A stretch of DNA of 64,000 nt. Origin: Alphaproteobacteria bacterium (lineage in GTDB: Bacteria; Pseudomonadota; Alphaproteobacteria; Bin95). Below the pieces are notes generated by a model, which made no database searches, was not told the DNA's origin, and worked only from the letters and a program-made list of their open reading frames with translations. Positions 1 to 64,000 of this stretch are shown in pieces; position 1 is the stretch's first letter, and the number at the start of each line of letters is the position of its first letter. A program made the translations under genes and the position numbers. Location: positions 7,874 through 71,873 of the forward strand of contig JAJDYL010000103.1 in assembly GCA_022825195.1 (NCBI GenBank). The letters run 5' to 3'.

Positions 1-1
1 C

Positions 2-1270
2 GCGACGCTGGAGGCGCGCTACGAGCGGCCCTACCAGATGCACGCCTCGCTGGGTCCATCGGCGGCGATGGCGACGTTCGCCGACGGCCGCCTGACCGTC
101 GCGACCCACAGCCAGGGGGTCTATCTCCTGCGCCTCGCATTGGCCGATGCGCTTGGCCTGGAGCCCGAAGCGATCCGTGTCCGCCACGCGCCGGGCGCCG
201 GCTGCTACGGCCATAACGGCGCCGACGATGCGGCCTTCGACGCGGCCCTTGTCGCCCGCGCTCTGCCCGGCGCGCCGGTGCTGCTCAAATGGACGCGCGA
301 GGAGGAGCACGCCTGGGAGCCCTACGGGTCCTGCGCGTCGATGGATCTGCGCGCGAGCCTCGACGGCGACGGCAGGATTGCCGCCTGGTCGCATGAGACA
401 TACAGCGACACCTATTCCATGCGGCCCCGTCCGGGCCCCGGCAGGATCGGCGCGGCGCGACTGCTGTCCGCCCGGTTCCTGGCCGAGCCGCTGGAGCCGC
501 CGGTCATGGGCCCGGCGATGGGGCGCCATATGGGCATCCACCGCAATCTCGACCCGCTCTACGACCTGCCGGAGAAGCGGCTGGTCAAGCATCTGGTCCG
601 GGACATGCCGCTCCGGGTGTCGTCGCTGCGCTCGCTCGGCGCCTACGCCAATGTCTTCGCCATCGAGTCCTTCATGGACGAGCTTGCCGGGGAAGCGGGC
701 CGCGATCCCGTTTCCTTCCGGCTCAGCCATCTTTCGGACCCGCGCGGCCGCGCGGTCATCGAGGCGGCGGCGGCGCGTCTCGACATAGCGGGCGCGGACT
801 GTCCTGCAGGCCGCGGGCGCGGGATCGGATTCGCGCAGTACAAGAACAGCGCCGCCTATGCCGCCGTCATCATGGAAGTATCGGTCACCGATGCCGGCGG
901 AATCCGGCTCGAACGCTGCGTCATCGCCGCGGATGCGGGCGAAATCGTGGACCGCGCCGGCCTCGCCGCGCAGCTCGAAGGCGGCGTCATCCAGGCGGCA
1001 AGCTGGACGCTCCACGAAGCGGTGACATTCGACCGGGGCGGCATTACCAGCCGCGACTGGGACAGCTATCCGATCCTGGGCTTCGACAATGTGCCCAGCT
1101 TCGAGACCGTGCTGATCGACCCCGGCCGACAGCCGTTCCTCGGCGCGGGCGAGGCCACGGCCGGCCCGACCGCAGCGGCCATCGCCAACGCCGTTCACGC
1201 CGCAACCGGGCTGAGGCTGCGGCGGATTCCCTTCACGCCGGACGAGCTGCGCGCCGCAGCCCTCGCATAG
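2..1270 (+). CDS. xanthine dehydrogenase-family molybdopterin-binding subunit (isoquinoline 1-oxidoreductase beta / aldehyde oxidoreductase-like), C-terminal part; 5' end lies outside the window
   Basis: Frame of ORF 38..1270 stays open to the window edge. The C-terminal MoCo-subunit signature is recognisable (…GGVIQAASWTLHEAV…AIANAVHAATG…). Confidence 0.8.
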   Translation, partial: ATLEARYERPYQMHASLGPSAAMATFADGRLTVATHSQGVYLLRLALADALGLEPEAIRVRHAPGAGCYGHNGADDAAFDAALVARALPGAPVLLKWTREEEHAWEPYGSCASMDLRASLDGDGRIAAWSHETYSDTYSMRPRPGPGRIGAARLLSARFLAEPLEPPVMGPAMGRHMGIHRNLDPLYDLPEKRLVKHLVRDMPLRVSSLRSLGAYANVFAIESFMDELAGEAGRDPVSFRLSHLSDPRGRAVIEAAAARLDIAGADCPAGRGRGIGFAQYKNSAAYAAVIMEVSVTDAGGIRLERCVIAADAGEIVDRAGLAAQLEGGVIQAASWTLHEAVTFDRGGITSRDWDSYPILGFDNVPSFETVLIDPGRQPFLGAGEATAGPTAAAIANAVHAATGLRLRRIPFTPDELRAAALA

Positions 1271-1292
1271 CCGTCCAAGCGCCCGTTTCGCG

Positions 1293-2243
1293 TCAGGCGG
1301 CGGAGACGGACCCGAATTCCCTTTGCTGCGCGCGCGCCACTTTGCGAACGGTTTCGGCGAAGAACCTGAAAGCGGAAATGTCCCAGGCCGAAATGCGCGA
1401 GACGATACCGGCGCGCAACCGGGTCCTGCCGAAGTCGAGCGGCAGAGGCTTGAGGCGGGGGCCGGGGATCCTGCCGAGGAACGCGACCGGGAGTCGGGAC
1501 AGGTAAGGCCCCGTGCCCATCAGCGCCAGGCCCGCGGGACCGGCGCGGACGACTGTGCCCACGCGTTTTCCGGTTCTGGCGAAGAGTTCGTTGAGCAGTG
1601 TCGCCAGGGGCGGCTGTTCCTCGTCATCCCGCGTTCTCGCGGGAGCTTCGCAGTCGATCCAGGGCCAGTCGGCCAGGTCGTCGCAGGTTGTCTTTTCGGT
1701 GTGAAGCGGGTGGTCCGAGCGGGCGACGATGCGCGATGTCATGTTGAAGAAGCTTTCGCGCCGCAGGATCGCCGGGAGGAGCCGTTCGGCGTCGATGCGG
1801 CCGCAATGGAGATCGCTCTCGCCGTTGACGAGCAGGCGGATACCCTCGGGGAATGTCATGGCATGGAGCCTGAGCTCGACGTTCGGGAAGGCCTCATGAA
1901 ATCTGGCGACGACCTCGGGCATGACCGCCTGCATCCATGTCGGGCCTGCGGTGACCCGCAGGCCGCTGGAATGGCCCGACAGCGCCGACTTGACCCTGCC
2001 TTCGGCGGTCTCGATCTCGTGCAGGATGTGGCGGGCCTGATCTGCGGCCGTGGCGCCGAATTCGGTAAGGCGGACGCCTGTCGGGAGCCGTTCGAACAGC
2101 TTTCCGCCGAATGCCGCCTCGAGCCGGGCGATGGCGCGCGACAATGCCGGTTGCGTCATTGCGATCCGGTCCGCCGCGCCCAGAACCGTGCCGGTTTCCG
2201 CAACAATGAGGAACTTCTTCAGGTCGCTGCGCTTTTCGAACAT
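1293..2243 (-). CDS. LysR-family transcriptional regulator
   Basis: N-terminal HTH (…GAADRIAMTQPALSRAIARLE…) plus LysR substrate-binding domain; GGAGAG RBS 8 nt upstream of the ATG. Confidence 0.9.
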   Translation of the reverse strand: MFEKRSDLKKFLIVAETGTVLGAADRIAMTQPALSRAIARLEAAFGGKLFERLPTGVRLTEFGATAADQARHILHEIETAEGRVKSALSGHSSGLRVTAGPTWMQAVMPEVVARFHEAFPNVELRLHAMTFPEGIRLLVNGESDLHCGRIDAERLLPAILRRESFFNMTSRIVARSDHPLHTEKTTCDDLADWPWIDCEAPARTRDDEEQPPLATLLNELFARTGKRVGTVVRAGPAGLALMGTGPYLSRLPVAFLGRIPGPRLKPLPLDFGRTRLRAGIVSRISAWDISAFRFFAETVRKVARAQQREFGSVSAA

Positions 2244-2760
2244 GCCGGCTTCTCTCCTTCGGCAGTCCGGAAGGAATCTTTGACATGCTATATATGTATA
2301 TGGCCGATGAAGTTAAGGGTGATAACATGGGTTTTTCGGTAAATTACACGAGTTTGTGAACATATTTTAACTCATAAGAATAGCCTATATGGCCTATAGG
2401 TTTTTCTCTTGAAACTCACAAGAAGGGGCAGAAGCAGCTATTATATTCGAATTATTACCTTATGTATTTCTCGCATAAAATTCGTTTATAGGCATTTCCG
2501 AAAGGGAGCATATACGCAGCCCTCTTGCCGTCATGCCCTGAGCTTATCTAAGGGGGCGTTCGGGCATGACGGAAAGAGAGCCGGGACGCCGGAGGCATCC
2601 TTCGCAACGAGCATGTCCAGGGCGCTGTCGGCGCCCATGGCTCCCCTGGCCGCCGACCCGAACGGAGTTATCCTTTCCGGGCATGTGCCGGCTGCCGACC
2701 GGAAGCTCCTGCCGTCCGACGAAGTCCCCTGCCGCCCGATGCAGAGGCGAGGATTGTCCG
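2244..2760. promoter_or_regulatory. AT-rich non-coding island containing the lysR promoter/RBS, a CCTATA-N5-TATAGG palindrome (2384-2400) and an 11-bp-stem hairpin (2527-2572)
   Basis: Visibly AT-rich versus its flanks; TTGACA at 2280 followed by TATATAT-rich sequence. The hairpin is inverted GCCGTCATGCC/GGCATGACGG(a). Confidence 0.6.
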
Positions 2761-3285
2761 TTACGAACTGCTGATGGCGGCAAGGATGGGCCGGATGGCG
2801 CGGTCGGCGATGTCCGCCAGTTCGTCCGGCGTGCGGTTCTGGATCGGATGGTCCACGAACACCACGGCCGGACGCACGCCCATGGCGTCGGCCTGCGCCG
2901 TCGCGGCGTCCCGGAACTCGACGGTCGCTACCGCGCAGCCGGGCATCCCCAGGCGATCGAGCTCGTTCATGTCATGCAAACTGCACGACGTGCACGAGCC
3001 TCAGTCCGCCAGCCCTTCGACAACGATGTCGCAGCGCTCCACAAGGTCCTGGATGACGCCGCGGGGAGCCGGCTTGGTGTGTGTCGGCTTGGCGAAGCGG
3101 AGCACGTTCAGGCCCCGCACCGCGAGCCGTTGCTCCACCGTGTCGAGAAACTCCACCGACCGCTCCTTGCCGATGGAAAGCAGGCCGATGGTGAGGCCGT
3201 CGAGACTCGTCGGCGGAACGACGGGCTGGCGCATGACCGGCTCCGTCTCCGCCGTCGGGTCTCGCATCGCATAGGGTTCCGTCAT
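2761..3285 (-). CDS. UGSC-motif (seleno)protein; in-frame TGA at 3001-3003 read as selenocysteine
   Basis: ORFs 3001..3342(-) and 2761..2979(-) are in the same frame and join across a single TGA, giving …VVEGLAD-U-GSCTSCSLHDMNELD…. The likely start is the internal ATG at 3283-3285 (MTEPYAMRDP…), which overlaps the upstream gene's stop as ATGA. Confidence 0.65.
2955..3000 (-). other. candidate SECIS-like stem-loop immediately 3' of the in-frame UGA
   Basis: mRNA reads UGA-GGCUCGU[GCAC-GUC-GUGC…CAUGACAUG]ACGAGCU. A 7-bp outer stem starts 1 nt after the UGA and encloses shorter internal pairings. Confidence 0.4.
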
Positions 3286-4886
3286 GTACCGATCTCCTTG
3301 GTTACAGGGTCCACCTGGCCGGCAATCCGCATTCCGGACCATCCGCCGATCACCGCCGAGAACAGGCCCGCCGGCCCGCCGGCGCGCGCGATGATGAATG
3401 TGCCTTCGCGGAATTTGTCGATCATTTCATCCTCGCGGCCGGGGTCTATCCCCTCGGCCAGTCCGCCCGCCCCCCGCACGACCTCGCTTCCGGGGCGCTT
3501 GAGGGCAGAGATGAGGGCGTCCTCGATCTCGCTGCGGCCCCAGCCGTCGTCCTTGTAGATTGCATGGTGCTCGGGCGAGAGCACCAGCAGGGCTCCGCCG
3601 AATTCGCAGAGCTTCGGGTGGTTCACGTTCCACAGGTAGCGGACCAGCGAGGCCGTCAGTTCTTCCGCCGTCCGGCTTTTCTGGTCCACGAACCCGCTCA
3701 CCCCTTCGCCGTGGAACAGGGTGACGGCCGATGCGCCCGGCCGGATGCCGCGCGAGACCGAAAGCGGCGTCCAGTCCGGGTCGGTCTCGTCCTCGGCGAA
3801 GCAGAAGGTGTATTTGCCCGGATTGCCCTGCATTGCGCGGTCGATTTCGCCCGGCCGGCCGCCGCCGACATTGCGGATGATGAGCTGGAAGGCCCGGCCG
3901 ATGGTCGCGTTGGCCCGGTTGCCCTGGCCGAGCGCGTTCAGGCCCCAGTTCATGCCGATGCGCCGCGCGACGGGGCCGTTCACGATGATGACCGGCCCGG
4001 CGAAATGGGTCGTGCAGAGCAGGCCGTGCATGGAGAAGCCCGGTATCAGCGCCGCTTCGACCGCCGCGAGAACGGTCGGGAAATATTCGGGCCGGCAGCC
4101 GGCCATCACGGCATTGATGGCCGCCTTCTCCACGGTGCAGGGCGCGAGGTTGGGCGGAATATCCCCGATAATTTCGTCCGCCGCCCGCGTCGTGCCCGCC
4201 AGCATCCGCGCGACGCGCAGGTCGGTCGGCGGCACGATCGGCAGCCCGTCCGTCCAGCCGCGGTCGAAGGCCGTCTCCATCGGGTCGTCATGGTCCTCCA
4301 CGACGATCCGGCGCGCCGAAAGCGGGATGTCGCCGAACCGCACGGCCAGCCTCTCCGGCATCCCGAATTCGACCGACAGAGACCCGCATCCGGGCTGGTT
4401 GTCCGGCAGGCTCTCGCCGAGATCGGCGCGGCCTGTCAGTGCGCGCCACTCGGCCTTGTTCCATCCGATCGCACGTTCGGCTTCGCTGCCGCCGCTGAAG
4501 CGGATCAGCGTCGGCACGGTCTCGATGTCGAGCCGGTAGGAGAGCTCCAGGTCGCCGTCATGCCGGGGGGCCGCACCCTCGGGAAAGGCGGGATCGTCCT
4601 GCGTGACCGCTACGGCGCCCCCCGCCGCCAGTTCCGCAAGGAGCGGCGCAACGAGGACGCAGGTCGGGCAGTCCCGCTTGACCACGGCAAGCAGGCCGTC
4701 GGAAGGAAGGGCGTCGCGCCAGCCGGTCACTCGTCCGTCTCCATGTTCGGTATGCGCAGTCTGCACGGAATCCGCACCGGACTCCAATTTTCGCCGGTCG
4801 CTTTGATAAAGTGTTTGCCAAGTGTATCTGTACACGGTACACCTTGGGGCAAATCCATAATGTCTGGTTGCGTGAAGTTTCGACAC
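3282..4886 (-). CDS. thioredoxin/glutaredoxin-like CxxC domain fused to a large uncharacterised C-terminal domain; true start uncertain
   Basis: …LLAVVKRDCPTCVLVAPLL… is a CPxC redox motif in a beta-strand/helix context. The stop is ATGA-coupled to the UGSC gene. The annotated GTG start lies inside the higB remnant, so the real start is probably further in. Confidence 0.6.
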   Translation of the reverse strand: MSKLHATRHYGFAPRCTVYRYTWQTLYQSDRRKLESGADSVQTAHTEHGDGRVTGWRDALPSDGLLAVVKRDCPTCVLVAPLLAELAAGGAVAVTQDDPAFPEGAAPRHDGDLELSYRLDIETVPTLIRFSGGSEAERAIGWNKAEWRALTGRADLGESLPDNQPGCGSLSVEFGMPERLAVRFGDIPLSARRIVVEDHDDPMETAFDRGWTDGLPIVPPTDLRVARMLAGTTRAADEIIGDIPPNLAPCTVEKAAINAVMAGCRPEYFPTVLAAVEAALIPGFSMHGLLCTTHFAGPVIIVNGPVARRIGMNWGLNALGQGNRANATIGRAFQLIIRNVGGGRPGEIDRAMQGNPGKYTFCFAEDETDPDWTPLSVSRGIRPGASAVTLFHGEGVSGFVDQKSRTAEELTASLVRYLWNVNHPKLCEFGGALLVLSPEHHAIYKDDGWGRSEIEDALISALKRPGSEVVRGAGGLAEGIDPGREDEMIDKFREGTFIIARAGGPAGLFSAVIGGWSGMRIAGQVDPVTKEIGT

Positions 4887-5065
4887 AAAGGGCTACAAGC
4901 GTTCTTCGAGCGGGACGAAGCTCGGCGCCTGCCCGGATACCTCTCCATGCCCTGAAGGGCGACCGGCGGGGCCAGTGGAGCATCCGCGTGTCCGGCAATT
5001 GGCGCGTCACCTGTCGCTTCGTCGAAGGTGGGGCCGTCGATATCGATCCGGTCGACTACCATTAG
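4860..5065 (+). pseudogene. higB: higB (HigB/RelE-type killer protein) remnant, frameshifted and shortened
   Basis: The N-terminal MSGCVKFRHKGLQAFFERDEARRLPGY is in one frame. The C-terminal …LHALKGDRRGQWSIRVSGNWRVTCRFVEGGAVDIDPVDYH is in another frame. Total length is about 206 nt against about 280 nt for intact HigB. Confidence 0.6.
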
Positions 5066-5077
5066 GGAGAGACGCCA

Positions 5078-5350
5078 ATGACCGACGCGATGATGAACCC
5101 GTCCCATCCGGGAGAAACGATCCGTGATTGCATCGAGGAAATGGGTTGGACCGTGACATATGCCGCCGGACAGTTGGGCGTGGCGAGGCATACCCTCTCG
5201 CGCCTGCTCAACGGCCATTCGGGTGTTTCGCCGTCGATGGCGCTGGCGCTGGAGCGGGTCGGCTGGAGCAATGCCGGTTTCTGGATGCGGCGGCAGGCCT
5301 CCTGGGACCTGGCGCAGGCAAGGTTGCGCGAAAGCACCAGAGCCGCGTGA
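5078..5350 (+). CDS. higA: HigA-family antitoxin (XRE HTH)
   Basis: …NPSHPGETIRDCIEEMGWTVTYAAGQLGVARHTLSRLLNGHSGVSPSMALALE… is the classic HigA HTH, 12 nt after the higB remnant. Confidence 0.85.
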   Translation: MTDAMMNPSHPGETIRDCIEEMGWTVTYAAGQLGVARHTLSRLLNGHSGVSPSMALALERVGWSNAGFWMRRQASWDLAQARLRESTRAA

Positions 5351-5432
5351 CAAGCGGAACTTGCTGCGAGCGTCCCAATAGCGAAATTCGGATGATTTCA
5401 GGCCGGACCGAAACCGTCACTCTGCTCGTTGC

Positions 5433-7058
5433 TCACAGTGCCGGCGCGCCTTGCATCGAAACCGTATCCGCCTCCATCGCCTCGGCCATGCGGCGCAGTT
5501 CGGCTTTCTGGATCTTGGTGCCGTTGGCGCTGTAGGTGACGGGGAAGGCGTCTATGGCGGCGGCTCGGACCGGGACCTTGTAGTTGGCCATGGTCTCGCG
5601 GCACCAGGCGAGAAGCGCGGCTTCGTCGTAGAAGGGTTTCCCCGCCGGGCGCACGAAGGCGAAGGCGCGGGGCCCTCGCGGGGTGGCGACGCCGACGACC
5701 TGGCAGCCGGCGACCGAAGGATGGGTCTCGATATGCGCCTCGATCTCGCTCGGGGCCGTAAGGAAGCCGGCGAGTCGCAGCGTGTCGCCCATGCGCGCCT
5801 CATAGATGAAGCTGCCGTCGGCGCGCATCCGCCCGGCATCCCCCGTGCGCAGGAAGCCGTCTTCGGTCATTGCCGCCGCTGTCGCTTCCGGGTTGCTCTC
5901 ATAGCGGAGGAACAGGCTGGGGCAGCGCATTTCGACTTCGCCCGAGACGCCCGGCGGGCAGAGTTCGCCGGTCTCGACATTGCGCACCCGGACGGCGGCT
6001 TCGGGCGCCACCGGATAGCCGCCGCCGGCAAGGCGGTCCTCCAGCGGCGCGTCGATCTTCTGGACGGCCATCAGCGCGCCCACCTCGCTCATGCCGTAAA
6101 GGCCGATCAGCGGCACGCCGCGCGCGAGCGTCCGAGCCGCGAAATCCTCCAGGGTCGGGTTGAACAGGGCGTAGCCGCACAATCTGAGGCTGGGGAAGGG
6201 GATCGGTTCCTCCCGCAGGGCCAGCATGCCGGCATACATGTCGTCCGTGCCCATGAAATGGGTGACCTTGTGGCGGCGCACGGCCTCGGCGGCCTCGCCC
6301 GGCGTGAACAGCGGCGCCAGCACGTTCGGCGCGCCCGCGGCCGCCGTCGCCATCATGGTCGAGAAGCCGAACACCCCGCAAAGCGGCGTCGCCTGGTAGC
6401 TCGCCGCGCCCGCCCGGTCCCAGCCGAAGGCGGCAACGCAGTCGCGGGCATGGCGCGTGACCGGCGCCTGTCCATGCAGCACGAATTTGGGTTTCGAGGT
6501 CGTGCCGGAGGTGGTGAAGACGTTGCAGGGGTCGTCCGGCGTTGCGCGGTCCCCGGCCATCGGGAGCGCCTCGAACAGTGTCCGCACCGCCGTCGCGGGC
6601 TTGCCGGCCACCCGCTCCGGAACCGCAGCCTCGCCCTCGTCGTAGACCAGCACCCGCTCAAGGCCGGACAACGCCTCGTAACCGATCTCCGCCAGCAGGC
6701 CGGCAAAGTCGATATCCTTGAAGCCCGGCCACATGGCGAGCGCCTTCGCGCCCGACCGCGACAGGATGTCCGCGACCTCCAGCGCCCGGAAGCGGGTGTT
6801 GACCGCGACGGCGACTGCGCCGAGGCGTCCGAGCGCGAAGTAGAGCGCGAGCCAGGCCGGCACGTTCGGCAACCAGAGCGCGACCTTGTCGCCGCGCCCG
6901 ATTCCGAGACCCGCCAATGCGGATGCGGCCCGGCGCGACCGGTCGAGCAGGTCGCCGTAGCTCCAGCTCCCGCCGCCATAGAGCAGCGCCGGCGCGTCCC
7001 CGGCTTCCGCGGCGACGCGCTCAAGCAGCGCGGAGAGGGTCTCCCGCTTCCCGGTCAT
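5433..7058 (-). CDS. AMP-dependent synthetase/ligase (acyl-CoA synthetase family)
   Basis: AMP-binding motif TSGTTSKPK and C-terminal lysine region; start overlaps the upstream stop by 4 nt. Confidence 0.9.
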   Translation of the reverse strand: MTGKRETLSALLERVAAEAGDAPALLYGGGSWSYGDLLDRSRRAASALAGLGIGRGDKVALWLPNVPAWLALYFALGRLGAVAVAVNTRFRALEVADILSRSGAKALAMWPGFKDIDFAGLLAEIGYEALSGLERVLVYDEGEAAVPERVAGKPATAVRTLFEALPMAGDRATPDDPCNVFTTSGTTSKPKFVLHGQAPVTRHARDCVAAFGWDRAGAASYQATPLCGVFGFSTMMATAAAGAPNVLAPLFTPGEAAEAVRRHKVTHFMGTDDMYAGMLALREEPIPFPSLRLCGYALFNPTLEDFAARTLARGVPLIGLYGMSEVGALMAVQKIDAPLEDRLAGGGYPVAPEAAVRVRNVETGELCPPGVSGEVEMRCPSLFLRYESNPEATAAAMTEDGFLRTGDAGRMRADGSFIYEARMGDTLRLAGFLTAPSEIEAHIETHPSVAGCQVVGVATPRGPRAFAFVRPAGKPFYDEAALLAWCRETMANYKVPVRAAAIDAFPVTYSANGTKIQKAELRRMAEAMEADTVSMQGAPAL

Positions 7059-8083
7059 GCCCGGACGAAACGGAAGACGTCGTCGGGTCCCCGCTCGCGC
7101 TCGACACGGCCCCCATGCCAGAGATTGTGGAGATGGGCGATGGCTTCGCCGATGGCGAAGGACTGCTGGTGCAGGTCGAGCGGGCGGTGGAAGAAGACCG
7201 GCAGCAGGTCGATGGCGTGTTGCGGTTCCGCCAGCGCTTCGCAGCCGTCGTCGAGGCGGACCCGGTGGTGGTCGCGAAGCTGGGCCAGCCGCTCATGCAG
7301 GCCATAGAACGGGCGGTCGTGGCTGCAGAGCGTGAAGGTGTCGTCGGGCAGGTGGGCAAAGGCGCGGGTGCTGTCCAGGAAGTGTTGCAGCGGGTCGCCG
7401 TCGGGCTCGACGAAATGCACGGACACATTGGTCGTGATGCGCGGCAGCACCTGGTCGCCGGAGATCAGCAGCTTCGACTCCGGGCAGGCGAGGCAGACAT
7501 GCTCCGGCGAATGGCCCGAGCCGATGATCGCCTGCCATTCCCGCTCGCCGATGCGGATGCGGTCGCCATGCTGGATGCGGTGATAGACGATGGGCGGGCG
7601 GACCACGTTCTGGGCGTAGAAATTCCCGCGCCCGCGCATGGCGTCCACCGTCGAGGTGGCCATGCCGTTGCGCCGCCAGAAGCGCAGCATCTCCTCCATG
7701 TTGCGTTCTCTGGCGTCGAAGGCGAAATGCGACCAGAGCCATTCCGAAAGGCTCATCCAGAGCTCGGCTTCGGGGAAGCGCGTCAGCAGCCATTGCGCGA
7801 GGCCCATATGGTCCGGGTGGAAATGCGTGACGAGCACGCGGCGCACCGGCCGCCCGGCCAGCAGCGTCCGGATCAGCGTCTCCCAGATGTCGCGGACACC
7901 ATCCTTGTTGAGCCCGCAATCGACGACGGTCCAGCCGTCGCCGTCCTCCAGCAGGTATAGGTTGATGTGGTCGAGAACGAAGGGCAGCGGCATCCGCACC
8001 CACCAGATCCCCTCCGCCACCTGCCGCGCCGCGCCTTCCGGCGGCGGCTCGTCATAGGGGTACTCGACGACGACGGCGTTCAC
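7055..8083 (-). CDS. MBL-fold metallo-hydrolase
   Basis: HFHPDHMG metal-binding motif. Start trimmed to the GTG (VNAVVVEYPYDEPP…) that overlaps the ubiK stop as GTGA; the ORF-track 5' extension is low-complexity. Confidence 0.75.
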   Translation of the reverse strand: MNAVVVEYPYDEPPPEGAARQVAEGIWWVRMPLPFVLDHINLYLLEDGDGWTVVDCGLNKDGVRDIWETLIRTLLAGRPVRRVLVTHFHPDHMGLAQWLLTRFPEAELWMSLSEWLWSHFAFDARERNMEEMLRFWRRNGMATSTVDAMRGRGNFYAQNVVRPPIVYHRIQHGDRIRIGEREWQAIIGSGHSPEHVCLACPESKLLISGDQVLPRITTNVSVHFVEPDGDPLQHFLDSTRAFAHLPDDTFTLCSHDRPFYGLHERLAQLRDHHRVRLDDGCEALAEPQHAIDLLPVFFHRPLDLHQQSFAIGEAIAHLHNLWHGGRVERERGPDDVFRFVRA

Positions 8084-8355
8084 TTGCCGGTTTCTGCCAG
8101 CCGGGCCTCCAGGGCGGCCACGCGCGCTTCGAGCCGTTCCTGCTCCATGCGCGCGTTCTGCGCCATCTCCTGCACGGCCTCGAAATCCTCGCGCCGCACC
8201 AGGTCCATCGAATCGAGCATGCTCTGCAGGCGGTCGCGCACCATCGACTCCATCTCGTCGCGAACGGCGCCGGCCGCGCCGGCCGCGCCCGAGGCCACGC
8301 GGGCCAGATCGTCGAAGATTCGCTTTCCGGTTTGCATGGGTCCGACTCCGGGCAT
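8080..8355 (-). CDS. ubiK: ubiquinone biosynthesis accessory factor UbiK (YqiC-like coiled-coil protein)
   Basis: MQTGKRIFDDLARVASGAAGAAGAVRDE…LEARVAALEARL resembles the UbiK/YqiC family. Confidence 0.75.
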   Translation of the reverse strand: MPGVGPMQTGKRIFDDLARVASGAAGAAGAVRDEMESMVRDRLQSMLDSMDLVRREDFEAVQEMAQNARMEQERLEARVAALEARLAETGK

Positions 8356-8446
8356 AGCTTCTCGACCGCGCCGACAGGATGGGCCATGAAATGATGCTTG
8401 TCACGGGAGATCCTGCCGCCTTGCCAGGGCTGGCGAAGCCCCGGTC

Positions 8447-9238
8447 GTGATTCTTCCTGTCATTCCGTTCCCGGCCATCGACCCGGTCGCGGTAGAGCTG
8501 GGGCCGCTGGCGATTCGCTGGTATGCGCTGGCCTATCTCGTCGGCCTGATCGCCGGCTGGCGCCTTGCGCGCCGCCTTGCCGCCCTGCCGCCGCGGCCGA
8601 TGCGTCCCGAGCGCGTGGACGACCTGCTGGCCTGGATGGTGCTGGGCGTGGTGGCCGGGGGGCGGCTCGGCTACGTGCTGTTCTACAAGCCCGGCTACTA
8701 TCTCCAGAATCCGGGCGAGGCGCTGTTCCTGTGGCAGGGCGGCATGTCGTTCCACGGCGGCATGGCCGGCGTTGCGCTCGCAGTCTTCCTGTTCGCGCGC
8801 CGGCATGACCTGCCGTTCCTGCGGGTGGGCGATATCGTGGCGGCGGTCACCCCCCTGGGCCTGTTCCTCGGGCGGCTCGCCAATTTCGTGAACGGCGAGC
8901 TCTACGGCCGGGCGTCCGACGTCTCCTGGGCGATGGTCTTTCCCTCGGACCCGGCGCAGGTGCCGCGCCACCCGAGCCAGCTCTACGAAGCGGCGCTGGA
9001 AGGCCTGGCGCTCGGAGCGGTCATGCTGGCGCTGGCGTTCAGCGAGCGGGTGAGGGCGCGCCCCGGCCTGCTGGCGGGCGTCTTCATGCTCGGCTACGGG
9101 CTCGCGCGGTCCTTCGTCGAGTTCTTTCGCGAGCCGGACGCGCATCTCGGGTTCATCCTGGGGCCGGTCACCATGGGGCAGTTATTGTCCCTGCCGCTGA
9201 TCGTCGCCGGCCTCTTCCTGCTGGTCCGCAGGCCGTGA
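8447..9238 (+). CDS. lgt: prolipoprotein diacylglyceryl transferase
   Basis: Lgt signature, polytopic membrane protein (…QGGMSFHGGMAGV…HPSQLYEA…). Confidence 0.9.
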   Translation: MILPVIPFPAIDPVAVELGPLAIRWYALAYLVGLIAGWRLARRLAALPPRPMRPERVDDLLAWMVLGVVAGGRLGYVLFYKPGYYLQNPGEALFLWQGGMSFHGGMAGVALAVFLFARRHDLPFLRVGDIVAAVTPLGLFLGRLANFVNGELYGRASDVSWAMVFPSDPAQVPRHPSQLYEAALEGLALGAVMLALAFSERVRARPGLLAGVFMLGYGLARSFVEFFREPDAHLGFILGPVTMGQLLSLPLIVAGLFLLVRRP

Positions 9239-10242
9239 CCGCCGGCCTCGGCGCCCGCCTTGCCCGGCGCATCGGGCGCGACGGCCCGATTCCGCTTGCC
9301 GAGTTCATGGCGTTGAACAACGCGGCCTACTATGCCGGCCGCGACCCGTTCGGCCGCGGCGGCGACTTCGTGACCGCGCCCGAGGTCAGCCAGATATTCG
9401 GCGAGATCGTGGGGCTGTGGTGCGTCGATGCCTGGGAGCGGCTGGGCCGTCCCGCGGAGGTCCGGCTGATCGAGCTCGGGCCCGGCCGCGGCGTGCTGAT
9501 GGCGGATGCGCTGCGCGCCGCGCGGCTGGAGCCGGCATTCCGGCCCGAGATCCATCTGGTCGAGACCTCGCCGGCGCTGCGCGCGCTCCAGCGTTCGCAG
9601 GGCTTCGATGCGGTCTGGCACGACCGGCCGGAGACGATACCGGACGGTCCGTCCATCTGGATTGCGAACGAGTTCTTCGACGCCCTGCCCGTCCGACAGT
9701 TCGTGCGAATCGGCGGTCGCTGGCATGAACGCCTGGTGGACCGGGACGGAGACGGTTTCCGCTTCGTCGCGGGCCCGGCGCTCCGCCGCGCGGGGTCCGG
9801 CGAGGACGGCGACATTGCCGAAGTCTGCCCGGCGGCGGGCGGCATCGCCGCGACACTGGCGGCGCGTCCGGGCTACGGCCTCGCGATCGATTACGGCTAT
9901 GCGGAGGCGCAGCGCGCCGCGACCCTGCAGGCGGTCAGTGGGCATGCGCCGGTCGATCCGTTGTCCCGGCCGGGCGGAGCGGACATGAGCGCGCATGTGG
10001 ACTTCGGGGCTTTGATGCGCGCGGGCCGCGAGGCCGGCGCGGCGGTCTGGGGGCCGGTGCCGCAGGGCGAATGGCTCAAGCGCCTGGGCATCGAGGCCCG
10101 CGCCGCCCGGCTCGGCTGCCAGGACGATGCGCTGGCCCGGCTGACCGGCGGGGACGCCATGGGCCGGCTGTTCCGGGTGCTTGCCTTCGGCCCGGCGAGC
10201 GAACCCGCGCCGGCCGGGTTCTGCGACGGGGAAGGGGGATGA
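9235..10242 (+). CDS. class I SAM-dependent methyltransferase, MidA/NDUFAF7-like (DUF185)
   Basis: …DFVTAPEVSQIFGEIVGLW…IELGPGRGVLMAD…; 4-nt overlap with lgt. Confidence 0.8.
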   Translation: MTAGLGARLARRIGRDGPIPLAEFMALNNAAYYAGRDPFGRGGDFVTAPEVSQIFGEIVGLWCVDAWERLGRPAEVRLIELGPGRGVLMADALRAARLEPAFRPEIHLVETSPALRALQRSQGFDAVWHDRPETIPDGPSIWIANEFFDALPVRQFVRIGGRWHERLVDRDGDGFRFVAGPALRRAGSGEDGDIAEVCPAAGGIAATLAARPGYGLAIDYGYAEAQRAATLQAVSGHAPVDPLSRPGGADMSAHVDFGALMRAGREAGAAVWGPVPQGEWLKRLGIEARAARLGCQDDALARLTGGDAMGRLFRVLAFGPASEPAPAGFCDGEGG

Positions 10243-10994
10243 TGGAAAAGGGAGCGCTTTCCGGCCTCGAGGGCGTCGCGCATGCCTTTCTGGACCGCGG
10301 CGGCGGCGTCAGCACGGGCCTCTATGCCGGCCTCAATTGCGGCTTCGGCTCCTGCGACGACCGGGATGCGGTGAGCGAGAACCGGCGCCGCGCGCTGGCG
10401 GCGGTCGGCGCGGAGCGTCTGGCGACCCTCCACCAGGTCCACAGCGCCGAGGCTGCGATCCTGACGGAGCCCCCGAAGCGCCTCAGGGCCGACGGCATGG
10501 CCACGGACCGTCCGGGCCTTGCGCTCGGCATCCTGACGGCGGACTGCGCGCCCGTCCTGTTCGCGGACGCGCGGGCGGGCGTGGTCGGGGCCGCCCATGC
10601 CGGCTGGCGGGGCGCGCTCGCCGGCATCGCCGAATCGGTCCTGGAGCGGATGGAGTGGCTCGGCGCGCGGGCGGGGCGGACGGTGGCCGCCGTCGGCCCC
10701 TGCATCGGGCAGGAATCCTACGAGGTCGGCCCCGAGTTCCGGGCGGCGTTCGAGGCCGCGGACCCCGATAACGAACGCTGGTTCGTCCCGGCCGTGCGGC
10801 CCGGCCACTTCCGCTTCGACCTCGCGGGATATGTCGGGGCGCGGCTGGAGCGCGCGGGCCTCGCGGCGGTCTCGGTCGCCCGGGCCGATACCTGTGCCGA
10901 GGAGGAGCGCTTCTTCAGCTACCGCCGCGCCTGCCTGAGAGGCGAGACGGACTACGGACGGCAGTTGTCGCTGGTGGCGCTGCGGCCCCGCTGA
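10239..10994 (+). CDS. pgeF: peptidoglycan editing factor PgeF (YfiH/laccase-domain protein)
   Basis: …QVHSAEAAIL…TADCAPVLFADARAGVVGAAHAGWRG…; start trimmed to the ATG in the ATGA overlap with the preceding gene. Confidence 0.85.
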   Translation: MMEKGALSGLEGVAHAFLDRGGGVSTGLYAGLNCGFGSCDDRDAVSENRRRALAAVGAERLATLHQVHSAEAAILTEPPKRLRADGMATDRPGLALGILTADCAPVLFADARAGVVGAAHAGWRGALAGIAESVLERMEWLGARAGRTVAAVGPCIGQESYEVGPEFRAAFEAADPDNERWFVPAVRPGHFRFDLAGYVGARLERAGLAAVSVARADTCAEEERFFSYRRACLRGETDYGRQLSLVALRPR

Positions 10995-10997
10995 CCG

Positions 10998-13856
<2,859 letters not shown>

Positions 13857-13985
13857 GACAGGTGGGATTTTAGGCCGAACCGCAACCTTATAGAAGCCGG
13901 GGCGCGGTTCAGCCGCATTCACTCTGGCGGCGGACGCTCCGGGCCGGAGTTCCCGTCCATCGCATCTGGAGATCGGGCCCGGCGC

Positions 13986-14816
13986 ATGGCAGGCTGGGCG
14001 GCGATGACGTTCGTTTCCAACGCCCGCATGTATGCCGTCAGCCCCGCGGCCGAGGCGGAGTGGAGGAAGTTGATCGCCCATGTGGCCGGGGACGCCGGCG
14101 TGTCCTTCGACTATCTGGCCTACAAGGCGCCGCAGCCTCTCGAAGACCTCTGGCGCCGTCCTGATCTCGGCTGCGTGCAGATGTGCGGCTACCCCATCGC
14201 GCTCGGGGTCGCCGAGGTCGCGCCGCTGGCTTCGCCCGTGCCCGCCGCGCCCTGGGCGGAGGAGAAGGCGGTTTACCGGAGCGACCTGATCGTGCGGAAG
14301 GACGCGCCATACCGCACGCTTGAAGACACGTTCGGCGGCACGGTCGGCTGGACCGTCGAGCACTCGCATTCGGGCTTCAACGCGCTGCGCCATCATCTCC
14401 TGCCCTGGCTCGGCGGCGGCCGGGATCGGCTTTACCGGCAGTCGGTCGGCCATCTGGTCACGGCGCGGCGCATCCTCGACAGCGTGCTGGACGGCACGGT
14501 CGATGTCGGGCCGCTGGACGCTTACTGGCACATGCTGATGCGGAAATACGAGCCCGCGCTGACGGAGAGCGTCCGTATCCTCGACTCGACCGCGACCGCG
14601 CCGATGCCGGCCTTCGTCGCCGCACCGGCCTTGCCGGAGAAAACCGTCGCCCGGCTGCGCGAAGCCTTTGCGGCGGCGCATACGCGGCCCTGGTTCGGGC
14701 GGTTCCGCGAGGCGTTGCTGATCGACGGATTCGAGGCGGTGACGCGGGAGACGTTCGCTTCGACCCTGGATTGGGACCGGGCCGCCCGGGCCGCGGGATA
14801 TGCGGTGCCGGCGTGA
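13986..14816 (+). CDS. PhnD/SsuA-like periplasmic-binding-fold protein with no recognisable signal peptide
   Basis: MCGYP motif and PBP type-2 fold features; the N-terminus [14 protein letters not shown]… has no hydrophobic leader. Confidence 0.55.
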
Positions 14817-16492
14817 TGGCGGAAACCGGCATGAGCTACGATTTCGATCTCGGTCCCTGGTCGCGCAAGGTCTCGACGAGGTCGGAGGCCGCGCAGCGCT
14901 GGTTCGACCGGGGGCTGAACTGGAACTTTGCCTTCAATCACGACGAGGCGGCCGTCTGCTACCGGCGGGCGGCGGAGGCGGACCCCGCCTGCGCCATGGC
15001 CCGGTGGGGCATCGCCCATGCGATGGGTCCCTTCTACAACCGGGCATGGATCCGCTACTCGGACGCCGAGATCGCCAAGGTGCTGCCGGCCTGCCATGAG
15101 GCGGTGGAAGCCGCGCTGGCGCTCGCCGGCGGCGCAACGCCGGCCGAACGGGCGCTCATGCAGGCGCTCGCGAAGCGCTACCGGAACGGCCATGAGAGGG
15201 ACCGCGAGGTGCTGGACGCCTGGCACCGGGACTATGCCGACGCGATGCGCGAAGCCTGCCGGGCTTATCCCGACGATCCGGACATCGCCGCGCTCTATGT
15301 CGAGGCCGCGATCACCTGCACGCCCCGCCGCCTCTGGAACCTGAAGACCGGCGAGCCCGACCCGGACGCGCGCACCATGGAGGCGATGCCGGTGCTGGAG
15401 CGCTGGATGGACCGGATCGGGCGGGGCGGCGCGATGCATCCGGGCATTCCGCACATGTATATCCACACGCTGGAAATGTCGCCCTTTCCCGAGCGCGCCC
15501 TGAACGCCGCCGACATGCTGCGCGGCTACGCGCCCGACGCGGGCCACATGGAGCACATGCCGGCGCATATCTACGTGCTCTGCGGCGACTATGCGCAGTC
15601 CGTGTCGCAAAGCGAACGCGCGGTCCGCGCCGACGACAAATATCTCACCTATGCCGGGGACGCGAACTTCTACACCACCGCCCGCTGCCACGATCTGCAC
15701 CTGTTCATGTATGCGGCCATGTTCCTCGGCCAATGCGGCAGGGCCTCCCACGCGGCCGGGCGGATCCGCAAGGTGGCAAGGTCCGAACTGATCGCACGGA
15801 GCGCGCCCTTCATGGCGTCGATCCTGGACGGCTATTCCGCCATGTGCACGCATGTCGCGGTCCGCTTCGGCCGTTGGCGCGAGCTTGCCGCGTCGCCGGG
15901 GCCGGAGGACGCCTCGCTGCGCCCGATCGGCGTCGCGATGCACGCCTACGGACAGGGGGTGGCGCATGCCGCGCTCGGCGATATCGACGCGGCGGAGGCG
16001 GCCCGGTCGGCGTTCGATGAGGCCGCCACGGCGATTCCCGAGGACGCGATCTTCCTCAGCAACACGGTGCGCGACATGCTCCGCGTCGGCGAGGCCATGC
16101 TGGAGGGCGAGCTGGAATACCGGAAAGGCAACCACGACCGCGCCTTCGCCAGCCTGAGCCTCGCGGTCGCGCGCGACGACTCGCTCAACTACACCGAGCC
16201 CTGGGCCTGGATGCATCCGCCGCGCCATGCGCTGGGCGCGCTGCTGGCCGAGCAGGGCCTGTTCCGGGAAGCCGAGGAGGTGTTCCGCGAAGACCTCGGC
16301 TACAGCCGGGGCCTGCCGCGCTGCTGCCGGCATCCCGACAATGTCTGGGCGCTGCAGGGGCTGGTCGAGTGCGTGGAGCGGGCCGGCGGCGCCGACGAGC
16401 TCCGCCTGCTGCGGCAGAGGCTGGACTTCGCAAAAGCGCGCGCCGACATTCCCATCGACAGTTCCTGCTTCTGCCGCGCCGCCGCCGCGTAG
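14816..16492 (+). CDS. hypothetical all-alpha (TPR-like) His-rich protein
   Basis: Start is an ATG that overlaps the upstream stop by 1 nt; [11 protein letters not shown] and [11 protein letters not shown] histidine clusters; I recognise no family. Confidence 0.55.
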
Positions 16493-16498
16493 CGCGGA

Positions 16499-17219
16499 TC
16501 AGGTCTCCAGGCCGAAGGTCTCGCGCACTTCCGCCGCCATCGCCTCCACCATCGCCGCAAGCGCAGCGCCGCCCTTCGCGGCCGTGGCGCGGGTGGGGCG
16601 GCCGACCGTGCCGGAGCGGCTGTAGGCGGCGAGGCCCCTGACGGCGAGTTGCGGGCGCTCGGCGAGTTCGTCGGCGGCGTCCTCCATGCGGACCAGTTGC
16701 GGCCAGCGGTGGAGCAGGACGGAGGTTTCGTATTCGCCGGCATGCATGTCGTCATGGACGCTCGTCTCGATGCCGGCGGCGGCGAAGGCGGCCTCCTGGA
16801 TATGCCGGCCGGGGCCCAGCCAGACGCGCGGGCCGTCGAGATTGGCCTCGCGCGCCAGATGCGCCAGCACGAGGTTGCCGCCATGCGCGTTGACGACGGC
16901 GAGCCGCTCTATGCCGGAGTGCGCAAGGCTCGCGCGGATGTCGCCGACGACGGAAGCGAGCGTGCCCGCCGCCAGCCAGACCGTGCCCGGAAAGCCCGCA
17001 TGCTCCTGCGAGCAGGAGACGGGCAGCACCGGCAGCAGCAGTCCGCCGGTCTTCTCCGCGAGGTCGGCCGCGAGCGCGCCCGCGATCAGGCTGTCGGTCG
17101 CGAGCGGCAGGTGGCTCCCATGTTGCTCGAACGCGCCCACCGGCAGCACGGCGAGTTCGGGCCGGCCGACATCGGCGGCGGTGCGGGCGAGGTGGGCTTC
17201 CGGTAGCATGCCCGCCATC
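16499..17219 (-). CDS. creatininase-family amidohydrolase
   Basis: …LPVGAFEQHGSHLPLATDSLIA…VVNAHGGN…EYETS…; trimmed from the 796-aa ORF to the MAGMLPEAH… start. Confidence 0.8.
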
Positions 17220-17239
17220 CTATCAGGAGGCGCCGCCCG

Positions 17240-18187
17240 ATGCTCCTGCCGACCTCGACGCTCTTCGAAAGCGGCCCGCTCGAACTCGAACGCGGCGGGA
17301 GGCTGGAGCGGCTCGCCGTCGCCTATGAGAGCTGGGGCCGGCTGGACGCGGACGGCGGCAATGCGATCCTGGTCGCGCACGGCTACACCTCGAACCCGCA
17401 CGCCGCCGGCCCCGGCGGCTGGTGGGAGCCGCTGATCGGGCCGGGCCGGGCCATCGATACGGACCGCTGGTGCGTCGTCTGCCCGAACATGATCGGCTCC
17501 GCCTACGGCAGCAGCGGGCCGGTCCGGGGCCGGCCCTTCCCCGACATCGAGGTGGCCGACATGGTGGCGGCGCAGGGCCGGCTGCTGGAGCATCTGGATG
17601 TGCGCCGGCTGGCGGCGGTTATCGGCTTCTCCTATGGCGGCCACCTCGCCTTCGAATGGGGCAGCCGCCATCCCGACCGGGTGCGCGCGCTCGTGCCGGT
17701 CGCAACGGGCATTGCCGGCCGGATGGGAGAGGAGCGCGCGCTGGCGCTGGAGGCGCGCTTCGCCGGCCTCGACGACCCGACGGAGGAGCTGGAGCGGCTC
17801 AGGTTCGAGACGCTGGAGCGCTACGGGGACCTCGACTGGTTCTCCGACCGGCTCGGCTCCCGCGAGGCGGGGCGGCGGGAGGTGGAGGCGCTGGCGCGGA
17901 AATGGGCGCGGGAGTTCACGCCGGAGTCGCTGGTCGTGCTGGCGCGCGCAGCCGCCCGCTTCGATGGGCGGCCGCGCACCGGCGACATTCGCGCGCCGCT
18001 GCTCTATGTGCTCTCCTGCAGCGACGCGCTGTTCCCGCCTGCGCTTGCCGAACCGACGCTCGCGCTGCTGGGCTCCAATGCTTCGTATTTCGAGATCGAC
18101 AGCCTCTACGGCCACCGCGCCCCAAGCCGCGACTGGGCCAAATGGGCGCCGACGCTGGCGGCATTCCTTCGCGAACATGCGGGTTGA
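17240..18187 (+). CDS. alpha/beta hydrolase of the homoserine O-acetyltransferase (MetX)-like family, short form
   Basis: …ILVAHGYTSNPH…GWW…VVCPNMIGSAYGSSGP…GFSYGG…; RBS AGGAGG. Confidence 0.75.
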   Translation: MLLPTSTLFESGPLELERGGRLERLAVAYESWGRLDADGGNAILVAHGYTSNPHAAGPGGWWEPLIGPGRAIDTDRWCVVCPNMIGSAYGSSGPVRGRPFPDIEVADMVAAQGRLLEHLDVRRLAAVIGFSYGGHLAFEWGSRHPDRVRALVPVATGIAGRMGEERALALEARFAGLDDPTEELERLRFETLERYGDLDWFSDRLGSREAGRREVEALARKWAREFTPESLVVLARAAARFDGRPRTGDIRAPLLYVLSCSDALFPPALAEPTLALLGSNASYFEIDSLYGHRAPSRDWAKWAPTLAAFLREHAG

Positions 18188-18202
18188 GGGCGCGCGGCGG
18201 GC

Positions 18203-18958
18203 ATGAAACCCGACTACGAACGCATTGCCGGGGATTACCGTAAGGCCCGGCCGCGATATCCGGTGCGGCTGGTCGCGCTCATCGCCGGCTGGCTGCCGGA
18301 CGGGCCGGTCGAGGTGCTGGACGCGGGCGCGGGCACCGGCATCGGGACGCGGGCGCTCGCGGGCGTTCTGGGCTCGCGGGCGTCCATCCTGGCCGTGGAG
18401 CCGAGCCCCGCCATGCGGCAGGAGGCGGAGGCTGCGCCGGGAATACGCTGGCGCGACGGCAGGGCGGAGGCGCTGCCCGCGGCCGATGAGGCCGCCGACC
18501 TCGTCTTCTCGGCGCAGGCGCTCCACTGGTTCGACCGCCCGGCCTTCTGGCAGGAATGCGGGCGGGTGCTGAAGCCGGGCGGAACGGTCGCCATCCTCTA
18601 CAACAACCGGGACTACAGGCGCGACGCCTTCGCCAGCGGCTACGAAGACCTGCTCGAACGCCACAGCCCCGGCTACCGGCGCGATTACCGTGAATTCGAC
18701 ATCCGGGGCGAGCTGGACGCGCTCGGCTGGACGGCCCTGACGCATGAGGAAAGCGAGGTCTGGACGAGGCCGATGTGCCCGGACGCCTTCATGGCGATGT
18801 CCCGCTCGTCCTCGCGGGCGCAGGCCGCGCGCGGCGCCGCCGGGGCGGAGGTGTTCGACCGCGAAGTCGAGGCGCTGATGAACCGGCATGCGAAGGCCGG
18901 CGGATCGGTCGAGGTCCTCTACCGCTGCGTGCTGACGCTTGCCGCGAAGCGGGGCTGA
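18203..18958 (+). CDS. class I SAM-dependent methyltransferase (Methyltransf_11-like)
   Basis: VLDAGAGTGIGTRAL…LKPGGTVAI. Confidence 0.85.
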   Translation: MKPDYERIAGDYRKARPRYPVRLVALIAGWLPDGPVEVLDAGAGTGIGTRALAGVLGSRASILAVEPSPAMRQEAEAAPGIRWRDGRAEALPAADEAADLVFSAQALHWFDRPAFWQECGRVLKPGGTVAILYNNRDYRRDAFASGYEDLLERHSPGYRRDYREFDIRGELDALGWTALTHEESEVWTRPMCPDAFMAMSRSSSRAQAARGAAGAEVFDREVEALMNRHAKAGGSVEVLYRCVLTLAAKRG

Positions 18959-18965
18959 GGCGGGG

Positions 18966-19553
18966 CTACAGAAGCGTTACCGTCCAGCCGGCGTCCGAGC
19001 GGTCGAAGCGGATCGGCGCCGCATTGGGCGCCAGTTCGTCGCGGAAGTCCGCACCGAGAGCCGCCATGATGGTCCGCAGGTTACCGCCATGCGCGACGAT
19101 GCAGGGGACGCCGCCGCCCGAGAGGGCATCCGCGGCCGCAGCCTTCGTGCGCGCGACGAAGGCCTCCAGCGTCTCGCCGCCGGCCGGGCGGGCGCGCCAG
19201 TCGAGCTTCAGCGCGCTCTGGCCCACCAGCTCCCCGAACAGCCGCTCGCCGAGCCGGGGCGTCGCGTTCATCGGCACGGCGAGCCCGCGCGCGACGGCCT
19301 GCGCGGTCTCGTAGGCGCGCGGATAGCTGCTGGCCTCGATCCGCGTGATGTCCCCGGCCTTAGCCAATTTCCCTGCGGCGCGCTCCGCCTGCGCCCGCCC
19401 GGCTTCGTTCAGCGGAATGACCGGGCTCTGCACGATGAAGCCGGCATTGCCGGCGGTCTCGCCGTGACGAAGAAAGTAGAACCGCCGCACCCCCGGCCGA
19501 AGCGCCGGCGGCGCGGCGGCGAGAGCGCGGAGCTCCTCGCCGCCCCGGATCAT
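18966..19553 (-). CDS. histidine phosphatase family protein (phosphoglycerate mutase-like)
   Basis: FYFLRHGET catalytic RHG motif. Confidence 0.85.
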   Translation of the reverse strand: MIRGGEELRALAAAPPALRPGVRRFYFLRHGETAGNAGFIVQSPVIPLNEAGRAQAERAAGKLAKAGDITRIEASSYPRAYETAQAVARGLAVPMNATPRLGERLFGELVGQSALKLDWRARPAGGETLEAFVARTKAAAADALSGGGVPCIVAHGGNLRTIMAALGADFRDELAPNAAPIRFDRSDAGWTVTLL

Positions 19554-19563
19554 CGCGGCCGCA

Positions 19564-20772
19564 TCAGAGAGCGCCGGCCTGCTTCAGGTCCGCCACTTCC
19601 GCTGGCGACATGTCCAGCAGTTCGCCCAGCACCGCTTCGCTGTGCTCGCCGAGCAGCGGCGCCCGCGCCACCTCCATCGTCTCGCCGCCGAAGCGCACCG
19701 GCCACGCCGGCACCACCACCGCGCCCCGGTCCGGATGCTCGACGGTCTGCATGATGCCCCGCCGGTGCATGTCCTCGCTCGAGATCAGGTCCTTGATGTC
19801 GAACACCGCGCCGGCGGGCACGCCGGCGCTGCCGATGGCCTCCATCACCTCCTGCTTCGTGCGCTCGCGCGTCCAGGCCGCGAGGTTCTCCTCGATCTCC
19901 GCCTTGTGCTCGATGCGCTTGTGTCCGTTGCAGAAGCGCGGATCGGCCAGCATGTCCTCGCGCCCGATGGCCTTGCAGACGCGCTCCCAATGGACCGTCA
20001 GGTCGCGGGCGACGAAGATGAAGCAATAGTCGTTCGGCCCGCCGCCCTTGCAGGGGAAGAGCCCGCCCGGCGCGCCCGAAGCCACGGAGTTGCCGAGCCG
20101 CGGCGCCGGTTCCTGCATCATCGGCTGGCGCGAGAAGGTGACCCGGCAGTAGTTCGTCATCGCGTCCTGCATCGCGACCTGGAGATGCTGGCCGCGCCCG
20201 GTGCGCTCGCGCTGGAAGAGCGCGGAGAGGATCGAGACGCACATGTGCAGGCCGGTGCCGGTATCGCCGATGGTGGCGCCGGGGCGGATCGGCACCCCGT
20301 CCGGCATGCCGGTGATGCTCATCACGCCGCCCGTGGCCTGCGCGATCATGTCGAAGGAGAGGTATTTGGCGTAGGGGCCGTCGGTGGCGAAGCCCTTGAC
20401 CTGCGCGAAGACGAGGCGCGGGTTGAGCTTCTGCAGCTCGTCCCAGCCGAAGCCCAGCCGCTCGATGGCGCCCGGCGCGAAATTCTCGATCAGCACGTCG
20501 GCCCTGGCGATCAGGCGGCGCAACAGGTCCTTGCCGCTCTCCTCCTTGAGGTTGCAGGTGATCGAGCGCTTGTTGCAGTTGAGCAGGATGAAATAGAGCG
20601 AATCCATGTCCGGCCGCTCGGATATGGCGAGCCGGCCCTGGTCGCCGCGCCGGGGCTCCTCGACCTTGATGACATTGGCGCCGTGCCACGCCAGCGCCTC
20701 CGTGCAGGACGGGCCTGCCTCGAATTGGGTCAGGTCGAGAACGGTAATGCCCGCCAGCGGCGCATCGCCCAT
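19564..20772 (-). CDS. CoA-transferase family III (CaiB/BaiF/Frc-like)
   Basis: …ITVLDLTQFEAGPSCTEALAWHGANVIKVE…; trimmed to MGDAPLAG…, with a GGAGGA RBS. Confidence 0.9.
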   Translation of the reverse strand: MGDAPLAGITVLDLTQFEAGPSCTEALAWHGANVIKVEEPRRGDQGRLAISERPDMDSLYFILLNCNKRSITCNLKEESGKDLLRRLIARADVLIENFAPGAIERLGFGWDELQKLNPRLVFAQVKGFATDGPYAKYLSFDMIAQATGGVMSITGMPDGVPIRPGATIGDTGTGLHMCVSILSALFQRERTGRGQHLQVAMQDAMTNYCRVTFSRQPMMQEPAPRLGNSVASGAPGGLFPCKGGGPNDYCFIFVARDLTVHWERVCKAIGREDMLADPRFCNGHKRIEHKAEIEENLAAWTRERTKQEVMEAIGSAGVPAGAVFDIKDLISSEDMHRRGIMQTVEHPDRGAVVVPAWPVRFGGETMEVARAPLLGEHSEAVLGELLDMSPAEVADLKQAGAL

Positions 20773-20799
20773 CGGTTTCCTCCTTGCTATGCTTGCCGG
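20773..20799. promoter_or_regulatory. 27-bp divergent intergenic region with nested inverted repeats (GCTTGC…GCAAGC; CCGGATG…CATCCGG) that extend into the downstream start codon
   Basis: Read directly from tatGCTTGCCGGATGatacaGCAAGCCATCCGGaatg. Confidence 0.5.
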
Positions 20800-22140
20800 A
20801 TGATACAGCAAGCCATCCGGAATGTTCCACTGACCGGGGCCGACCCGGTGTTTCCGACACCCTACCGCATCGGCGAGGCGGGCGCCGTCGCGATCGCCGC
20901 CTCGGCGCAGGCCGCCGCCGATTTCTGGGAGCTGCGCACCGGCGAGCGCCAGTCGGTCGAGGTGGACCGCCGCCATGCGGCCGCGGCCATGCGGTCGGCC
21001 ACCTACCTGAAGATCGACGGCGTCGCGCCGTCCTCCTTGTGGGACCCGTTCTCGGGCCTTTATCCGACCGGCGACGGGCGGCATGTCTTCCTGCACTGCA
21101 ACTTCCCTCACCACCGCGACGGGATGCTGGCGCTGCTCGGCGCGAAGGCGGAACAGGGTGCGTTTACGCAAGCGGTCGCGGCGCGCGGCGGGCAGGAATT
21201 CGAGGACGCGATAGCTGCCGCCGGCCTCTGCGGCGCGATGACGCGCACGCCGGAGGAATGGGCCGCCCATCCGCACGGCCGGACGGTCGCGGCGCTGCCG
21301 CCCGTGACCATCGAGCGCATCGGCGGCGGGCCGCCCATGCCGCCGCGCGGCGGCGAAAGGCCGCTGGACGGCATTCGCGTGCTGGACCTGACGCGCGTGC
21401 TCGCCGGGCCGACCTGCGGGCGCACGCTGGCCGAGCACGGCGCCGACGTCATGCGGATCGCGGGGCCGCACCTGCCCTTCGCGCCGACGCTCGTGATGGA
21501 CACCGGCCACGGCAAGCTCTCCGCCTTCGTCGATCTGCGAGACGAGCGCGGCCGGGCGCGGCTTCGCGCGCTGGCTTCGCAAGCCGATGTGTTCGTCCAG
21601 AGCTACCGCCCGGGCACGCTGGCCGCGCGCGGCTTCGGCCCCGGCGATATCGGCCCCGGCAAGGTCTATGTCTCGCTCTCGGCCTACGGCCACGAGGGGC
21701 CGTTCGCCATGCGCCGGGGCTTCGACAGCATCCTGCAGAACGTCTCCGGCATGTCCACGGTGCAGGGCAGCCCGGAGGCCCCGCGCAACCTGCCGGTGCA
21801 GCCGCTCGACTATTGCGCCGGCTATCTGGCCGCCTGGGGCGTCGTGACGGCCCTGCTGCGCCGGGCGGAGGAGGGCGGAAGCTGGCATGTGCAGCTCTCG
21901 CTTGCCGGCATGGCGGAATGGATCAAGGGCATGGGCCTCGTGGAAGACTGGCAGGACGCGCCCGCGGAACTGCCGCCGGAGGAGTTGGCGGCGATCACGA
22001 TGGAGAGCGACACGCCGCACGGCCGGCTGACCCATCTGGCTCCCATTGCGCAGATGTCCCGCACGCCGCCGCACTGGGCGCGGCCCGCCGTCCCGCTCGG
22101 CTCCAACGATCCCGTCTGGCCGGAGATGCTCGCCGCATGA
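20800..22140 (+). CDS. CoA-transferase family III (CaiB/BaiF-like), long form
   Basis: …IRVLDLTRVLAGPTCGRTLAEHGADVMRI…; trimmed from ORF 19642..22140 to MIQQAIRN…. Confidence 0.85.
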   Translation: MIQQAIRNVPLTGADPVFPTPYRIGEAGAVAIAASAQAAADFWELRTGERQSVEVDRRHAAAAMRSATYLKIDGVAPSSLWDPFSGLYPTGDGRHVFLHCNFPHHRDGMLALLGAKAEQGAFTQAVAARGGQEFEDAIAAAGLCGAMTRTPEEWAAHPHGRTVAALPPVTIERIGGGPPMPPRGGERPLDGIRVLDLTRVLAGPTCGRTLAEHGADVMRIAGPHLPFAPTLVMDTGHGKLSAFVDLRDERGRARLRALASQADVFVQSYRPGTLAARGFGPGDIGPGKVYVSLSAYGHEGPFAMRRGFDSILQNVSGMSTVQGSPEAPRNLPVQPLDYCAGYLAAWGVVTALLRRAEEGGSWHVQLSLAGMAEWIKGMGLVEDWQDAPAELPPEELAAITMESDTPHGRLTHLAPIAQMSRTPPHWARPAVPLGSNDPVWPEMLAA

Positions 22141-22892
22141 GCCGCCTTGCCCGCGGCCCCGGCGCCGCGATCCACTACGAGACTCACGGAGAGGGCCCGG
22201 CGGTCCTGCTCACCCACGGCTTCGGGCTGACGGCGCGCATGTGGGCGGGCCAGGTCGAGGCGCTGGCGCCGTCCCACCGGCTCATCCTCTGGGACCTGCG
22301 CGGCCACGGCCGCAGCGACTCGCCGGAGGATGGTGCGCTTTACGACCCGGAAGCCTGCGTGGCCGACATGGCGGCGCTGCTCGATGCGGAAGGCGTCGAA
22401 CGGGCGGTCGTCGGCGGGCTCTCGCTCGGCGGCTACCTGTCGCTGGCCTTCCATCTCCGCCACCCGGAGCGGGTGCGGGCGCTGATGCTGTTCGACTGCG
22501 GCCCCGGCTTCCGCCGCGACGAGCCGCGCGAGGCCTGGAACGAGCGGGCGAAGCAGCGGGGCGAACGGATCGCCGCCCGCGAGCCGCGCGTCCTGGAGAG
22601 CCTTGAGCCGGACGGCCACCGCGATCTCGCCGGCGTCGCCCGCGCGGCCTGCAGCATGATGCGCCACCGGGACGGCAGCGTGCTCGAATCGCTGCCCTCG
22701 ATCCGGGCGCTGGCACTGGTGCTGGCAGGCGAGCGCGACACCCCCTTCCTGGCCGGCATCGACTACATGGCCCGGAAGATTCCGGACGCAGAGAAAATCG
22801 TTCTGCCGGACGCCGGCCACACGTCCAATCTCGACAATCCCGCGGCCTTCAACGCCGCGGTTTCCGGATTCCTCGCCCGACTGCCTGCATGA
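22137..22892 (+). CDS. alpha/beta hydrolase
   Basis: HGFG…GLSLGGY nucleophile elbow; ATGA overlap with the upstream gene. Confidence 0.85.
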   Translation: MSRLARGPGAAIHYETHGEGPAVLLTHGFGLTARMWAGQVEALAPSHRLILWDLRGHGRSDSPEDGALYDPEACVADMAALLDAEGVERAVVGGLSLGGYLSLAFHLRHPERVRALMLFDCGPGFRRDEPREAWNERAKQRGERIAAREPRVLESLEPDGHRDLAGVARAACSMMRHRDGSVLESLPSIRALALVLAGERDTPFLAGIDYMARKIPDAEKIVLPDAGHTSNLDNPAAFNAAVSGFLARLPA

Positions 22893-24103
22893 CGGCGCCT
22901 GTCGACAGCTTCTCCCGCGATGCGCGGGTCATCGGCCTCGTGGCCGCCGGGCACACCATGAGCCACATGTTCGTGTTCATGCTGCTGCCGCTTTCGGTGC
23001 GCATGCAGGACGAGCTGGGATTCAGCTATCTGGAGGTCGGCATCCTGGCGGGCGCCTTCTCGGTCGGCGCGGCGGTCTGCCAGACGGGCGTCGGATTCGT
23101 CGTGGACCGCATCGGCGGGCGGGTGCCGCTCATCATGGGCGTGGCCGTGCTCTCGGCGGCCGTCATGGGGTTCGGGCTGGTCTCCTCCTTCTGGGCCATG
23201 CTGCCGCTCGCGGTCATCGGCGGCGTCGCCAACTCCGTCTTCCACCCCGCCGACTACGCCATCCTCTCGGCTTCCGTCGCCGAGCACCGCATGGGGCGCG
23301 CCTTCTCCATCCATGCCGTCAGCGGCAATACCGGCTGGATCCTCGCGCTGCTGGGCCCCGACCTTGCCGATATCGTCGGCCTGAAGAACGTCTTCCTCGT
23401 GGCGGGCGGCATCGGGGTCGTCGTCTCCTTCGCCCTCCTGCTCCAGTCCCGGCATCTGGAAAGCGCCGAGGGCAGGGCAAGGCGGCGCGAGCAGGGCGGC
23501 TCGACCTCGGACGGGATCGCGCTCCTGCTGACGGTGCCGGTCATCCTGCTGTTCCTGTTCCAGATGTTCCATTCCATGTCGCTCGGCGGCATCCGCACCT
23601 TCGGCATCCCGGCGCTCCACGAATTGCGCGGCTTCGAGGACACGGTGCTGGCGAAGGCGCTGATCGCCTACATGGTGGCGGCCTCGGTCGGCAATCTCGC
23701 GGGCGGCTGGCTGGTGGACCGCACCGGGCGGCCGCAACTCGTGTTCTTCGGCGCCATCGGCACGGTCTTCCTCACGGTCAACATCATCGGCGCGGTTCCG
23801 CTGCCGCTCTACGGCATCGTGGCCCTGCTGCTCGTCGCCGGGGTCATGCACGGCGCGATCATGCCGACCCGGGACCTGCTGGTGCGCCGCATCTCGCCGC
23901 CGGGGCAGATGGGCAAGGTGTTCGGCTTCACCTCCACCGGGCTGTCCATCGGCGGCTTCATGGCGCCGGTCCTGTTCGGCTGGGTGATGGACATGGGCGA
24001 CCCGCGCTGGGTGTTCTTCGGCAGTGCGGCCGTCATGCTGCTCGCCGTCGCCACCTTCGTCGAAACCAGCCGCAATGCGGGCAGGGCAAGGGCAACGGCA
24101 TGA
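22889..24103 (+). CDS. MFS transporter
   Basis: 12-TM hydropathy pattern and MFS motifs; 4-nt overlap. Confidence 0.9.
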   Translation: MTAPVDSFSRDARVIGLVAAGHTMSHMFVFMLLPLSVRMQDELGFSYLEVGILAGAFSVGAAVCQTGVGFVVDRIGGRVPLIMGVAVLSAAVMGFGLVSSFWAMLPLAVIGGVANSVFHPADYAILSASVAEHRMGRAFSIHAVSGNTGWILALLGPDLADIVGLKNVFLVAGGIGVVVSFALLLQSRHLESAEGRARRREQGGSTSDGIALLLTVPVILLFLFQMFHSMSLGGIRTFGIPALHELRGFEDTVLAKALIAYMVAASVGNLAGGWLVDRTGRPQLVFFGAIGTVFLTVNIIGAVPLPLYGIVALLLVAGVMHGAIMPTRDLLVRRISPPGQMGKVFGFTSTGLSIGGFMAPVLFGWVMDMGDPRWVFFGSAAVMLLAVATFVETSRNAGRARATA

Positions 24104-24987
24104 AACAGCTTCCGACAGGCGACGAACTTTTCCTCGACCATGTGGGCTATTTCCTCGCCGACCTCGACGGGGCGGCGGCGCGGTTCGAACGGCTGGGCTT
24201 CACCGTGTCGCCCGTCAACATCCACTACAACAGCGCCGGCGGCGAACTCGTGCGGTCGGGCACGGCCAACCGCCTGATCACCTTCGAGGCGGGCTATATC
24301 GAGGCGCTGGGCCAGGTCGCGGACACGCCGCTCGGCGCGGAACTCGCCGCCGGCCTCGCGCGCTATGAGGGGCTGCACCTGCTCGCGCTCGCGCACGGGC
24401 GGGTCGAGGCGCACGATGTGGGCGGCACGGACATGCGCCCGACGGTCTTCCTGCGCCGCCCGCTGGAGGACGGGCGCATCGTGCGCGCGACCGTGCGCCG
24501 GGCGACGGCGGGGGCGATGCCGGAAGGCCGGGTGCAGCTGCTCACCCACGAGACGCCGGAGCTGATCTGGCTGCCGGGCATGGACCGCCACGCCAACGCC
24601 GCCCGCGCGCTTACCGGCTTCCTGCAGACCGTCGCCGACCCCGAAGAGGCGGCGGCGCGCTACGCCCGGTTCGCCAACCGCCCCGCGCGCAGGCTCGGCT
24701 CCGTCTTCGAGATCGCGCTGGACCGGGGCCGCTTTGCGCTTGCCGGGCCGGACGCGCTCGCCGCGCTGTTGCCTGCCGGAGAGCACCCGCCGCCGCCCTT
24801 CGGCGCCGCCGTCGGCATCGAAAGCGCCGACCTCGACCGCACGCGCTTCCTTCTTGCGAACGCCGGCATTACCGTCCACGCGCGGCCGGACCGCCTGCTG
24901 GTCCCGCCGCCGGAGGGACTGGGCGCCTGGATAGACTTCCACCGCCCCGACGCCCCGCCGCTCTGGGCCGCAGGGCCGGATTTGTAA
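24100..24987 (+). CDS. VOC (glyoxalase/bleomycin-resistance/dioxygenase) family protein
   Basis: …LFLDHVGYFLADLDGAAARFERLGF…; 4-nt overlap with the MFS gene. Confidence 0.7.
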   Translation: MKQLPTGDELFLDHVGYFLADLDGAAARFERLGFTVSPVNIHYNSAGGELVRSGTANRLITFEAGYIEALGQVADTPLGAELAAGLARYEGLHLLALAHGRVEAHDVGGTDMRPTVFLRRPLEDGRIVRATVRRATAGAMPEGRVQLLTHETPELIWLPGMDRHANAARALTGFLQTVADPEEAAARYARFANRPARRLGSVFEIALDRGRFALAGPDALAALLPAGEHPPPPFGAAVGIESADLDRTRFLLANAGITVHARPDRLLVPPPEGLGAWIDFHRPDAPPLWAAGPDL

Positions 24988-25130
24988 TACCGGCGGTACG
25001 GGGTTGCGACCCATAGGAGATGGCGCTCCACCGTCGCCCCGGCAGCCTCGGGTATCGGAGATGGGCCCCCGCTTTCGCGGGCGCGACGAAAAGCGGGCGG
25101 TAGTCGGGGGACCGGCGGAAGCGTCAGGAT

Positions 25131-25590
25131 ATGTCATGTTTTGTCATGAGGCCGGTCTGTGCCCGGCCGTTTGCTCCGGGCCGGCAGTCGCTCGCAAAGG
25201 CATTGCGGCTTCCTTTCCGTCCATGGTCCTCGGACGCCCGGTTGCCGGAGGAGCGTTCCCCTCCCGCGCATAATGCGCGCGCGCGTTTCGCGGCGGCGCG
25301 CGTGTGCGCCCGCGCGTGCGGGACGGCGGGGCCGTCCTCTCCATTGTGGATGTCATGAGATGTCATGTTTTGTCATGAGGCCGGTCTCCGTCCCGGCCGC
25401 TTGCGCCGGTCCGGCGGTCGTTCGCAGGGCATCGCGGCCTCCTTGTCGGTCCATGATCCCGGACGCCCGGTTGCCGGAGGCGCGTCCCCCTCCTGCGCAT
25501 AATGCGCGCGCGCGTTCGCGGCGGCGCGCGCGCGCCCGCGTGCGCGAGGCGGCGGGCGGGCCATTCCCCTCGACAAGCTCATGACAGGTT
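25131..25590. repeat. imperfect tandem duplication of a ~229-bp GC-rich structured unit; five forward and one inverted copy of TGTCATG(AG)
   Basis: Unit 1 starts at 25131 and unit 2 at 25360, both with ATGTCATGTTTTGTCATGAGGCCGG. Unit 2 is preceded by a third decamer (25351). The far end at 25578-25586 is CTCATGACA, the inverse of TGTCATGAG. Confidence 0.85.
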
Positions 25591-26085
25591 CTTTTGTCGC
25601 TCCGGCCCCCGAGCCGGGGTCCAGTCTCGGTCCTCGCGGCAGCCCCGGATACCCGGAACAAGTCCGGGCACGGTCCGGGGCAGGCCCCGGCAGTTGAGCC
25701 AGCTCTCCACCGGCTGCGGCATCATCGAGAGCCATGCATGGACCCCGGCTCGGAGGCCGGGGTGACAGTCGGGGGGCATGCGACGCGAAGCCAACGCCGG
25801 AGATGTGTGCATCGGGTAGCGGTTGGGGGCGGGGATCGTTCACGGTCATTCGTGCCTCCTCCCTGGGGACCATGGGCGGGACGGGGTGTCCCTGTTTCGC
25901 GCGTTATCGTGCGCCGGTGCGTGCGTGGGCGCGGGCGGGCGTATCGCGGCGGCGCGGTTCACGCGCGTGATTGCCCGCGCGCACGGGCGCGCGGCGGCAG
26001 GCCGGCCGGAGGGCGCACCCCTCCCGCCTGCTCACGCCGGGGGTTTTGCGGCCCCCAGCCATTGCTTTCTGCAGAAAAGCGGAAC

Positions 26086-26112
26086 GGCGGCCCCGGAAGC
26101 CGCCTTTCTCTC
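26086..26112 (+). terminator. GC hairpin GGCGGC-cccggaa-GCCGCC followed by TTTCTCTC
   Basis: Read directly; the T-rich tail is only moderate. Confidence 0.4.
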
Positions 26113-26332
26113 ATGCCTATTCTACACCATTCCTCGGAAAGTCAAGCCATTTGGGAACAAAAAATGAAAAACCGGACAACTTTCTCACAACCCGTTGAAC
26201 CGGCAGGACAATATCGGTGTTGCCGGATTGGGACCCATGAGGAACAGCGCTCCACCGCCGCCCCGGCCCCGGCCTTTGCGGAGGCAGCGAAGGGGCGGCC
26301 CCGTCATCGGTTCCGGTCGATGCCCGCTGGTA

Positions 26333-26956
26333 TCAGACCTCCTGCGCCTTGAGGCCGCGCTGCACGGCGGGCCGCGCGGTCATGATGTCGAACCAGCGCT
26401 TCACATTGGGGAAGCGGTCGAAGTCGAGGTCGATCCACTCATGGCGGCAGGCCCAGGGATAGACGGCGATATCCGCGATCGAATAGTCGTCGCAGAGGAA
26501 GTCCCGCCCCTCCAGCCGCCGGTCCATGACGCCGTAGAGCCGGTAGGTCTCCTGGGTGTAGCGCTCGATGCCGTAGGGCACCTCCACCTTGGCGGCGCGG
26601 CGGAAATGGTGCGCCTGGCCCTGCATCGGCCCGACGCCGCCCATCTGCCACATCAGCCATTGCAGCACCTCGAGGCGCCGTCGCGGCTCCGTCGGCCAGA
26701 GGGGGCTGCCGGTCTTCTCGGCGAGATAGATCAGGATGGCGCCGCTCTCGAACAGCGAGACCGGCCCGCCGCCGGGGCCGTCGGGGTCGACGATGGCCGG
26801 GATGCGGTTGTTGGGGCTGATCTTCAGGAAGTCGGGATGGAACTGCTCGTCCTTGCCGATATTGACCGGGTGCCACTGGTATTCCAGCCCCAGCTCCTCC
26901 AGCATGATCGAAATCTTGCGCCCGTTGGACGTGTTCCAGCTATGGAGATGAATCAT
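26333..26956 (-). CDS. glutathione S-transferase, YfcG/Nu-class-like
   Basis: Close to E. coli YfcG throughout (…ISPNNRIPAIVDP…SLFESGAILIYLAEKTG…IERY…ETYRLY…). Confidence 0.9.
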   Translation of the reverse strand: MIHLHSWNTSNGRKISIMLEELGLEYQWHPVNIGKDEQFHPDFLKISPNNRIPAIVDPDGPGGGPVSLFESGAILIYLAEKTGSPLWPTEPRRRLEVLQWLMWQMGGVGPMQGQAHHFRRAAKVEVPYGIERYTQETYRLYGVMDRRLEGRDFLCDDYSIADIAVYPWACRHEWIDLDFDRFPNVKRWFDIMTARPAVQRGLKAQEV

Positions 26957-27382
26957 TCGGGCCGCTTCCTTGGGCTTTATGTGTATTGCGGCGTGGCCGT
27001 CGCGGGGCTCCCGCCCGGACGCCCTTCAGCCGCACGGCTGGCAGGCGCTTCAACCTTTGATTGAGCGGATCGACTTCGATCCCCACGGACTCCAGCGCGG
27101 TAACGCCCAACAGGGGCTCCGCGTCCGGCGCTCCGTAGAGCACGGTTCCGCCGACCGTTTCGCCCATGAACTCGATTTCCGCAACGGTTACGTCCATGGT
27201 GATTTCGCTGCCATCCGCCACTTCGTAAACGCGCTTACCCCTTGGCTTCAGCCCGATAGCGTCCAAATGGGGCCGGGGCACCAGCGAATCCGTTGCGCCG
27301 GTATCCACCAGGAACAGGGCTTCCCAACACCGCTCCGGGTCCGCCGGGTTGCGAACGGCTACCGTCACATGCGTTGCGCCCA
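26940..27382 (-). CDS. clan AA (retropepsin-like) aspartic protease, small free-standing
   Basis: FLVDTGAT catalytic motif; trimmed from the 509-aa ORF to MGATHVTVAV… with a GGAGG RBS; 17-nt overlap with the gst start. Confidence 0.65.
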
Positions 27383-27424
27383 TGAGCCTCCAGCCTCCCT
27401 TGCCCGCGGTTCCACTCGCGGACC

Positions 27425-28531
27425 TTACCCGCCCGCCGGGCCGTTGGCGAGCAGGGCGTCGATGCGCCCCGGCGCCATGCCGGTGGCGCGGACGGAGGCA
27501 GTGATCGAGTCCCAGGCACCATCCGCAAGCGGCAGCCCGTTGGCGCGGCGCTCGGCGGCGGTGATCCGCTCCGGGTCGCCCGGCACCAGCACCGGCGCGT
27601 CCGGGTCGGCGGGCGCGGCGGAGAGCAGCCACTCGACATAGTCCTCGACCGCGCGCGCAAACGCCTCGCCCGGTCCGAAGGCGTCCGGGACCGCGTAGAG
27701 CGAGAACATGCCGTTGGCGAAGGGCCGGTCGGTCGGCCCGCAGACACCGTTGCCGGTGAGCGCGCCGCCCAGCAGCTCGCACATCAGCGCCAGGCCGGAG
27801 CCCTTGTGCTCGCCCATGGCGCGGATGGCGCCCTTGCCGTCGCGGAACTGCGGCGGCGCGTCCGGGCCGGCGGTGCCGTAGAGCGCGGCGGGGTCGTTCG
27901 TCCGCTGTCCCTCGCCGTCGATCAGTGCATCGCCGGGCACCGGCTTGCCGCCCTTGGCCGCGACCAGCACCTTGCCTTCCGCGACCACGGAGGTCGCGAA
28001 ATCCAGCACCAGCGGCTCGCGGTCCTTGCGGGGCACGGCGACGCAGAAGGGCGCGGTCGAGAACCGCCGCTCGCGCGCGCCATAGGGGGCGACCAGCACG
28101 CTGCCGCGCGCATTGACGAAATGGACCGAGACCAGCCCTTCTTCGGCCGCCACCCCGGCCCATTCGCCGATACGGCCGAGATGGCCGGTATTGCGCAGCG
28201 CCACCACGCCGACGCCGCCAGCGCGGGCCTTCCCGATGCCGCAGCGCACCGCCTGCGGCCCGATGGTCTGGCCGAAGCCGAGCCGCCCGTCGAGCACCGC
28301 CATCGCGCCCGTGTCCGACACGACCTCCACTTCGCGGTCGGCCACCACCCGCCCGTCGCGCAGCATGTCCAGATAGCGCGGCACGCGCACGATGCCGTGG
28401 CTGTCGTGGCCGGCGAGGTTGGCCGACACCAGCGAGGCGGCGATGCGCGCGCCCTCGGCGTCGGAGCAACCCGCCGCAGCGAAGGCTTCGCCGATCAGGG
28501 ATTCGGCGGTTTCGACCGGTATGCGGGGCAC
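27425..28531 (-). CDS. Ldh family oxidoreductase (malate/L-lactate dehydrogenase family 2; pyrroline/piperideine-2-carboxylate reductase-like)
   Basis: …SANLAGHDSHGI…; start trimmed to a GTG (VPRIPVETAESL…) with GAGGAG 5 nt upstream. Confidence 0.8.
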   Translation of the reverse strand: MPRIPVETAESLIGEAFAAAGCSDAEGARIAASLVSANLAGHDSHGIVRVPRYLDMLRDGRVVADREVEVVSDTGAMAVLDGRLGFGQTIGPQAVRCGIGKARAGGVGVVALRNTGHLGRIGEWAGVAAEEGLVSVHFVNARGSVLVAPYGARERRFSTAPFCVAVPRKDREPLVLDFATSVVAEGKVLVAAKGGKPVPGDALIDGEGQRTNDPAALYGTAGPDAPPQFRDGKGAIRAMGEHKGSGLALMCELLGGALTGNGVCGPTDRPFANGMFSLYAVPDAFGPGEAFARAVEDYVEWLLSAAPADPDAPVLVPGDPERITAAERRANGLPLADGAWDSITASVRATGMAPGRIDALLANGPAGG

Positions 28532-28541
28532 CGGGTTCTCC

Positions 28542-29576
28542 TCAGAGTGTCGGGAACAGCACTCCGAAGACGATACCGGAGAGGACCGCGCCGGCAAATC
28601 CGAGTCCGACATAGGCCGCAAAGACAGGACGCCGCACCAGCGCATAGACGGCCGTCATGGCCGGGATGCAGCTCACCGCGCCCGCCACCATGAAGGCCAT
28701 GCCGGCGCCGTTGGTCATGCCCTGCCCGATGAGGCCCGCGACCAGCGCCGGGGCGGCATAGCCGTTGAGATAGGCGGGCGCGCCCACCAGCGCCGCGATG
28801 ACGATCGGCAGCAGGCCCTCGCCGCCGACCGCGCCCGCAATCGCCTCGGCCGGCAGCCAGGCCAGCATCAGGCTCTCCAGCAGGTAGGCCAGCGTCAGCC
28901 ATTTGAGCAGGAAGAGCCCGTTCTCCCGCGCCTCCGCGCCGAACAGCCGCCGGCGCTTCGCATCGCCCCAGAAGCGCCATTGCGGCGCGCCGCCGAAAGC
29001 CGATGGCGCGCCGCAGCAACCGCCCGACTCACGCGGCTTCACCGGGTTGGCGAAGAAGCCGGCACGGACGGCGGCCTGCACGGCAAACCCGCCCATCAGC
29101 CCGACGCCGACGGCGGCGACGGTCTTGCCGACGGCGAACGGCCAGCCGAGCGCGCCGGCGGTGATGAGGAAGGCCGCCGGGTCGATCAGCGGCGAGGACA
29201 GCCAGAACGCCATCACCGCCGAGACCGGCGTGCCGAGCGCGAGCAGCGCGGCGATGAACGGGATCACCTCGCAGGAGCAGAAGGGCGCCAGGCCCCCGAC
29301 CAGCGCCGCCAGCACGATCATCCGCGTCTCGCGCCCGACGAATGCGCGCGCCACCAGCGTATCGGCCCCCGTCGCCTTCAGCACCGCCACCGCCAGCACC
29401 GCGAAGGCGATGAAGGGCAGGGTGTGCAGGAGCGCATCCAGGGTGAAGGAGACGGACGGGCGGAACTGCGCCGGGTCGAGCAGCGCCACCGCGGCCAGGA
29501 TGACGAGCACGGCCAGCCAGACGCGGCCGACGTTCGGCAGGTCCAGGCGTCTCAGGGTCGCGGCGAGGGCGGCCAT
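28542..29576 (-). CDS. DUF318/ArsP-like permease
   Basis: Multi-TM protein with the conserved …APFCSCEVIPF… (TPFcSC-type) motif. Confidence 0.75.
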   Translation of the reverse strand: MAALAATLRRLDLPNVGRVWLAVLVILAAVALLDPAQFRPSVSFTLDALLHTLPFIAFAVLAVAVLKATGADTLVARAFVGRETRMIVLAALVGGLAPFCSCEVIPFIAALLALGTPVSAVMAFWLSSPLIDPAAFLITAGALGWPFAVGKTVAAVGVGLMGGFAVQAAVRAGFFANPVKPRESGGCCGAPSAFGGAPQWRFWGDAKRRRLFGAEARENGLFLLKWLTLAYLLESLMLAWLPAEAIAGAVGGEGLLPIVIAALVGAPAYLNGYAAPALVAGLIGQGMTNGAGMAFMVAGAVSCIPAMTAVYALVRRPVFAAYVGLGFAGAVLSGIVFGVLFPTL

Positions 29577-29606
29577 CAGCGCTGGCCTCTATTTCTATAT
29601 TTCTAA
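29577..29606. promoter_or_regulatory. AT-rich spacer with inverted repeat ATATTTC-N10-GAAATAT between arsR and the permease
   Basis: Read directly from ctATTTCTATATTTCtaactaaatcGAAATATgc. Confidence 0.45.
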
Positions 29607-29930
29607 CTAAATCGAAATATGCTGATGATGGCACGATCCGTCAAGATGGTCTGCGCAACATTCCTTCAGCAGGAAACCCAGTGTTTCGTTCATCGCCTCG
29701 GCATTGGCGCGGCAGATGAGCGTGGTGCCGCGCCGCTCGCGCTGCATCAGGCCGCAATCCGCCAGCCGGCGCAGATGGTGCGAGAGCGTGGAGCGCGGAA
29801 CGCCCGTGCGCTCATGGATGTCGTTGACGGCAAGTCCCCCTTCGCCGGCCCGCACCACATGGCGGAACACGGCAAGCCGGGTCTCGTTGCCGAGCACTTC
29901 CAGCCGGACGGCGATCTCTCCAAGCGTCAT
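29607..29930 (-). CDS. arsR: ArsR/SmtB-family metalloregulator
   Basis: Winged HTH (…LGNETRLAVFRHVV…RSTLSHHLRRLADCGL…) with a C-terminal Cys/His cluster. Confidence 0.85.
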   Translation of the reverse strand: MTLGEIAVRLEVLGNETRLAVFRHVVRAGEGGLAVNDIHERTGVPRSTLSHHLRRLADCGLMQRERRGTTLICRANAEAMNETLGFLLKECCADHLDGSCHHQHISI

Positions 29931-30047
29931 GGGGCCGGAGTATAGAGCGGAGACGGTCTTTTTCGCGCCGTAAATCGGGCCGCCGCTTTCGTCTCCCTTG
30001 CATGCCTCCGGTTCGTTGCAGCGCCTGTCGTCGCAACGGCGGGCGCG

Positions 30048-31250
30048 TCACCCGCTCTCGCCGCCTATCGCCCCGGCGGCCTCCAGTTCCGCGATGACCT
30101 CGGCCGCGAAGCCGTATTCCCGGAGCACGTCGCGGTTGTGCTGGCCCAGCAGCGGCGGCGGCGTGCGCACGGTCCGGCCCTCGAAGGCATCCATGCGGAT
30201 CGGGTTCGAGAGCAGCTTCAGCGCGCCCGCGACCGGGTGGTCGATCTCCTCGACCATGCCCTGCTGGCGGACCTGCGGGTCGGCGAACACCCTGTCGAGG
30301 GAATAGACCGGGCCGGTGGGGATGCCGCCTTCCATCAGCTCCTTCGTCCAGTCGATGGCGTCGCGGGTCCGGAACCGGGCGTTCAGGAGCTCGCGGAGCT
30401 CGTCCCGGTTCGCCCGGCGAAGGTCGTTCGTGCTGTATTTCTCCTCCGCCAGCAGCTCCTCGCAGCCAAGCACCCGGCAGAGCCACTGCCAGTGCTTGTC
30501 GCTCGGCGTGGCGACGTTGAGCGGCCCGTCCTTCGCTTCGAAGAGGCCGTAGGGATAGATCGTCGGGTGGTCGTTGCCGGCCTGGCCGGGCACCTCGCCG
30601 TTCGAGAGGTAGCGCTGGCCCTGCACGCTCAGCAGGCCGACGAGCGCCGCCAGCAGCGAGGTCTCCACCCGCTGGCCTTTGCCGGTCACATGCCGCTGGG
30701 CGATGGCGGCGGTGATGGCGAGCGCGCACCACATGCCGGCGGTGAAGTCGCCGATGGGAACGCCGTAGCGGGTGGGCGCGCCGCCGGGCTCGCCCGTCAG
30801 GCTCATCATGCCGGACATGCCCTGCGCGATCTGGTCGAGGCCGGGCCAGCTCCCGTAGGGCCCGGAGCTGCCCATGCCCGTGATGCTGCCGTAGATGACG
30901 CCGGGATTGGCCCGGCTGACGGCCTCGTAGTCGAGGCCCATCGCCGCCGTCGTCCCCGGCTTGAAATTCTCCACCACGACATCGGCCCCGGCCGCCATCC
31001 GGCGCACTGCTTCCAGGCCCGCCTCGTTGCGGAAATCGACGCCGAGGCCCCGCTTGTTGCGGTTGATGGAGAGGTAATAGACGCCGATATCGTGGTCGTA
31101 GGGGCCCCAGAGCCGCGTCAGGTCCCCGTTCGGCAGGGGCTCCACCTTCACCACGTCGGCGCCGAAATCGGCGAGGATCATGGTGCAGAACGGGCCGGCG
31201 GCGGCGCGCGTCAGGTCGAGTACGCGGACGGTCTCAAGCGGCAGCGGCAT
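30048..31250 (-). CDS. CoA-transferase family III (CaiB/BaiF-like)
   Basis: MPLPLETVRVLDLTRAAAGPFCTMILADFGADVVKVE…. Confidence 0.9.
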   Translation of the reverse strand: MPLPLETVRVLDLTRAAAGPFCTMILADFGADVVKVEPLPNGDLTRLWGPYDHDIGVYYLSINRNKRGLGVDFRNEAGLEAVRRMAAGADVVVENFKPGTTAAMGLDYEAVSRANPGVIYGSITGMGSSGPYGSWPGLDQIAQGMSGMMSLTGEPGGAPTRYGVPIGDFTAGMWCALAITAAIAQRHVTGKGQRVETSLLAALVGLLSVQGQRYLSNGEVPGQAGNDHPTIYPYGLFEAKDGPLNVATPSDKHWQWLCRVLGCEELLAEEKYSTNDLRRANRDELRELLNARFRTRDAIDWTKELMEGGIPTGPVYSLDRVFADPQVRQQGMVEEIDHPVAGALKLLSNPIRMDAFEGRTVRTPPPLLGQHNRDVLREYGFAAEVIAELEAAGAIGGESG

Positions 31251-31277
31251 GGCGCGTCTCCGGTCGGTTGCGCGGCC

Positions 31278-32225
31278 TCAACCGTATTTCGCCGCATAGC
31301 CGCCGTCGGCCTGCGGTTCGACGAAATGGATGAGCAGGCCGCCGCCGAAATTCGAGGGATGGACGAAGCCGATCAGCGCGCCGCGCCCGCCGGGCCGGCC
31401 TTCGAGGTCGATCATGCGCCAGCCGTCATCGGCGAGCTTCGGCAGCAGCGCGTCGATATCGCGCGTGGCGAAGGCGACATGCGCCAGGCCCGGCCCCCGT
31501 CGCGCCACGAATTTCGCGATCGCGCTCTGGTCGCCCTTGGTATTGCCCTTCTGCTCGCCGAGCCCGTCCCTGGGCTTCAGCGCCGGGTCGTAGTCCATCA
31601 GCATTTCGAGCTCGCAGTCGCCGATGTTGATGAAGACGTCGCGCAGGCCGCCCAGGATCTCCGTCGGGCGCGAATGGTAGATCGCGCCATATTTGTCGGA
31701 GACGAAACTCTCCGTCACGTTGCGGACCTCGATGTCGGTCTGCGTGCTCTCGACGGGACAGCCGAGATTGTCCGAGAAGACGCGCACCGTGGCGTCATTG
31801 TCATCGGTCGCGATGCCGAGATGGTCGATCTTGTAGGCCGGACCGTCGGCCGAGGGGATGTCCAGCGGTTCGACGAAACGGGTGCGGATGCCGACGGTCT
31901 CCCGCGGATCGACGGCGGCGAACTGCCTGCCGTCCGGCCCCGTGCCCTCGACCGTCACCGTCAGGCCGTGCCGGGCGGCAGCGGCGGCGGGGTCCGGCGC
32001 GGCCAGCGCCATATGGTGGACGCCCGGGAATTGCGGCTCATCCAGATAGGGGTCGTAAGGGTCGAACAGCGCCACGGCCGACCTGCCGACGCCGAAGAAC
32101 GGAACGGTGCCGCCGCCGAGCGCGACATCGGTCCGCTCCAGGCCGAGCGAGCCGCCGAGGAACCGGCAGGCGGCCTCCACGTCGCGGGCCGCCAGCGCCA
32201 GGTAGTTGAGGGCATAGCCGGCCAT
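31278..32225 (-). CDS. two-domain VOC family protein (extradiol-dioxygenase/epimerase-like)
   Basis: Two glyoxalase-type modules (…GVHHMALAA… and …IDHLGIAT…). Confidence 0.75.
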   Translation of the reverse strand: MAGYALNYLALAARDVEAACRFLGGSLGLERTDVALGGGTVPFFGVGRSAVALFDPYDPYLDEPQFPGVHHMALAAPDPAAAAARHGLTVTVEGTGPDGRQFAAVDPRETVGIRTRFVEPLDIPSADGPAYKIDHLGIATDDNDATVRVFSDNLGCPVESTQTDIEVRNVTESFVSDKYGAIYHSRPTEILGGLRDVFINIGDCELEMLMDYDPALKPRDGLGEQKGNTKGDQSAIAKFVARRGPGLAHVAFATRDIDALLPKLADDGWRMIDLEGRPGGRGALIGFVHPSNFGGGLLIHFVEPQADGGYAAKYG

Positions 32226-32228
32226 GGG

Positions 32229-33170
32229 TCAGACCTCCTCGCGCTGGACGAAATGCATCAGCACGCCGCCGATCATGGTGGGGTGCATGAAGCCGATGAG
32301 CGCGCGGCGGGAGCCCGGCCGGCCCACCCTGTCGATGGTCCGGTGGCCTGCGGCCCGGAGCTTTCCCAGCGATCCGGCCACGTCCGGCGTCTTGAAGGCG
32401 ATGTGGTGCAGCCCCGCGCCGCGCGCCGCGATGTAGCGCGCGATGGCGCTGCGGTCGCCGCGCGTGTTGCCGGCCGCATCGTGCCGCGCGGCATCGACTT
32501 CGTTGCCCGTCGTCAGGTCCTGGATGAACTCCAGCTCCGTGTCGCCGACGGTGATGAAGGTCACGCGCATGCTGCCGACCAGACGGGACGGCCGCGTGTG
32601 GAAAATGTAGTTGTAGGTGTCCGAGGTGAAATTCTCCGAGACCGTCTCGGTTTCGCTGTCGGTCTGCTGGCTCTCATAGACGCAGCCCAGCCTGTCGATG
32701 AAGGCCTCTCGCGCGGCCCGGTTGTCGGCGGATGCGACGCCGAGATGGTCGATCCGCTCGATCATTTCGGACGAACCGGGGGCCGTGCCGAGCGGCGCCG
32801 CAAGGCGTGTGCGCACCCCGGCGGTCGCTTCCGGCGAAAGCGCCACCTGCGGCCCGCCGCCGAGGCCCTCCGAGACGGCGCCCGTCATCGTGATGCCGGA
32901 CTCCCGGGCCGCAGCCTCGGGGTCGGCGGCGGCAATCGCCATATGGTGGACGCCCTTCTTCGCGTCCGGCCCGAGGAACGGATCGTCCGGGCGGAAGAGG
33001 GCGAGCGCCGAACGTCCGACCGAGACGACCGGCACGCTCGACCGCCCGCAGGCGAAGTCCTGCCGCGGCAGGTTGAAATCCTTCTCGAAGATCGCCGCGC
33101 TGGCCTCCGGCTCATCGACGGCGAGCGCCACATAGGCAAGGTCGGGTGCGGTCATGCGTCCTCCACGCAT
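32229..33170 (-). CDS. two-domain VOC family protein, tandem paralogue of 31278..32225
   Basis: Same architecture and motifs (…GVHHMAIAA…, …IDHLGVAS…); 3-nt spacing to its paralogue. Confidence 0.75.
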   Translation of the reverse strand: MRGGRMTAPDLAYVALAVDEPEASAAIFEKDFNLPRQDFACGRSSVPVVSVGRSALALFRPDDPFLGPDAKKGVHHMAIAAADPEAAARESGITMTGAVSEGLGGGPQVALSPEATAGVRTRLAAPLGTAPGSSEMIERIDHLGVASADNRAAREAFIDRLGCVYESQQTDSETETVSENFTSDTYNYIFHTRPSRLVGSMRVTFITVGDTELEFIQDLTTGNEVDAARHDAAGNTRGDRSAIARYIAARGAGLHHIAFKTPDVAGSLGKLRAAGHRTIDRVGRPGSRRALIGFMHPTMIGGVLMHFVQREEV

Positions 33171-33185
33171 CTGTTGAGACAGGCC

Positions 33186-33962
33186 TCAGAGGATCTCCAG
33201 CTCCACCGTGCCCAGCGCCTCGTGGGTATAGACGGCGCGGTTGCCGGCTTCCAGGAACTGCGTCGGGATGATGGAGCCCGTCATGACGATCTCGCCGGCG
33301 CGGAGCGGCCGGCCGCGCGAAATGGCGTTGTTGGCGAGCCAGGCCAGCGGTTCGAGCGGGTGGCCCATCGCGTCGCCGCCCCGGCCCTCGCCGACCAGCC
33401 TGCCGTCGATCTCCAGGCTGCCGCGCGCGCCCACAAGGTCGAGCGCCTGCCAGTCCGCGACCTCGGGCCCGACCACCACGCCGCCGTTCCAGGCATTGTC
33501 GGCGATGAGCTCGAAGGCGTTCATGTTGTTGTAGTCGGCCTCGCGGTCGTCGATGAGCTCGAAGGCGGCCGCCACCGCGCCGACATGGGGCGCCACGCTC
33601 TCCCGCGTCCAGGGCCGGCCAGTGTCCGGCAGGTCGCCGCCGAGGCGCACCATCGCCTCGCATTCGAGCCCGATGCGCATCAGCGCCGAGCGCAGCAGCC
33701 TGGCCGGCGAGCGATGGACGCGCTCGGCGAAGATCGCGCCGGCGCAGGGCTGGTCGATGCCGGGCACGACCCGCCGCATGGCGGCGGAGGTGAGCGCCAC
33801 CTTCCAGCCGGCGACGGGCAGGCCGAGGCCGGCGACCAGCGCGGCCTGCACCCGGTAGGCATCGTCCTCGGAGCCGGGCGCGATGCCGGCGGGCAGGCGC
33901 TCGAAGCGCCGGCCCTCGCGGTGTCCGGCGAGCAGAAAGTCCGCCGCGGCCTCGACGCTCAC
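33186..33962 (-). CDS. 2-keto-4-pentenoate hydratase / 2-oxohepta-3-ene-1,7-dioate hydratase family (MhpD/HpcG-like)
   Basis: …GWKVALTS…; start trimmed to the GTG that overlaps the upstream stop as GTGA. Confidence 0.7.
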   Translation of the reverse strand: MSVEAAADFLLAGHREGRRFERLPAGIAPGSEDDAYRVQAALVAGLGLPVAGWKVALTSAAMRRVVPGIDQPCAGAIFAERVHRSPARLLRSALMRIGLECEAMVRLGGDLPDTGRPWTRESVAPHVGAVAAAFELIDDREADYNNMNAFELIADNAWNGGVVVGPEVADWQALDLVGARGSLEIDGRLVGEGRGGDAMGHPLEPLAWLANNAISRGRPLRAGEIVMTGSIIPTQFLEAGNRAVYTHEALGTVELEIL

Positions 33963-34360
33963 ACGCCCATCTCCTCGAACACCTTCGAGGCTTCCCGGAA
34001 CGCCTCGACGGCGGCAGGCACGCCCGCATAGATGCCGACCTGCAGGAACACCTCGGCGATCTCTTCCTTGGTGACGCCGTTGTTGAGCGCGCCGCGCGTG
34101 TGCAGGCGGAGTTCGTGGGTGCGGCCGAGGGCAGCCAGCATGGTCAGGTTCATGATGCTGCGGGTCTTGTCCGGCAGGCCGTCGCGGCACCACACCGTGC
34201 CCCAGCAATATTCGGTGACGAATTGCTGGAGCTGGTGGGCGAAATCGTCCTCCGCGCCCCGGGCGATGGAGGGGCCGACATAGTCTTCGCCGAGTACCCG
34301 GCGGCGGGCTTCCAGGCCCTGCTCGAAGCCGGGCGTGCGGTTATAGCTGCTGAGGTCCAT
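33959..34360 (-). CDS. carboxymuconolactone decarboxylase (AhpD-like) family protein
   Basis: …FVTEYCWGTVWCRDGL…; trimmed to MDLSSYNRTPGF…. Confidence 0.8.
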   Translation of the reverse strand: MDLSSYNRTPGFEQGLEARRRVLGEDYVGPSIARGAEDDFAHQLQQFVTEYCWGTVWCRDGLPDKTRSIMNLTMLAALGRTHELRLHTRGALNNGVTKEEIAEVFLQVGIYAGVPAAVEAFREASKVFEEMGV

Positions 34361-34538
34361 GGGTTCGCTTCCGTTTCGGTCCCGCCCAGCAAAGCCCATT
34401 CGCGCTCCGCGCTCAAGCGCGGCCTTCAGGCGTTCCCGCAGGAAAGGAGACATTCGCAAATTGCGTCGCGCACCGTCCGGGACGACGGCGAGGCCATGCC
34501 GGATCGGGGAGGGGGCCGGCGGCGGGAAGACGCGCCGT

Positions 34539-34871
34539 TCAGCCCACGGGGCAGAAATCGTAGGTGCCGATACCCTGCACGATCAGGAAGCGGGCGCGGG
34601 CGCCGTCCTTTCCGGTGACGCGGTGCGCGGTCATTCTCGGCACCGCGCAGCTCTCGCCGACCTCCAGCAGGTAACGCGCCCTCGGCGCGCGGGTTTCCAC
34701 CGAGAGCGTGCCTTCGAGGCAGTAGAAGGTGTCCTCGATCTCGCTGTGATAGTGCCAGGGCACTTCCTGCCCTTCCGCGAGCGTCAGGATGCCGACCCGC
34801 AGCGTGTCGGTTTCGGCCACCGTCTCGCGGCGCTCGATGACATAGGGCCGTGCGTCGGGGTCTGTCATAGT
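34539..34871 (-). CDS. cupin domain protein
   Basis: …WHYHSEIEDTFYCLEGTLSVE…; trimmed to MTDPDARPYV…. Confidence 0.7.
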   Translation of the reverse strand, partial: TMTDPDARPYVIERRETVAETDTLRVGILTLAEGQEVPWHYHSEIEDTFYCLEGTLSVETRAPRARYLLEVGESCAVPRMTAHRVTGKDGARARFLIVQGIGTYDFCPVG

Positions 34872-34982
34872 CGGGTCGCTCTCCGTGCGCGACACGGCGC
34901 AACCGGTAACGTCTCTGTTGCGACAAGTCGTAAGTGCCGCCTCCAAACCCGTCAAGGCGGACTTCGTTCCCCGGGACTGCCG

Positions 34983-35423
34983 TTACGCACCGCTCGCCGA
35001 AATATCGGCGAGATGCAGGGTACGGTCCGCAAGGTAAGGATGGGCGCGCACCTTGTCGTGGAAACGCGCGTCGGCGGTCACGACCGGATATTGCGTATGG
35101 ATCGCGAGCGCGAGGTAGAAGCAGTCGTAAACCGGATGGTCCAGATCGCTCGCCAGCCGCGTTGCCGCCGCCATGAGGTCCGGCATCGACAGGGGCGTCG
35201 AAACCGGAGCTACCCGCAAGGTCTCCACCGCCTCTGCGAGGTCGGAGGCCGCAATATCGCCGCGCCGACGCATGGCCCAGAGCGCATTGGCAGCCTCGGC
35301 GAACAGGAGCGGCGGCGCGGCAAGCGTCGAGTCGCCGTCCAGCAGGGCAGCCGCCTTGTCCGAAAGAACTTCCTCGACCAGCCATTTCACCGCGACGCTG
35401 GCATCGACGACATAGCCGGTCAC
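34983..35423 (-). CDS. vapC: type II TA toxin, VapC family (PIN domain)
   Basis: MTGYVVDASVAVKWL… PIN acidic-residue pattern; ATGA-overlapped by the upstream antitoxin. Confidence 0.85.
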   Translation of the reverse strand: MTGYVVDASVAVKWLVEEVLSDKAAALLDGDSTLAAPPLLFAEAANALWAMRRRGDIAASDLAEAVETLRVAPVSTPLSMPDLMAAATRLASDLDHPVYDCFYLALAIHTQYPVVTADARFHDKVRAHPYLADRTLHLADISASGA

Positions 35424-35656
35424 GCCATGCTTTCCCGGTCCCGGTCCGCTCGTATCGTAGCAGTGCTATCGACCGAGGAGCGAAGCCGCCGCCGCAACGC
35501 AGCTGCGCGTGCGGCAAACTCTTCTTCCGTTCCCAGCAACGTTTCCCGCAGGATGGCCCGATGCTCGGCTTCAGCGGACCGTCCATTGGACGCTGCGCGC
35601 TGCTTCAGCGCGCCGACGACCTCCTCGCTCAGCTTTCTTACGGTGAGTTGGGCCAT
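35420..35656 (-). CDS. vapB: VapB/FitA-like ribbon-helix-helix antitoxin
   Basis: MAQLTVRKLSEEVVGALKQRAASNGRSAEAEHRAILRETL. Confidence 0.75.
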   Translation of the reverse strand: MAQLTVRKLSEEVVGALKQRAASNGRSAEAEHRAILRETLLGTEEEFAARAAALRRRLRSSVDSTATIRADRDRESMA

Positions 35657-35816
35657 CCGGAATGTCTTCTTTGCTGCGTCTGCAATGACAGCATATATAG
35701 CCAGCTTGCCTTTGCCGGGCAATCCTGCCGGCCCCCGCCATTGCGCAGCGCGGGCTTCGCTCCTAGATAGGGTCGGGCCGCTGGCGGGAGCGGCATTCGG
35801 AGGTCGCGGGCAGGCC

Positions 35817-36656
35817 ATGGGTATTCCGTTCGTCAAGATGCACGGGCTCGGCAACGATTTCGTCGTGCTGGATGCGCGCGCCCGGCCGCTCGACTGGTCC
35901 GAGGCGGGCTACCGCCGCGTGGCGGACCGGCGCACCGGCATCGGCTGCGACCAGTTCATGGTGCTGCGCCCGCCGGCCGGCGGCGGCGACGTGTTCATGG
36001 AAATCCGCAATGCCGACGGCGGCGAGGTCGAGGCCTGCGGCAACGGCACGCGCTGCGTGGCGGCGCTCCTGTTCGACGAGCGGGGCCGGGACGAGGCCGC
36101 GGTCGAGACCGTCGCGGGAACGCTCCGGGCGGCGCGCGCACCGGCGGGGCTGGTGCGCGTGGACATGGGACCGGCGCGGCTCGCCTGGGACGAGATTCCC
36201 TTGGCCGGCCCGGCGGACACGCTTTGCCTCGACCTCGCCCGGGGCCCGCTGGCGGGACCGGTGGCGACCAATGTCGGCAATCCGCACGCCACCTTCTTCG
36301 TGGAGGACGCCGAAGCGGTGGACCTGGAGCGCTGGGGCCCCGAGATCGAGCATGACGCCCTCTTCCCGGAGCGCGCCAATGTCGGCGTGGTCCGCATGGA
36401 GGGACGGGAGGCGATGCGGCTCCGCGTCTGGGAGCGCGGCGTCGGCATCACCCGCGCCTGTGGCACCGGAGCCTGCGCGGCAACCGCCGCCGCCGTGCGC
36501 CGGGGCCTCGGCGAGCGCCGGATCGAAGTGCGGCTCGACGGCGGGGCGCTCGAAATCGAGTGGCGCGAGGGCAACGGCCACCTGCTGATGACCGGGCCGG
36601 CCGCGGTGAGCTTCCGCGGCGAGCTCGAGGCGCATGTGCCGGAGGCGGGGCCGTGA
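35817..36656 (+). CDS. dapF: diaminopimelate epimerase
   Basis: …FVKMHGLGNDFVVLD…CGNGTRC…ACGTGACA…. Confidence 0.9.
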   Translation: MGIPFVKMHGLGNDFVVLDARARPLDWSEAGYRRVADRRTGIGCDQFMVLRPPAGGGDVFMEIRNADGGEVEACGNGTRCVAALLFDERGRDEAAVETVAGTLRAARAPAGLVRVDMGPARLAWDEIPLAGPADTLCLDLARGPLAGPVATNVGNPHATFFVEDAEAVDLERWGPEIEHDALFPERANVGVVRMEGREAMRLRVWERGVGITRACGTGACAATAAAVRRGLGERRIEVRLDGGALEIEWREGNGHLLMTGPAAVSFRGELEAHVPEAGP

Positions 36657-37897
36657 CCGCAGAAATCGTCACCTTCGGCTGCCGCCTCAACGCCTGGGAA
36701 TCCGAGGCCATGCGCCGGCTGACGGCCGAGGCCGGTCTCGGCGAGGCCGTCGTCTTCAACACCTGCGCGGTCACGGCCGAGGCCGAGCGGCAGGCGCGGC
36801 AGGCGATCCGCAGGGCCCGGCGCGAACGGCCCGGCGCCGAAATCGTGGTGACCGGCTGCGCCGCGCAGATCGCGCCCGGGCGCTGGCTCGCCATGGAAGA
36901 GGTGGACCGGGTCGTCGGCAATGCCGAGAAGCTGACTGCCGAGGCCTGGAAGCCGGACGCGCCCGCGGCGCTGGTGGACGACATCATGAGCGTGCGCGAG
37001 ACGGCGGCGCATCTGCTCGACGGCTTCGGTGGCCGGGCGCGGGCCTTCGTGCAGGTGCAGCAGGGCTGCGACCACCGCTGCACCTTCTGCATCATCCCCT
37101 ACGGGCGCGGCCCCGGCCGCAGCGTGCCGCTCGGCGGCGTCGCGGCGCAGGTCCGCCGGCTGCTGGAGGCGGGCGCTGCCGAAATCGTGCTGACCGGGGT
37201 GGACATCGCCTCCTGGGGCGCGGACCTGCCGGGCGCGCCGCGGCTGGGGCAGCTTGTCCGCCGCCTGCTGGCGCAGGTGCCGGAGCTTCGCCGGCTCAGG
37301 CTCTCCTCCGTCGATCCCGCCGCCGTGGACGATGAGCTCTTCCGGTTGCTGGCGGAGGAACCCCGGCTGATGCCGCATCTGCACCTCTCCGTGCAGGCGG
37401 GCGACGACATGGTGCTGAAGCGGATGAAGCGCCGGCACAGCGCGGCCGATATCGTCTCGCTTTGCGAAAGGCTCAGGGCGCTGCGCCCGGAAATCGCCTT
37501 CGGGGCGGACCTGATCGCCGGCTTCCCGACCGAAACGGAAGCGATGTTCGCCCGCAGCCTCGAACTGGTGGAGGCCTGCCCGCTCACCTGGCTGCATGTC
37601 TTTCCCTATTCGCCGCGCCGGGGCACGCCGGCGGCGCGGATGCCGCAGGTGGCGGCGCCGGTGCGCAGGGAACGCGCGCGCCGGCTCAGGGCGGCGGGCG
37701 GGGCGGCAGCCGCGCGCTTCCTCGAAGGCCGGGTCGGCCTGACGGAGCGCGTTGCGGTCGAGCGCGAGGGCGTCGGACGCACCGAGCAGTTCGCGCCGGC
37801 CCGCCTGGTAGGCCCGGCCCGGCCCGGTTCGGTGCGGCGCGCGCGTGTGTGCCGGGTCGAGGAGGAACGGCTCGTCGCGGAGGTCCTCGCGGCGTGA
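36653..37897 (+). CDS. mtaB: tRNA methylthiotransferase MtaB (MiaB-like radical SAM)
   Basis: UPF0004 N-domain cysteines and the radical-SAM motif QGCDHRCTFCIIP; GTG start in a GTGA overlap with dapF. Confidence 0.85.
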   Translation: MTAEIVTFGCRLNAWESEAMRRLTAEAGLGEAVVFNTCAVTAEAERQARQAIRRARRERPGAEIVVTGCAAQIAPGRWLAMEEVDRVVGNAEKLTAEAWKPDAPAALVDDIMSVRETAAHLLDGFGGRARAFVQVQQGCDHRCTFCIIPYGRGPGRSVPLGGVAAQVRRLLEAGAAEIVLTGVDIASWGADLPGAPRLGQLVRRLLAQVPELRRLRLSSVDPAAVDDELFRLLAEEPRLMPHLHLSVQAGDDMVLKRMKRRHSAADIVSLCERLRALRPEIAFGADLIAGFPTETEAMFARSLELVEACPLTWLHVFPYSPRRGTPAARMPQVAAPVRRERARRLRAAGGAAAARFLEGRVGLTERVAVEREGVGRTEQFAPARLVGPARPGSVRRARVCRVEEERLVAEVLAA

Positions 37898-38808
37898 GTT
37901 GGCTTCAGCGGCTGAGACGGGGGCTGTCGCGATCTTCCGACCGCCTCGCCGACGGGATTGCGGGCATCTTCAACCGGCGCCGGCTGGACGATGAGGCGCT
38001 GGAGGAACTGGAAGACCTGCTCATCATGGCCGATCTGGGGCCGGCCACCGCCGCACGGCTCGCCGCCGGCCTCGGGCGCACGCGCTTCGGCAAGGAGGTT
38101 TCCGGCGAGGAAGTGCGCGGCGTGCTGGCCGAGGAGATCGCCGGCCTGCTGGAGCCGGTAGCGCGCCCGCTCGTCGCCGATCCGGCGCGCAAGCCGCATG
38201 TCATCCTGGTCGTGGGCGTGAACGGCACCGGCAAGACGACGACGATCGGCAAGCTGGCGCACGCCTTCCGCGCCGGGGGAAAGACCGTGCTGCTGGCGGC
38301 GGGCGACACCTTCCGCGCGGCGGCGGTCGAGCAGCTGCAGCTATGGGGGGAGCGGGTCGGCGCGCCGGTCGTGGCGCGGCCGGCGGGGGCGGACGCCGCG
38401 GGCCTCGTCTTCGACGCTCACGCGCAGGCGATCGGCGAGGGCATCGACATCCTGCTGATCGACACCGCCGGGCGGCTGCACAACAAGGCCAATCTGATGG
38501 ACGAGTTGCGCAAGATTACCCGCGTGATCGCCAAGCAGGACGCGGATGCGCCGCACGACACCGTGCTCACCCTCGACGCCACCACCGGGCAGAACGCGTT
38601 GCAACAGGTCCGTGCCTTCCGGGACATGGCGGAGGTGACGGGCCTGATCGTGACCAAGCTCGACGGCTCGGCGAGAGGAGGCGTCGTCGTGGCGCTCGCG
38701 GAGAGTGTCGGCCTGCCGGTCCACGCCGTCGGCGTCGGCGAAGGCGAGGAAGACCTCCGCCCCTTCGCCCCCCGGGACTTCGCCCGCAGCCTGATGGGGC
38801 TGGAGTGA
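37894..38808 (+). CDS. ftsY: signal recognition particle receptor FtsY (short form)
   Basis: …VGVNGTGKTTTIGKLA…DTAGRLHN…; GTG start in a GTGA overlap with mtaB. Confidence 0.9.
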   Translation: MSWLQRLRRGLSRSSDRLADGIAGIFNRRRLDDEALEELEDLLIMADLGPATAARLAAGLGRTRFGKEVSGEEVRGVLAEEIAGLLEPVARPLVADPARKPHVILVVGVNGTGKTTTIGKLAHAFRAGGKTVLLAAGDTFRAAAVEQLQLWGERVGAPVVARPAGADAAGLVFDAHAQAIGEGIDILLIDTAGRLHNKANLMDELRKITRVIAKQDADAPHDTVLTLDATTGQNALQQVRAFRDMAEVTGLIVTKLDGSARGGVVVALAESVGLPVHAVGVGEGEEDLRPFAPRDFARSLMGLE

Positions 38809-38878
38809 GGGGGCGGGGCGACCGGTTGCGACAGTCCGTTTCGTCTGGCGCGACGGGATCGAAGGAGAGGTAAGCGAT

Positions 38879-39229
38879 ATGACCGTCCGGCGCGAAGACC
38901 TGGAGCGCGGCGCGGTGCAGTTTTCGGAAGTCGTCACCGGCGGCCGGCTGGCGCCGGTGCATCCCGGCGAAGTACTGCGCGATGAGTTCCTGGCGCCGAT
39001 GGACCTCAGCGTCTATGCGCTGGCCAAAGCGCTGAAGGTTTCAAGGGCGCGTCTAAACGACGTTGTGCGCGGCCGGCGGGCCGTCACAACCGATACTGCG
39101 CTGCGGCTGGGGCGCTATTTCGGCACCACACCGGATTTCTGGATCAATCTTCAGGTCCGATACGAATTGGACGCCTCCGATGCCCTTCGCGCGCGGATCG
39201 AAAAGGAGATCGCGCCCCGCGCAGCGTAA
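38879..39229 (+). CDS. HigA-family XRE HTH protein with no adjacent toxin gene
   Basis: …VHPGEVLRDEFLAPMDLSVYALAKALKVSRARLNDVVRGRRAVTTDTALRLGRYFGTTPDFWINLQ…; GGAGAGG RBS. Confidence 0.7.
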   Translation: MTVRREDLERGAVQFSEVVTGGRLAPVHPGEVLRDEFLAPMDLSVYALAKALKVSRARLNDVVRGRRAVTTDTALRLGRYFGTTPDFWINLQVRYELDASDALRARIEKEIAPRAA

Positions 39230-39247
39230 GGCCCATCCTTGCGGGCG

Positions 39248-39967
39248 CTATTCACCTCCTTCCCGCCCTCCGGAAGCCAACCGGGCGATGACGCCGCGGA
39301 GCGTGCGGACTTCCTGGTCGGTGAGGCCGGCGCGGGCGAAGACGGCGCGGAGATTGCGCTGGACGGTAGGCTTGAGCTTCGGTTCGCGGTAGTAACCCGC
39401 GGCTTCCAGCGCGCCGTCGAGATGCTGCCAGAAGCCCTCGAAGGCTTCCGCCGAGGCGCGCGCGCTGGTGGGCGGCGGCTCGGGCGGCGGGCCGGCCATG
39501 CGCCATTCCCAGGCCATCAGGAACACGGCCTGGGCGAGATTGAGCGAGGGGAATTCCGGGTTGAGCGGCGCCTCGACGATGGCGGCGGCCAGGCCCGCCT
39601 CGTCATTGTCGAGGCCGCTGCGCTCCGGGCCGAACAATATGCCCGTCCGCGCGCCGGAATCGCGCAACAGCCGCGCCGCCTCGCGGGGACCGTGGACGGG
39701 CTTCTCGACATCGCGCCGCCGCGCCGTCGTGGCCAGAACGAGCTGCAGGTCGGCGACGGCCTCGGCCGCCGTGTCGAAGAGGCGCGCCTTGTCGATCACG
39801 GCATCGGCGCCGGCCGCGGCCGCGCGGGCCGCCGGGTTCGGCCAGCCGTCGCGCGGGGCCGCGATACGGAGTTCGTCCAGCCCGCAATTCATCATCGCGC
39901 GCGCCGCCATGCCGATATTCTCGCCCAATTGCGGGCGCACCAGCACGATGGCGGGCGGGCGGCTCAC
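39248..39967 (-). CDS. SpoU/TrmH-family RNA 2'-O-methyltransferase (TrmJ-like)
   Basis: …IVLVRPQLGENIGMAARAMMNCGLDELRIAAP…. Confidence 0.8.
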   Translation of the reverse strand: MSRPPAIVLVRPQLGENIGMAARAMMNCGLDELRIAAPRDGWPNPAARAAAAGADAVIDKARLFDTAAEAVADLQLVLATTARRRDVEKPVHGPREAARLLRDSGARTGILFGPERSGLDNDEAGLAAAIVEAPLNPEFPSLNLAQAVFLMAWEWRMAGPPPEPPPTSARASAEAFEGFWQHLDGALEAAGYYREPKLKPTVQRNLRAVFARAGLTDQEVRTLRGVIARLASGGREGGE

Positions 39968-41550
39968 CGTTCGGCGGTGAGCAGCTTGTAGGTCAGGCTG
40001 TCGTTCAACGCCTCGTAGGAGGCATTGATGATGTTCTCCGAAACGCCGACCGTGGTCCAGCGGGCGCCCGTCTCGTCGGCGCTCTCGATCAGCACCCGCG
40101 TGACCGCCGCCGTGCCGTCGCCCGGTGTCAGGATGCGCACCCGGTAGTCGGTGAGGCGCACGCCCTCGAGGCAGGCATAGGCCGGCAGCAGCGCCTGGCG
40201 GAGCGCGGCATCGAGCGCATTCACCGGGCCGTTGCCCTCCGCCACCTCCATGGACCGGCGTCCGTCGACGGTGAGCTTGACCACGGCTTCCGACACGGTG
40301 ACCAGTTCGCGCCTGGCGTTCAGGCGCCGCTCGTCGGTGACGCGGAAGCTCTCCAGCGACCAGTAGTCGGGCACGGTCTGGAGCATCCGGTGGGCCAGAA
40401 GCTCGAAGCTCGCCAGCGCGCCGTCATAGGCGTAGCCCTCGAACTCGCGCTCCTTCACGAGATCGACAAGCCGGGCGACGCGCGGGTCGTCCCGGTCCAC
40501 ATCGAGGCCGATCTCCCGGAACCGCGCGAGGATATTGGCGCGGCCCGACTGGTCCGAGACCAGGATCTGGCGCTTGTTGCCGACCGTCTCCGGCGCAATG
40601 TGCTCGTAGAAGCCGGGATCCTTCTCCACGGCCGAGACGTGCAGGCCCGCCTTGTGCGCGAAGGCCGACGCCCCGACATAGGGCGCGTGACGGTTGGACG
40701 GACGGTTGAGCCGCTCGTCGAACGCCCGCGAGACCTGTGTGAGGCGCTCCAGCCCTTCGGCCGGAACCCCGGTCTCGAAGCCCATCTTGCGCGTGAGCGT
40801 CGGCAGCAGCGCCACCAGATCGGCATTGCCGCACCGCTCTCCCAGGCCGTTCAGGGTGCCCTGAACCTGCCTCGCCCCGGCGCGCACCGCCGCCAGCGTG
40901 TTGGCGACGGCATTGCCGGTGTCGTTGTGCGTGTGGATGCCGAGGCGGGCGCCCGGAACGGACCCGGCCGCCGCGGCGACGGCGGCCTCGATCTCGTGGG
41001 GAAGCGTGCCGCCGTTGGTGTCGCAGAGCACGACCCAGCGCGCACCGGCCTCCAGCGCCGTTTCCAGCACCTTGAGCGCATAGTCCGGACGGGCCTTGTA
41101 GCCGTCGAAGAAATGCTCGGCGTCGAACAGCGCTTCCTTGCCGCGCCCCACGATCTCGGCGATGGAATCGCGGATCATCGCCAGGTTCTCGTCGAGCGAA
41201 ACCCCGAGCGCCGACTCGGCATGGCGGGCATCGGCCTTGCCGACCAGGCAGATGGCGTCGACCTTCGAGCGGAGCGTGACCGCGAGCCCCGGGTCGTTCG
41301 CCGCCGACCGGCCGGCCCGGCGCGTCATGCCGAAGGCCGTGAGGCGGGCGCGGGAGAGCGCCGGCGGGTCGGCGAAGAAGCCGTCATCGGTCGGGTTGGC
41401 GCCGGGCCAGCCGCCCTCCACATAGTCGATGCCGAGCGCATCGAGATCGCGCGCGATGGCGGCCTTGTCGGCAATATTGAAATCGACGCCCTGGGTCTGG
41501 GCGCCGTCGCGGAGCGTCGTGTCGAAGAGGTAGAGGCGGTTGTCGTTCAT
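39964..41550 (-). CDS. cimA: citramalate synthase (LeuA-like)
   Basis: MNDNRLYLFDTTLRDGAQTQGVDF… HMGL-like barrel plus a LeuA-dimer C-terminal region. Confidence 0.85.
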   Translation of the reverse strand: MNDNRLYLFDTTLRDGAQTQGVDFNIADKAAIARDLDALGIDYVEGGWPGANPTDDGFFADPPALSRARLTAFGMTRRAGRSAANDPGLAVTLRSKVDAICLVGKADARHAESALGVSLDENLAMIRDSIAEIVGRGKEALFDAEHFFDGYKARPDYALKVLETALEAGARWVVLCDTNGGTLPHEIEAAVAAAAGSVPGARLGIHTHNDTGNAVANTLAAVRAGARQVQGTLNGLGERCGNADLVALLPTLTRKMGFETGVPAEGLERLTQVSRAFDERLNRPSNRHAPYVGASAFAHKAGLHVSAVEKDPGFYEHIAPETVGNKRQILVSDQSGRANILARFREIGLDVDRDDPRVARLVDLVKEREFEGYAYDGALASFELLAHRMLQTVPDYWSLESFRVTDERRLNARRELVTVSEAVVKLTVDGRRSMEVAEGNGPVNALDAALRQALLPAYACLEGVRLTDYRVRILTPGDGTAAVTRVLIESADETGARWTTVGVSENIINASYEALNDSLTYKLLTAER

Positions 41551-41708
41551 GGCGGCCCCCGGGCCGGACGGGCAGGCGCCGGGGTATAGCGCCCCCGCGC
41601 CGCCCGGTCGAGGCTCCGGTATCGGCTCCTCGGGACGCGCCTCCGCGATTGAATGCCGGCGCGCCTCGGCTATGGTGCCCGGACGCCCGTAACGCGAACC
41701 GACCGTCC

Positions 41709-42662
41709 ATGAGCATTCTCGTCACCGGCGTCGCCGGCTTCATCGGCATGCACACCGCCGCCGCGCTGCTTGCCCGCGGCGAGACGGTAATCGGCGTCGA
41801 CAATCTGGACGGCTACTACGACCCGGTGCTGAAGCGCGCCCGGCTCGCGCGCCTGAACGGCCTGCCCGGCTTTACCTTCCTGCGCACCGACATCGCCGAC
41901 GACGAGGCGATGGAACGGCTGCCGCTGGACGGGGTCGACCGCATCCTGCATCTCGCCGCACAAGCCGGCGTGCGCTATTCGCTGGAGAACCCGCGCGCCT
42001 ATGTCCGCGCCAACATCGCCGGCCACCTCAACCTGCTGGAACTGGCGCGGCGGCGGGCCGTCCGGCATTTCGTCTATGCGAGCTCCTCCTCCGTCTATGG
42101 AGACGCCGGGTCCGGCCCGCTCGCCGTCGGGGCGCCGGCCGACCGGCCCGTGTCGCTCTACGCCGCCACGAAGCGCGCGGACGAGCTGATGACGGAGTGT
42201 TACGCGCATCTCTACGGCTTCCCCGCGACGGGACTGCGCTATTTCACGGTTTACGGGCCGTGGGGCCGGCCCGACATGGCGCCGACCCTGTTCGCGCGCG
42301 CCATGCTCGCCGGCGAACCGATCCGGGTCTTCAACCGGGGCCGGCTCGCCCGCGATTTCACCTTCGTCGAGGACGCGGTCGCCGGCACGCTCGGCGCGCT
42401 CGACCGGACCGGGGACGGCCACCGGGTCTACAATATCGGCAACGGTCGCGCCGAGCCCCTGATGCGCTTCATTCACACGCTCGAAGCGGCTCTCGGCACG
42501 CGGGCGCGCATCGATTTCCAGCCGATGCAGCCGGGCGACGTGCTGGAGACCTGCGCCGACATCGGCGAAGCGGCGCAGCATTTCGACTACGTCCCCCGGA
42601 CCGCCATCGACGAGGGCCTGCCCCGCTTCGCCGCCTGGTACCGGAGCTATTACGGTGTTTGA
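41709..42662 (+). CDS. NAD-dependent epimerase/dehydratase (UDP-glucuronate 4-epimerase-like)
   Basis: MSILVTGVAGFIGMH…YASSSSVYG…YAATK…; trimmed from ORF 41649. Confidence 0.9.
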   Translation: MSILVTGVAGFIGMHTAAALLARGETVIGVDNLDGYYDPVLKRARLARLNGLPGFTFLRTDIADDEAMERLPLDGVDRILHLAAQAGVRYSLENPRAYVRANIAGHLNLLELARRRAVRHFVYASSSSVYGDAGSGPLAVGAPADRPVSLYAATKRADELMTECYAHLYGFPATGLRYFTVYGPWGRPDMAPTLFARAMLAGEPIRVFNRGRLARDFTFVEDAVAGTLGALDRTGDGHRVYNIGNGRAEPLMRFIHTLEAALGTRARIDFQPMQPGDVLETCADIGEAAQHFDYVPRTAIDEGLPRFAAWYRSYYGV

Positions 42663-43959
42663 CGCGCTGCTGCGCAAGCTGCTGGACCGCCGGGCGCGTA
42701 TCGGCGTCATCGGGCTCGGCTATGTCGGCCTGCCGCTGGCGCGCGCGTTCCACGAGGCCGGCTTCGCCGTGACGGGTTTCGACACCGATGCGCAGAAGCC
42801 GGCGCGCCTTGCCGCCGGGCGCTCCCACATCATGGATGTCTCCGACAGCGACGTCGCGCGAATGGCCGGAAGCGGGCGGTTCGAGGCGACGGGCGATTTC
42901 GCCCGGCTCGACGAGGCCGATGCGGTTGCGATCTGCGTGCCCACGCCCCTCGGCCCGGACCGGGAGCCCGATCTTCGCTTCGTCGAGGCGAGCGCCCGCG
43001 CCGTCGCCGCGACGCTCAGGCCGGGGCAGCTCGTCGTGCTCGAATCGACCACATGGCCCGGCACGACCGACGAGGTGGTCAAGCCCATCCTGGAGGCAGG
43101 CGGACTTCGCAGCGGGCGCGATTTCTTCCTCGCCTATGCGCCGGAGCGCGAGTCTCCCGGCAGCGGCGAACGGCGCATCCCGCGCGTCGTCGGTGCCGAC
43201 GGTCCGGAGGCGTTGGCGCTCGCCCGCGCGCTTTACGAAGCCGTATCCCCGGCGGTGCATGCCGTGTCCTCGCCGGCAACGGCGGAAGCGGCCAAGCTCA
43301 CCGAGAACGTCTTCCGCGCCGTCAACATCGCGCTCGTCAACGAACTCAAGGGCATCTACGCCGCGATGGATGTGGATGTCTGGGAAGTCGTCGAGGCGGC
43401 GAGCACCAAGCCCTTCGGCTACATGCCCTTCTGGCCCGGGCCCGGATGGGGCGGGCATTGCATCCCGATCGACCCGTTCTACCTCGCCTGGAAGGCGCGC
43501 GGCGTCGGCCTGCCGAGCCGCTTCATCGAACTCGCGGGCGAGATCAACGCCGAAATGCCCGAACGCGTGATTGCGCGGCTGGCCGGGGAACTCGCACCGG
43601 CAGCCCTTGCCGGCAGCCGCATCCTGCTCGCGGGCGTCGCCTACAAGAAGAATATCGACGACATTCGCGAGAGCCCGGCACTGCGCCTCTGGGAGCTGTT
43701 GGAGGCCGGAGGCGCGGACGTCGCCTATTTCGACCCGCATGTGCGGACGATTCCGCCCACCCGCGCCCATCCCGAGCTTGCCGGCACGTCCCGCATAGAG
43801 TGGTCGCCGAAGGCGCTGGCCGGTTTCGACGCCGCGCTCGCGGTAACCGATCACGATGCGGTGGACTGGGAGTCGCTGGCGGCGGCGGTCCCGCTGGTCG
43901 TGGATACGCGCAATGTCTACGATGACCGGCCGCGCCGGGCGCGGATCGTCAAGGCGTGA
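42655..43959 (+). CDS. nucleotide-sugar (UDP-glucose/GDP-mannose-type) dehydrogenase
   Basis: …RIGVIGLGYVGLPLA…GGHCIPIDP…; 8-nt overlap with the epimerase. Confidence 0.9.
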   Translation: MFDALLRKLLDRRARIGVIGLGYVGLPLARAFHEAGFAVTGFDTDAQKPARLAAGRSHIMDVSDSDVARMAGSGRFEATGDFARLDEADAVAICVPTPLGPDREPDLRFVEASARAVAATLRPGQLVVLESTTWPGTTDEVVKPILEAGGLRSGRDFFLAYAPERESPGSGERRIPRVVGADGPEALALARALYEAVSPAVHAVSSPATAEAAKLTENVFRAVNIALVNELKGIYAAMDVDVWEVVEAASTKPFGYMPFWPGPGWGGHCIPIDPFYLAWKARGVGLPSRFIELAGEINAEMPERVIARLAGELAPAALAGSRILLAGVAYKKNIDDIRESPALRLWELLEAGGADVAYFDPHVRTIPPTRAHPELAGTSRIEWSPKALAGFDAALAVTDHDAVDWESLAAAVPLVVDTRNVYDDRPRRARIVKA

Positions 43960-44360
43960 CGGAGGAGAGTGCCATGGCAGCCACGCGCGTTACCCATCCC
44001 GATGTGGCCGAGCCGCCGCCGGAGACCTGGTCCAACTGCCTGGTCGCAGGAAACCACATCTTCGTGGCCGGCATGACGGCGCGCGACGGCGCAACGATCC
44101 TCGCCGACGACGAATACGGGCAGGCCAGGGCGATCTTCGACAAGATCGCGAAGCTCCTCGACGCAGCCGGCGCGTCGATGGCCGATGTCGTCAAGGTCGT
44201 GATCTATGTCACCGACATCTCGCGGCGGGAGGAGGTCTGGCGCGCGCGCCGCGAGTTCTTCCGGGGCGATTTTCCGGTCTCCACGCTGGTCGAGGCGAGC
44301 GCGCTCGCCATGCCCGAACTCAAGGTCGAGATCGAGGCCATTGCGGTCCGCACCGGGTGA
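43956..44360 (+). CDS. ridA: RidA-family (YjgF/L-PSP) protein
   Basis: …VKVVIYVTDI…ALAMPELKVEIEAIA…; 4-nt overlap. Confidence 0.8.
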   Translation: MTEESAMAATRVTHPDVAEPPPETWSNCLVAGNHIFVAGMTARDGATILADDEYGQARAIFDKIAKLLDAAGASMADVVKVVIYVTDISRREEVWRARREFFRGDFPVSTLVEASALAMPELKVEIEAIAVRTG

Positions 44361-44458
44361 GCATCTTGTTCTCGAAGCGCCTGCAAAGCTGACGGGACCG
44401 GCCGAGCCGGGCTGCAGCGAGACCGAGGCGGCGCTCCTCCGGCCGACCCCGCTCCGCT

Positions 44459-44932
44459 TCAGTAGGGCGTGCCGTCCTTGCGCGTGAAGCGCCACTTGCC
44501 ATCCGCGCCCATGACGGCCTGGATATCGTCCTTCGGATAGCTGCCCTCGTCGCCTTCGGGCCGGTCGCCGATCTCGAGGATCACCACGTCCCGGTCGGTG
44601 CGGTTGAGAATATGGTGCGCCTCGCCGCGCGCGGGAAATCCGGCGCACATGCCGGGAGACAGCCGCGTTTCGCCCGAGGGAGTCGCCAGGGTCGGCTCGC
44701 CCTCCAGCACATAGACAAGTTCGTCCTGTTTGCTGTGCGTGTGCATCAGCGCCGATTCGCCGCCCGGCGCGATCCTGGTCAGGTTCACGCCGAAACTCTT
44801 CAGGCCGAAAAAGTCGCCGAGCGCCCGCTTCTCCCGCCGCGCCATGCGGCTGGCGAACGGTTCCGGGTAGTTGGACGGCTTCGTTCTGGCCGGAACGTCC
44901 GCGGCCGCAACGGCCGCCTTGTCGTCTGTCAT
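44459..44932 (-). CDS. cupin domain protein
   Basis: …GGESALMHTHSKQDELVYVLEGE…; trimmed to MTDDKAAV…. Confidence 0.75.
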   Translation of the reverse strand: MTDDKAAVAAADVPARTKPSNYPEPFASRMARREKRALGDFFGLKSFGVNLTRIAPGGESALMHTHSKQDELVYVLEGEPTLATPSGETRLSPGMCAGFPARGEAHHILNRTDRDVVILEIGDRPEGDEGSYPKDDIQAVMGADGKWRFTRKDGTPY

Positions 44933-44979
44933 CGCTCGTCCCCTTGCCGCCCGGCGGCAGGCTTCGGTCGGGTTCGACC

Positions 44980-45596
44980 TCAGCATATCCCCTCGACCGC
45001 CATCGGGACATGGCCCGGTTCCGCCGCAACCCGGTCGAGCCAGGCGCGCACGGCCGGATAGGCGCCGAGGTCGAAGCCCCCCTCCCCGGCCACATGGGTA
45101 TAGGCGTAGAGCGCAATGTCCGCGACGGTCATGCTCTCGCCGCCGAACCAGTCCCTCCGGCCCAGATGCCCCTCCATCACGGCAAGCGCGGCATGGCCGC
45201 CCTCGCGTTTGGCCGGAAGCTGCGCCCGCTGCGCGTCCGTCAGTTCGCCGAGATGAAGCCAGTGGCGGACGACCGCGATACAGGGCTCGTGGCTGTATTG
45301 CTCGAAAAACATCCATTGCAGGGTGTGCGCCCGGGCAAGGCGCTCCGAAGGCAGGAAGCGCGAGCCTTCCGCCAGATAGAAGAGGATCGCGTTGGACTCC
45401 GCGAGGCAGGCGCCGTTCTCCAGTTCCAGCACCGGAATGCGCCCGTTCGGGTTCTTCTTCAGGAAGGCCGGCGTGCGCGACTCTCCCTGGTCGATATCGA
45501 CCTCGACACGCTCGAAATCGCGGCCCAGATGGCCGAGCAGCAGGCGCGGCTTGTAGCCGTTGCCGGAGGTATGGTTGTCGTAGAGGCGGAGCATGG
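44980..45596 (-). CDS. glutathione S-transferase
   Basis: MLRLYDNHTSGNGYKPRLLL…ESNAILFYLAE…; trimmed from the 719-aa ORF. Confidence 0.85.
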
Positions 45597-45693
45597 GTCG
45601 TTCCTTCGGAAATGCGTTCGCCGTCCATGATCGGAAACACGCGCCGGCGGGTCCCGTGGCGTCTTTGCCTCTTTTCGGTAAGATCGCGCCACA

Positions 45694-46716
45694 ATGCCCG
45701 CTCATGCGCCTCATTCGCACGTTGTCGCCCTTGCCTATGACGGTCTCTGCACCTTCGAATTCGGCTGCGCCTACGAAATCTTCGGCCTGCCGCGGCCGGA
45801 GCTGGACCGTTCCTGGTATCGCTTCGATGTCTGCGCGGTCGAGCCGGGACCGCTCCGGGCGGCTGGCGGGCTCGCCGTCGCAGCGCCTTACGACCTGGAT
45901 CTGGTCGAACGGGCCGACACGGTGATCGTGCCGGGCTGGCGGGGCGCCGACGCGCCTCCGCCCCGGTCCCTGCTGGATGCGCTCGCGCGGGCCGCCGGGC
46001 GCGGCGGCCGGCTTGTCTCCATCTGCTCGGGCGTTTTCGTGCTGGCCGCAACCGGGGTGCTGAACGGGAAACGCGCAACGACCCACTGGCGCTATGCGGA
46101 CCTGCTGGCGCGGCGCTATCCCGAAATCCGCGTGGACCCCGACGTCCTCTATGTCGATGAAGGATCGGTGCTGACCTCCGCGGGCAGCGCGGCGGGGCTG
46201 GACCTCTGCCTCCACATCGTCCGCCGGGACCATGGGGCGGCCGTCGCGAACAATGTCGCGCGCCGGCTCGTGCTGGCTCCCCACCGGGATGGCGGCCAGC
46301 AGCAATTCGTGGCGATGCCGCTGGCGCGCCAGGACGGAAACGGCCGCCTGGCCGCCCTCCTCGACTGGCTGCCCGGCCATCTCGACGAAGAGTTGACCGT
46401 TGGCGACCTCGCCCGCCGGGCCGGCATGAGCGTCCGGGCGTTTCAGCGCCGCTTCCGGGATACGCTGGGCACCACGCCCGGCGAATGGCTCGCCCGCCAG
46501 CGTGTCGCCCATGCCCGCCAGCTCGCGGAGACGACCGACCTCTCGGTGGAACAGATCGCCGCGCAGTCGGGGTTCGGGTCGGTGGAGACCCTCCGCCACC
46601 ATTTCCGCCGCCTGGTCGGCACCACGCCCGGCCGCTACCGCCGCAGTTTCGCGCAGCCGGGGAACGGAAAACGGCAGCGGCGCCAAGCCGTTTCGCAGCC
46701 ACTGCCGAGCGGGTAG
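45694..46716 (+). CDS. GlxA-family transcriptional regulator (DJ-1/PfpI domain plus AraC HTH)
   Basis: …VSICSGVFVLAATG… and a C-terminal AraC HTH; divergent from the gst. Confidence 0.85.
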   Translation: MPAHAPHSHVVALAYDGLCTFEFGCAYEIFGLPRPELDRSWYRFDVCAVEPGPLRAAGGLAVAAPYDLDLVERADTVIVPGWRGADAPPPRSLLDALARAAGRGGRLVSICSGVFVLAATGVLNGKRATTHWRYADLLARRYPEIRVDPDVLYVDEGSVLTSAGSAAGLDLCLHIVRRDHGAAVANNVARRLVLAPHRDGGQQQFVAMPLARQDGNGRLAALLDWLPGHLDEELTVGDLARRAGMSVRAFQRRFRDTLGTTPGEWLARQRVAHARQLAETTDLSVEQIAAQSGFGSVETLRHHFRRLVGTTPGRYRRSFAQPGNGKRQRRQAVSQPLPSG

Positions 46717-46727
46717 AATGGGCGGGC

Positions 46728-46803
46728 GCCGCGCTAGCTCAGTCGGTAGAGCAGCCGATTTGTAATCGGCAGGTCGGGGGTTCGAGACCCTCGCGCGGCA
46801 CCA
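46728..46803 (+). tRNA. tRNA-Thr (anticodon TGT)
   Basis: Cloverleaf read by eye. Acceptor GCCGCGC/GCGCGGC; D-arm GCTC-AGTCGGTA-GAGC; anticodon stem GCCGA/TCGGC with loop TTTGTAA; T-arm GGGGG-TTCGAGA-CCCTC; CCA encoded. Confidence 0.85.
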
Positions 46804-46879
46804 GAAAACCAATAATTCAAGGGAATTCGGTGACTGCGGGACAGAGGCCGGTCGCCGGCGGGGGGTAGGGAAAACGGCA

Positions 46880-48550
46880 TTGGAGCACGATCCATCCGGG
46901 TTGAAACGGTCTCCAAGGCGCATCCGGGATGCCAGGAGCTGGGACCTGACCCCGCGCCAGCTCTGCGATCTGGAGCTCCTGCTGAACGGCGCTTTCTCCC
47001 CGCTCGAGGGCTTCATGGGTGCGGCGGAGCATGAGAGCGTGCTGCGGGACATGAGGCTGCCCGGCGGCGCGCTCTGGCCGGTCCCGGTGACACTCGATCT
47101 GACCGAAGAGTTCGCAGCCGGCCTCGAAGCGGGCGACACGGTCGTGCTGCGGGATGCGGAAGGGTTGCCCGTCGCGCTTATGGAGGTCGGCGAGACCTGG
47201 CGTCCGGAGCTGGCAGAAGAGGCCCGGGCCGTTTACGGCACCGACGACACGGCGCATCCCGGGGTCTTCCGTCTGTTGCACCGGACGCATCCGGTCTATG
47301 CGAGCGGCCGCGTCACGGGCGTCCAACCCGTTCTGCATTACGACCACCGCGCCCTGCGGCATACTCCCGCCGCGCTTCGCGCGCAGTTCCGCGAAATCGG
47401 CCATCGCCGGGTCGTCGCGTTCCACACCCGCAACCCGATGCATCGGGTCCATGTCGAACTGGCGCTGGAGGCGGCGCGCGCATGCGACGCGCACCTCCTG
47501 CTGCATCCCGTCGTGGGAGAGGCGATGCCGGGGGACATCGACCGCTTCACGCGGGTCCGGTGCTACCGGCGGGTCCTGCCCCGCTTCCCGGACGGGACGG
47601 CGACCCTGAGTCTGCTGAACCTGGCGATGCGCATGGCCGGGCCGCGCGAAGCGCTCTGGCACGCGATCGTCCGCAAGAACCACGGCTGCACGCATTTCAT
47701 CGTCGGCCGCGACCATGCCGGCCCCGGCGCCGACGGCGACGGACGGCCCTTCTACGGACCGCACGACGCCCAGGCGCTCATCGCCGGGCACGAGGACGAA
47801 CTCGGTATCGCCATGGTGCCGGTCCAGGAGATGGTCTATGTCCGCAACCGCGCCCGGTATCTGCCCACGGACCGGCTCTCCGGCGAGGACCGGGCGCTCA
47901 GGCTGACCGGCGCGGAGTTGCGGCGCAGGCTCGCGCTCGGAATCGACCTCCCGGACTGGTTCACCTTCCCCGATGTCGCCGCGGAACTCCGTCGCGCCTG
48001 CCCGCCGCGCCATCGCCGGGGTCTCGCCGTGTTGTTCACGGGGCTCTCGGGCGCGGGCAAATCCACGCTCGCAAAGGCCCTGGCCGCGATGTTGCGCGAG
48101 AGGGGCGACCGGCCCGTGACGCTGCTCGACGGCGACATTGTGCGCCGGCAGCTTTCCGGCGAACTCGGCTTCTCGCGCGAGCATCGCGAGATCAACCTGC
48201 GCCGGATCGGCTTCGTCGCATCCCGGATCGTGCGCAGCGGCGGGGCTGCGATCTGCGCCCCCATCGCTCCCTATGCCGCAAGCCGCCGCGAGTTCCGCGA
48301 GTCCGTCGAGGCCGCCGGCGGGTTTGTCGAAATACATGTCTCGACCCCGCTCGACACCTGCGAGGCGCGCGACCGCAAGGGGCTTTATGCGAAGGCCCGG
48401 GCCGGGCTGATCCGCGACTTCACGGGAATCGACGACCCCTATGAAGCGCCGGTCGATCCCGACATCCGGATCGACACGACGGATATCCCTCCGGACCTGG
48501 CGGCGCAACGCATCTTCGCCGAACTCGAAAGCCTCGGTTTCATTCGCTGA
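46880..48550 (+). CDS. bifunctional sulfate adenylyltransferase (Sat-type) / adenylylsulfate kinase
   Basis: ATP-sulfurylase HxxH (…[11 protein letters not shown]…) and a C-terminal APS-kinase P-loop ([13 protein letters not shown]). Confidence 0.9.
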
Positions 48551-48566
48551 GGCGCGGCGCCGCCTG

Positions 48567-50024
48567 TCATTCCTCGTGGGGATTCTCGACCCGCGGCCAG
48601 TAGGGCGCCGCGAAGCGCTCGTAGGGGATCGTGGCGAAGTCGGGTGGGATTGCGCCCTCGCAGGCGAGATACGCGATCCGCGACGCGAGCGGCGCGAAGC
48701 CGGCATAGAAATGCTGCGTCGATTTGACGGCGATGCCCTTGTAGGCGGCCGGGTCGATGCCGAGCTGGGTCATGCCGTTCGGGTGGAAGACCTGCGTCCG
48801 GGTCGAGGTCAGGATGAGGTCGATGCCCGCGTCCGTCGAAAGCCACACGGCCGTTCCCATGCCCATCGTGGCGTCGCCGAAGCTTTGGCTGGCGCCCTCC
48901 AGAATGCGCTTCACCGTGACGGTCAGGTCCACGGGATCGCCCGAATCCGGCCCGCATTTGCCGCCGACCCGGAGGCGCATCGTGGCGCCTTCTCCCGCCT
49001 CTTCGCAAAAGCGCACGGCGACCGGGTCCCAGTAATAGCCCGAGAGCAGCCCGGTTGCGCCGCGTTCCAGCGCGCGCGACAGCAGGAAGGTCGAGTCCGA
49101 GGGCGCGCCGCCGCCGGCATTGTCGGCGACATCGGCCACGACCACCGGCCCCGGACCCGCCTCGATCAGGTCCAGCGCCTCGTCGATGGTCACGGTGTCC
49201 TGTACGGTCTCGTCGCGCAGGCCCCAGATCTTCCGTCCGAACGCCTGTGCGGTTTCGGCCGCGAGGCCGGCGTCGCCATCGGCGATGACGAGCATCCTGG
49301 CGGAGGTGTCCGGCACGTCCTGCCACGGGAAGCCGTGCGCGAAGGAAACGGACAGTATGCCGTCCCGGCCTTCCGCTGCCTGCATCTCCTCGACGAGGCT
49401 GCGCACCGGCTCGACGGGCGTGCGCCACATGCCGATCATCCGGCAATCGTGAACGGCCATGACGGGCTTCGCGCTGCCCTGATGCGCGGCATGGCAGATG
49501 TCGAACAGCTCGCGCGCGCGCTCGCCGGCGTCGACATGCGGATATTCCTTGAACACGACGAGCGCGTCTGCGTTCTCGACCATTTTCGCGGTGATCGAAC
49601 AGTGGAGATCGAGTTCGCCGCCGATCACGGCATCCGGACCGGCGACCTCGCGCACGCGGGCCAGGAGGTCGCCCTCGCAATCCTCGTAGCCCTCGGCGGT
49701 CATGGCGCCGTGCATGGACAGGAGCACGATATCGACCGGCATCGCCGCCCGGAGATCGTCCAGTATCTCGTCGCGGAAACCTTCATAGACCTTGCGCACG
49801 GTCAGCCCGGCGGGCTGGGCGAAAGCGGCGAGGCTCTCGACGACCCGGCCCTGGCGCTCCTCGGCGGCGGTGCGCCAGACATGCAGGGGCAGGCTGAAGG
49901 TGGTGGCGGGACGCCGGGTCGCGTCGCCCCGGAACAGCATGGTGTCCTCGAAGGTCTGCACGCCGGTCGGCATGGACGAGAAGGTGTTGGTTTCGGTCCC
50001 GAGGCAGGCGATGAAGACTTTCAT
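48567..50024 (-). CDS. M81-family metallopeptidase (MlrC/microcystinase-like)
   Basis: MKVFIACLGTETNTFS… is the family N-terminus; trimmed to that start, with a GGGAAGAAcc RBS. Confidence 0.8.
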   Translation of the reverse strand: MKVFIACLGTETNTFSSMPTGVQTFEDTMLFRGDATRRPATTFSLPLHVWRTAAEERQGRVVESLAAFAQPAGLTVRKVYEGFRDEILDDLRAAMPVDIVLLSMHGAMTAEGYEDCEGDLLARVREVAGPDAVIGGELDLHCSITAKMVENADALVVFKEYPHVDAGERARELFDICHAAHQGSAKPVMAVHDCRMIGMWRTPVEPVRSLVEEMQAAEGRDGILSVSFAHGFPWQDVPDTSARMLVIADGDAGLAAETAQAFGRKIWGLRDETVQDTVTIDEALDLIEAGPGPVVVADVADNAGGGAPSDSTFLLSRALERGATGLLSGYYWDPVAVRFCEEAGEGATMRLRVGGKCGPDSGDPVDLTVTVKRILEGASQSFGDATMGMGTAVWLSTDAGIDLILTSTRTQVFHPNGMTQLGIDPAAYKGIAVKSTQHFYAGFAPLASRIAYLACEGAIPPDFATIPYERFAAPYWPRVENPHEE

Positions 50025-50049
50025 GGTTCTTCCCCCGTTTGGTCGCGGT

Positions 50050-51021
50050 TCAAGGCGCACCGCCATAGAGATGGCACTCGGTGTTGTGGCCGCCGTCGGA
50101 CGCTGGCCGCGGCGGCTCGGACCGGCAGATCGCCATGCAGTCCGGGCAGCGCGGATGGAACGTGCAGCCGGGCGGCGGGTCGATGGGGTTCGGGAACACC
50201 GCGCCGAGATGCGTATCGGGCACGCCGAGTCGCGGGTCGGGCGTCAGCACCGAGCCGAGAAGGGCGCGGGTATAGGGGTGGCGCGGATCGTTGAAGAGCG
50301 TGTCCGAGTCGGCCTCCTCGACGATCCGGCCCAGATACATCACCGCCACCCGGTCCGCCATGTGCTGAACCACGGCCAGATTGTGGCTGATGAGCAGGTA
50401 TGTGAGCCCGAACTCCTCCTTCAGGTCCTGCAGCAGGTTCAGGATCTGGCTCTGGACCGAGACATCGAGTGCGGAAGTCGGCTCGTCGCAAATTACGACT
50501 TCCGGGCGCATGATGAGCGCGCGGGCGATCGCCACCCGCTGACGCTGGCCGCCGGAGAGCTGGCTCGGATAGCTGGACGCCACCCGGCGCGGCAGGCCCA
50601 CGACATCGAGCATTTCGCCGACCCTGGCGGACCATTCCGACGGCGCGCCCACACTGTGGATCCGGAGCGGCTGGGAGACGATGGACTCGATGGTCTTGGT
50701 CGGGTTGAGCGAGGAATAGGGGTCCTGGAAGATCGGCTGGATACGGCGCGCGATTTCGCGGCGGGAGAAGCCGGCCGCGCTGTTGCCGGCATAGAGCACG
50801 TCCCCCGAACTCGGGCGCTGCAGGCCGAGCAGGATGTTCGCCATCGTGCTCTTGCCGCAGCCCGACTCGCCCACGAGCCCCACGACCTGACCCCTGGGTA
50901 TCTTCAGCGAGACGCCGTTGACCGCGCGGAGCGGCTTCGAGCCGCGCAGGAGACCCTGGCTGACCTGGAAGACGCAGGTGACATCCACGGTTTCGAGCGC
51001 GGCGGCGGGGGCTTCGGTCAT
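50050..51021 (-). CDS. peptide ABC transporter ATP-binding protein (DppF/OppF-like)
   Basis: Walker A GESGCGKST, signature LSGGQRQR and a C-terminal oligopeptide-type extension. Confidence 0.9.
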   Translation of the reverse strand: MTEAPAAALETVDVTCVFQVSQGLLRGSKPLRAVNGVSLKIPRGQVVGLVGESGCGKSTMANILLGLQRPSSGDVLYAGNSAAGFSRREIARRIQPIFQDPYSSLNPTKTIESIVSQPLRIHSVGAPSEWSARVGEMLDVVGLPRRVASSYPSQLSGGQRQRVAIARALIMRPEVVICDEPTSALDVSVQSQILNLLQDLKEEFGLTYLLISHNLAVVQHMADRVAVMYLGRIVEEADSDTLFNDPRHPYTRALLGSVLTPDPRLGVPDTHLGAVFPNPIDPPPGCTFHPRCPDCMAICRSEPPRPASDGGHNTECHLYGGAP

Positions 51022-52058
51022 GGCGTTTCGGCCGCCTGCGGTTCGCCCGAAATCTCCTCCGGCGCGCGCAGGCAGGTATAGGCGTGACCGTCGCCCATGC
51101 GCGTCGGCTCGTCCCTCATGCCGGCGCAGGCGTCGCTCGCATAGTCGCAGCGATTGCGGAACATGCAGCCGGAGAGTTCGCCGACGAGGTTCGGCACGAT
51201 GCCGGGCACCGAACCCAGGCGTTCGCCGCGTTGCGTCCGCCCCGGTATCGGGATGCAGCGCAGCAGCCCCTGCGTGTAGGGGTGCATGGGCGCGTCGAAA
51301 ACCGTCTCGCACGGGCCCTCTTCGACCGTCTTGCCGGCATACATCACCTGCACCTTGTCGGCCACGCGCGCGACGATGCCGAGATCGTGGGTGATGAGGA
51401 TCATGCCCATCCGGAATTCGCGCTGGAGTTCGGCCAGCAGGTGAAGGATCTGGGCCTGGATGGTGACATCGAGCGCGGTGGTCGGCTCGTCCGCGATAAT
51501 CAGCTCCGGCCCGCACATCAGCGCCATGGCGATCATCACGCGCTGGCGCTGCCCGCCCGAGAGCTGGTGGGGATACTGGCCGAGACGCGAGGCGGCGGAG
51601 GAAATGCCGACCTTTTCGAGCAGGAACACGGCCCGGTCGCGCGCCGCCGCGCGGCTCTGCTCCACATGGCGCAGATAGACTTCCGCCAGCTGGTTGCCGA
51701 TGGTGTAGGACGGGTTGAGCGAGGTCATCGGCTCCTGGAAGATCATCGACATGGAGCCGCCGCGCAGGCGCGCCATCTCGCGCTCACGGAGACTGCGGAT
51801 ATCGCGGCCGAGGAACTCCATCCGGTCGGCGCTGCGCCGGGCGGTCTTCGGCAGAAGCCCCATGACTGCGAGCGAGGTCAGCGACTTGCCGCAGCCCGAC
51901 TCGCCCACGATGCAGAGCGTCTCGCCGCGCGAGACCGAGAAACCGATGCCGCGCACCGGATGCAGCATCCCGGCGGCGACGGGGATATCGACGGAGAGGT
52001 TCTCGACCTCGAGGATCGTCCCGGACACCGTCTCAACGCTCCCGTTCGAGCGTGACAT
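51018..52058 (-). CDS. peptide ABC transporter ATP-binding protein (DppD/OppD-like)
   Basis: GESGCGKS, LSGGQRQR; 4-nt overlap with the downstream ATPase. Confidence 0.9.
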   Translation of the reverse strand: MSRSNGSVETVSGTILEVENLSVDIPVAAGMLHPVRGIGFSVSRGETLCIVGESGCGKSLTSLAVMGLLPKTARRSADRMEFLGRDIRSLREREMARLRGGSMSMIFQEPMTSLNPSYTIGNQLAEVYLRHVEQSRAAARDRAVFLLEKVGISSAASRLGQYPHQLSGGQRQRVMIAMALMCGPELIIADEPTTALDVTIQAQILHLLAELQREFRMGMILITHDLGIVARVADKVQVMYAGKTVEEGPCETVFDAPMHPYTQGLLRCIPIPGRTQRGERLGSVPGIVPNLVGELSGCMFRNRCDYASDACAGMRDEPTRMGDGHAYTCLRAPEEISGEPQAAETP

Positions 52059-52959
52059 CGCGCAGCCCGTCGCCGAAGAGGTTGATCGCCAGCACGAGCA
52101 TGAAGAGGCAGACGCCGGGCAATGCCAGCAGCCAGGGCGAGAAGAACATGTACTCGCGCCCCTCGTTCAGCATCAGGCCCCAGCTCGGCGTCGGCGCCTG
52201 CACGCCGAAGCCGAGGAAGGAGAGCGCGGCTTCCAGCAGGATCGCGTTCGCCATCTCGACCGTCGCCACGACGGTCAGCGATGAGAGCACATTGGGGAAG
52301 ATCTCGCGCACGATGATGTAGGGCGTCGAGCAGCCCATGGCGCGCGCCGCCTTCACGTAGTCCAGGTCGCGCGCCTGCATGGTGATGCTTCGCATGACCA
52401 CGGCGAAGCGGTCCCAGAGGAACAGCCCGAGGACGAGGATCACCACGGTGAGCGAGGCGCCGAAGGCCACCACCGCGGCCATCGCGACCAGAAACACCGG
52501 CATGGCGAGCCGCGTGTTGATGATGAAGTTCACCACCATGTCGACCCGGCCGCCGAAATAGCCTGCCGTCACGCCCAGCACCGTGCCGATGACGCCCGAG
52601 ATCAACATGGTCGAGAAGCCGATCAGCAGCGAAATCTGGCTGCCGTAAATGAGCCGCGAGAGGTAATCCCGGCCCACCTTGTCGGTGCCGAAGACATGCT
52701 CCGGATCGATTTTCTTCTCATGCCAGAACGGGTTGGTCAGGCGCTTCGCCAGATCCTGGTCGTAGGGGTCGTGCGGCGCCAGCAACGGCGCGAGGATCGC
52801 CACCGTGAAGATGGCGGCGAGGATGATCGCGCCGATCAGGAAGCTGTGGTTGCCGAGAATGCGCCGGCGGAGCTTGGACCAGGGAGAGGGCTCGAGGATT
52901 TCCTCGGCCGTCTGCCGCTGTCGGAAAACGAGGGATCTGGCAGCGCCGGTATCGGTCAT
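52033..52959 (-). CDS. ABC transporter permease (DppC-like)
   Basis: 6-TM permease with an EAA-like loop. Confidence 0.9.
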   Translation of the reverse strand: MTDTGAARSLVFRQRQTAEEILEPSPWSKLRRRILGNHSFLIGAIILAAIFTVAILAPLLAPHDPYDQDLAKRLTNPFWHEKKIDPEHVFGTDKVGRDYLSRLIYGSQISLLIGFSTMLISGVIGTVLGVTAGYFGGRVDMVVNFIINTRLAMPVFLVAMAAVVAFGASLTVVILVLGLFLWDRFAVVMRSITMQARDLDYVKAARAMGCSTPYIIVREIFPNVLSSLTVVATVEMANAILLEAALSFLGFGVQAPTPSWGLMLNEGREYMFFSPWLLALPGVCLFMLVLAINLFGDGLRDVTLERER

Positions 52960-52968
52960 GGCAACCCC

Positions 52969-53886
52969 TCAGCGCACCGAGATTCGCGGGTCGAGATAGG
53001 CGTTGAGCAGGTCGGCCAGCAGCGTCAGCACCACATAGAACGAAGCGAAGACCAGCACGATCGCCTGCACCACCGGCAGGTCCGAGCGCAGCAGCGCATC
53101 GTAGGAGAGCCAGCCGATGCCCTTGAGGTTGAAGATCGTCTCGATGACGATCGAACCGCCCAGCATGAACCCGAACCACACGGCCGCGAGCGCGACGACC
53201 GGGATGATCGCGTTCCTGAGCGCATGCTTGAAGAGCACCGAGGCCGGGCTCAGTCCCTTGGCGCGCGCCGTGCGGATATAGTCGGAGGCCAGCACCTCGA
53301 TCATGCCGGCGCGGGTCAGGCGCATCAGCGCGGGCGTGGCGTAGTAGCCGAGCGCGATGGTGGGCATGACATAGTTGGCCCACTGCGTATGGCCGGAAAT
53401 CGGCAGCCAGCGCCACCAGACGCCAAAGACGATAATCATCATCAGCGCGAACCAGAAGGTCGGCAACGCCTGGCCGAGAACCGCTATGAACAGCGCGATC
53501 CGGTCAGTGATCGAATTGGGCCGCATGGCCGCGAGCGTGCCCAGAGGGATGGAGACGGCCAGTGCGAACAGGATCGCCAGCGTGCCGAGCAGCATGGTCC
53601 GCCCGATCCGCTCGGAGACCATGTCGAAGACGCGCTGCTTGTAGTGGTAGCTCTCCCCGAAATCGCCGGAGAGCGCGCGGCCGAGCCAGTCGAGATACTG
53701 GACATGGATCGGCCGGTCGAAGCCGTAGAGCTTGCGGATCGCCTGGATGTCCTCGTCGCTCGCCTGCTCGCCTCCGATGGTCAGCGCCGGATCCGCCGAA
53801 AGGTGGCTGAGCGAGAAGGTCAGCCCCGACACGACGATCAGGATCAGGAACGCAACGAAGGTCCGCTTGAGCGTGTAGGCAGGCAT
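52969..53886 (-). CDS. ABC transporter permease (DppB-like)
   Basis: 6-TM BPD-transporter fold. Confidence 0.9.
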   Translation of the reverse strand: MPAYTLKRTFVAFLILIVVSGLTFSLSHLSADPALTIGGEQASDEDIQAIRKLYGFDRPIHVQYLDWLGRALSGDFGESYHYKQRVFDMVSERIGRTMLLGTLAILFALAVSIPLGTLAAMRPNSITDRIALFIAVLGQALPTFWFALMMIIVFGVWWRWLPISGHTQWANYVMPTIALGYYATPALMRLTRAGMIEVLASDYIRTARAKGLSPASVLFKHALRNAIIPVVALAAVWFGFMLGGSIVIETIFNLKGIGWLSYDALLRSDLPVVQAIVLVFASFYVVLTLLADLLNAYLDPRISVR

Positions 53887-53976
53887 TCCGCCGCTCTCCG
53901 ACGGTCAAAGGAACGGCAGGGCGGGAACGCGGCCCGCCCTGCCTTGTCGCCGCCCCCCTGCGGGGGCGAAGCGCCG

Positions 53977-55515
53977 TTAGCTGCTTGCCCAGCCGTACTG
54001 CCAGAAGCGCGGAATCTCATCCTGGTAGGGGATGAAGTTCAGTTCCTCGCGGTAGGCGTAGTTCCGGACATGGTTGAACATCGGCAGCCAGTAGACCTCG
54101 CGCGTGATCTTCTCGACGGCCTTCCGGTAGGCAGCCTTGCGCACCTCCGGATCCGAGTTCGTGTCGCCTTCTTCCAGCCACGCGGCCACTTCGTCGTCGA
54201 GCGCGAAATCGTCCGGCCCCTTCTTGAAGAAGTGGCTGGTGATGGCCGACATGTCGTTCATCGAATAGGAGCCCCAGTCCATCAGGAACATCGGCGTCGT
54301 GCCCTCGTTGCGCTGTTTGTCGCGCAGCGCGAAGTAAGGCATTTTCGTGAGCGTCGCCCTGATGCCGACCTTGGCAAGGTCGCCCATGATCGCTTCGGCC
54401 CAGTCCGCGGGACGGAAGGTGTAGAAGCCGATCTCGAACCCGTCCGGATAACCCGCCTCGGCGAGAAGCGCCCTGGCCTTTTCCGGATCGAACTCGTGCC
54501 TGACCGCCGCCTCCGCGTCGCAGCCGAACTGGGTCGGGAAGCAGGGCGTGTGGATGACGCCGGCATCGCCGCGGATCAGGTTCTTCACGAGCGAGGCGCG
54601 GTCGATCGCATGGGCCATCGCCTGGCGGACCTTGAGCTTCGTGGTCGGCTCGAAATTGCCGCGGCCGGCGGCGTCGAAGCCGATATAGCCGGTGCGCATC
54701 GTGCCGGCCTGGAGGGCCTTGTAGCCCGGCACCTGGCCGATCTGGTCCACATGGTCGGCCGAAATGTCGGCGGTCACGTCGATGCCGCCCGCCAGCAATT
54801 CGGCAATCTGGGTCTGCACGTCCGCGATCTCGCGCACGATCATGCTGGAGACCTGCGCCTCGCCCTTCGGGCTGCCCCAGGTGTAGCCTTCGTTCTTCTC
54901 GAAGACATATTCCTCGGCGGTCTTGATCGAGACGACCTTCATCGGGCCCGTGCCGACCGGCTTCCGGCCCATGCCTTCAGGGCCGACCTCGGCGTAATAC
55001 TCGTTGGGATAGATCGTCAGCGGCCCCGACAGGAACTCGAAGGCCTGCGGGAACGGCTTCTTCATGTGCAGGTTGACGGTGTACTGGTCCACCTTCTCGG
55101 CCCGGTCGATCCAGTTGACGTTGCGCTGCACCTTGACGCCGTTGTCCGGGTTGGAAATCCAGTTCAGCGTGAAGACCACATCGTCGGCGTCGAACGGCTC
55201 GCCATTATGGAACTTGACGCCTTCGCGCAGCTTGAACTGCCAGGTCGTGTCGTTCAGCAGCTCCCAGCTCGTCGCGAGCAGCGGCTTGTATTCGAAGGTC
55301 TTCGGCTCACGGTAGATGAGCTGGTCCCAGACCATGCGGCTGAACCAGATTCCCGTCCGGTTGGTGTTGAAATAGTTGTCGACATTCTCGATGGGGCCGG
55401 TCGAGCCCCATGCGATGACCAGCGAATCGTCGTCCGGTCCGGCGTTGGCCGCGGTCGCGATCATTGCCGCGCCGGCGATCGACGCCGCAACGCCGGCAAG
55501 TTTCCTGAAACTCAT
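53977..55515 (-). CDS. ABC transporter substrate-binding protein, family 5 (DppA/OppA-like)
   Basis: Signal peptide MSFRKLAGVAASIAGAAMIATAANA; GGAGAGG RBS; trimmed from ORF 53977..55668. Confidence 0.9.
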   Translation of the reverse strand: MSFRKLAGVAASIAGAAMIATAANAGPDDDSLVIAWGSTGPIENVDNYFNTNRTGIWFSRMVWDQLIYREPKTFEYKPLLATSWELLNDTTWQFKLREGVKFHNGEPFDADDVVFTLNWISNPDNGVKVQRNVNWIDRAEKVDQYTVNLHMKKPFPQAFEFLSGPLTIYPNEYYAEVGPEGMGRKPVGTGPMKVVSIKTAEEYVFEKNEGYTWGSPKGEAQVSSMIVREIADVQTQIAELLAGGIDVTADISADHVDQIGQVPGYKALQAGTMRTGYIGFDAAGRGNFEPTTKLKVRQAMAHAIDRASLVKNLIRGDAGVIHTPCFPTQFGCDAEAAVRHEFDPEKARALLAEAGYPDGFEIGFYTFRPADWAEAIMGDLAKVGIRATLTKMPYFALRDKQRNEGTTPMFLMDWGSYSMNDMSAITSHFFKKGPDDFALDDEVAAWLEEGDTNSDPEVRKAAYRKAVEKITREVYWLPMFNHVRNYAYREELNFIPYQDEIPRFWQYGWASS

Positions 55516-55841
55516 TTGTGTCCTCTCCCTGTTCGCTGTCCGGCAAAGAAGTCCGCTGTCCCGTCCGCTCCGCACGGGCTGCGTCCGGCCTGCGCAGGAA
55601 CGCAGGCCCGCACGCCAGCGGTCGGTAAAAGCAGGCCCCCCTGTCGGCATCGCGGCACGATGCACCAACCGTAGCGCGAGTCAACGCAACGATTGGCCGC
55701 GTCCTGAAATACGAAGCCCGCCGGCCGGGCCATGCCGCGCCCGGAGGCGCCGCCTCCCCGCCGGCAAAGACATTTGGGACAGACCTCTACAGGATGCTAG
55801 ACTGCCTGTCTTCCCTGTCACCAGCGTCCCCCGGAGGCCAT

Positions 55842-57233
55842 CCCATGCCGTTGCAGCCGAACTCGCCGGAAGCGCGCGATGTCGCGTATCTGCTCCACCC
55901 CTACACCAACTTCCGTCAGCACGAAGAACAGGGGCCGATGGTCATCGAGCGCGGTGACGGAGTCTATGTCTGGGATACCGGCGGCAAGCAGTATATCGAG
56001 GCCATGGCGGGCCTCTGGTCCACCTCGCTCGGCTTCCAGCACAAGCGCCTCGTGGCCGCCGCCGTCAAGCAGATGGAGACGCTGCCCTACTACCACCAGT
56101 TCGGCCAGAAATCGCACCTCCCCGGCATCGACCTCGCCGAGAAGCTGATGGGGCTCGCGCCCACCACCGTCTCCAAGGTGTTCTTCAACAACTCCGGGTC
56201 CGAGGCGAACGACACCGCCATCAAGATCATCTGGTACTACAACAATGCCCGCGGCCGCCATCAGAAGAAGAAGATCGTCGGGCGGGTCAACGGCTATCAC
56301 GGCATCACGCTGGCGGCGGCCAGCCTCACCGGCCGCTCCCTCAACCATTCCGGTTTCGACGCGCCGCTCGACCGTTTCATCCACACCGGCAATCCGCACC
56401 ATTACCGCTGCGGCGAGGAAGGCGAGAGCGAAGAGGATTTCGCCACGCGGATGGCCGAAGAACTCGACGCGCTGATCGAGGCGGAGGGGCCGGACACGGT
56501 CGCGGCCTTCTTCGCCGAGCCGGTCATGGGCGCCGGAGGCGTGATCGTTCCGCCGGCGACCTATTTCGAGAAAATCCAGAAGGTGCTGCGCAAGCACGAC
56601 GTGCTGTTCGTCGCCGACGAGGTCATCTGCGGCTTCTGCCGGACGGGTAACTTCTGGGGTTCCCAGACCTTCGGCATCGAGCCCGACATCCTCACCTGCG
56701 CCAAGGCGCTGTCGTCGAGCTACGTGCCCATATCCGCCACCATGATCAGCGACCATGTCTATCAGGCCATCGCGGATGCGAGCGCCAAGATGGGCGTGTT
56801 CGGGCACGGCTACACCTATTCCGGCCATCCGGTCGCGGCGGCGGTAGCCCTCGAGACGCTGAAGATCTACGAGGAAACCGACATGCTGGGCCATGTCCGC
56901 AGCGTGGCCCCGCACTTCCAGGAGAGGCTGCAGGGCTTTGCCGGCCATCCGCTGGTCGGCGAGGTGCGCGGCGTGGGGCTGGTCGGGGCGACCGAGCTGG
57001 TCAGGAACAAGGAGACCCGGGAAGCCTTCGCGGCGTCCGAGGGCGTCGGCGCCCTCGTCAACGACCTCTGCGCGCAGCACGGGCTGATTACCCGGCCGGT
57101 GGGCGACTCGATGTGCTTCGCTCCGCCCCTGATTATCCGGGACAGCGAGATCGACGACCTGTTCGACCGCTACGCCAGGGCGCTCGACGAGGGCCTCGAT
57201 GCGCTCACCAAGCAGGGCAAGGCCGTAGCGTAA
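55842..57233 (+). CDS. class III (omega) aminotransferase, SpuC/putrescine–pyruvate-type
   Basis: PLP-fold class III motifs (…FVADEVICGFCRTG…); GGAGG RBS. Confidence 0.9.
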   Translation, partial: PMPLQPNSPEARDVAYLLHPYTNFRQHEEQGPMVIERGDGVYVWDTGGKQYIEAMAGLWSTSLGFQHKRLVAAAVKQMETLPYYHQFGQKSHLPGIDLAEKLMGLAPTTVSKVFFNNSGSEANDTAIKIIWYYNNARGRHQKKKIVGRVNGYHGITLAAASLTGRSLNHSGFDAPLDRFIHTGNPHHYRCGEEGESEEDFATRMAEELDALIEAEGPDTVAAFFAEPVMGAGGVIVPPATYFEKIQKVLRKHDVLFVADEVICGFCRTGNFWGSQTFGIEPDILTCAKALSSSYVPISATMISDHVYQAIADASAKMGVFGHGYTYSGHPVAAAVALETLKIYEETDMLGHVRSVAPHFQERLQGFAGHPLVGEVRGVGLVGATELVRNKETREAFAASEGVGALVNDLCAQHGLITRPVGDSMCFAPPLIIRDSEIDDLFDRYARALDEGLDALTKQGKAVA

Positions 57234-57348
57234 CTCCGCAAGGCCGCAGCGTCTTGCCGCCGGGACCGGCCGCCGGCCTGCCGCTTTCCCTCCCGCGGGA
57301 GAGCGGCAGGCGCGGCTGCGCGCCGTCGCCTGCGCGCTTCCCGACAGG

Positions 57349-58482
57349 ATGTCCGGCCGGCGGAACTGGACGGGAGACCCGTTAGCCGTGGCCGTCGAGC
57401 CCGAGGTCCTTGTCCGTTTCCGCGACGTCGAGAAGACCTATGACGGCCGCGTCAATGTCGTGGACCGCCTCAATCTCGAAATCCGCAAGGGCGAGTTCCT
57501 GACGCTGCTCGGCCCCTCCGGGTCGGGCAAGACGACCATCCTGCTGATGCTCGCCGGCTTCGAGGCGGTGACGGCGGGCGACATCGCCCTCAACGACCGC
57601 TCGCTGCGCAATGTGCCTCCCTTCCGGCGCAATATGGGCATCGTGTTTCAGAACTACGCGCTCTTCCCGCACAAGTCCGTCTTTCAGAATGTCGCCTTCC
57701 CGCTCGTCCAGCGCCGCATGTCGAAGCCGGCGGTCCGCGAGAAGGTCGAGGCGGCGCTGCGCATGGTCGACCTCACAGGCCTCGGCGACCGCCGTCCCAA
57801 CCAGCTGTCGGGCGGGCAGCAGCAGCGGGTGGCGCTCGCGCGGGCGCTGGTGTTCCAGCCGGAAATCGTGTTGATGGACGAGCCGCTGGGCGCGCTGGAC
57901 AAGAAGCTCCGCGAGCAGATGCAGATCGAGATCAAGCATCTGCACGAAGACCTGGGCATGACCGTGGCCTATGTCACGCACGACCAGGGCGAGGCGCTCA
58001 CCATGTCGGACCGGGTCGCGATCATGAATGACGGGCTCATCCAGCAGGTCGGCTCGCCCCACCAGGTCTATGAAGAGCCCGCCAACGGGTTCGTCGCCAA
58101 TTTCATCGGCGAAAACAACAGTTTCGAAGGCCGGATCGAAAGCACGAGCGGGAACGACTGCGCCGTCCGGCTCGCATCCGGAGACATCGTCCGCGCCCGC
58201 TCCGCATCGCCGCGCGGCAACGGAGAGGCGGCGGCGCTGTCCCTGCGCCCCGAGCGCCTGACGATCGACCCGGAGGGCGAGGGCATTGCCAACCGGTTCG
58301 GCGCCACCGTCGTCGAGGTGATCTATTTCGGGGCGCACAACCGCGTCCGGCTGGCGATGGCCGGACGGGACGACATCATCGCGCTCGCGCCCGCCGGCCC
58401 CCGCAGCGATGCGCTCGCCCCCGGGGACACGGTCGAGGTCGGCTGGTCCCCGGAGCACTGCCGGGTGCTGGCCCCGGAATGA
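57349..58482 (+). CDS. ABC transporter ATP-binding protein (PotA/PotG-like)
   Basis: GPSGSGKTT, LSGGQQQRVALARAL and a C-terminal TOBE-like region; exact start uncertain. Confidence 0.85.
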   Translation: MSGRRNWTGDPLAVAVEPEVLVRFRDVEKTYDGRVNVVDRLNLEIRKGEFLTLLGPSGSGKTTILLMLAGFEAVTAGDIALNDRSLRNVPPFRRNMGIVFQNYALFPHKSVFQNVAFPLVQRRMSKPAVREKVEAALRMVDLTGLGDRRPNQLSGGQQQRVALARALVFQPEIVLMDEPLGALDKKLREQMQIEIKHLHEDLGMTVAYVTHDQGEALTMSDRVAIMNDGLIQQVGSPHQVYEEPANGFVANFIGENNSFEGRIESTSGNDCAVRLASGDIVRARSASPRGNGEAAALSLRPERLTIDPEGEGIANRFGATVVEVIYFGAHNRVRLAMAGRDDIIALAPAGPRSDALAPGDTVEVGWSPEHCRVLAPE

Positions 58483-59738
58483 ACGCGCCGGCCGGGATAG
58501 CGGACGGGAGAAAGGCCGGCCCCGCGGACCGGAGCCTGGAGGCGAAACTCAGACGCGCGGAGCGGCGCCGGTCGCTCAACGCCTTCCTGCTCGTCGCGCC
58601 TCTGCTTGCCTTCATTGTCGTGGTCTTCGCGGGGCCGATCCTCTCGCTTCTCTATTTCAGCGTGGACGACCCGAAGCTGGCGGAGGTCATGCCGCGGACC
58701 GCGCAAATCGTGGACGCCTGGGACGGGGCCGAACTCCCCGGCGAAGAGGCCTACGCCACCCTGGTCGAGGAGATCCGGACCGCCTACAAGGCCAGAACCG
58801 TCGCCGCCGCCGCGATGCGCCTCAACTACGAGATCAGCGGCTTCCGCAGCATGGTGATGCGCACGGGCCGGAAGATCCGCCGCATCACCGGACCTCCCTA
58901 CAAGGAGGCGCTCATCGGGCTCGACGAGCGCTGGGGCGACCTCGCCTACTGGCGGGCGATCAAGGCGTCGGCCGGGCCCTACACGACACGCTACCTGCTG
59001 GCCGCCGTCGATCTCCAACGGAAATGGGACGGCAGCATCGGCGCCGCCCCGCCCGAGCGCACCATCTATATCGACTACCTGAAGCGCACCTTCTGGATCA
59101 GTTTCTGGGTGCTCGCCTGCTGCATCGCCATCGGCTATCCGATGGCCTTCCTCATCGCCACCTCCGGGAAACGCTGGTCCCGGTTCCTGCTGGTGCTGGT
59201 GCTGCTGCCCTTCTGGACCTCGCTCCTGGTGCGCACGGCCGCCTGGGTGGTGCTGCTCCAGAACGAGGGCATCATCAACGATTTCCTGCTCTACGGCGGC
59301 ATCGTCGACGAGCCGCTCACGCTGATATTCAACCGCACGGGCGTCTATATCGCCATGGTGCACATCCTGCTCCCCTTCCTCGTCCTGCCGCTCTACGCGG
59401 TGATGCGGAACATTCCGGCGAGCCAGATGCGGGCCGCCGCCTCGCTCGGCGCCAGGCCCGTGGCCGCCTTCCTGTCCGTGTATCTGCCGCAGACGCTGCC
59501 CGGCCTCGGCGCGGGGTGCATACTGGTCTTCATCCTGGCGCTGGGCTTCTACATCACGCCCGCCCTCATCGGCGGCGCGGCGGACCAGATGTTGAGCTAC
59601 CTGATTGCCGAATTCGCCACCCGGACCGGCAATTGGGGCATGGCCAGCGCGATCGCCATCCTGCTGCTGCTGAGCGTGGCCGCCCTCTATCCGGTCTATC
59701 GCGGCCTGGTACGCGGCGGCACCTTCAGGTTCGGCTGA
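58479..59738 (+). CDS. ABC transporter permease (PotB/PotH-like, long N-terminus)
   Basis: Multi-TM; 4-nt overlap. Confidence 0.85.
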   Translation: MNAPAGIADGRKAGPADRSLEAKLRRAERRRSLNAFLLVAPLLAFIVVVFAGPILSLLYFSVDDPKLAEVMPRTAQIVDAWDGAELPGEEAYATLVEEIRTAYKARTVAAAAMRLNYEISGFRSMVMRTGRKIRRITGPPYKEALIGLDERWGDLAYWRAIKASAGPYTTRYLLAAVDLQRKWDGSIGAAPPERTIYIDYLKRTFWISFWVLACCIAIGYPMAFLIATSGKRWSRFLLVLVLLPFWTSLLVRTAAWVVLLQNEGIINDFLLYGGIVDEPLTLIFNRTGVYIAMVHILLPFLVLPLYAVMRNIPASQMRAAASLGARPVAAFLSVYLPQTLPGLGAGCILVFILALGFYITPALIGGAADQMLSYLIAEFATRTGNWGMASAIAILLLLSVAALYPVYRGLVRGGTFRFG

Positions 59739-59741
59739 CCG

Positions 59742-60572
59742 ATGGCAGTGCCCGTCAACGCCACACGCGGCCAGCATGTCTGGTACTGGTGCCTGCGGCT
59801 CATCTGCGCGACGGGCTTCATATTCCTGATCGGCCCCATCGTCATCATCGTGCCGATCTCGTTCAGTTCGGGAAGCTTCCTCAGCTATCCTCTGCCCGGC
59901 TTCTCGATGCGCTGGTACGACGCCGTCGTCGAGCCTTTCCCCTGGATGTTCGCGCTGGAGAACAGCCTGATCGTCGCCACCACGGTGACGGTCGTGGCCA
60001 CAGCGCTCGGGACCCTTGCCGCCTACGGGCTCACGCGCGCGGATTTCCCGGGCAAACCGCTCGTCTTCGGCCTCCTGATCTCGCCGCTGGCGGTGCCGCT
60101 CGTGATTACCGCGCTCGGCCTCTATTTCTTCTTCGCCAGAATCGGCCTCGTGCAGACCCATATCGGGCTGATTATCGCGCATGTCGTGCTCGCGGTGCCC
60201 TTTGTCGTCATCACGGTGTCCGCAACCCTGAAGGGCTTCGACTGGAACCTCGTGCGCGCCGCCGAAAGCCTTGGCGCGCCGCCGCTCGCCGCCTTCTTCC
60301 AGGTGACGCTGCCCTTGATCCTGCCGGGCGTGCTGGCGGGCGCGGTGTTCGCATTCGTCACCTCGCTGGACGAGGTCATCGTCGCCCTGTTCCTGAGCGG
60401 CCCGGCGCAATTGACGCTGCCGCGCCAGCTCTTCACCGGCCTGCGCGACCAGCTCGACCCGTCCATCGTGGCGATCGCGACCCTCCTGATCGCCTTTTCG
60501 ATCGCCCTGCTCGTCGTCGTGGAAGTGCTGCAATGGCGAAGCGCACGGCAGCGGTCGGCGCGCGCGGACTGA
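59742..60572 (+). CDS. ABC transporter permease (PotC/PotI-like)
   Basis: 6-TM. Confidence 0.85.
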   Translation: MAVPVNATRGQHVWYWCLRLICATGFIFLIGPIVIIVPISFSSGSFLSYPLPGFSMRWYDAVVEPFPWMFALENSLIVATTVTVVATALGTLAAYGLTRADFPGKPLVFGLLISPLAVPLVITALGLYFFFARIGLVQTHIGLIIAHVVLAVPFVVITVSATLKGFDWNLVRAAESLGAPPLAAFFQVTLPLILPGVLAGAVFAFVTSLDEVIVALFLSGPAQLTLPRQLFTGLRDQLDPSIVAIATLLIAFSIALLVVVEVLQWRSARQRSARAD

Positions 60573-60684
60573 GGGCGGCATGGCGCCGGGGGGAGGAAAC
60601 CGGTTGCCTATCGCGGTCCGGACTAGGAAACTGAGAGTTTGGAACAGCCAGAAAAGCCGGTTTCGGCGGAAAGGAGGAAAGGTC

Positions 60685-61746
60685 ATGAAAGCCATCGGGA
60701 GGAACCTTAAACCCCTTTTCGCCGTTGCGGCGGCGCTCGGCGTCCTTTCGGGAGCCGCCGAGGCCCGGGACTTCACCATTGCAAGCTGGGGCGGCACCTA
60801 CCAGGACGCACAGCGCGACGTGTATTTCACCCCTTTCAGCGAAGAGTCGGGCATCGCGTTCCTCGAGGACGTCTATCTCGGCGGCTGGGCCCAGTTCCAG
60901 GCCATGCAGGATACCGGGCAGATTCCCTGGGATGTCGTGCAGGTGGAGACGTCCGAACTGGTCCGGGGTTGCGAGGAAGGCGTCTTCGTCCAGCTCGACT
61001 GGTCGAAGCTCGTGCCCAGGGAGCAGATGCTGCCGGACGCGGTCACCGAATGCGGCGTGGGCATGCTGGTCTGGTCGGTGGTCATCGCCTACAACGCCGA
61101 CACGATCTCCAAGGCGCCGGCCACGCTCGCCGATTTCTGGGATACGAAGACCTGGCCGGGCAAGCGCGGCATGCGCAAGGGGCCGAAGCTCAACCTCGAA
61201 TATGCGCTGATGGCCGACGGCGTGGCGCCCGCGGACGTCTACAAGGTCCTCAACACGCCGGAAGGCGTGGACCGGGCGTTCGCCAAGCTGGATGAGGTCA
61301 AGCCGCTGGTGCAGTGGTGGGAAGCCGGCGCCCAGGCGCCCGAGTGGCTTGCCGCCGGCGATGTCGAGTTGAGCGTCGCCTATAACGGCCGGATCACCAA
61401 TGCCCAGAAGGATGGAAAGAACCTCCAGATGGTGTGGGACGGGACGATCTACGCCATCGATTCCTGGGCCATCATCGAGGGCGCGCCCAACCAGGACGCC
61501 GGTTATGCCTTCATCAAGTTCACGACCGATCCCGGTCGTCAGGCCTCGTTCACCAAGGCCTATGCCTACGGGCCGACGCACAAGGACGGCGTGGCGATGG
61601 TCGATCCGGAGCGGGCGAAGAGCCTGCCCGCAGGGGACAATCTGGCGACCGGCCTGTTCGGCGGCAGCCAGGAATCGATCAACTTCTGGGTCGATTACCA
61701 GGAGGAGCTGACCGAGCGCTGGAACCGCTGGGTCGCGCAGAACTGA
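60685..61746 (+). CDS. ABC transporter substrate-binding protein (PotD/PotF-like)
   Basis: Signal peptide MKAIGRNLKPLFAVAAALGVLSGAAEA; AAGGAGG RBS; trimmed from ORF 60580. Confidence 0.85.
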   Translation: MKAIGRNLKPLFAVAAALGVLSGAAEARDFTIASWGGTYQDAQRDVYFTPFSEESGIAFLEDVYLGGWAQFQAMQDTGQIPWDVVQVETSELVRGCEEGVFVQLDWSKLVPREQMLPDAVTECGVGMLVWSVVIAYNADTISKAPATLADFWDTKTWPGKRGMRKGPKLNLEYALMADGVAPADVYKVLNTPEGVDRAFAKLDEVKPLVQWWEAGAQAPEWLAAGDVELSVAYNGRITNAQKDGKNLQMVWDGTIYAIDSWAIIEGAPNQDAGYAFIKFTTDPGRQASFTKAYAYGPTHKDGVAMVDPERAKSLPAGDNLATGLFGGSQESINFWVDYQEELTERWNRWVAQN

Positions 61747-61798
61747 TCCTGCGGCGGCGGATGCGGGCCGTACCGGCCTGTATTCCGCCGCCGGATGT

Positions 61799-62449
61799 TC
61801 AGGCAGGCCGGAGCACGAAGTCGAAGCGGCCGCGCCATGCGCCTTCGGCGGTCCGGTCGAGGCGCATCAGCAACTCCTCCCGGTAGATGCCGTCCCGCGC
61901 ATTGCGGTCCGCGAGGTCCGGGAAATAGACCTGCGTGGTGAGCGGGCGCGTCGCCTTGCCCTGCGCCTTCACATGGATGTGCGGCGTGCGCCCGGTATAG
62001 CGGCCGGGCCGGATCGTCGCGAACCGGAAAGCCCCGTCGCTGTCGGTGAACTGGTGGCCCCGGTAGCGGAAGCCCCGATTGTCGTAGCGCCCGTTTTCGT
62101 CGCTGTGCCAGATGTCGATGACGGCGCCGGGCACGGGCCGGCAGTCCGGCGTCAGCACGAGGCCTTCGAAAATCAGCGTTTCGCCGTCCGTACCGGCTTC
62201 GCGCAGGTCGGTGCGGCGCGGGGTGGACGGCGTGTAGAACGGCCCTTCCGTCTGCGAACGCGTGCCCGGCGTGCAGGCGACCGGCGGCGCGAGCCCGAGA
62301 CCGCGGTCGCCGACCGCGTCCGGAAAGGCGTAGCCCAGCGGAGTCGAACGCGCACAGGCCACCAGCGGCATTGCCGCCGTGCCCGCCAGCCCCGCCAGGA
62401 CCGACCGTCTCGTCGCCCCGCATAACGACATGGGGCGAGGATAGCGCAT
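61799..62449 (-). CDS. intradiol ring-cleavage dioxygenase-family protein with a Tat-like leader
   Basis: …IWHSDENGRYDN…RPGRYTGRTPHIHVKAQ…; N-terminus has RRSVLAGLAGTAAMPLVA. Confidence 0.75.
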   Translation of the reverse strand: MRYPRPMSLCGATRRSVLAGLAGTAAMPLVACARSTPLGYAFPDAVGDRGLGLAPPVACTPGTRSQTEGPFYTPSTPRRTDLREAGTDGETLIFEGLVLTPDCRPVPGAVIDIWHSDENGRYDNRGFRYRGHQFTDSDGAFRFATIRPGRYTGRTPHIHVKAQGKATRPLTTQVYFPDLADRNARDGIYREELLMRLDRTAEGAWRGRFDFVLRPA

Positions 62450-62562
62450 TCCGGCGCGCGCGTCCGAGAAACTGTTTTGTTCGCATATATGGATATAATT
62501 ATCCGCAAGGGGCTTGCATTCTAGGAAATTATGCTACAATAGCTCCCAGGGCAGCGGTGTCC
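62450..62562 (+). promoter_or_regulatory. AT-rich promoter-like region (TTGCAT…CTACAAT; TATAAT-containing stretch) upstream of the terminase-like gene
   Basis: Read directly from …catatatggatataattatccgcaaggggcTTGCATtctaggaaattatgCTACAATagc…. Confidence 0.45.
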
Positions 62563-63480
62563 ATGGGTCCGCTTCCCGCCTCTCCGGCCCGGCGCCGGAA
62601 CGACCCCCTTTCGACGCACAGGCGAAGTGCGCCCGCCATCGCCCTCTCCACACGCCAGGAAGCCTTCTGCCGCCACTATGCCGTCTCCGGCAATGCCGCC
62701 GGCGCCGCAAGGCAGGCCGGCTATGCGGAGCGTTCCGCCCGCCAGACCGGCTGCGCCCTGCTGGAGCGGCCCTACATCATCGAGCGCCTGCGCCGCATCC
62801 GGCTCTCGTGGAAGCGCACGGAGAGGGACGAGGCGGGCATCCTGCTGGCCCGGCTGGAGCAGGCGTGGGACGCGGCCGTTGTCGCCGGGTCCGCCTACCT
62901 GATGCTGCGGGTGCTGCGCTTCCAGGCGGAGATCGTGGGGCTGGCCGGGTCCGGCGGCGGGAACCGGGCCCGGCTCTGGCCGGTGGCGCACGAGGACGAG
63001 CTCGGGGAGATCGAAGCCGGGGAGGCGCGGGAGGCGGGCACCGAACCCGGCCCGCTCGCCGAGGCCGTCGAGGAGCGCACGCGCCTGCCCGTCAGCTTCG
63101 CGGCCCCGGCCCCGGCGAACGACCTTCCCCCCGCCGACGACCCGCCGGAGGAGACCTGCGAATACTGCCCCTGGGACAGCGGCGACCGGGAGGGGGCCGA
63201 CCGGGACCGGAAGGACGACGACCGGGCCGACGGCGCGGAGCATGACTGGCTCCACCAGCGCCGCCACGGCTACGGCGACATCTACGACCCGTGGGCGCCG
63301 GAGGAGGTCGCGGAGCGCAGGCGGACCCGGCTCGAACGGGAAGCGGAGGACCGCTGCGCCCGCGAGGACCGGACCGGACCGGCGAAGAGGAAGAAGAAAA
63401 AGAAGAAGACCGGGCGGACGGGGACCGGTTCGACCGCGTGGATTTCGCCCCCGGCCATGACGGAACATGACAATTCATGA
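62563..63480 (+). CDS. phage terminase small subunit-like protein (Terminase_2-type HTH N-domain) with a low-complexity acidic/poly-Lys C-terminus
   Basis: …STRQEAFCRHYAVSGNAAGAARQAGYAERSARQTGCALLERPYIIERL… matches the TerS N-domain; the C-terminus is …KRKKKKKKTGRTG…. Trimmed to MGPLPASP…. Confidence 0.6.
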   Translation: MGPLPASPARRRNDPLSTHRRSAPAIALSTRQEAFCRHYAVSGNAAGAARQAGYAERSARQTGCALLERPYIIERLRRIRLSWKRTERDEAGILLARLEQAWDAAVVAGSAYLMLRVLRFQAEIVGLAGSGGGNRARLWPVAHEDELGEIEAGEAREAGTEPGPLAEAVEERTRLPVSFAAPAPANDLPPADDPPEETCEYCPWDSGDREGADRDRKDDDRADGAEHDWLHQRRHGYGDIYDPWAPEEVAERRRTRLEREAEDRCAREDRTGPAKRKKKKKKTGRTGTGSTAWISPPAMTEHDNS

Positions 63481-63595
63481 CATTTCCGGGAGGGTCCCCG
63501 CTCCCCGTTCGCGGGGCCGGCGGCCGTGCCCGGCAAACGGAAAAAGGGCCGGCTTGGGAGCCGGCCCTTTCCCTGTCCTTGCGCCCGGAGGCGGG

Positions 63596-64000
63596 TCAGA
63601 CGGTATCGCCCATGGGCAGGTCGCGCATGCGCTTGCCGGTCGCGTGGAAGACTGCATTGCCGATCGCCGGCGCAACGGGCGGCACGCCCGGCTCGCCCAC
63701 GCCCGAGGCGTGGACCGAGAAGGGATGCGGCACGATGTGCGTGTGCACCTTCTCGGGGAAGTTGTCCGAACGCACCATCTGGTAGTCATGGTAGTTCGAC
63801 TGCACGGCCGCGCCGTCCTCGAAGGTGACGCCGCTGTAAAGCGCGATGGTCATGCCCTGCACGGCCGAGCCCTCCATCTGGCTGCGGATCCGCTCCGGAT
63901 TGGCCGCGAAGCCGCAGTCCACCGCCATGTGAATCTCCGGCACGGTGATCCTGCCGTCCACGACCTTCACGCGGGCGCAGGCCGCCACATAGGTGACGAA
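63596..64000 (-). CDS. xanthine dehydrogenase-family molybdopterin-binding subunit (IorB-like), C-terminal end; gene continues beyond the window
   Basis: …GVGEPGVPPVAPAIGNAVFHATGKRMRDLPMGDTV*. Confidence 0.75.
   Translation of the reverse strand, partial: FVTYVAACARVKVVDGRITVPEIHMAVDCGFAANPERIRSQMEGSAVQGMTIALYSGVTFEDGAAVQSNYHDYQMVRSDNFPEKVHTHIVPHPFSVHASGVGEPGVPPVAPAIGNAVFHATGKRMRDLPMGDTV

Follow-up and report, generated by a model that had tools for sequence, protein, structure and literature searches.

A gene for a small terminase subunit (TerS) that stands alone in a bacterial chromosome raises the question of what it serves: a phage, a satellite or gene transfer agent (GTA) encoded elsewhere, or the host itself. 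Such a gene lies near the end of the stretch of alphaproteobacterial DNA analysed here (64,000 nucleotides, hereafter the window). Its reading frame is open to 63480 on the + strand and, from a plausible ATG start at 62563, encodes 305 aa (62563..63480); a longer alternative with a TTG start at 62371 would overlap the dioxygenase gene on the opposite strand. We find that this ORF is one copy, damaged by deletions, of a solo small-terminase cassette that occurs in multiple copies in the chromosome, the family being represented at least 5-11 times per genome in MAGs of Alphaproteobacteria. Below, we describe the protein, the cassette and its copies, and then weigh what the cassette may do.

The protein and its terminase-type domain

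The N-terminus of the window ORF is a genuine SPP1/SF6-type small-terminase DNA-binding domain, as Pfam, PHROG, a profile search of the PDB, AF2 modelling and Foldseek agree. The ORF matches Pfam Terminase_2 (PF03592) with E=4.1e-11 and 44 bits (cut-off 26.1) and phrog_51, 'terminase small subunit', with E=6e-13, and the family profile matches the DNA-binding domain of SF6 G1P in the PDB (4zc3/2cmp, E=1.5e-4). In the AF2 model of P0009, a canonical family member, the helix-turn-helix (HTH) domain reaches a pLDDT above 90, and Foldseek superimposes it on 4zc3 with TM(target) 0.85, an rmsd of 1.5 Å and 41% identity. The TerS-like N-terminal domain of the original prediction is thus borne out. 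Its proposed extent of ~120 aa is not: the Terminase_2 match is real, but spans only residues 29-97 (62647..62853, +), i.e. profile positions 2-70 of 141, which constitute the HTH half. Profile positions 71-141 were not matched by Pfam in any member.

Ordinary TerS proteins of 130-200 aa align with query residues 27-135, and the HTH domain is followed, to about residue 135, by two predicted long helices that may form an oligomerisation core (62854..62970, +). The P0009 model, which is that of a monomer, has helices at 69-110 with a pLDDT of 65-79 and no beta strands or beta-barrel; its best Foldseek match is the full-length SPP1-like TerS 3zqq over 127 columns. The C-terminal 190 aa are predicted by AF2 to consist of family-specific helices and disorder and have no match in Pfam, the PDB or PADLOC. 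Pfam returned Terminase_2 alone, and no transposase or recombinase catalytic domain, for 14 members, long distant relatives in which a C-terminal domain was sought included; neither an NCBIfam family nor a PADLOC anti-phage defence model was matched.

The part beyond the N-terminal domain, originally taken for acidic low-complexity sequence, proved instead to be conserved (dN/dS 0.3-0.4) throughout the family, with many invariant columns and predicted helices. By region, dN/dS is 0.2 in the N-domain, 0.29-0.39 in the middle and C regions and 0.74 in the tail; with a dN/dS of about 0.3 the protein is under selection, and the ORF is intact in most cassette copies. Only the last ~50 residues are hypervariable. 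They include the K/R run KRKKKKKK (63385..63408, +), i.e. the poly-lysine tail described earlier, which is present in the window copy and has counterparts of the same type in many others, but is variable and not a defining trait, the tails of other copies being Lys-rich, Asp-rich or absent, and in some cases acidic and W/D-rich.

Anatomy of the cassette

The canonical cassette measures ~1.3 kb and comprises an AT-rich promoter-like region, an ORF of 300-345 aa and a 3' repeat array; cassettes of the main clade also have a conserved GC-rich leader of ~290 nt with a hairpin at its start. In the window, the left edge is an AT-rich region at 62470..62512 (+), where DNA similarity across genomes begins. 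GC content over 62470-62545 is 37%, compared to a window mean of 69.2% (sd 5.8%, 100-bp windows), and an AT-rich GAAATAAT-TCC-type motif is found again in other copies. The adjoining element at 62513..62540 (+) is conserved across copies and looks like a promoter, with a weak -35 hexamer (CTTGCA/TTGCAT, 62513-62519) and an extended -10 (TG-C-TACAAT, 62532-62540) at a spacing of 15-16 nt. It is near-invariant among the copies of one genome and its type is kept across genomes (TTGACC...TGCTATAAT in OY730441). The putative AT-rich promoter with σ70-like hexamers proposed at the outset is supported by composition and by a conserved element, but the -35 is weak and a consensus promoter scanner did not flag the + strand element. 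A palindromic operator (CATTCTAG...CTAGAATG) over the promoters of the CBDBIS copies was considered and rejected, as it is not kept in other genomes.

According to the alignments, the window copy retains the first ~95 nt of the ~290-nt leader (62541..62634, +). This segment contains hairpin P1 (62549-62577, +), whose loop carries the ATG that now serves as start codon. P1 folds in nearly all of 48 variants, with a median z of -2.4 versus shuffles. A structure of the whole leader RNA was rejected, RNAalifold covariation being ~0 and changes outside P1 being one-sided only, and a coding role was ruled out because indels are not multiples of three. Rfam left the leader of the canonical cassette unmatched and gave weak chance matches downstream only. 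As the leader is wholly missing from the distant clade, it is not a defining part of the cassette.

The 3' end of the window copy is formed by three direct CATGAC repeats with a 10-bp period (63456..63481, +), read as MT, HD and S-stop, and by conserved trailing bases (63482..63500, +) that constitute the right cassette edge, DNA similarity ending at 63482-63520. Throughout the family the array usually consists of three phased 10-bp repeats, CATGACAnnn, that span the stop codon. It lies at the ORF 3' end, on the gene's strand, in nearly all family loci and in every clade, the most distant included, and CATGAC-N4-CATGAC has 5 matches in the window versus 0.00 expected. Among copies the hexamer is found in three different reading frames, and the third repeat is usually non-coding. 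Thus, the constraint acts on the nucleic acid and not on the peptide. Orphan CATGAC arrays also exist. No intrinsic terminator follows the array, just past which the cassette ends; the next gene is a median of 128 bp away and may have either orientation (40 co-directional versus 34 opposite, i.e. no orientation bias).

The same architecture occurs with a different word in short solo TerS-like genes elsewhere, which carry two to four GCGGACAnnn repeats at or after the stop codon; in L094 this array is entirely non-coding. The putative recognition-helix region varies with the word, being SARQTG for CATGACA and S/A-RKQG for GCGGACA. A homologue search with one short solo protein (P0193) returned no informative names. 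The GCGGACA scan also yielded perfect GCGGACACCA microsatellites in ~100-kb viral contigs and, in low-GC phages, a TGTCCGCAAA array that precedes a promoter-like box located 1.26 kb ahead of terS; both findings are suggestive, but neither is clearly related.

Threefold CATGAC arrays are also present in 29 IMG/VR stretches. On the L112 phage contig the array lies ~230 bp upstream of a terS of phrog_51, the PHROG of the window protein, which is followed by terL, and in L108, L104 and L105 it stands at the head of the packaging module. Only 4/29 viral arrays could be tied to packaging genes; others adjoin ParB-like genes or promoter-like -10 boxes, and phased CATGAC arrays may serve several different proteins.

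Copies, surroundings and decay

The window protein has 338 homologues, several of them on one contig, and, among GTDB species genomes, 123 loci were confirmed and 80 of these retained. Copy number per genome is 11 in CBDBIS, 10 in OZ21978x, 8 in CAXXPN, 7 each in CBDBGH and OZ253490, and 5 each in OY730441 and CAXXWS/OZ224045. Some carrier MAGs are tied to sponges by name or publication (Spongia_Bin9; jk18x7 bins from Ircinia), and a literature search found no description of such a cassette family. The gene is therefore no orphan, as had been proposed, but one deleted member of a 5-11-copy family, with a second, decayed copy in the same window.

Copies within a genome are 88-99.9% identical, and 55 of 61 cassettes have their best match in the same genome. 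In seven pairs of positional orthologues, the flanks are 86-95% identical, the cassettes only 77-81%. Likewise, L006 and L036 have a flanking duplication in common, yet each is closest to the paralogues of its own genome. Likeness within genomes and divergence between orthologous positions imply concerted evolution: the cassettes are kept alike within a genome by gene conversion and decay by deletion.

Many cassette positions are orthologous across species, and others differ between relatives. The window has no cassettes at sites occupied in L020/L044, L041/L064, L040 and L038, and five relatives have none beside the dioxygenase gene. The same MoCoBD gene is flanked by a cassette in opposite orientations in the window and in L066, and locus comparison shows that the cassette moves between adjacent intergenic spaces. 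The 3' end of a neighbouring gene is duplicated at the flanks in L037 (478 bp) and in L006/L036 (~100 bp). Comparing the flanks of about 60 loci we found no terminal inverted repeats and no regular target duplication, and a few long, irregular direct duplications of 30-478 bp. Short-read contigs break within the cassette.

The cassettes are always solo, their neighbours being metabolic or housekeeping genes. Of thirty ORFs examined between window positions 38 and 50066, all are either housekeeping genes or without a Pfam match. Neither these ORFs nor the Pfam annotation of the contig, which covers window 52.5-64 kb and another 3.7 kb past its end, revealed a large terminase subunit, portal or integrase, consistent with what had been noted originally, or any prophage, PICI or GTA cluster. 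A prophage continuing past 64000 would have made this an ordinary phage gene; the contig continues instead with a MoCoBD/xanthine-dehydrogenase-type gene, a 2Fe-2S ferredoxin gene, a hypothetical gene and an NTP_transf_2 fragment, and L066, a related genome, has the same downstream series. Moreover, about 1.2 Mb of examined loci contain no large terminase, portal or capsid gene, about 90 loci contain neither PICI integrase, att sites, replication or regulator genes nor a GTA structural cluster, and no neighbour gene is conserved among 82 loci. Thus, the gene does stand alone with its own promoter-like region, as predicted, but the PICI or GTA setting envisaged for it is absent at these ~90 loci. 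The N-domain had no tblastn match among 50,697 GenBank phages or in PLSDB plasmids, and IMG/VR gave a single distant, HTH-only match in a normal phage. For contrast, the true phage L083 is arranged terS-terL-portal-MuF.

The window copy has two deletions, of 157 bp and 129 bp. At junction 1 (62631..62637), which shows the microhomology GCCC, ~157 bp are gone, so that the copy lacks the remainder of the leader, its Shine-Dalgarno sequence and codons 1 to 5: window 62508-62637 aligns with L066 5715-5842, and window 62631-62771 with L066 6000-6140. Owing to this deletion the leader is fused to the ORF, the first 23 residues of which (MGPLPASPARRRNDPLSTHRRSA) are translated 5' leader. At junction 2 (63060..63066), identified by an alignment gap and BLAST segments, 129 bp (43 codons) are gone; in canonical members this segment forms most of a predicted helical hairpin (P0009 residues ~146-199, AF2). 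With its ribosome-binding site, native start and helical hairpin lost, the window copy is probably a weakly functional or dying member of the family.

The second cassette, at 26146-25130 (-), is decayed. It retains a promoter-like element, CTTGAC ... TG-TAGAAT (26119..26146, -), and a leader of the jk18x7/ERZ266 type (25882..26112, -; positions 1-182 of the L007 unit align with window 26084-25882 by BLAST). Sequence inspection, BLAST and a repeat scan then delimit two tandem mini-remnants of ~219 bp each (25130..25560, -), each with the 3' part of the leader, an ATGCC start, a few codons and a CATGAC array (25351-25377 and 25133-25148, -). Besides this 25.1-26.1 kb locus, the window has no further cassette remnants.

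Possible roles and known systems

The best overall explanation in our view, to which we give an even chance, is a multi-copy TerS cassette with its own pac-like array. The protein would oligomerise through its helical core, as small terminases do, and would bind the phased repeats that end its own gene and the sister cassettes. That protein and array are a cognate protein-site pair of the terS-pac kind seems rather probable. The arrays might further be pac-like marks at which in situ packaging of chromosomal DNA is initiated by a large terminase encoded elsewhere, whether on a helper phage or on a GTA-like element, with gene transfer or phage interference as the outcome; this step is the one we favour, yet it is the weakest and can be put forward tentatively only. 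Additionally, a multivalent ring on dispersed identical sites could bring cassettes together, which would help to explain the frequent gene conversion. Redirection of packaging by a solo terS has some support from the conserved 3' array and from similar arrays that head the packaging modules of a few phage contigs. Several observations speak against our explanation, however. The array lies upstream of terS in phages and downstream here, and a near-consensus promoter is odd for a packaging protein, the expression of which is normally late. No member matches the second half of the Terminase_2 profile, the model lacks a beta-barrel, the ~1.2 Mb of loci contain no large terminase, portal or capsid gene, and only 4/29 viral arrays could be tied to packaging genes. 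Ten gene copies would be superfluous if packaging sites were all that is required, and the explanation does not account for how new copies arise; a transposase domain, terminal inverted repeats and regular target duplications are all absent.

In its most far-reaching form, this explanation would make the cassettes minimal 'pac cassettes' without excision or replication at ~ten chromosomal sites, from which the large terminase of a helper or GTA starts headful packaging in situ, while the multivalent TerS ring pairs sister arrays and so drives gene conversion. We consider this form unlikely. If true, the cassettes would be a built-in lateral-transduction or phage-interference system of sponge symbionts, and the smallest phage-satellite-like element described.

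It is possible, if doubtful, that the protein was exapted as a DNA-binding protein with no link to packaging, i.e. as a transcription factor, nucleoid-associated protein or roadblock, the array being its operator. The array might then stop read-through from the cassette's strong promoter into the neighbours, which would suit an array that is followed by no intrinsic terminator and by the next gene at a median of 128 bp in either orientation. Such a role would also be in line with a strong and constitutive-looking promoter, with cassettes that are always solo among housekeeping genes and have no phage genes nearby, and with a protein that keeps of Terminase_2 only the HTH half and carries a long conserved C-terminal extension without a TerS counterpart. 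Ten near-identical copies of a regulator would be unusual, though, the cassette's own promoter has no array, regulated targets are without evidence, and arrays of the same word adjoin terS-terL in some phages.

If the cassette were a selfish, non-autonomous mobile unit, propagated through host recombination or an enzyme acting in trans, this would account for the 5 to 11 or more copies, the within-genome identity of up to 99.9% and the near-identical copies at sites that vary between related genomes. Protein and array would then serve their own duplication or maintenance, e.g. by array synapsis that promotes ectopic recombination. The opposite orientations beside the same MoCoBD gene, the shift between adjacent intergenic spaces, the long flanking duplications of L037 and L006/L036, the decayed copies, the orphan arrays and the contigs broken inside the cassette are compatible with this. 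Nevertheless, we regard it as quite unlikely: neither a transposase, recombinase or HUH domain nor a fold typical of enzymes is seen in the protein, the cassettes lack terminal inverted repeats and regular target duplications, and their edges are functional gene edges, namely promoter and stop. Moreover, many positions are orthologous across species, and the dN/dS of about 0.3 indicates selection on the protein.

The remaining readings fare worse. A single orphan terS of a PICI-type satellite or an RcGTA-type agent encoded elsewhere, as originally predicted, would agree with the TerS-like N-domain and the solo gene, but is improbable, since about 90 loci lack integrase, att sites, replication or regulator genes, the gene is multi-copy and not single, and the cassette protein has a 190-aa extension whereas RcGTA gp1 is short. 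Still more improbable is a secreted, host-directed 'nucleomodulin', in which the HTH would be joined to an acidic region resembling an activation domain and to a Lys-rich run resembling a nuclear-localisation signal, and whose amplification in an animal symbiont would resemble that of TAL-effector genes in Xanthomonas. The sponge-tied MAGs, the KRKKKKKK-type runs of the window copy and many others, the acidic W/D-rich tails of other copies and the variable tails of a multi-copy family are in its favour; yet the K-run is not conserved, many copies lacking it or having poly-Asp in its place, neither a signal peptide nor a secretion signal can be recognised, copies with an invariant DNA-binding domain would not differ in target, and the position of a cis array at the end of the gene itself suggests that the target is bacterial DNA. 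Finally, an ordinary remnant of a degraded prophage, suggested by the Terminase_2 homology and the deletions in the window copy, is contradicted by the data and can practically be dismissed, as there is no other phage gene in the window, the rest of the contig or the other loci, base composition is host-like (GC3 0.84) and the family is conserved, amplified and under purifying selection.

In public records these genes are labelled 'terminase small subunit', which would mislead prophage predictors and readers into calling phage remnants where there is a family that is specific to a lineage, amplified and under selection, has a defined cis element and shows strong concerted evolution. Should protein and array together still recruit a terminase, they would constitute a new and very small chromosomal control over the DNA that enters phage-like particles, which would matter for the movement of genes and the defence against phages in dense sponge microbiomes; otherwise, the family would clearly exemplify a phage packaging protein that has become a cellular DNA-binding protein. 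In either case, cassettes are markers of synteny breakpoints, and short-read assemblies are interrupted by them, which is relevant to MAG quality, and CATGAC-N4-CATGAC is a simple and specific marker for locating them.

The cassette shares features with several known systems. Like G1P of SPP1/SF6 (PF03592; PHROG 51; 3zqq, 4zc3, 2cmp), the protein has an N-terminal HTH followed by predicted long helices, and a repeated DNA site adjoins the gene; in many pac-type phages, pac sites lie in or beside terS genes. Unlike G1P, the cassette has no adjacent terL or portal and no modelled beta-barrel, its protein is longer by about 190 conserved residues and leaves the second half of the Pfam profile unmatched, and there is no BLAST-level relative in the 50,697 GenBank phages; moreover, the gene is chromosomal and multi-copy with its own promoter. 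A terS-like gene away from any terL is also found in satellites (SaPI, PICI, PICMI), whose TerS diverts the packaging of a helper phage to DNA that bears the pac site of the satellite itself. Such islands measure 5-15 kb, excise and comprise an integrase, regulators and replication genes, whereas the cassette is 1.3 kb long, consists of one gene without integrase or att sites and is present in 5-11 copies per genome. RcGTA gp1 is likewise a domesticated phage packaging protein of Alphaproteobacteria, but it is a short protein with weak DNA specificity that heads a structural cluster of ~15 kb; the cassettes have no such cluster in view, and combine a long protein with a conserved, specific-looking site.

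In their evolution, the cassettes resemble IS elements, rRNA operons and tuf, as the several copies within a genome resemble one another more closely than the copies at orthologous positions do, lie at synteny breaks and break short-read assemblies, although they encode neither a transposase nor a housekeeping product. According to L. W. Black's group, rings of the T4 TerS (gp16) reportedly bind to a pac sequence that gene 16 carries in its 3' part, and were proposed to pair two such sequences, leading to recombination and amplification. Although gp16 belongs to a different TerS family, and the T4 system resides in a phage whereas the cassettes are dispersed in a bacterial chromosome, it is the closest analogy: a terS with a site at its own 3' end that is tied to recombination between copies.

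The window gene and its protein family

The open reading frame ends with the TGA at 63478-63480 (+). Its longest version opens at TTG 62371, i.e. within a divergently oriented dioxygenase gene, and ATG 62563, at which the gene call of the source contig begins, is the only plausible start, yielding 305 aa. Pfam Terminase_2 matches residues 29-97 with E=4.1e-11, which exceeds the curated cut-off and covers only positions 2-70 of the 141 of the profile, PHROGs assigns the protein to phrog_51 'terminase small subunit' (6e-13), and NCBIfam has no model for it. GC3 is 0.84, the codon-position composition is like the host's, G+C is 37% at 62470-62545 vs. 69.2% for the window, and a Lys/Arg run is encoded at 63385-63408. 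The original prediction thus described the sequence essentially correctly, as the open frame, the Terminase_2 match, the AT-rich upstream region and the Lys/Arg run are all present.

On the 5' side the gene is preceded by the dioxygenase gene and ABC-transporter genes and on the 3' side it is followed by a convergent MoCoBD-type molybdoenzyme gene, a 2Fe-2S ferredoxin gene, a hypothetical gene and an NTP_transf_2 fragment. The 30 further window ORFs (38 to 50066) are housekeeping genes, e.g. those for UvrA, Lgt, a LeuA-like protein, CoA-transferases and sulfate adenylyltransferase, or have no Pfam match. The source, a metagenome scaffold of 82.7 kb, continues for 3.7 kb beyond the window end, and its genes there are metabolic, hypothetical or the NTP_transf_2 fragment. 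As no phage genes were found among these ORFs or at the contig end, the prophage past position 64000 that would make this an ordinary phage gene is absent from the contig.

The gene had been called an orphan, which is not borne out. A search of 5.8 billion proteins yielded 338 relatives, most of them 300-345 aa long and 60-75% identical across most of their length, and a single multi-megabase contig can bear several. Scanning GTDB with a single genome for each species gave 123 confirmed loci, 80 of which were retained. Copy numbers per genome, all lower bounds, range from 5 to 11 in the genomes listed here: at least 11 in the CBDBIS assembly, 10 in OZ219785-9, 8 in CAXXPN, 7 each in CBDBGH and OZ253490, and 5 each in OY730441 and CAXXWS/OZ224045. 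Public records name these genes 'terminase small subunit'. By record title all carriers are Alphaproteobacteria or Rhodospirillaceae MAGs, one being Spongia_Bin9, and the jk18x7 bins derive from the sponge Ircinia (PMC9531527). Some short-read MAG contigs (L047, L059, L061-63) end within the gene, as is typical of assemblies at repeats.

The AlphaFold2 model of the canonical member P0009 (62-sequence alignment, mean pLDDT 62.6) comprises an HTH domain (residues 10-65, pLDDT above 90), two long helices (69-110, pLDDT 65-79), a disordered stretch of low confidence (109-147), a helical hairpin of moderate confidence (146-199), two short helices around an invariant AEHDWLYQRRNGY...YDPW motif (249-289, pLDDT 76-81) and a disordered tail, again of low confidence. 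The N-terminal domain is of the small-terminase (TerS) type: the best Foldseek matches in the PDB are 3zqq, an SPP1-like small terminase at full length (127 columns), and 4zc3, the DNA-binding domain of SF6 G1P (TM 0.85, rmsd 1.5 Å, 41% identity), and a sequence profile search retrieves the same structures. Ordinary small terminases of 130-200 aa from a library of 1.84 billion proteins align to residues 27-135, and for the C-terminal ~190 residues neither Pfam nor PDB nor PADLOC has a match, even when longer distant relatives are included.

Nei-Gojobori estimates of dN/dS between genomes are 0.21 for the N-domain, 0.29 for the middle region, 0.39 for the C region and 0.74 for the tail, which, depending on the copy, is Lys-rich, consists of a variable run of Asp codons or is absent. 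The part initially regarded as acidic low-complexity is therefore mostly a conserved region under selection (dN/dS 0.29-0.39). The poly-lysine tail does exist in the window copy, but it does not define the family and, judged by the other copies, is an accident of the variable tail. In five OY730441 copies (L040-L043, L056) the tail, ~250 bp before the stop, consists of in-frame GAC/GAT (Asp) repeat expansions, whose length differs although these copies are otherwise 98-99.7% identical.

Anatomy of the cassette and its 3' array

DNA similarity within and between genomes extends from ~20-50 bp before a promoter-like element to 5-40 bp past the stop codon, delimiting a single-gene cassette of ~1.3 kb in total. 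The element, derived from copy comparison (CTTGAC/CTTGCA, 15-16 nt, TG-n-TA(G/T/C)AAT), is accompanied by an AT-rich stretch at the cassette 5' end and presumably acts as promoter; a consensus scanner did not flag the one of the window copy. The most AT-rich stretch of the window lies elsewhere, at 2250-2550 (GC 32-42% across ~300 bp) upstream of a LysR-type gene, and shows no relation to the cassette by BLAST. In the main clade a GC-rich leader of ~290 nt follows, and conservation of its first ~100 nt exceeds that of the coding region. At its 5' end is a hairpin, P1, which forms in almost all of 48 different variants, a divergent sequence type among them (median z = -2.4); outside P1 the leader has no convincing covariation, and it is unmatched in Rfam. 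As the leader of a distant clade is merely ~45 nt long, a long leader is not a defining part of the cassette.

Nearly all family loci, including those with proteins only about 40% identical, contain an array of CATGACAnnn units that recur every 10 bp in direct orientation; the array lies on the gene strand, where the ORF ends. Usually there are three repeats, sometimes two to four, and in the window CATGAC-N4-CATGAC occurs 5 times vs. 0.00 expected. In most copies the repeats read His-Asp, Ser-stop and non-coding, in the window copy and some others Met-Thr, His-Asp and Ser-stop. Since the hexamer is kept in three reading frames and past the stop codon, a peptide constraint is impossible, and the array is a DNA or RNA element. 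Arrays without an adjoining ORF, i.e. at L035 7281-7306, L040 7636-7651, L060 988-1003, L086/L087 13756-13771 (-) and L088 7464-7479 (-), are probably what lost cassettes have left behind.

Outside the family, the nearest proteins are short TerS-like ones of 138-242 aa. The three genes inspected are all solo among core genes of other MAGs, namely next to leuCD (L089), among serS-surE-pcm ... yajC-secDF (L094), and near aspS and cold-shock genes (L095). All three have a promoter-like element (TTGACA...TATGAT or CCTATAT), and each ends in 2-4 phased 10-bp GCGGACAnnn repeats (L089 6387-6403, L094 4454-4480, L095 4581-4607), which in L094 lie wholly past the stop codon. The GCGGACA word is found in none of the CATGAC-type loci. 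The presumed recognition-helix stretch is SARQTG or SARQQG with CATGAC and S/A-RKQG with GCGGACA, a hint, from only two classes, that its residues change with the repeat word. A TerS-like gene with a phased 10-bp 3' array is thus a general architecture in which the word varies with the protein, and the simplest reading is a cognate pair of protein and site.

Genomic positions, concerted evolution and decay

The cassettes are always solo. Clustering of the flanking ORFs of 82 loci revealed no conserved neighbour, and the median distance to the next gene is 128 bp, this gene being co-directional in 40 cases and opposite in 34. Positions vary: the window lacks a cassette near 34486, where L020 and L044 have one, near 13917 (L041 and L064), near 29956 (L040) and near 1290-1344 (L038), and the dioxygenase block is without a cassette in five related assemblies. 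In CBDBIS a cassette adjoins the same MoCoBD gene as in the window in the opposite orientation, so recombination between cassettes is not the cause. A cassette is located upstream of an acetyltransferase gene in two genomes and between acetyltransferase and LysR genes in two others. In L002 a REase-ARP-like gene (11652-12443) lies between the latter two genes, L035 has a gap of about its size at the same place, and it is missing from the two genomes (L006/L036) whose cassette fills this space.

Many cassettes occupy orthologous positions. In seven pairs of positional orthologues the flanks are 86-95% identical and the cassettes only 77-81%, whereas identity among the paralogues of one genome is 88-99.9%, and for 55 of 61 cassettes the best match lies in their own genome. 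L006 and L036 have a flanking duplication in common, so the insertion is ancestral, yet each cassette resembles the paralogues of its own genome. Judged by these comparisons, the cassettes evolve in concert through gene conversion, in addition to diverging fast.

No transposase-like domain, terminal inverted repeat or regular target duplication was found for the cassettes. In a few cases the 3' end of the convergent neighbour is duplicated in direct orientation, over a long stretch, on the two sides of the cassette: that of an enoyl-CoA hydratase gene over 478 bp in L037 (5145-5622 and 7195-7672), and that of a LysR gene over ~100 bp in L006 (5609-5719 and 7189-7326) and L036 (4996-5127 and 7050-7161). 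The neighbour stays intact and the truncated copy lies on the other side of the cassette. In one genome an IS110-family element is located directly 3' of the CATGAC array of three cassettes (minus strand; L027 7260-8285, L066 7529-8554, L075 7262-8287). Its transposase (341 aa, Pfam DEDD_Tnp_IS110 and Transposase_20) is identical in all three, the host cassettes being ~90-94% alike, and the cassette end looks like a preferred target of this element.

Compared with canonical copies the window copy lacks two segments of about 157 bp and 129 bp. The first deletion (junction 62631-62637, GCCC microhomology) takes the remaining leader, the Shine-Dalgarno sequence and the first five codons, and the frame now starts at an ATG in the P1 loop, residues 1-23 being translated leader. 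The second (43 codons) removes most of the predicted helical hairpin. dN/dS vs. other copies is 0.27-0.62; the frame is still open, yet this is weak evidence of function because the DNA is 70% G+C. We take the window copy to be a family member that functions weakly or is dying.

A second window cassette (minus strand) is further decayed, with promoter and leader at 26146-25882, a MITE-like insert at 25596-25822 and two tandem 219-bp mini-remnants that retain only the start region and CATGAC arrays (25377-25351 and 25148-25133). About 200 bp of this insert recur just 5' of cassettes in another genome (L066 5304-5495, L038 3729-3911), and other short repeat families cluster beside cassettes, e.g. 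L027 8412-8775, also at L029, L035, L068, L018 and L030. Elsewhere ~15% of the copies are truncated. One cassette (L078 6755-9081) is apparently split by a ~2.3-kb insertion, its 3' part and array lying at 9081-9285.

Viral arrays and possible functions

An exact scan of IMG/VR found CATGAC x3 arrays in 29 stretches, four of which are tied to packaging genes. In L112 the array lies ~40 bp before a small ORF and ~230 bp before terS, followed by terL, all on one strand, and this terS belongs to phrog_51 (8e-10), the PHROG of the window protein. In L108 the contig begins with repeated arrays, after which come a 176-aa ORF and terL, in L104 the array heads an HNH-terL block, and in L105 the array forms the end of the gene for a 64-aa HTH protein, just 5' of a ParB-methylase gene and terS. 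For the other viral arrays no packaging gene was found (ORF inspection of 12 contigs, tblastn on all 29); the array of L116 adjoins a ParB-like gene, and those of L116 and L117 precede -10-like boxes. The link to packaging is suggestive but no proof. Two further groups of IMG/VR contigs contain other repeats. One group, low-GC phage contigs (~38% GC; L127, L129, L137, L145, L162, L169, L176), has 4-5 phased TGTCCGCAAA repeats immediately 5' of a -10-like box (TAGAAT); three small ORFs separate them from a Terminase_2-type terS ~1.26 kb downstream, and they could control a late operon or serve packaging. The other consists of viral contigs of 31-109 kb, many ~100 kb (L125, L128, L130, L135, L141, L149, L173 and others; sample 3300045988), with perfect GCGGACACCA microsatellites that comprise 5-10 units and often lie at contig ends.

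We propose that the cassette protein would probably oligomerise and bind its own array. More tentatively, the complex may serve as a pac-like mark for a large terminase whose gene lies elsewhere, the outcome being gene transfer or phage interference. Even more speculatively, multivalent binding of sister arrays would favour gene conversion. The main rival, somewhat less probable than the pac-like mark, holds that the protein has gone over entirely to a cellular DNA-binding role with the array as operator or roadblock; the solo position among housekeeping genes is in its favour, and the packaging-associated viral arrays are against it. A selfish cassette driven by recombination, for which the variable copy number and positions may be cited and against which the selection on the protein may be set, is rather unlikely, but is compatible with either of these readings. 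The remaining explanations fare worse. A terS of a phage-inducible island or gene transfer agent, as originally suggested, has the TerS-type domain and the solo status on its side and the many copies against it, and is improbable; an effector directed at the host is very improbable, and a prophage remnant, given the gene's metabolic surroundings, scarcely credible.

In many pac-type phages the pac site lies inside or beside terS. In T4 it is within terS itself, in its 3' part, and the T4 TerS has been proposed to pair two such sites, promoting recombination; similarly, the cassette has its array at the 3' end of its own gene. In our literature search neither a multi-copy solo terS family nor the CATGAC array turned up. 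The family would surprise a specialist, and its function is now directly testable. Taken together, the cassette TerS belongs with domesticated or satellite-like small terminases, but is unusual among known small terminases in its copy number, its concerted evolution, its defined cis array and its extreme minimality.
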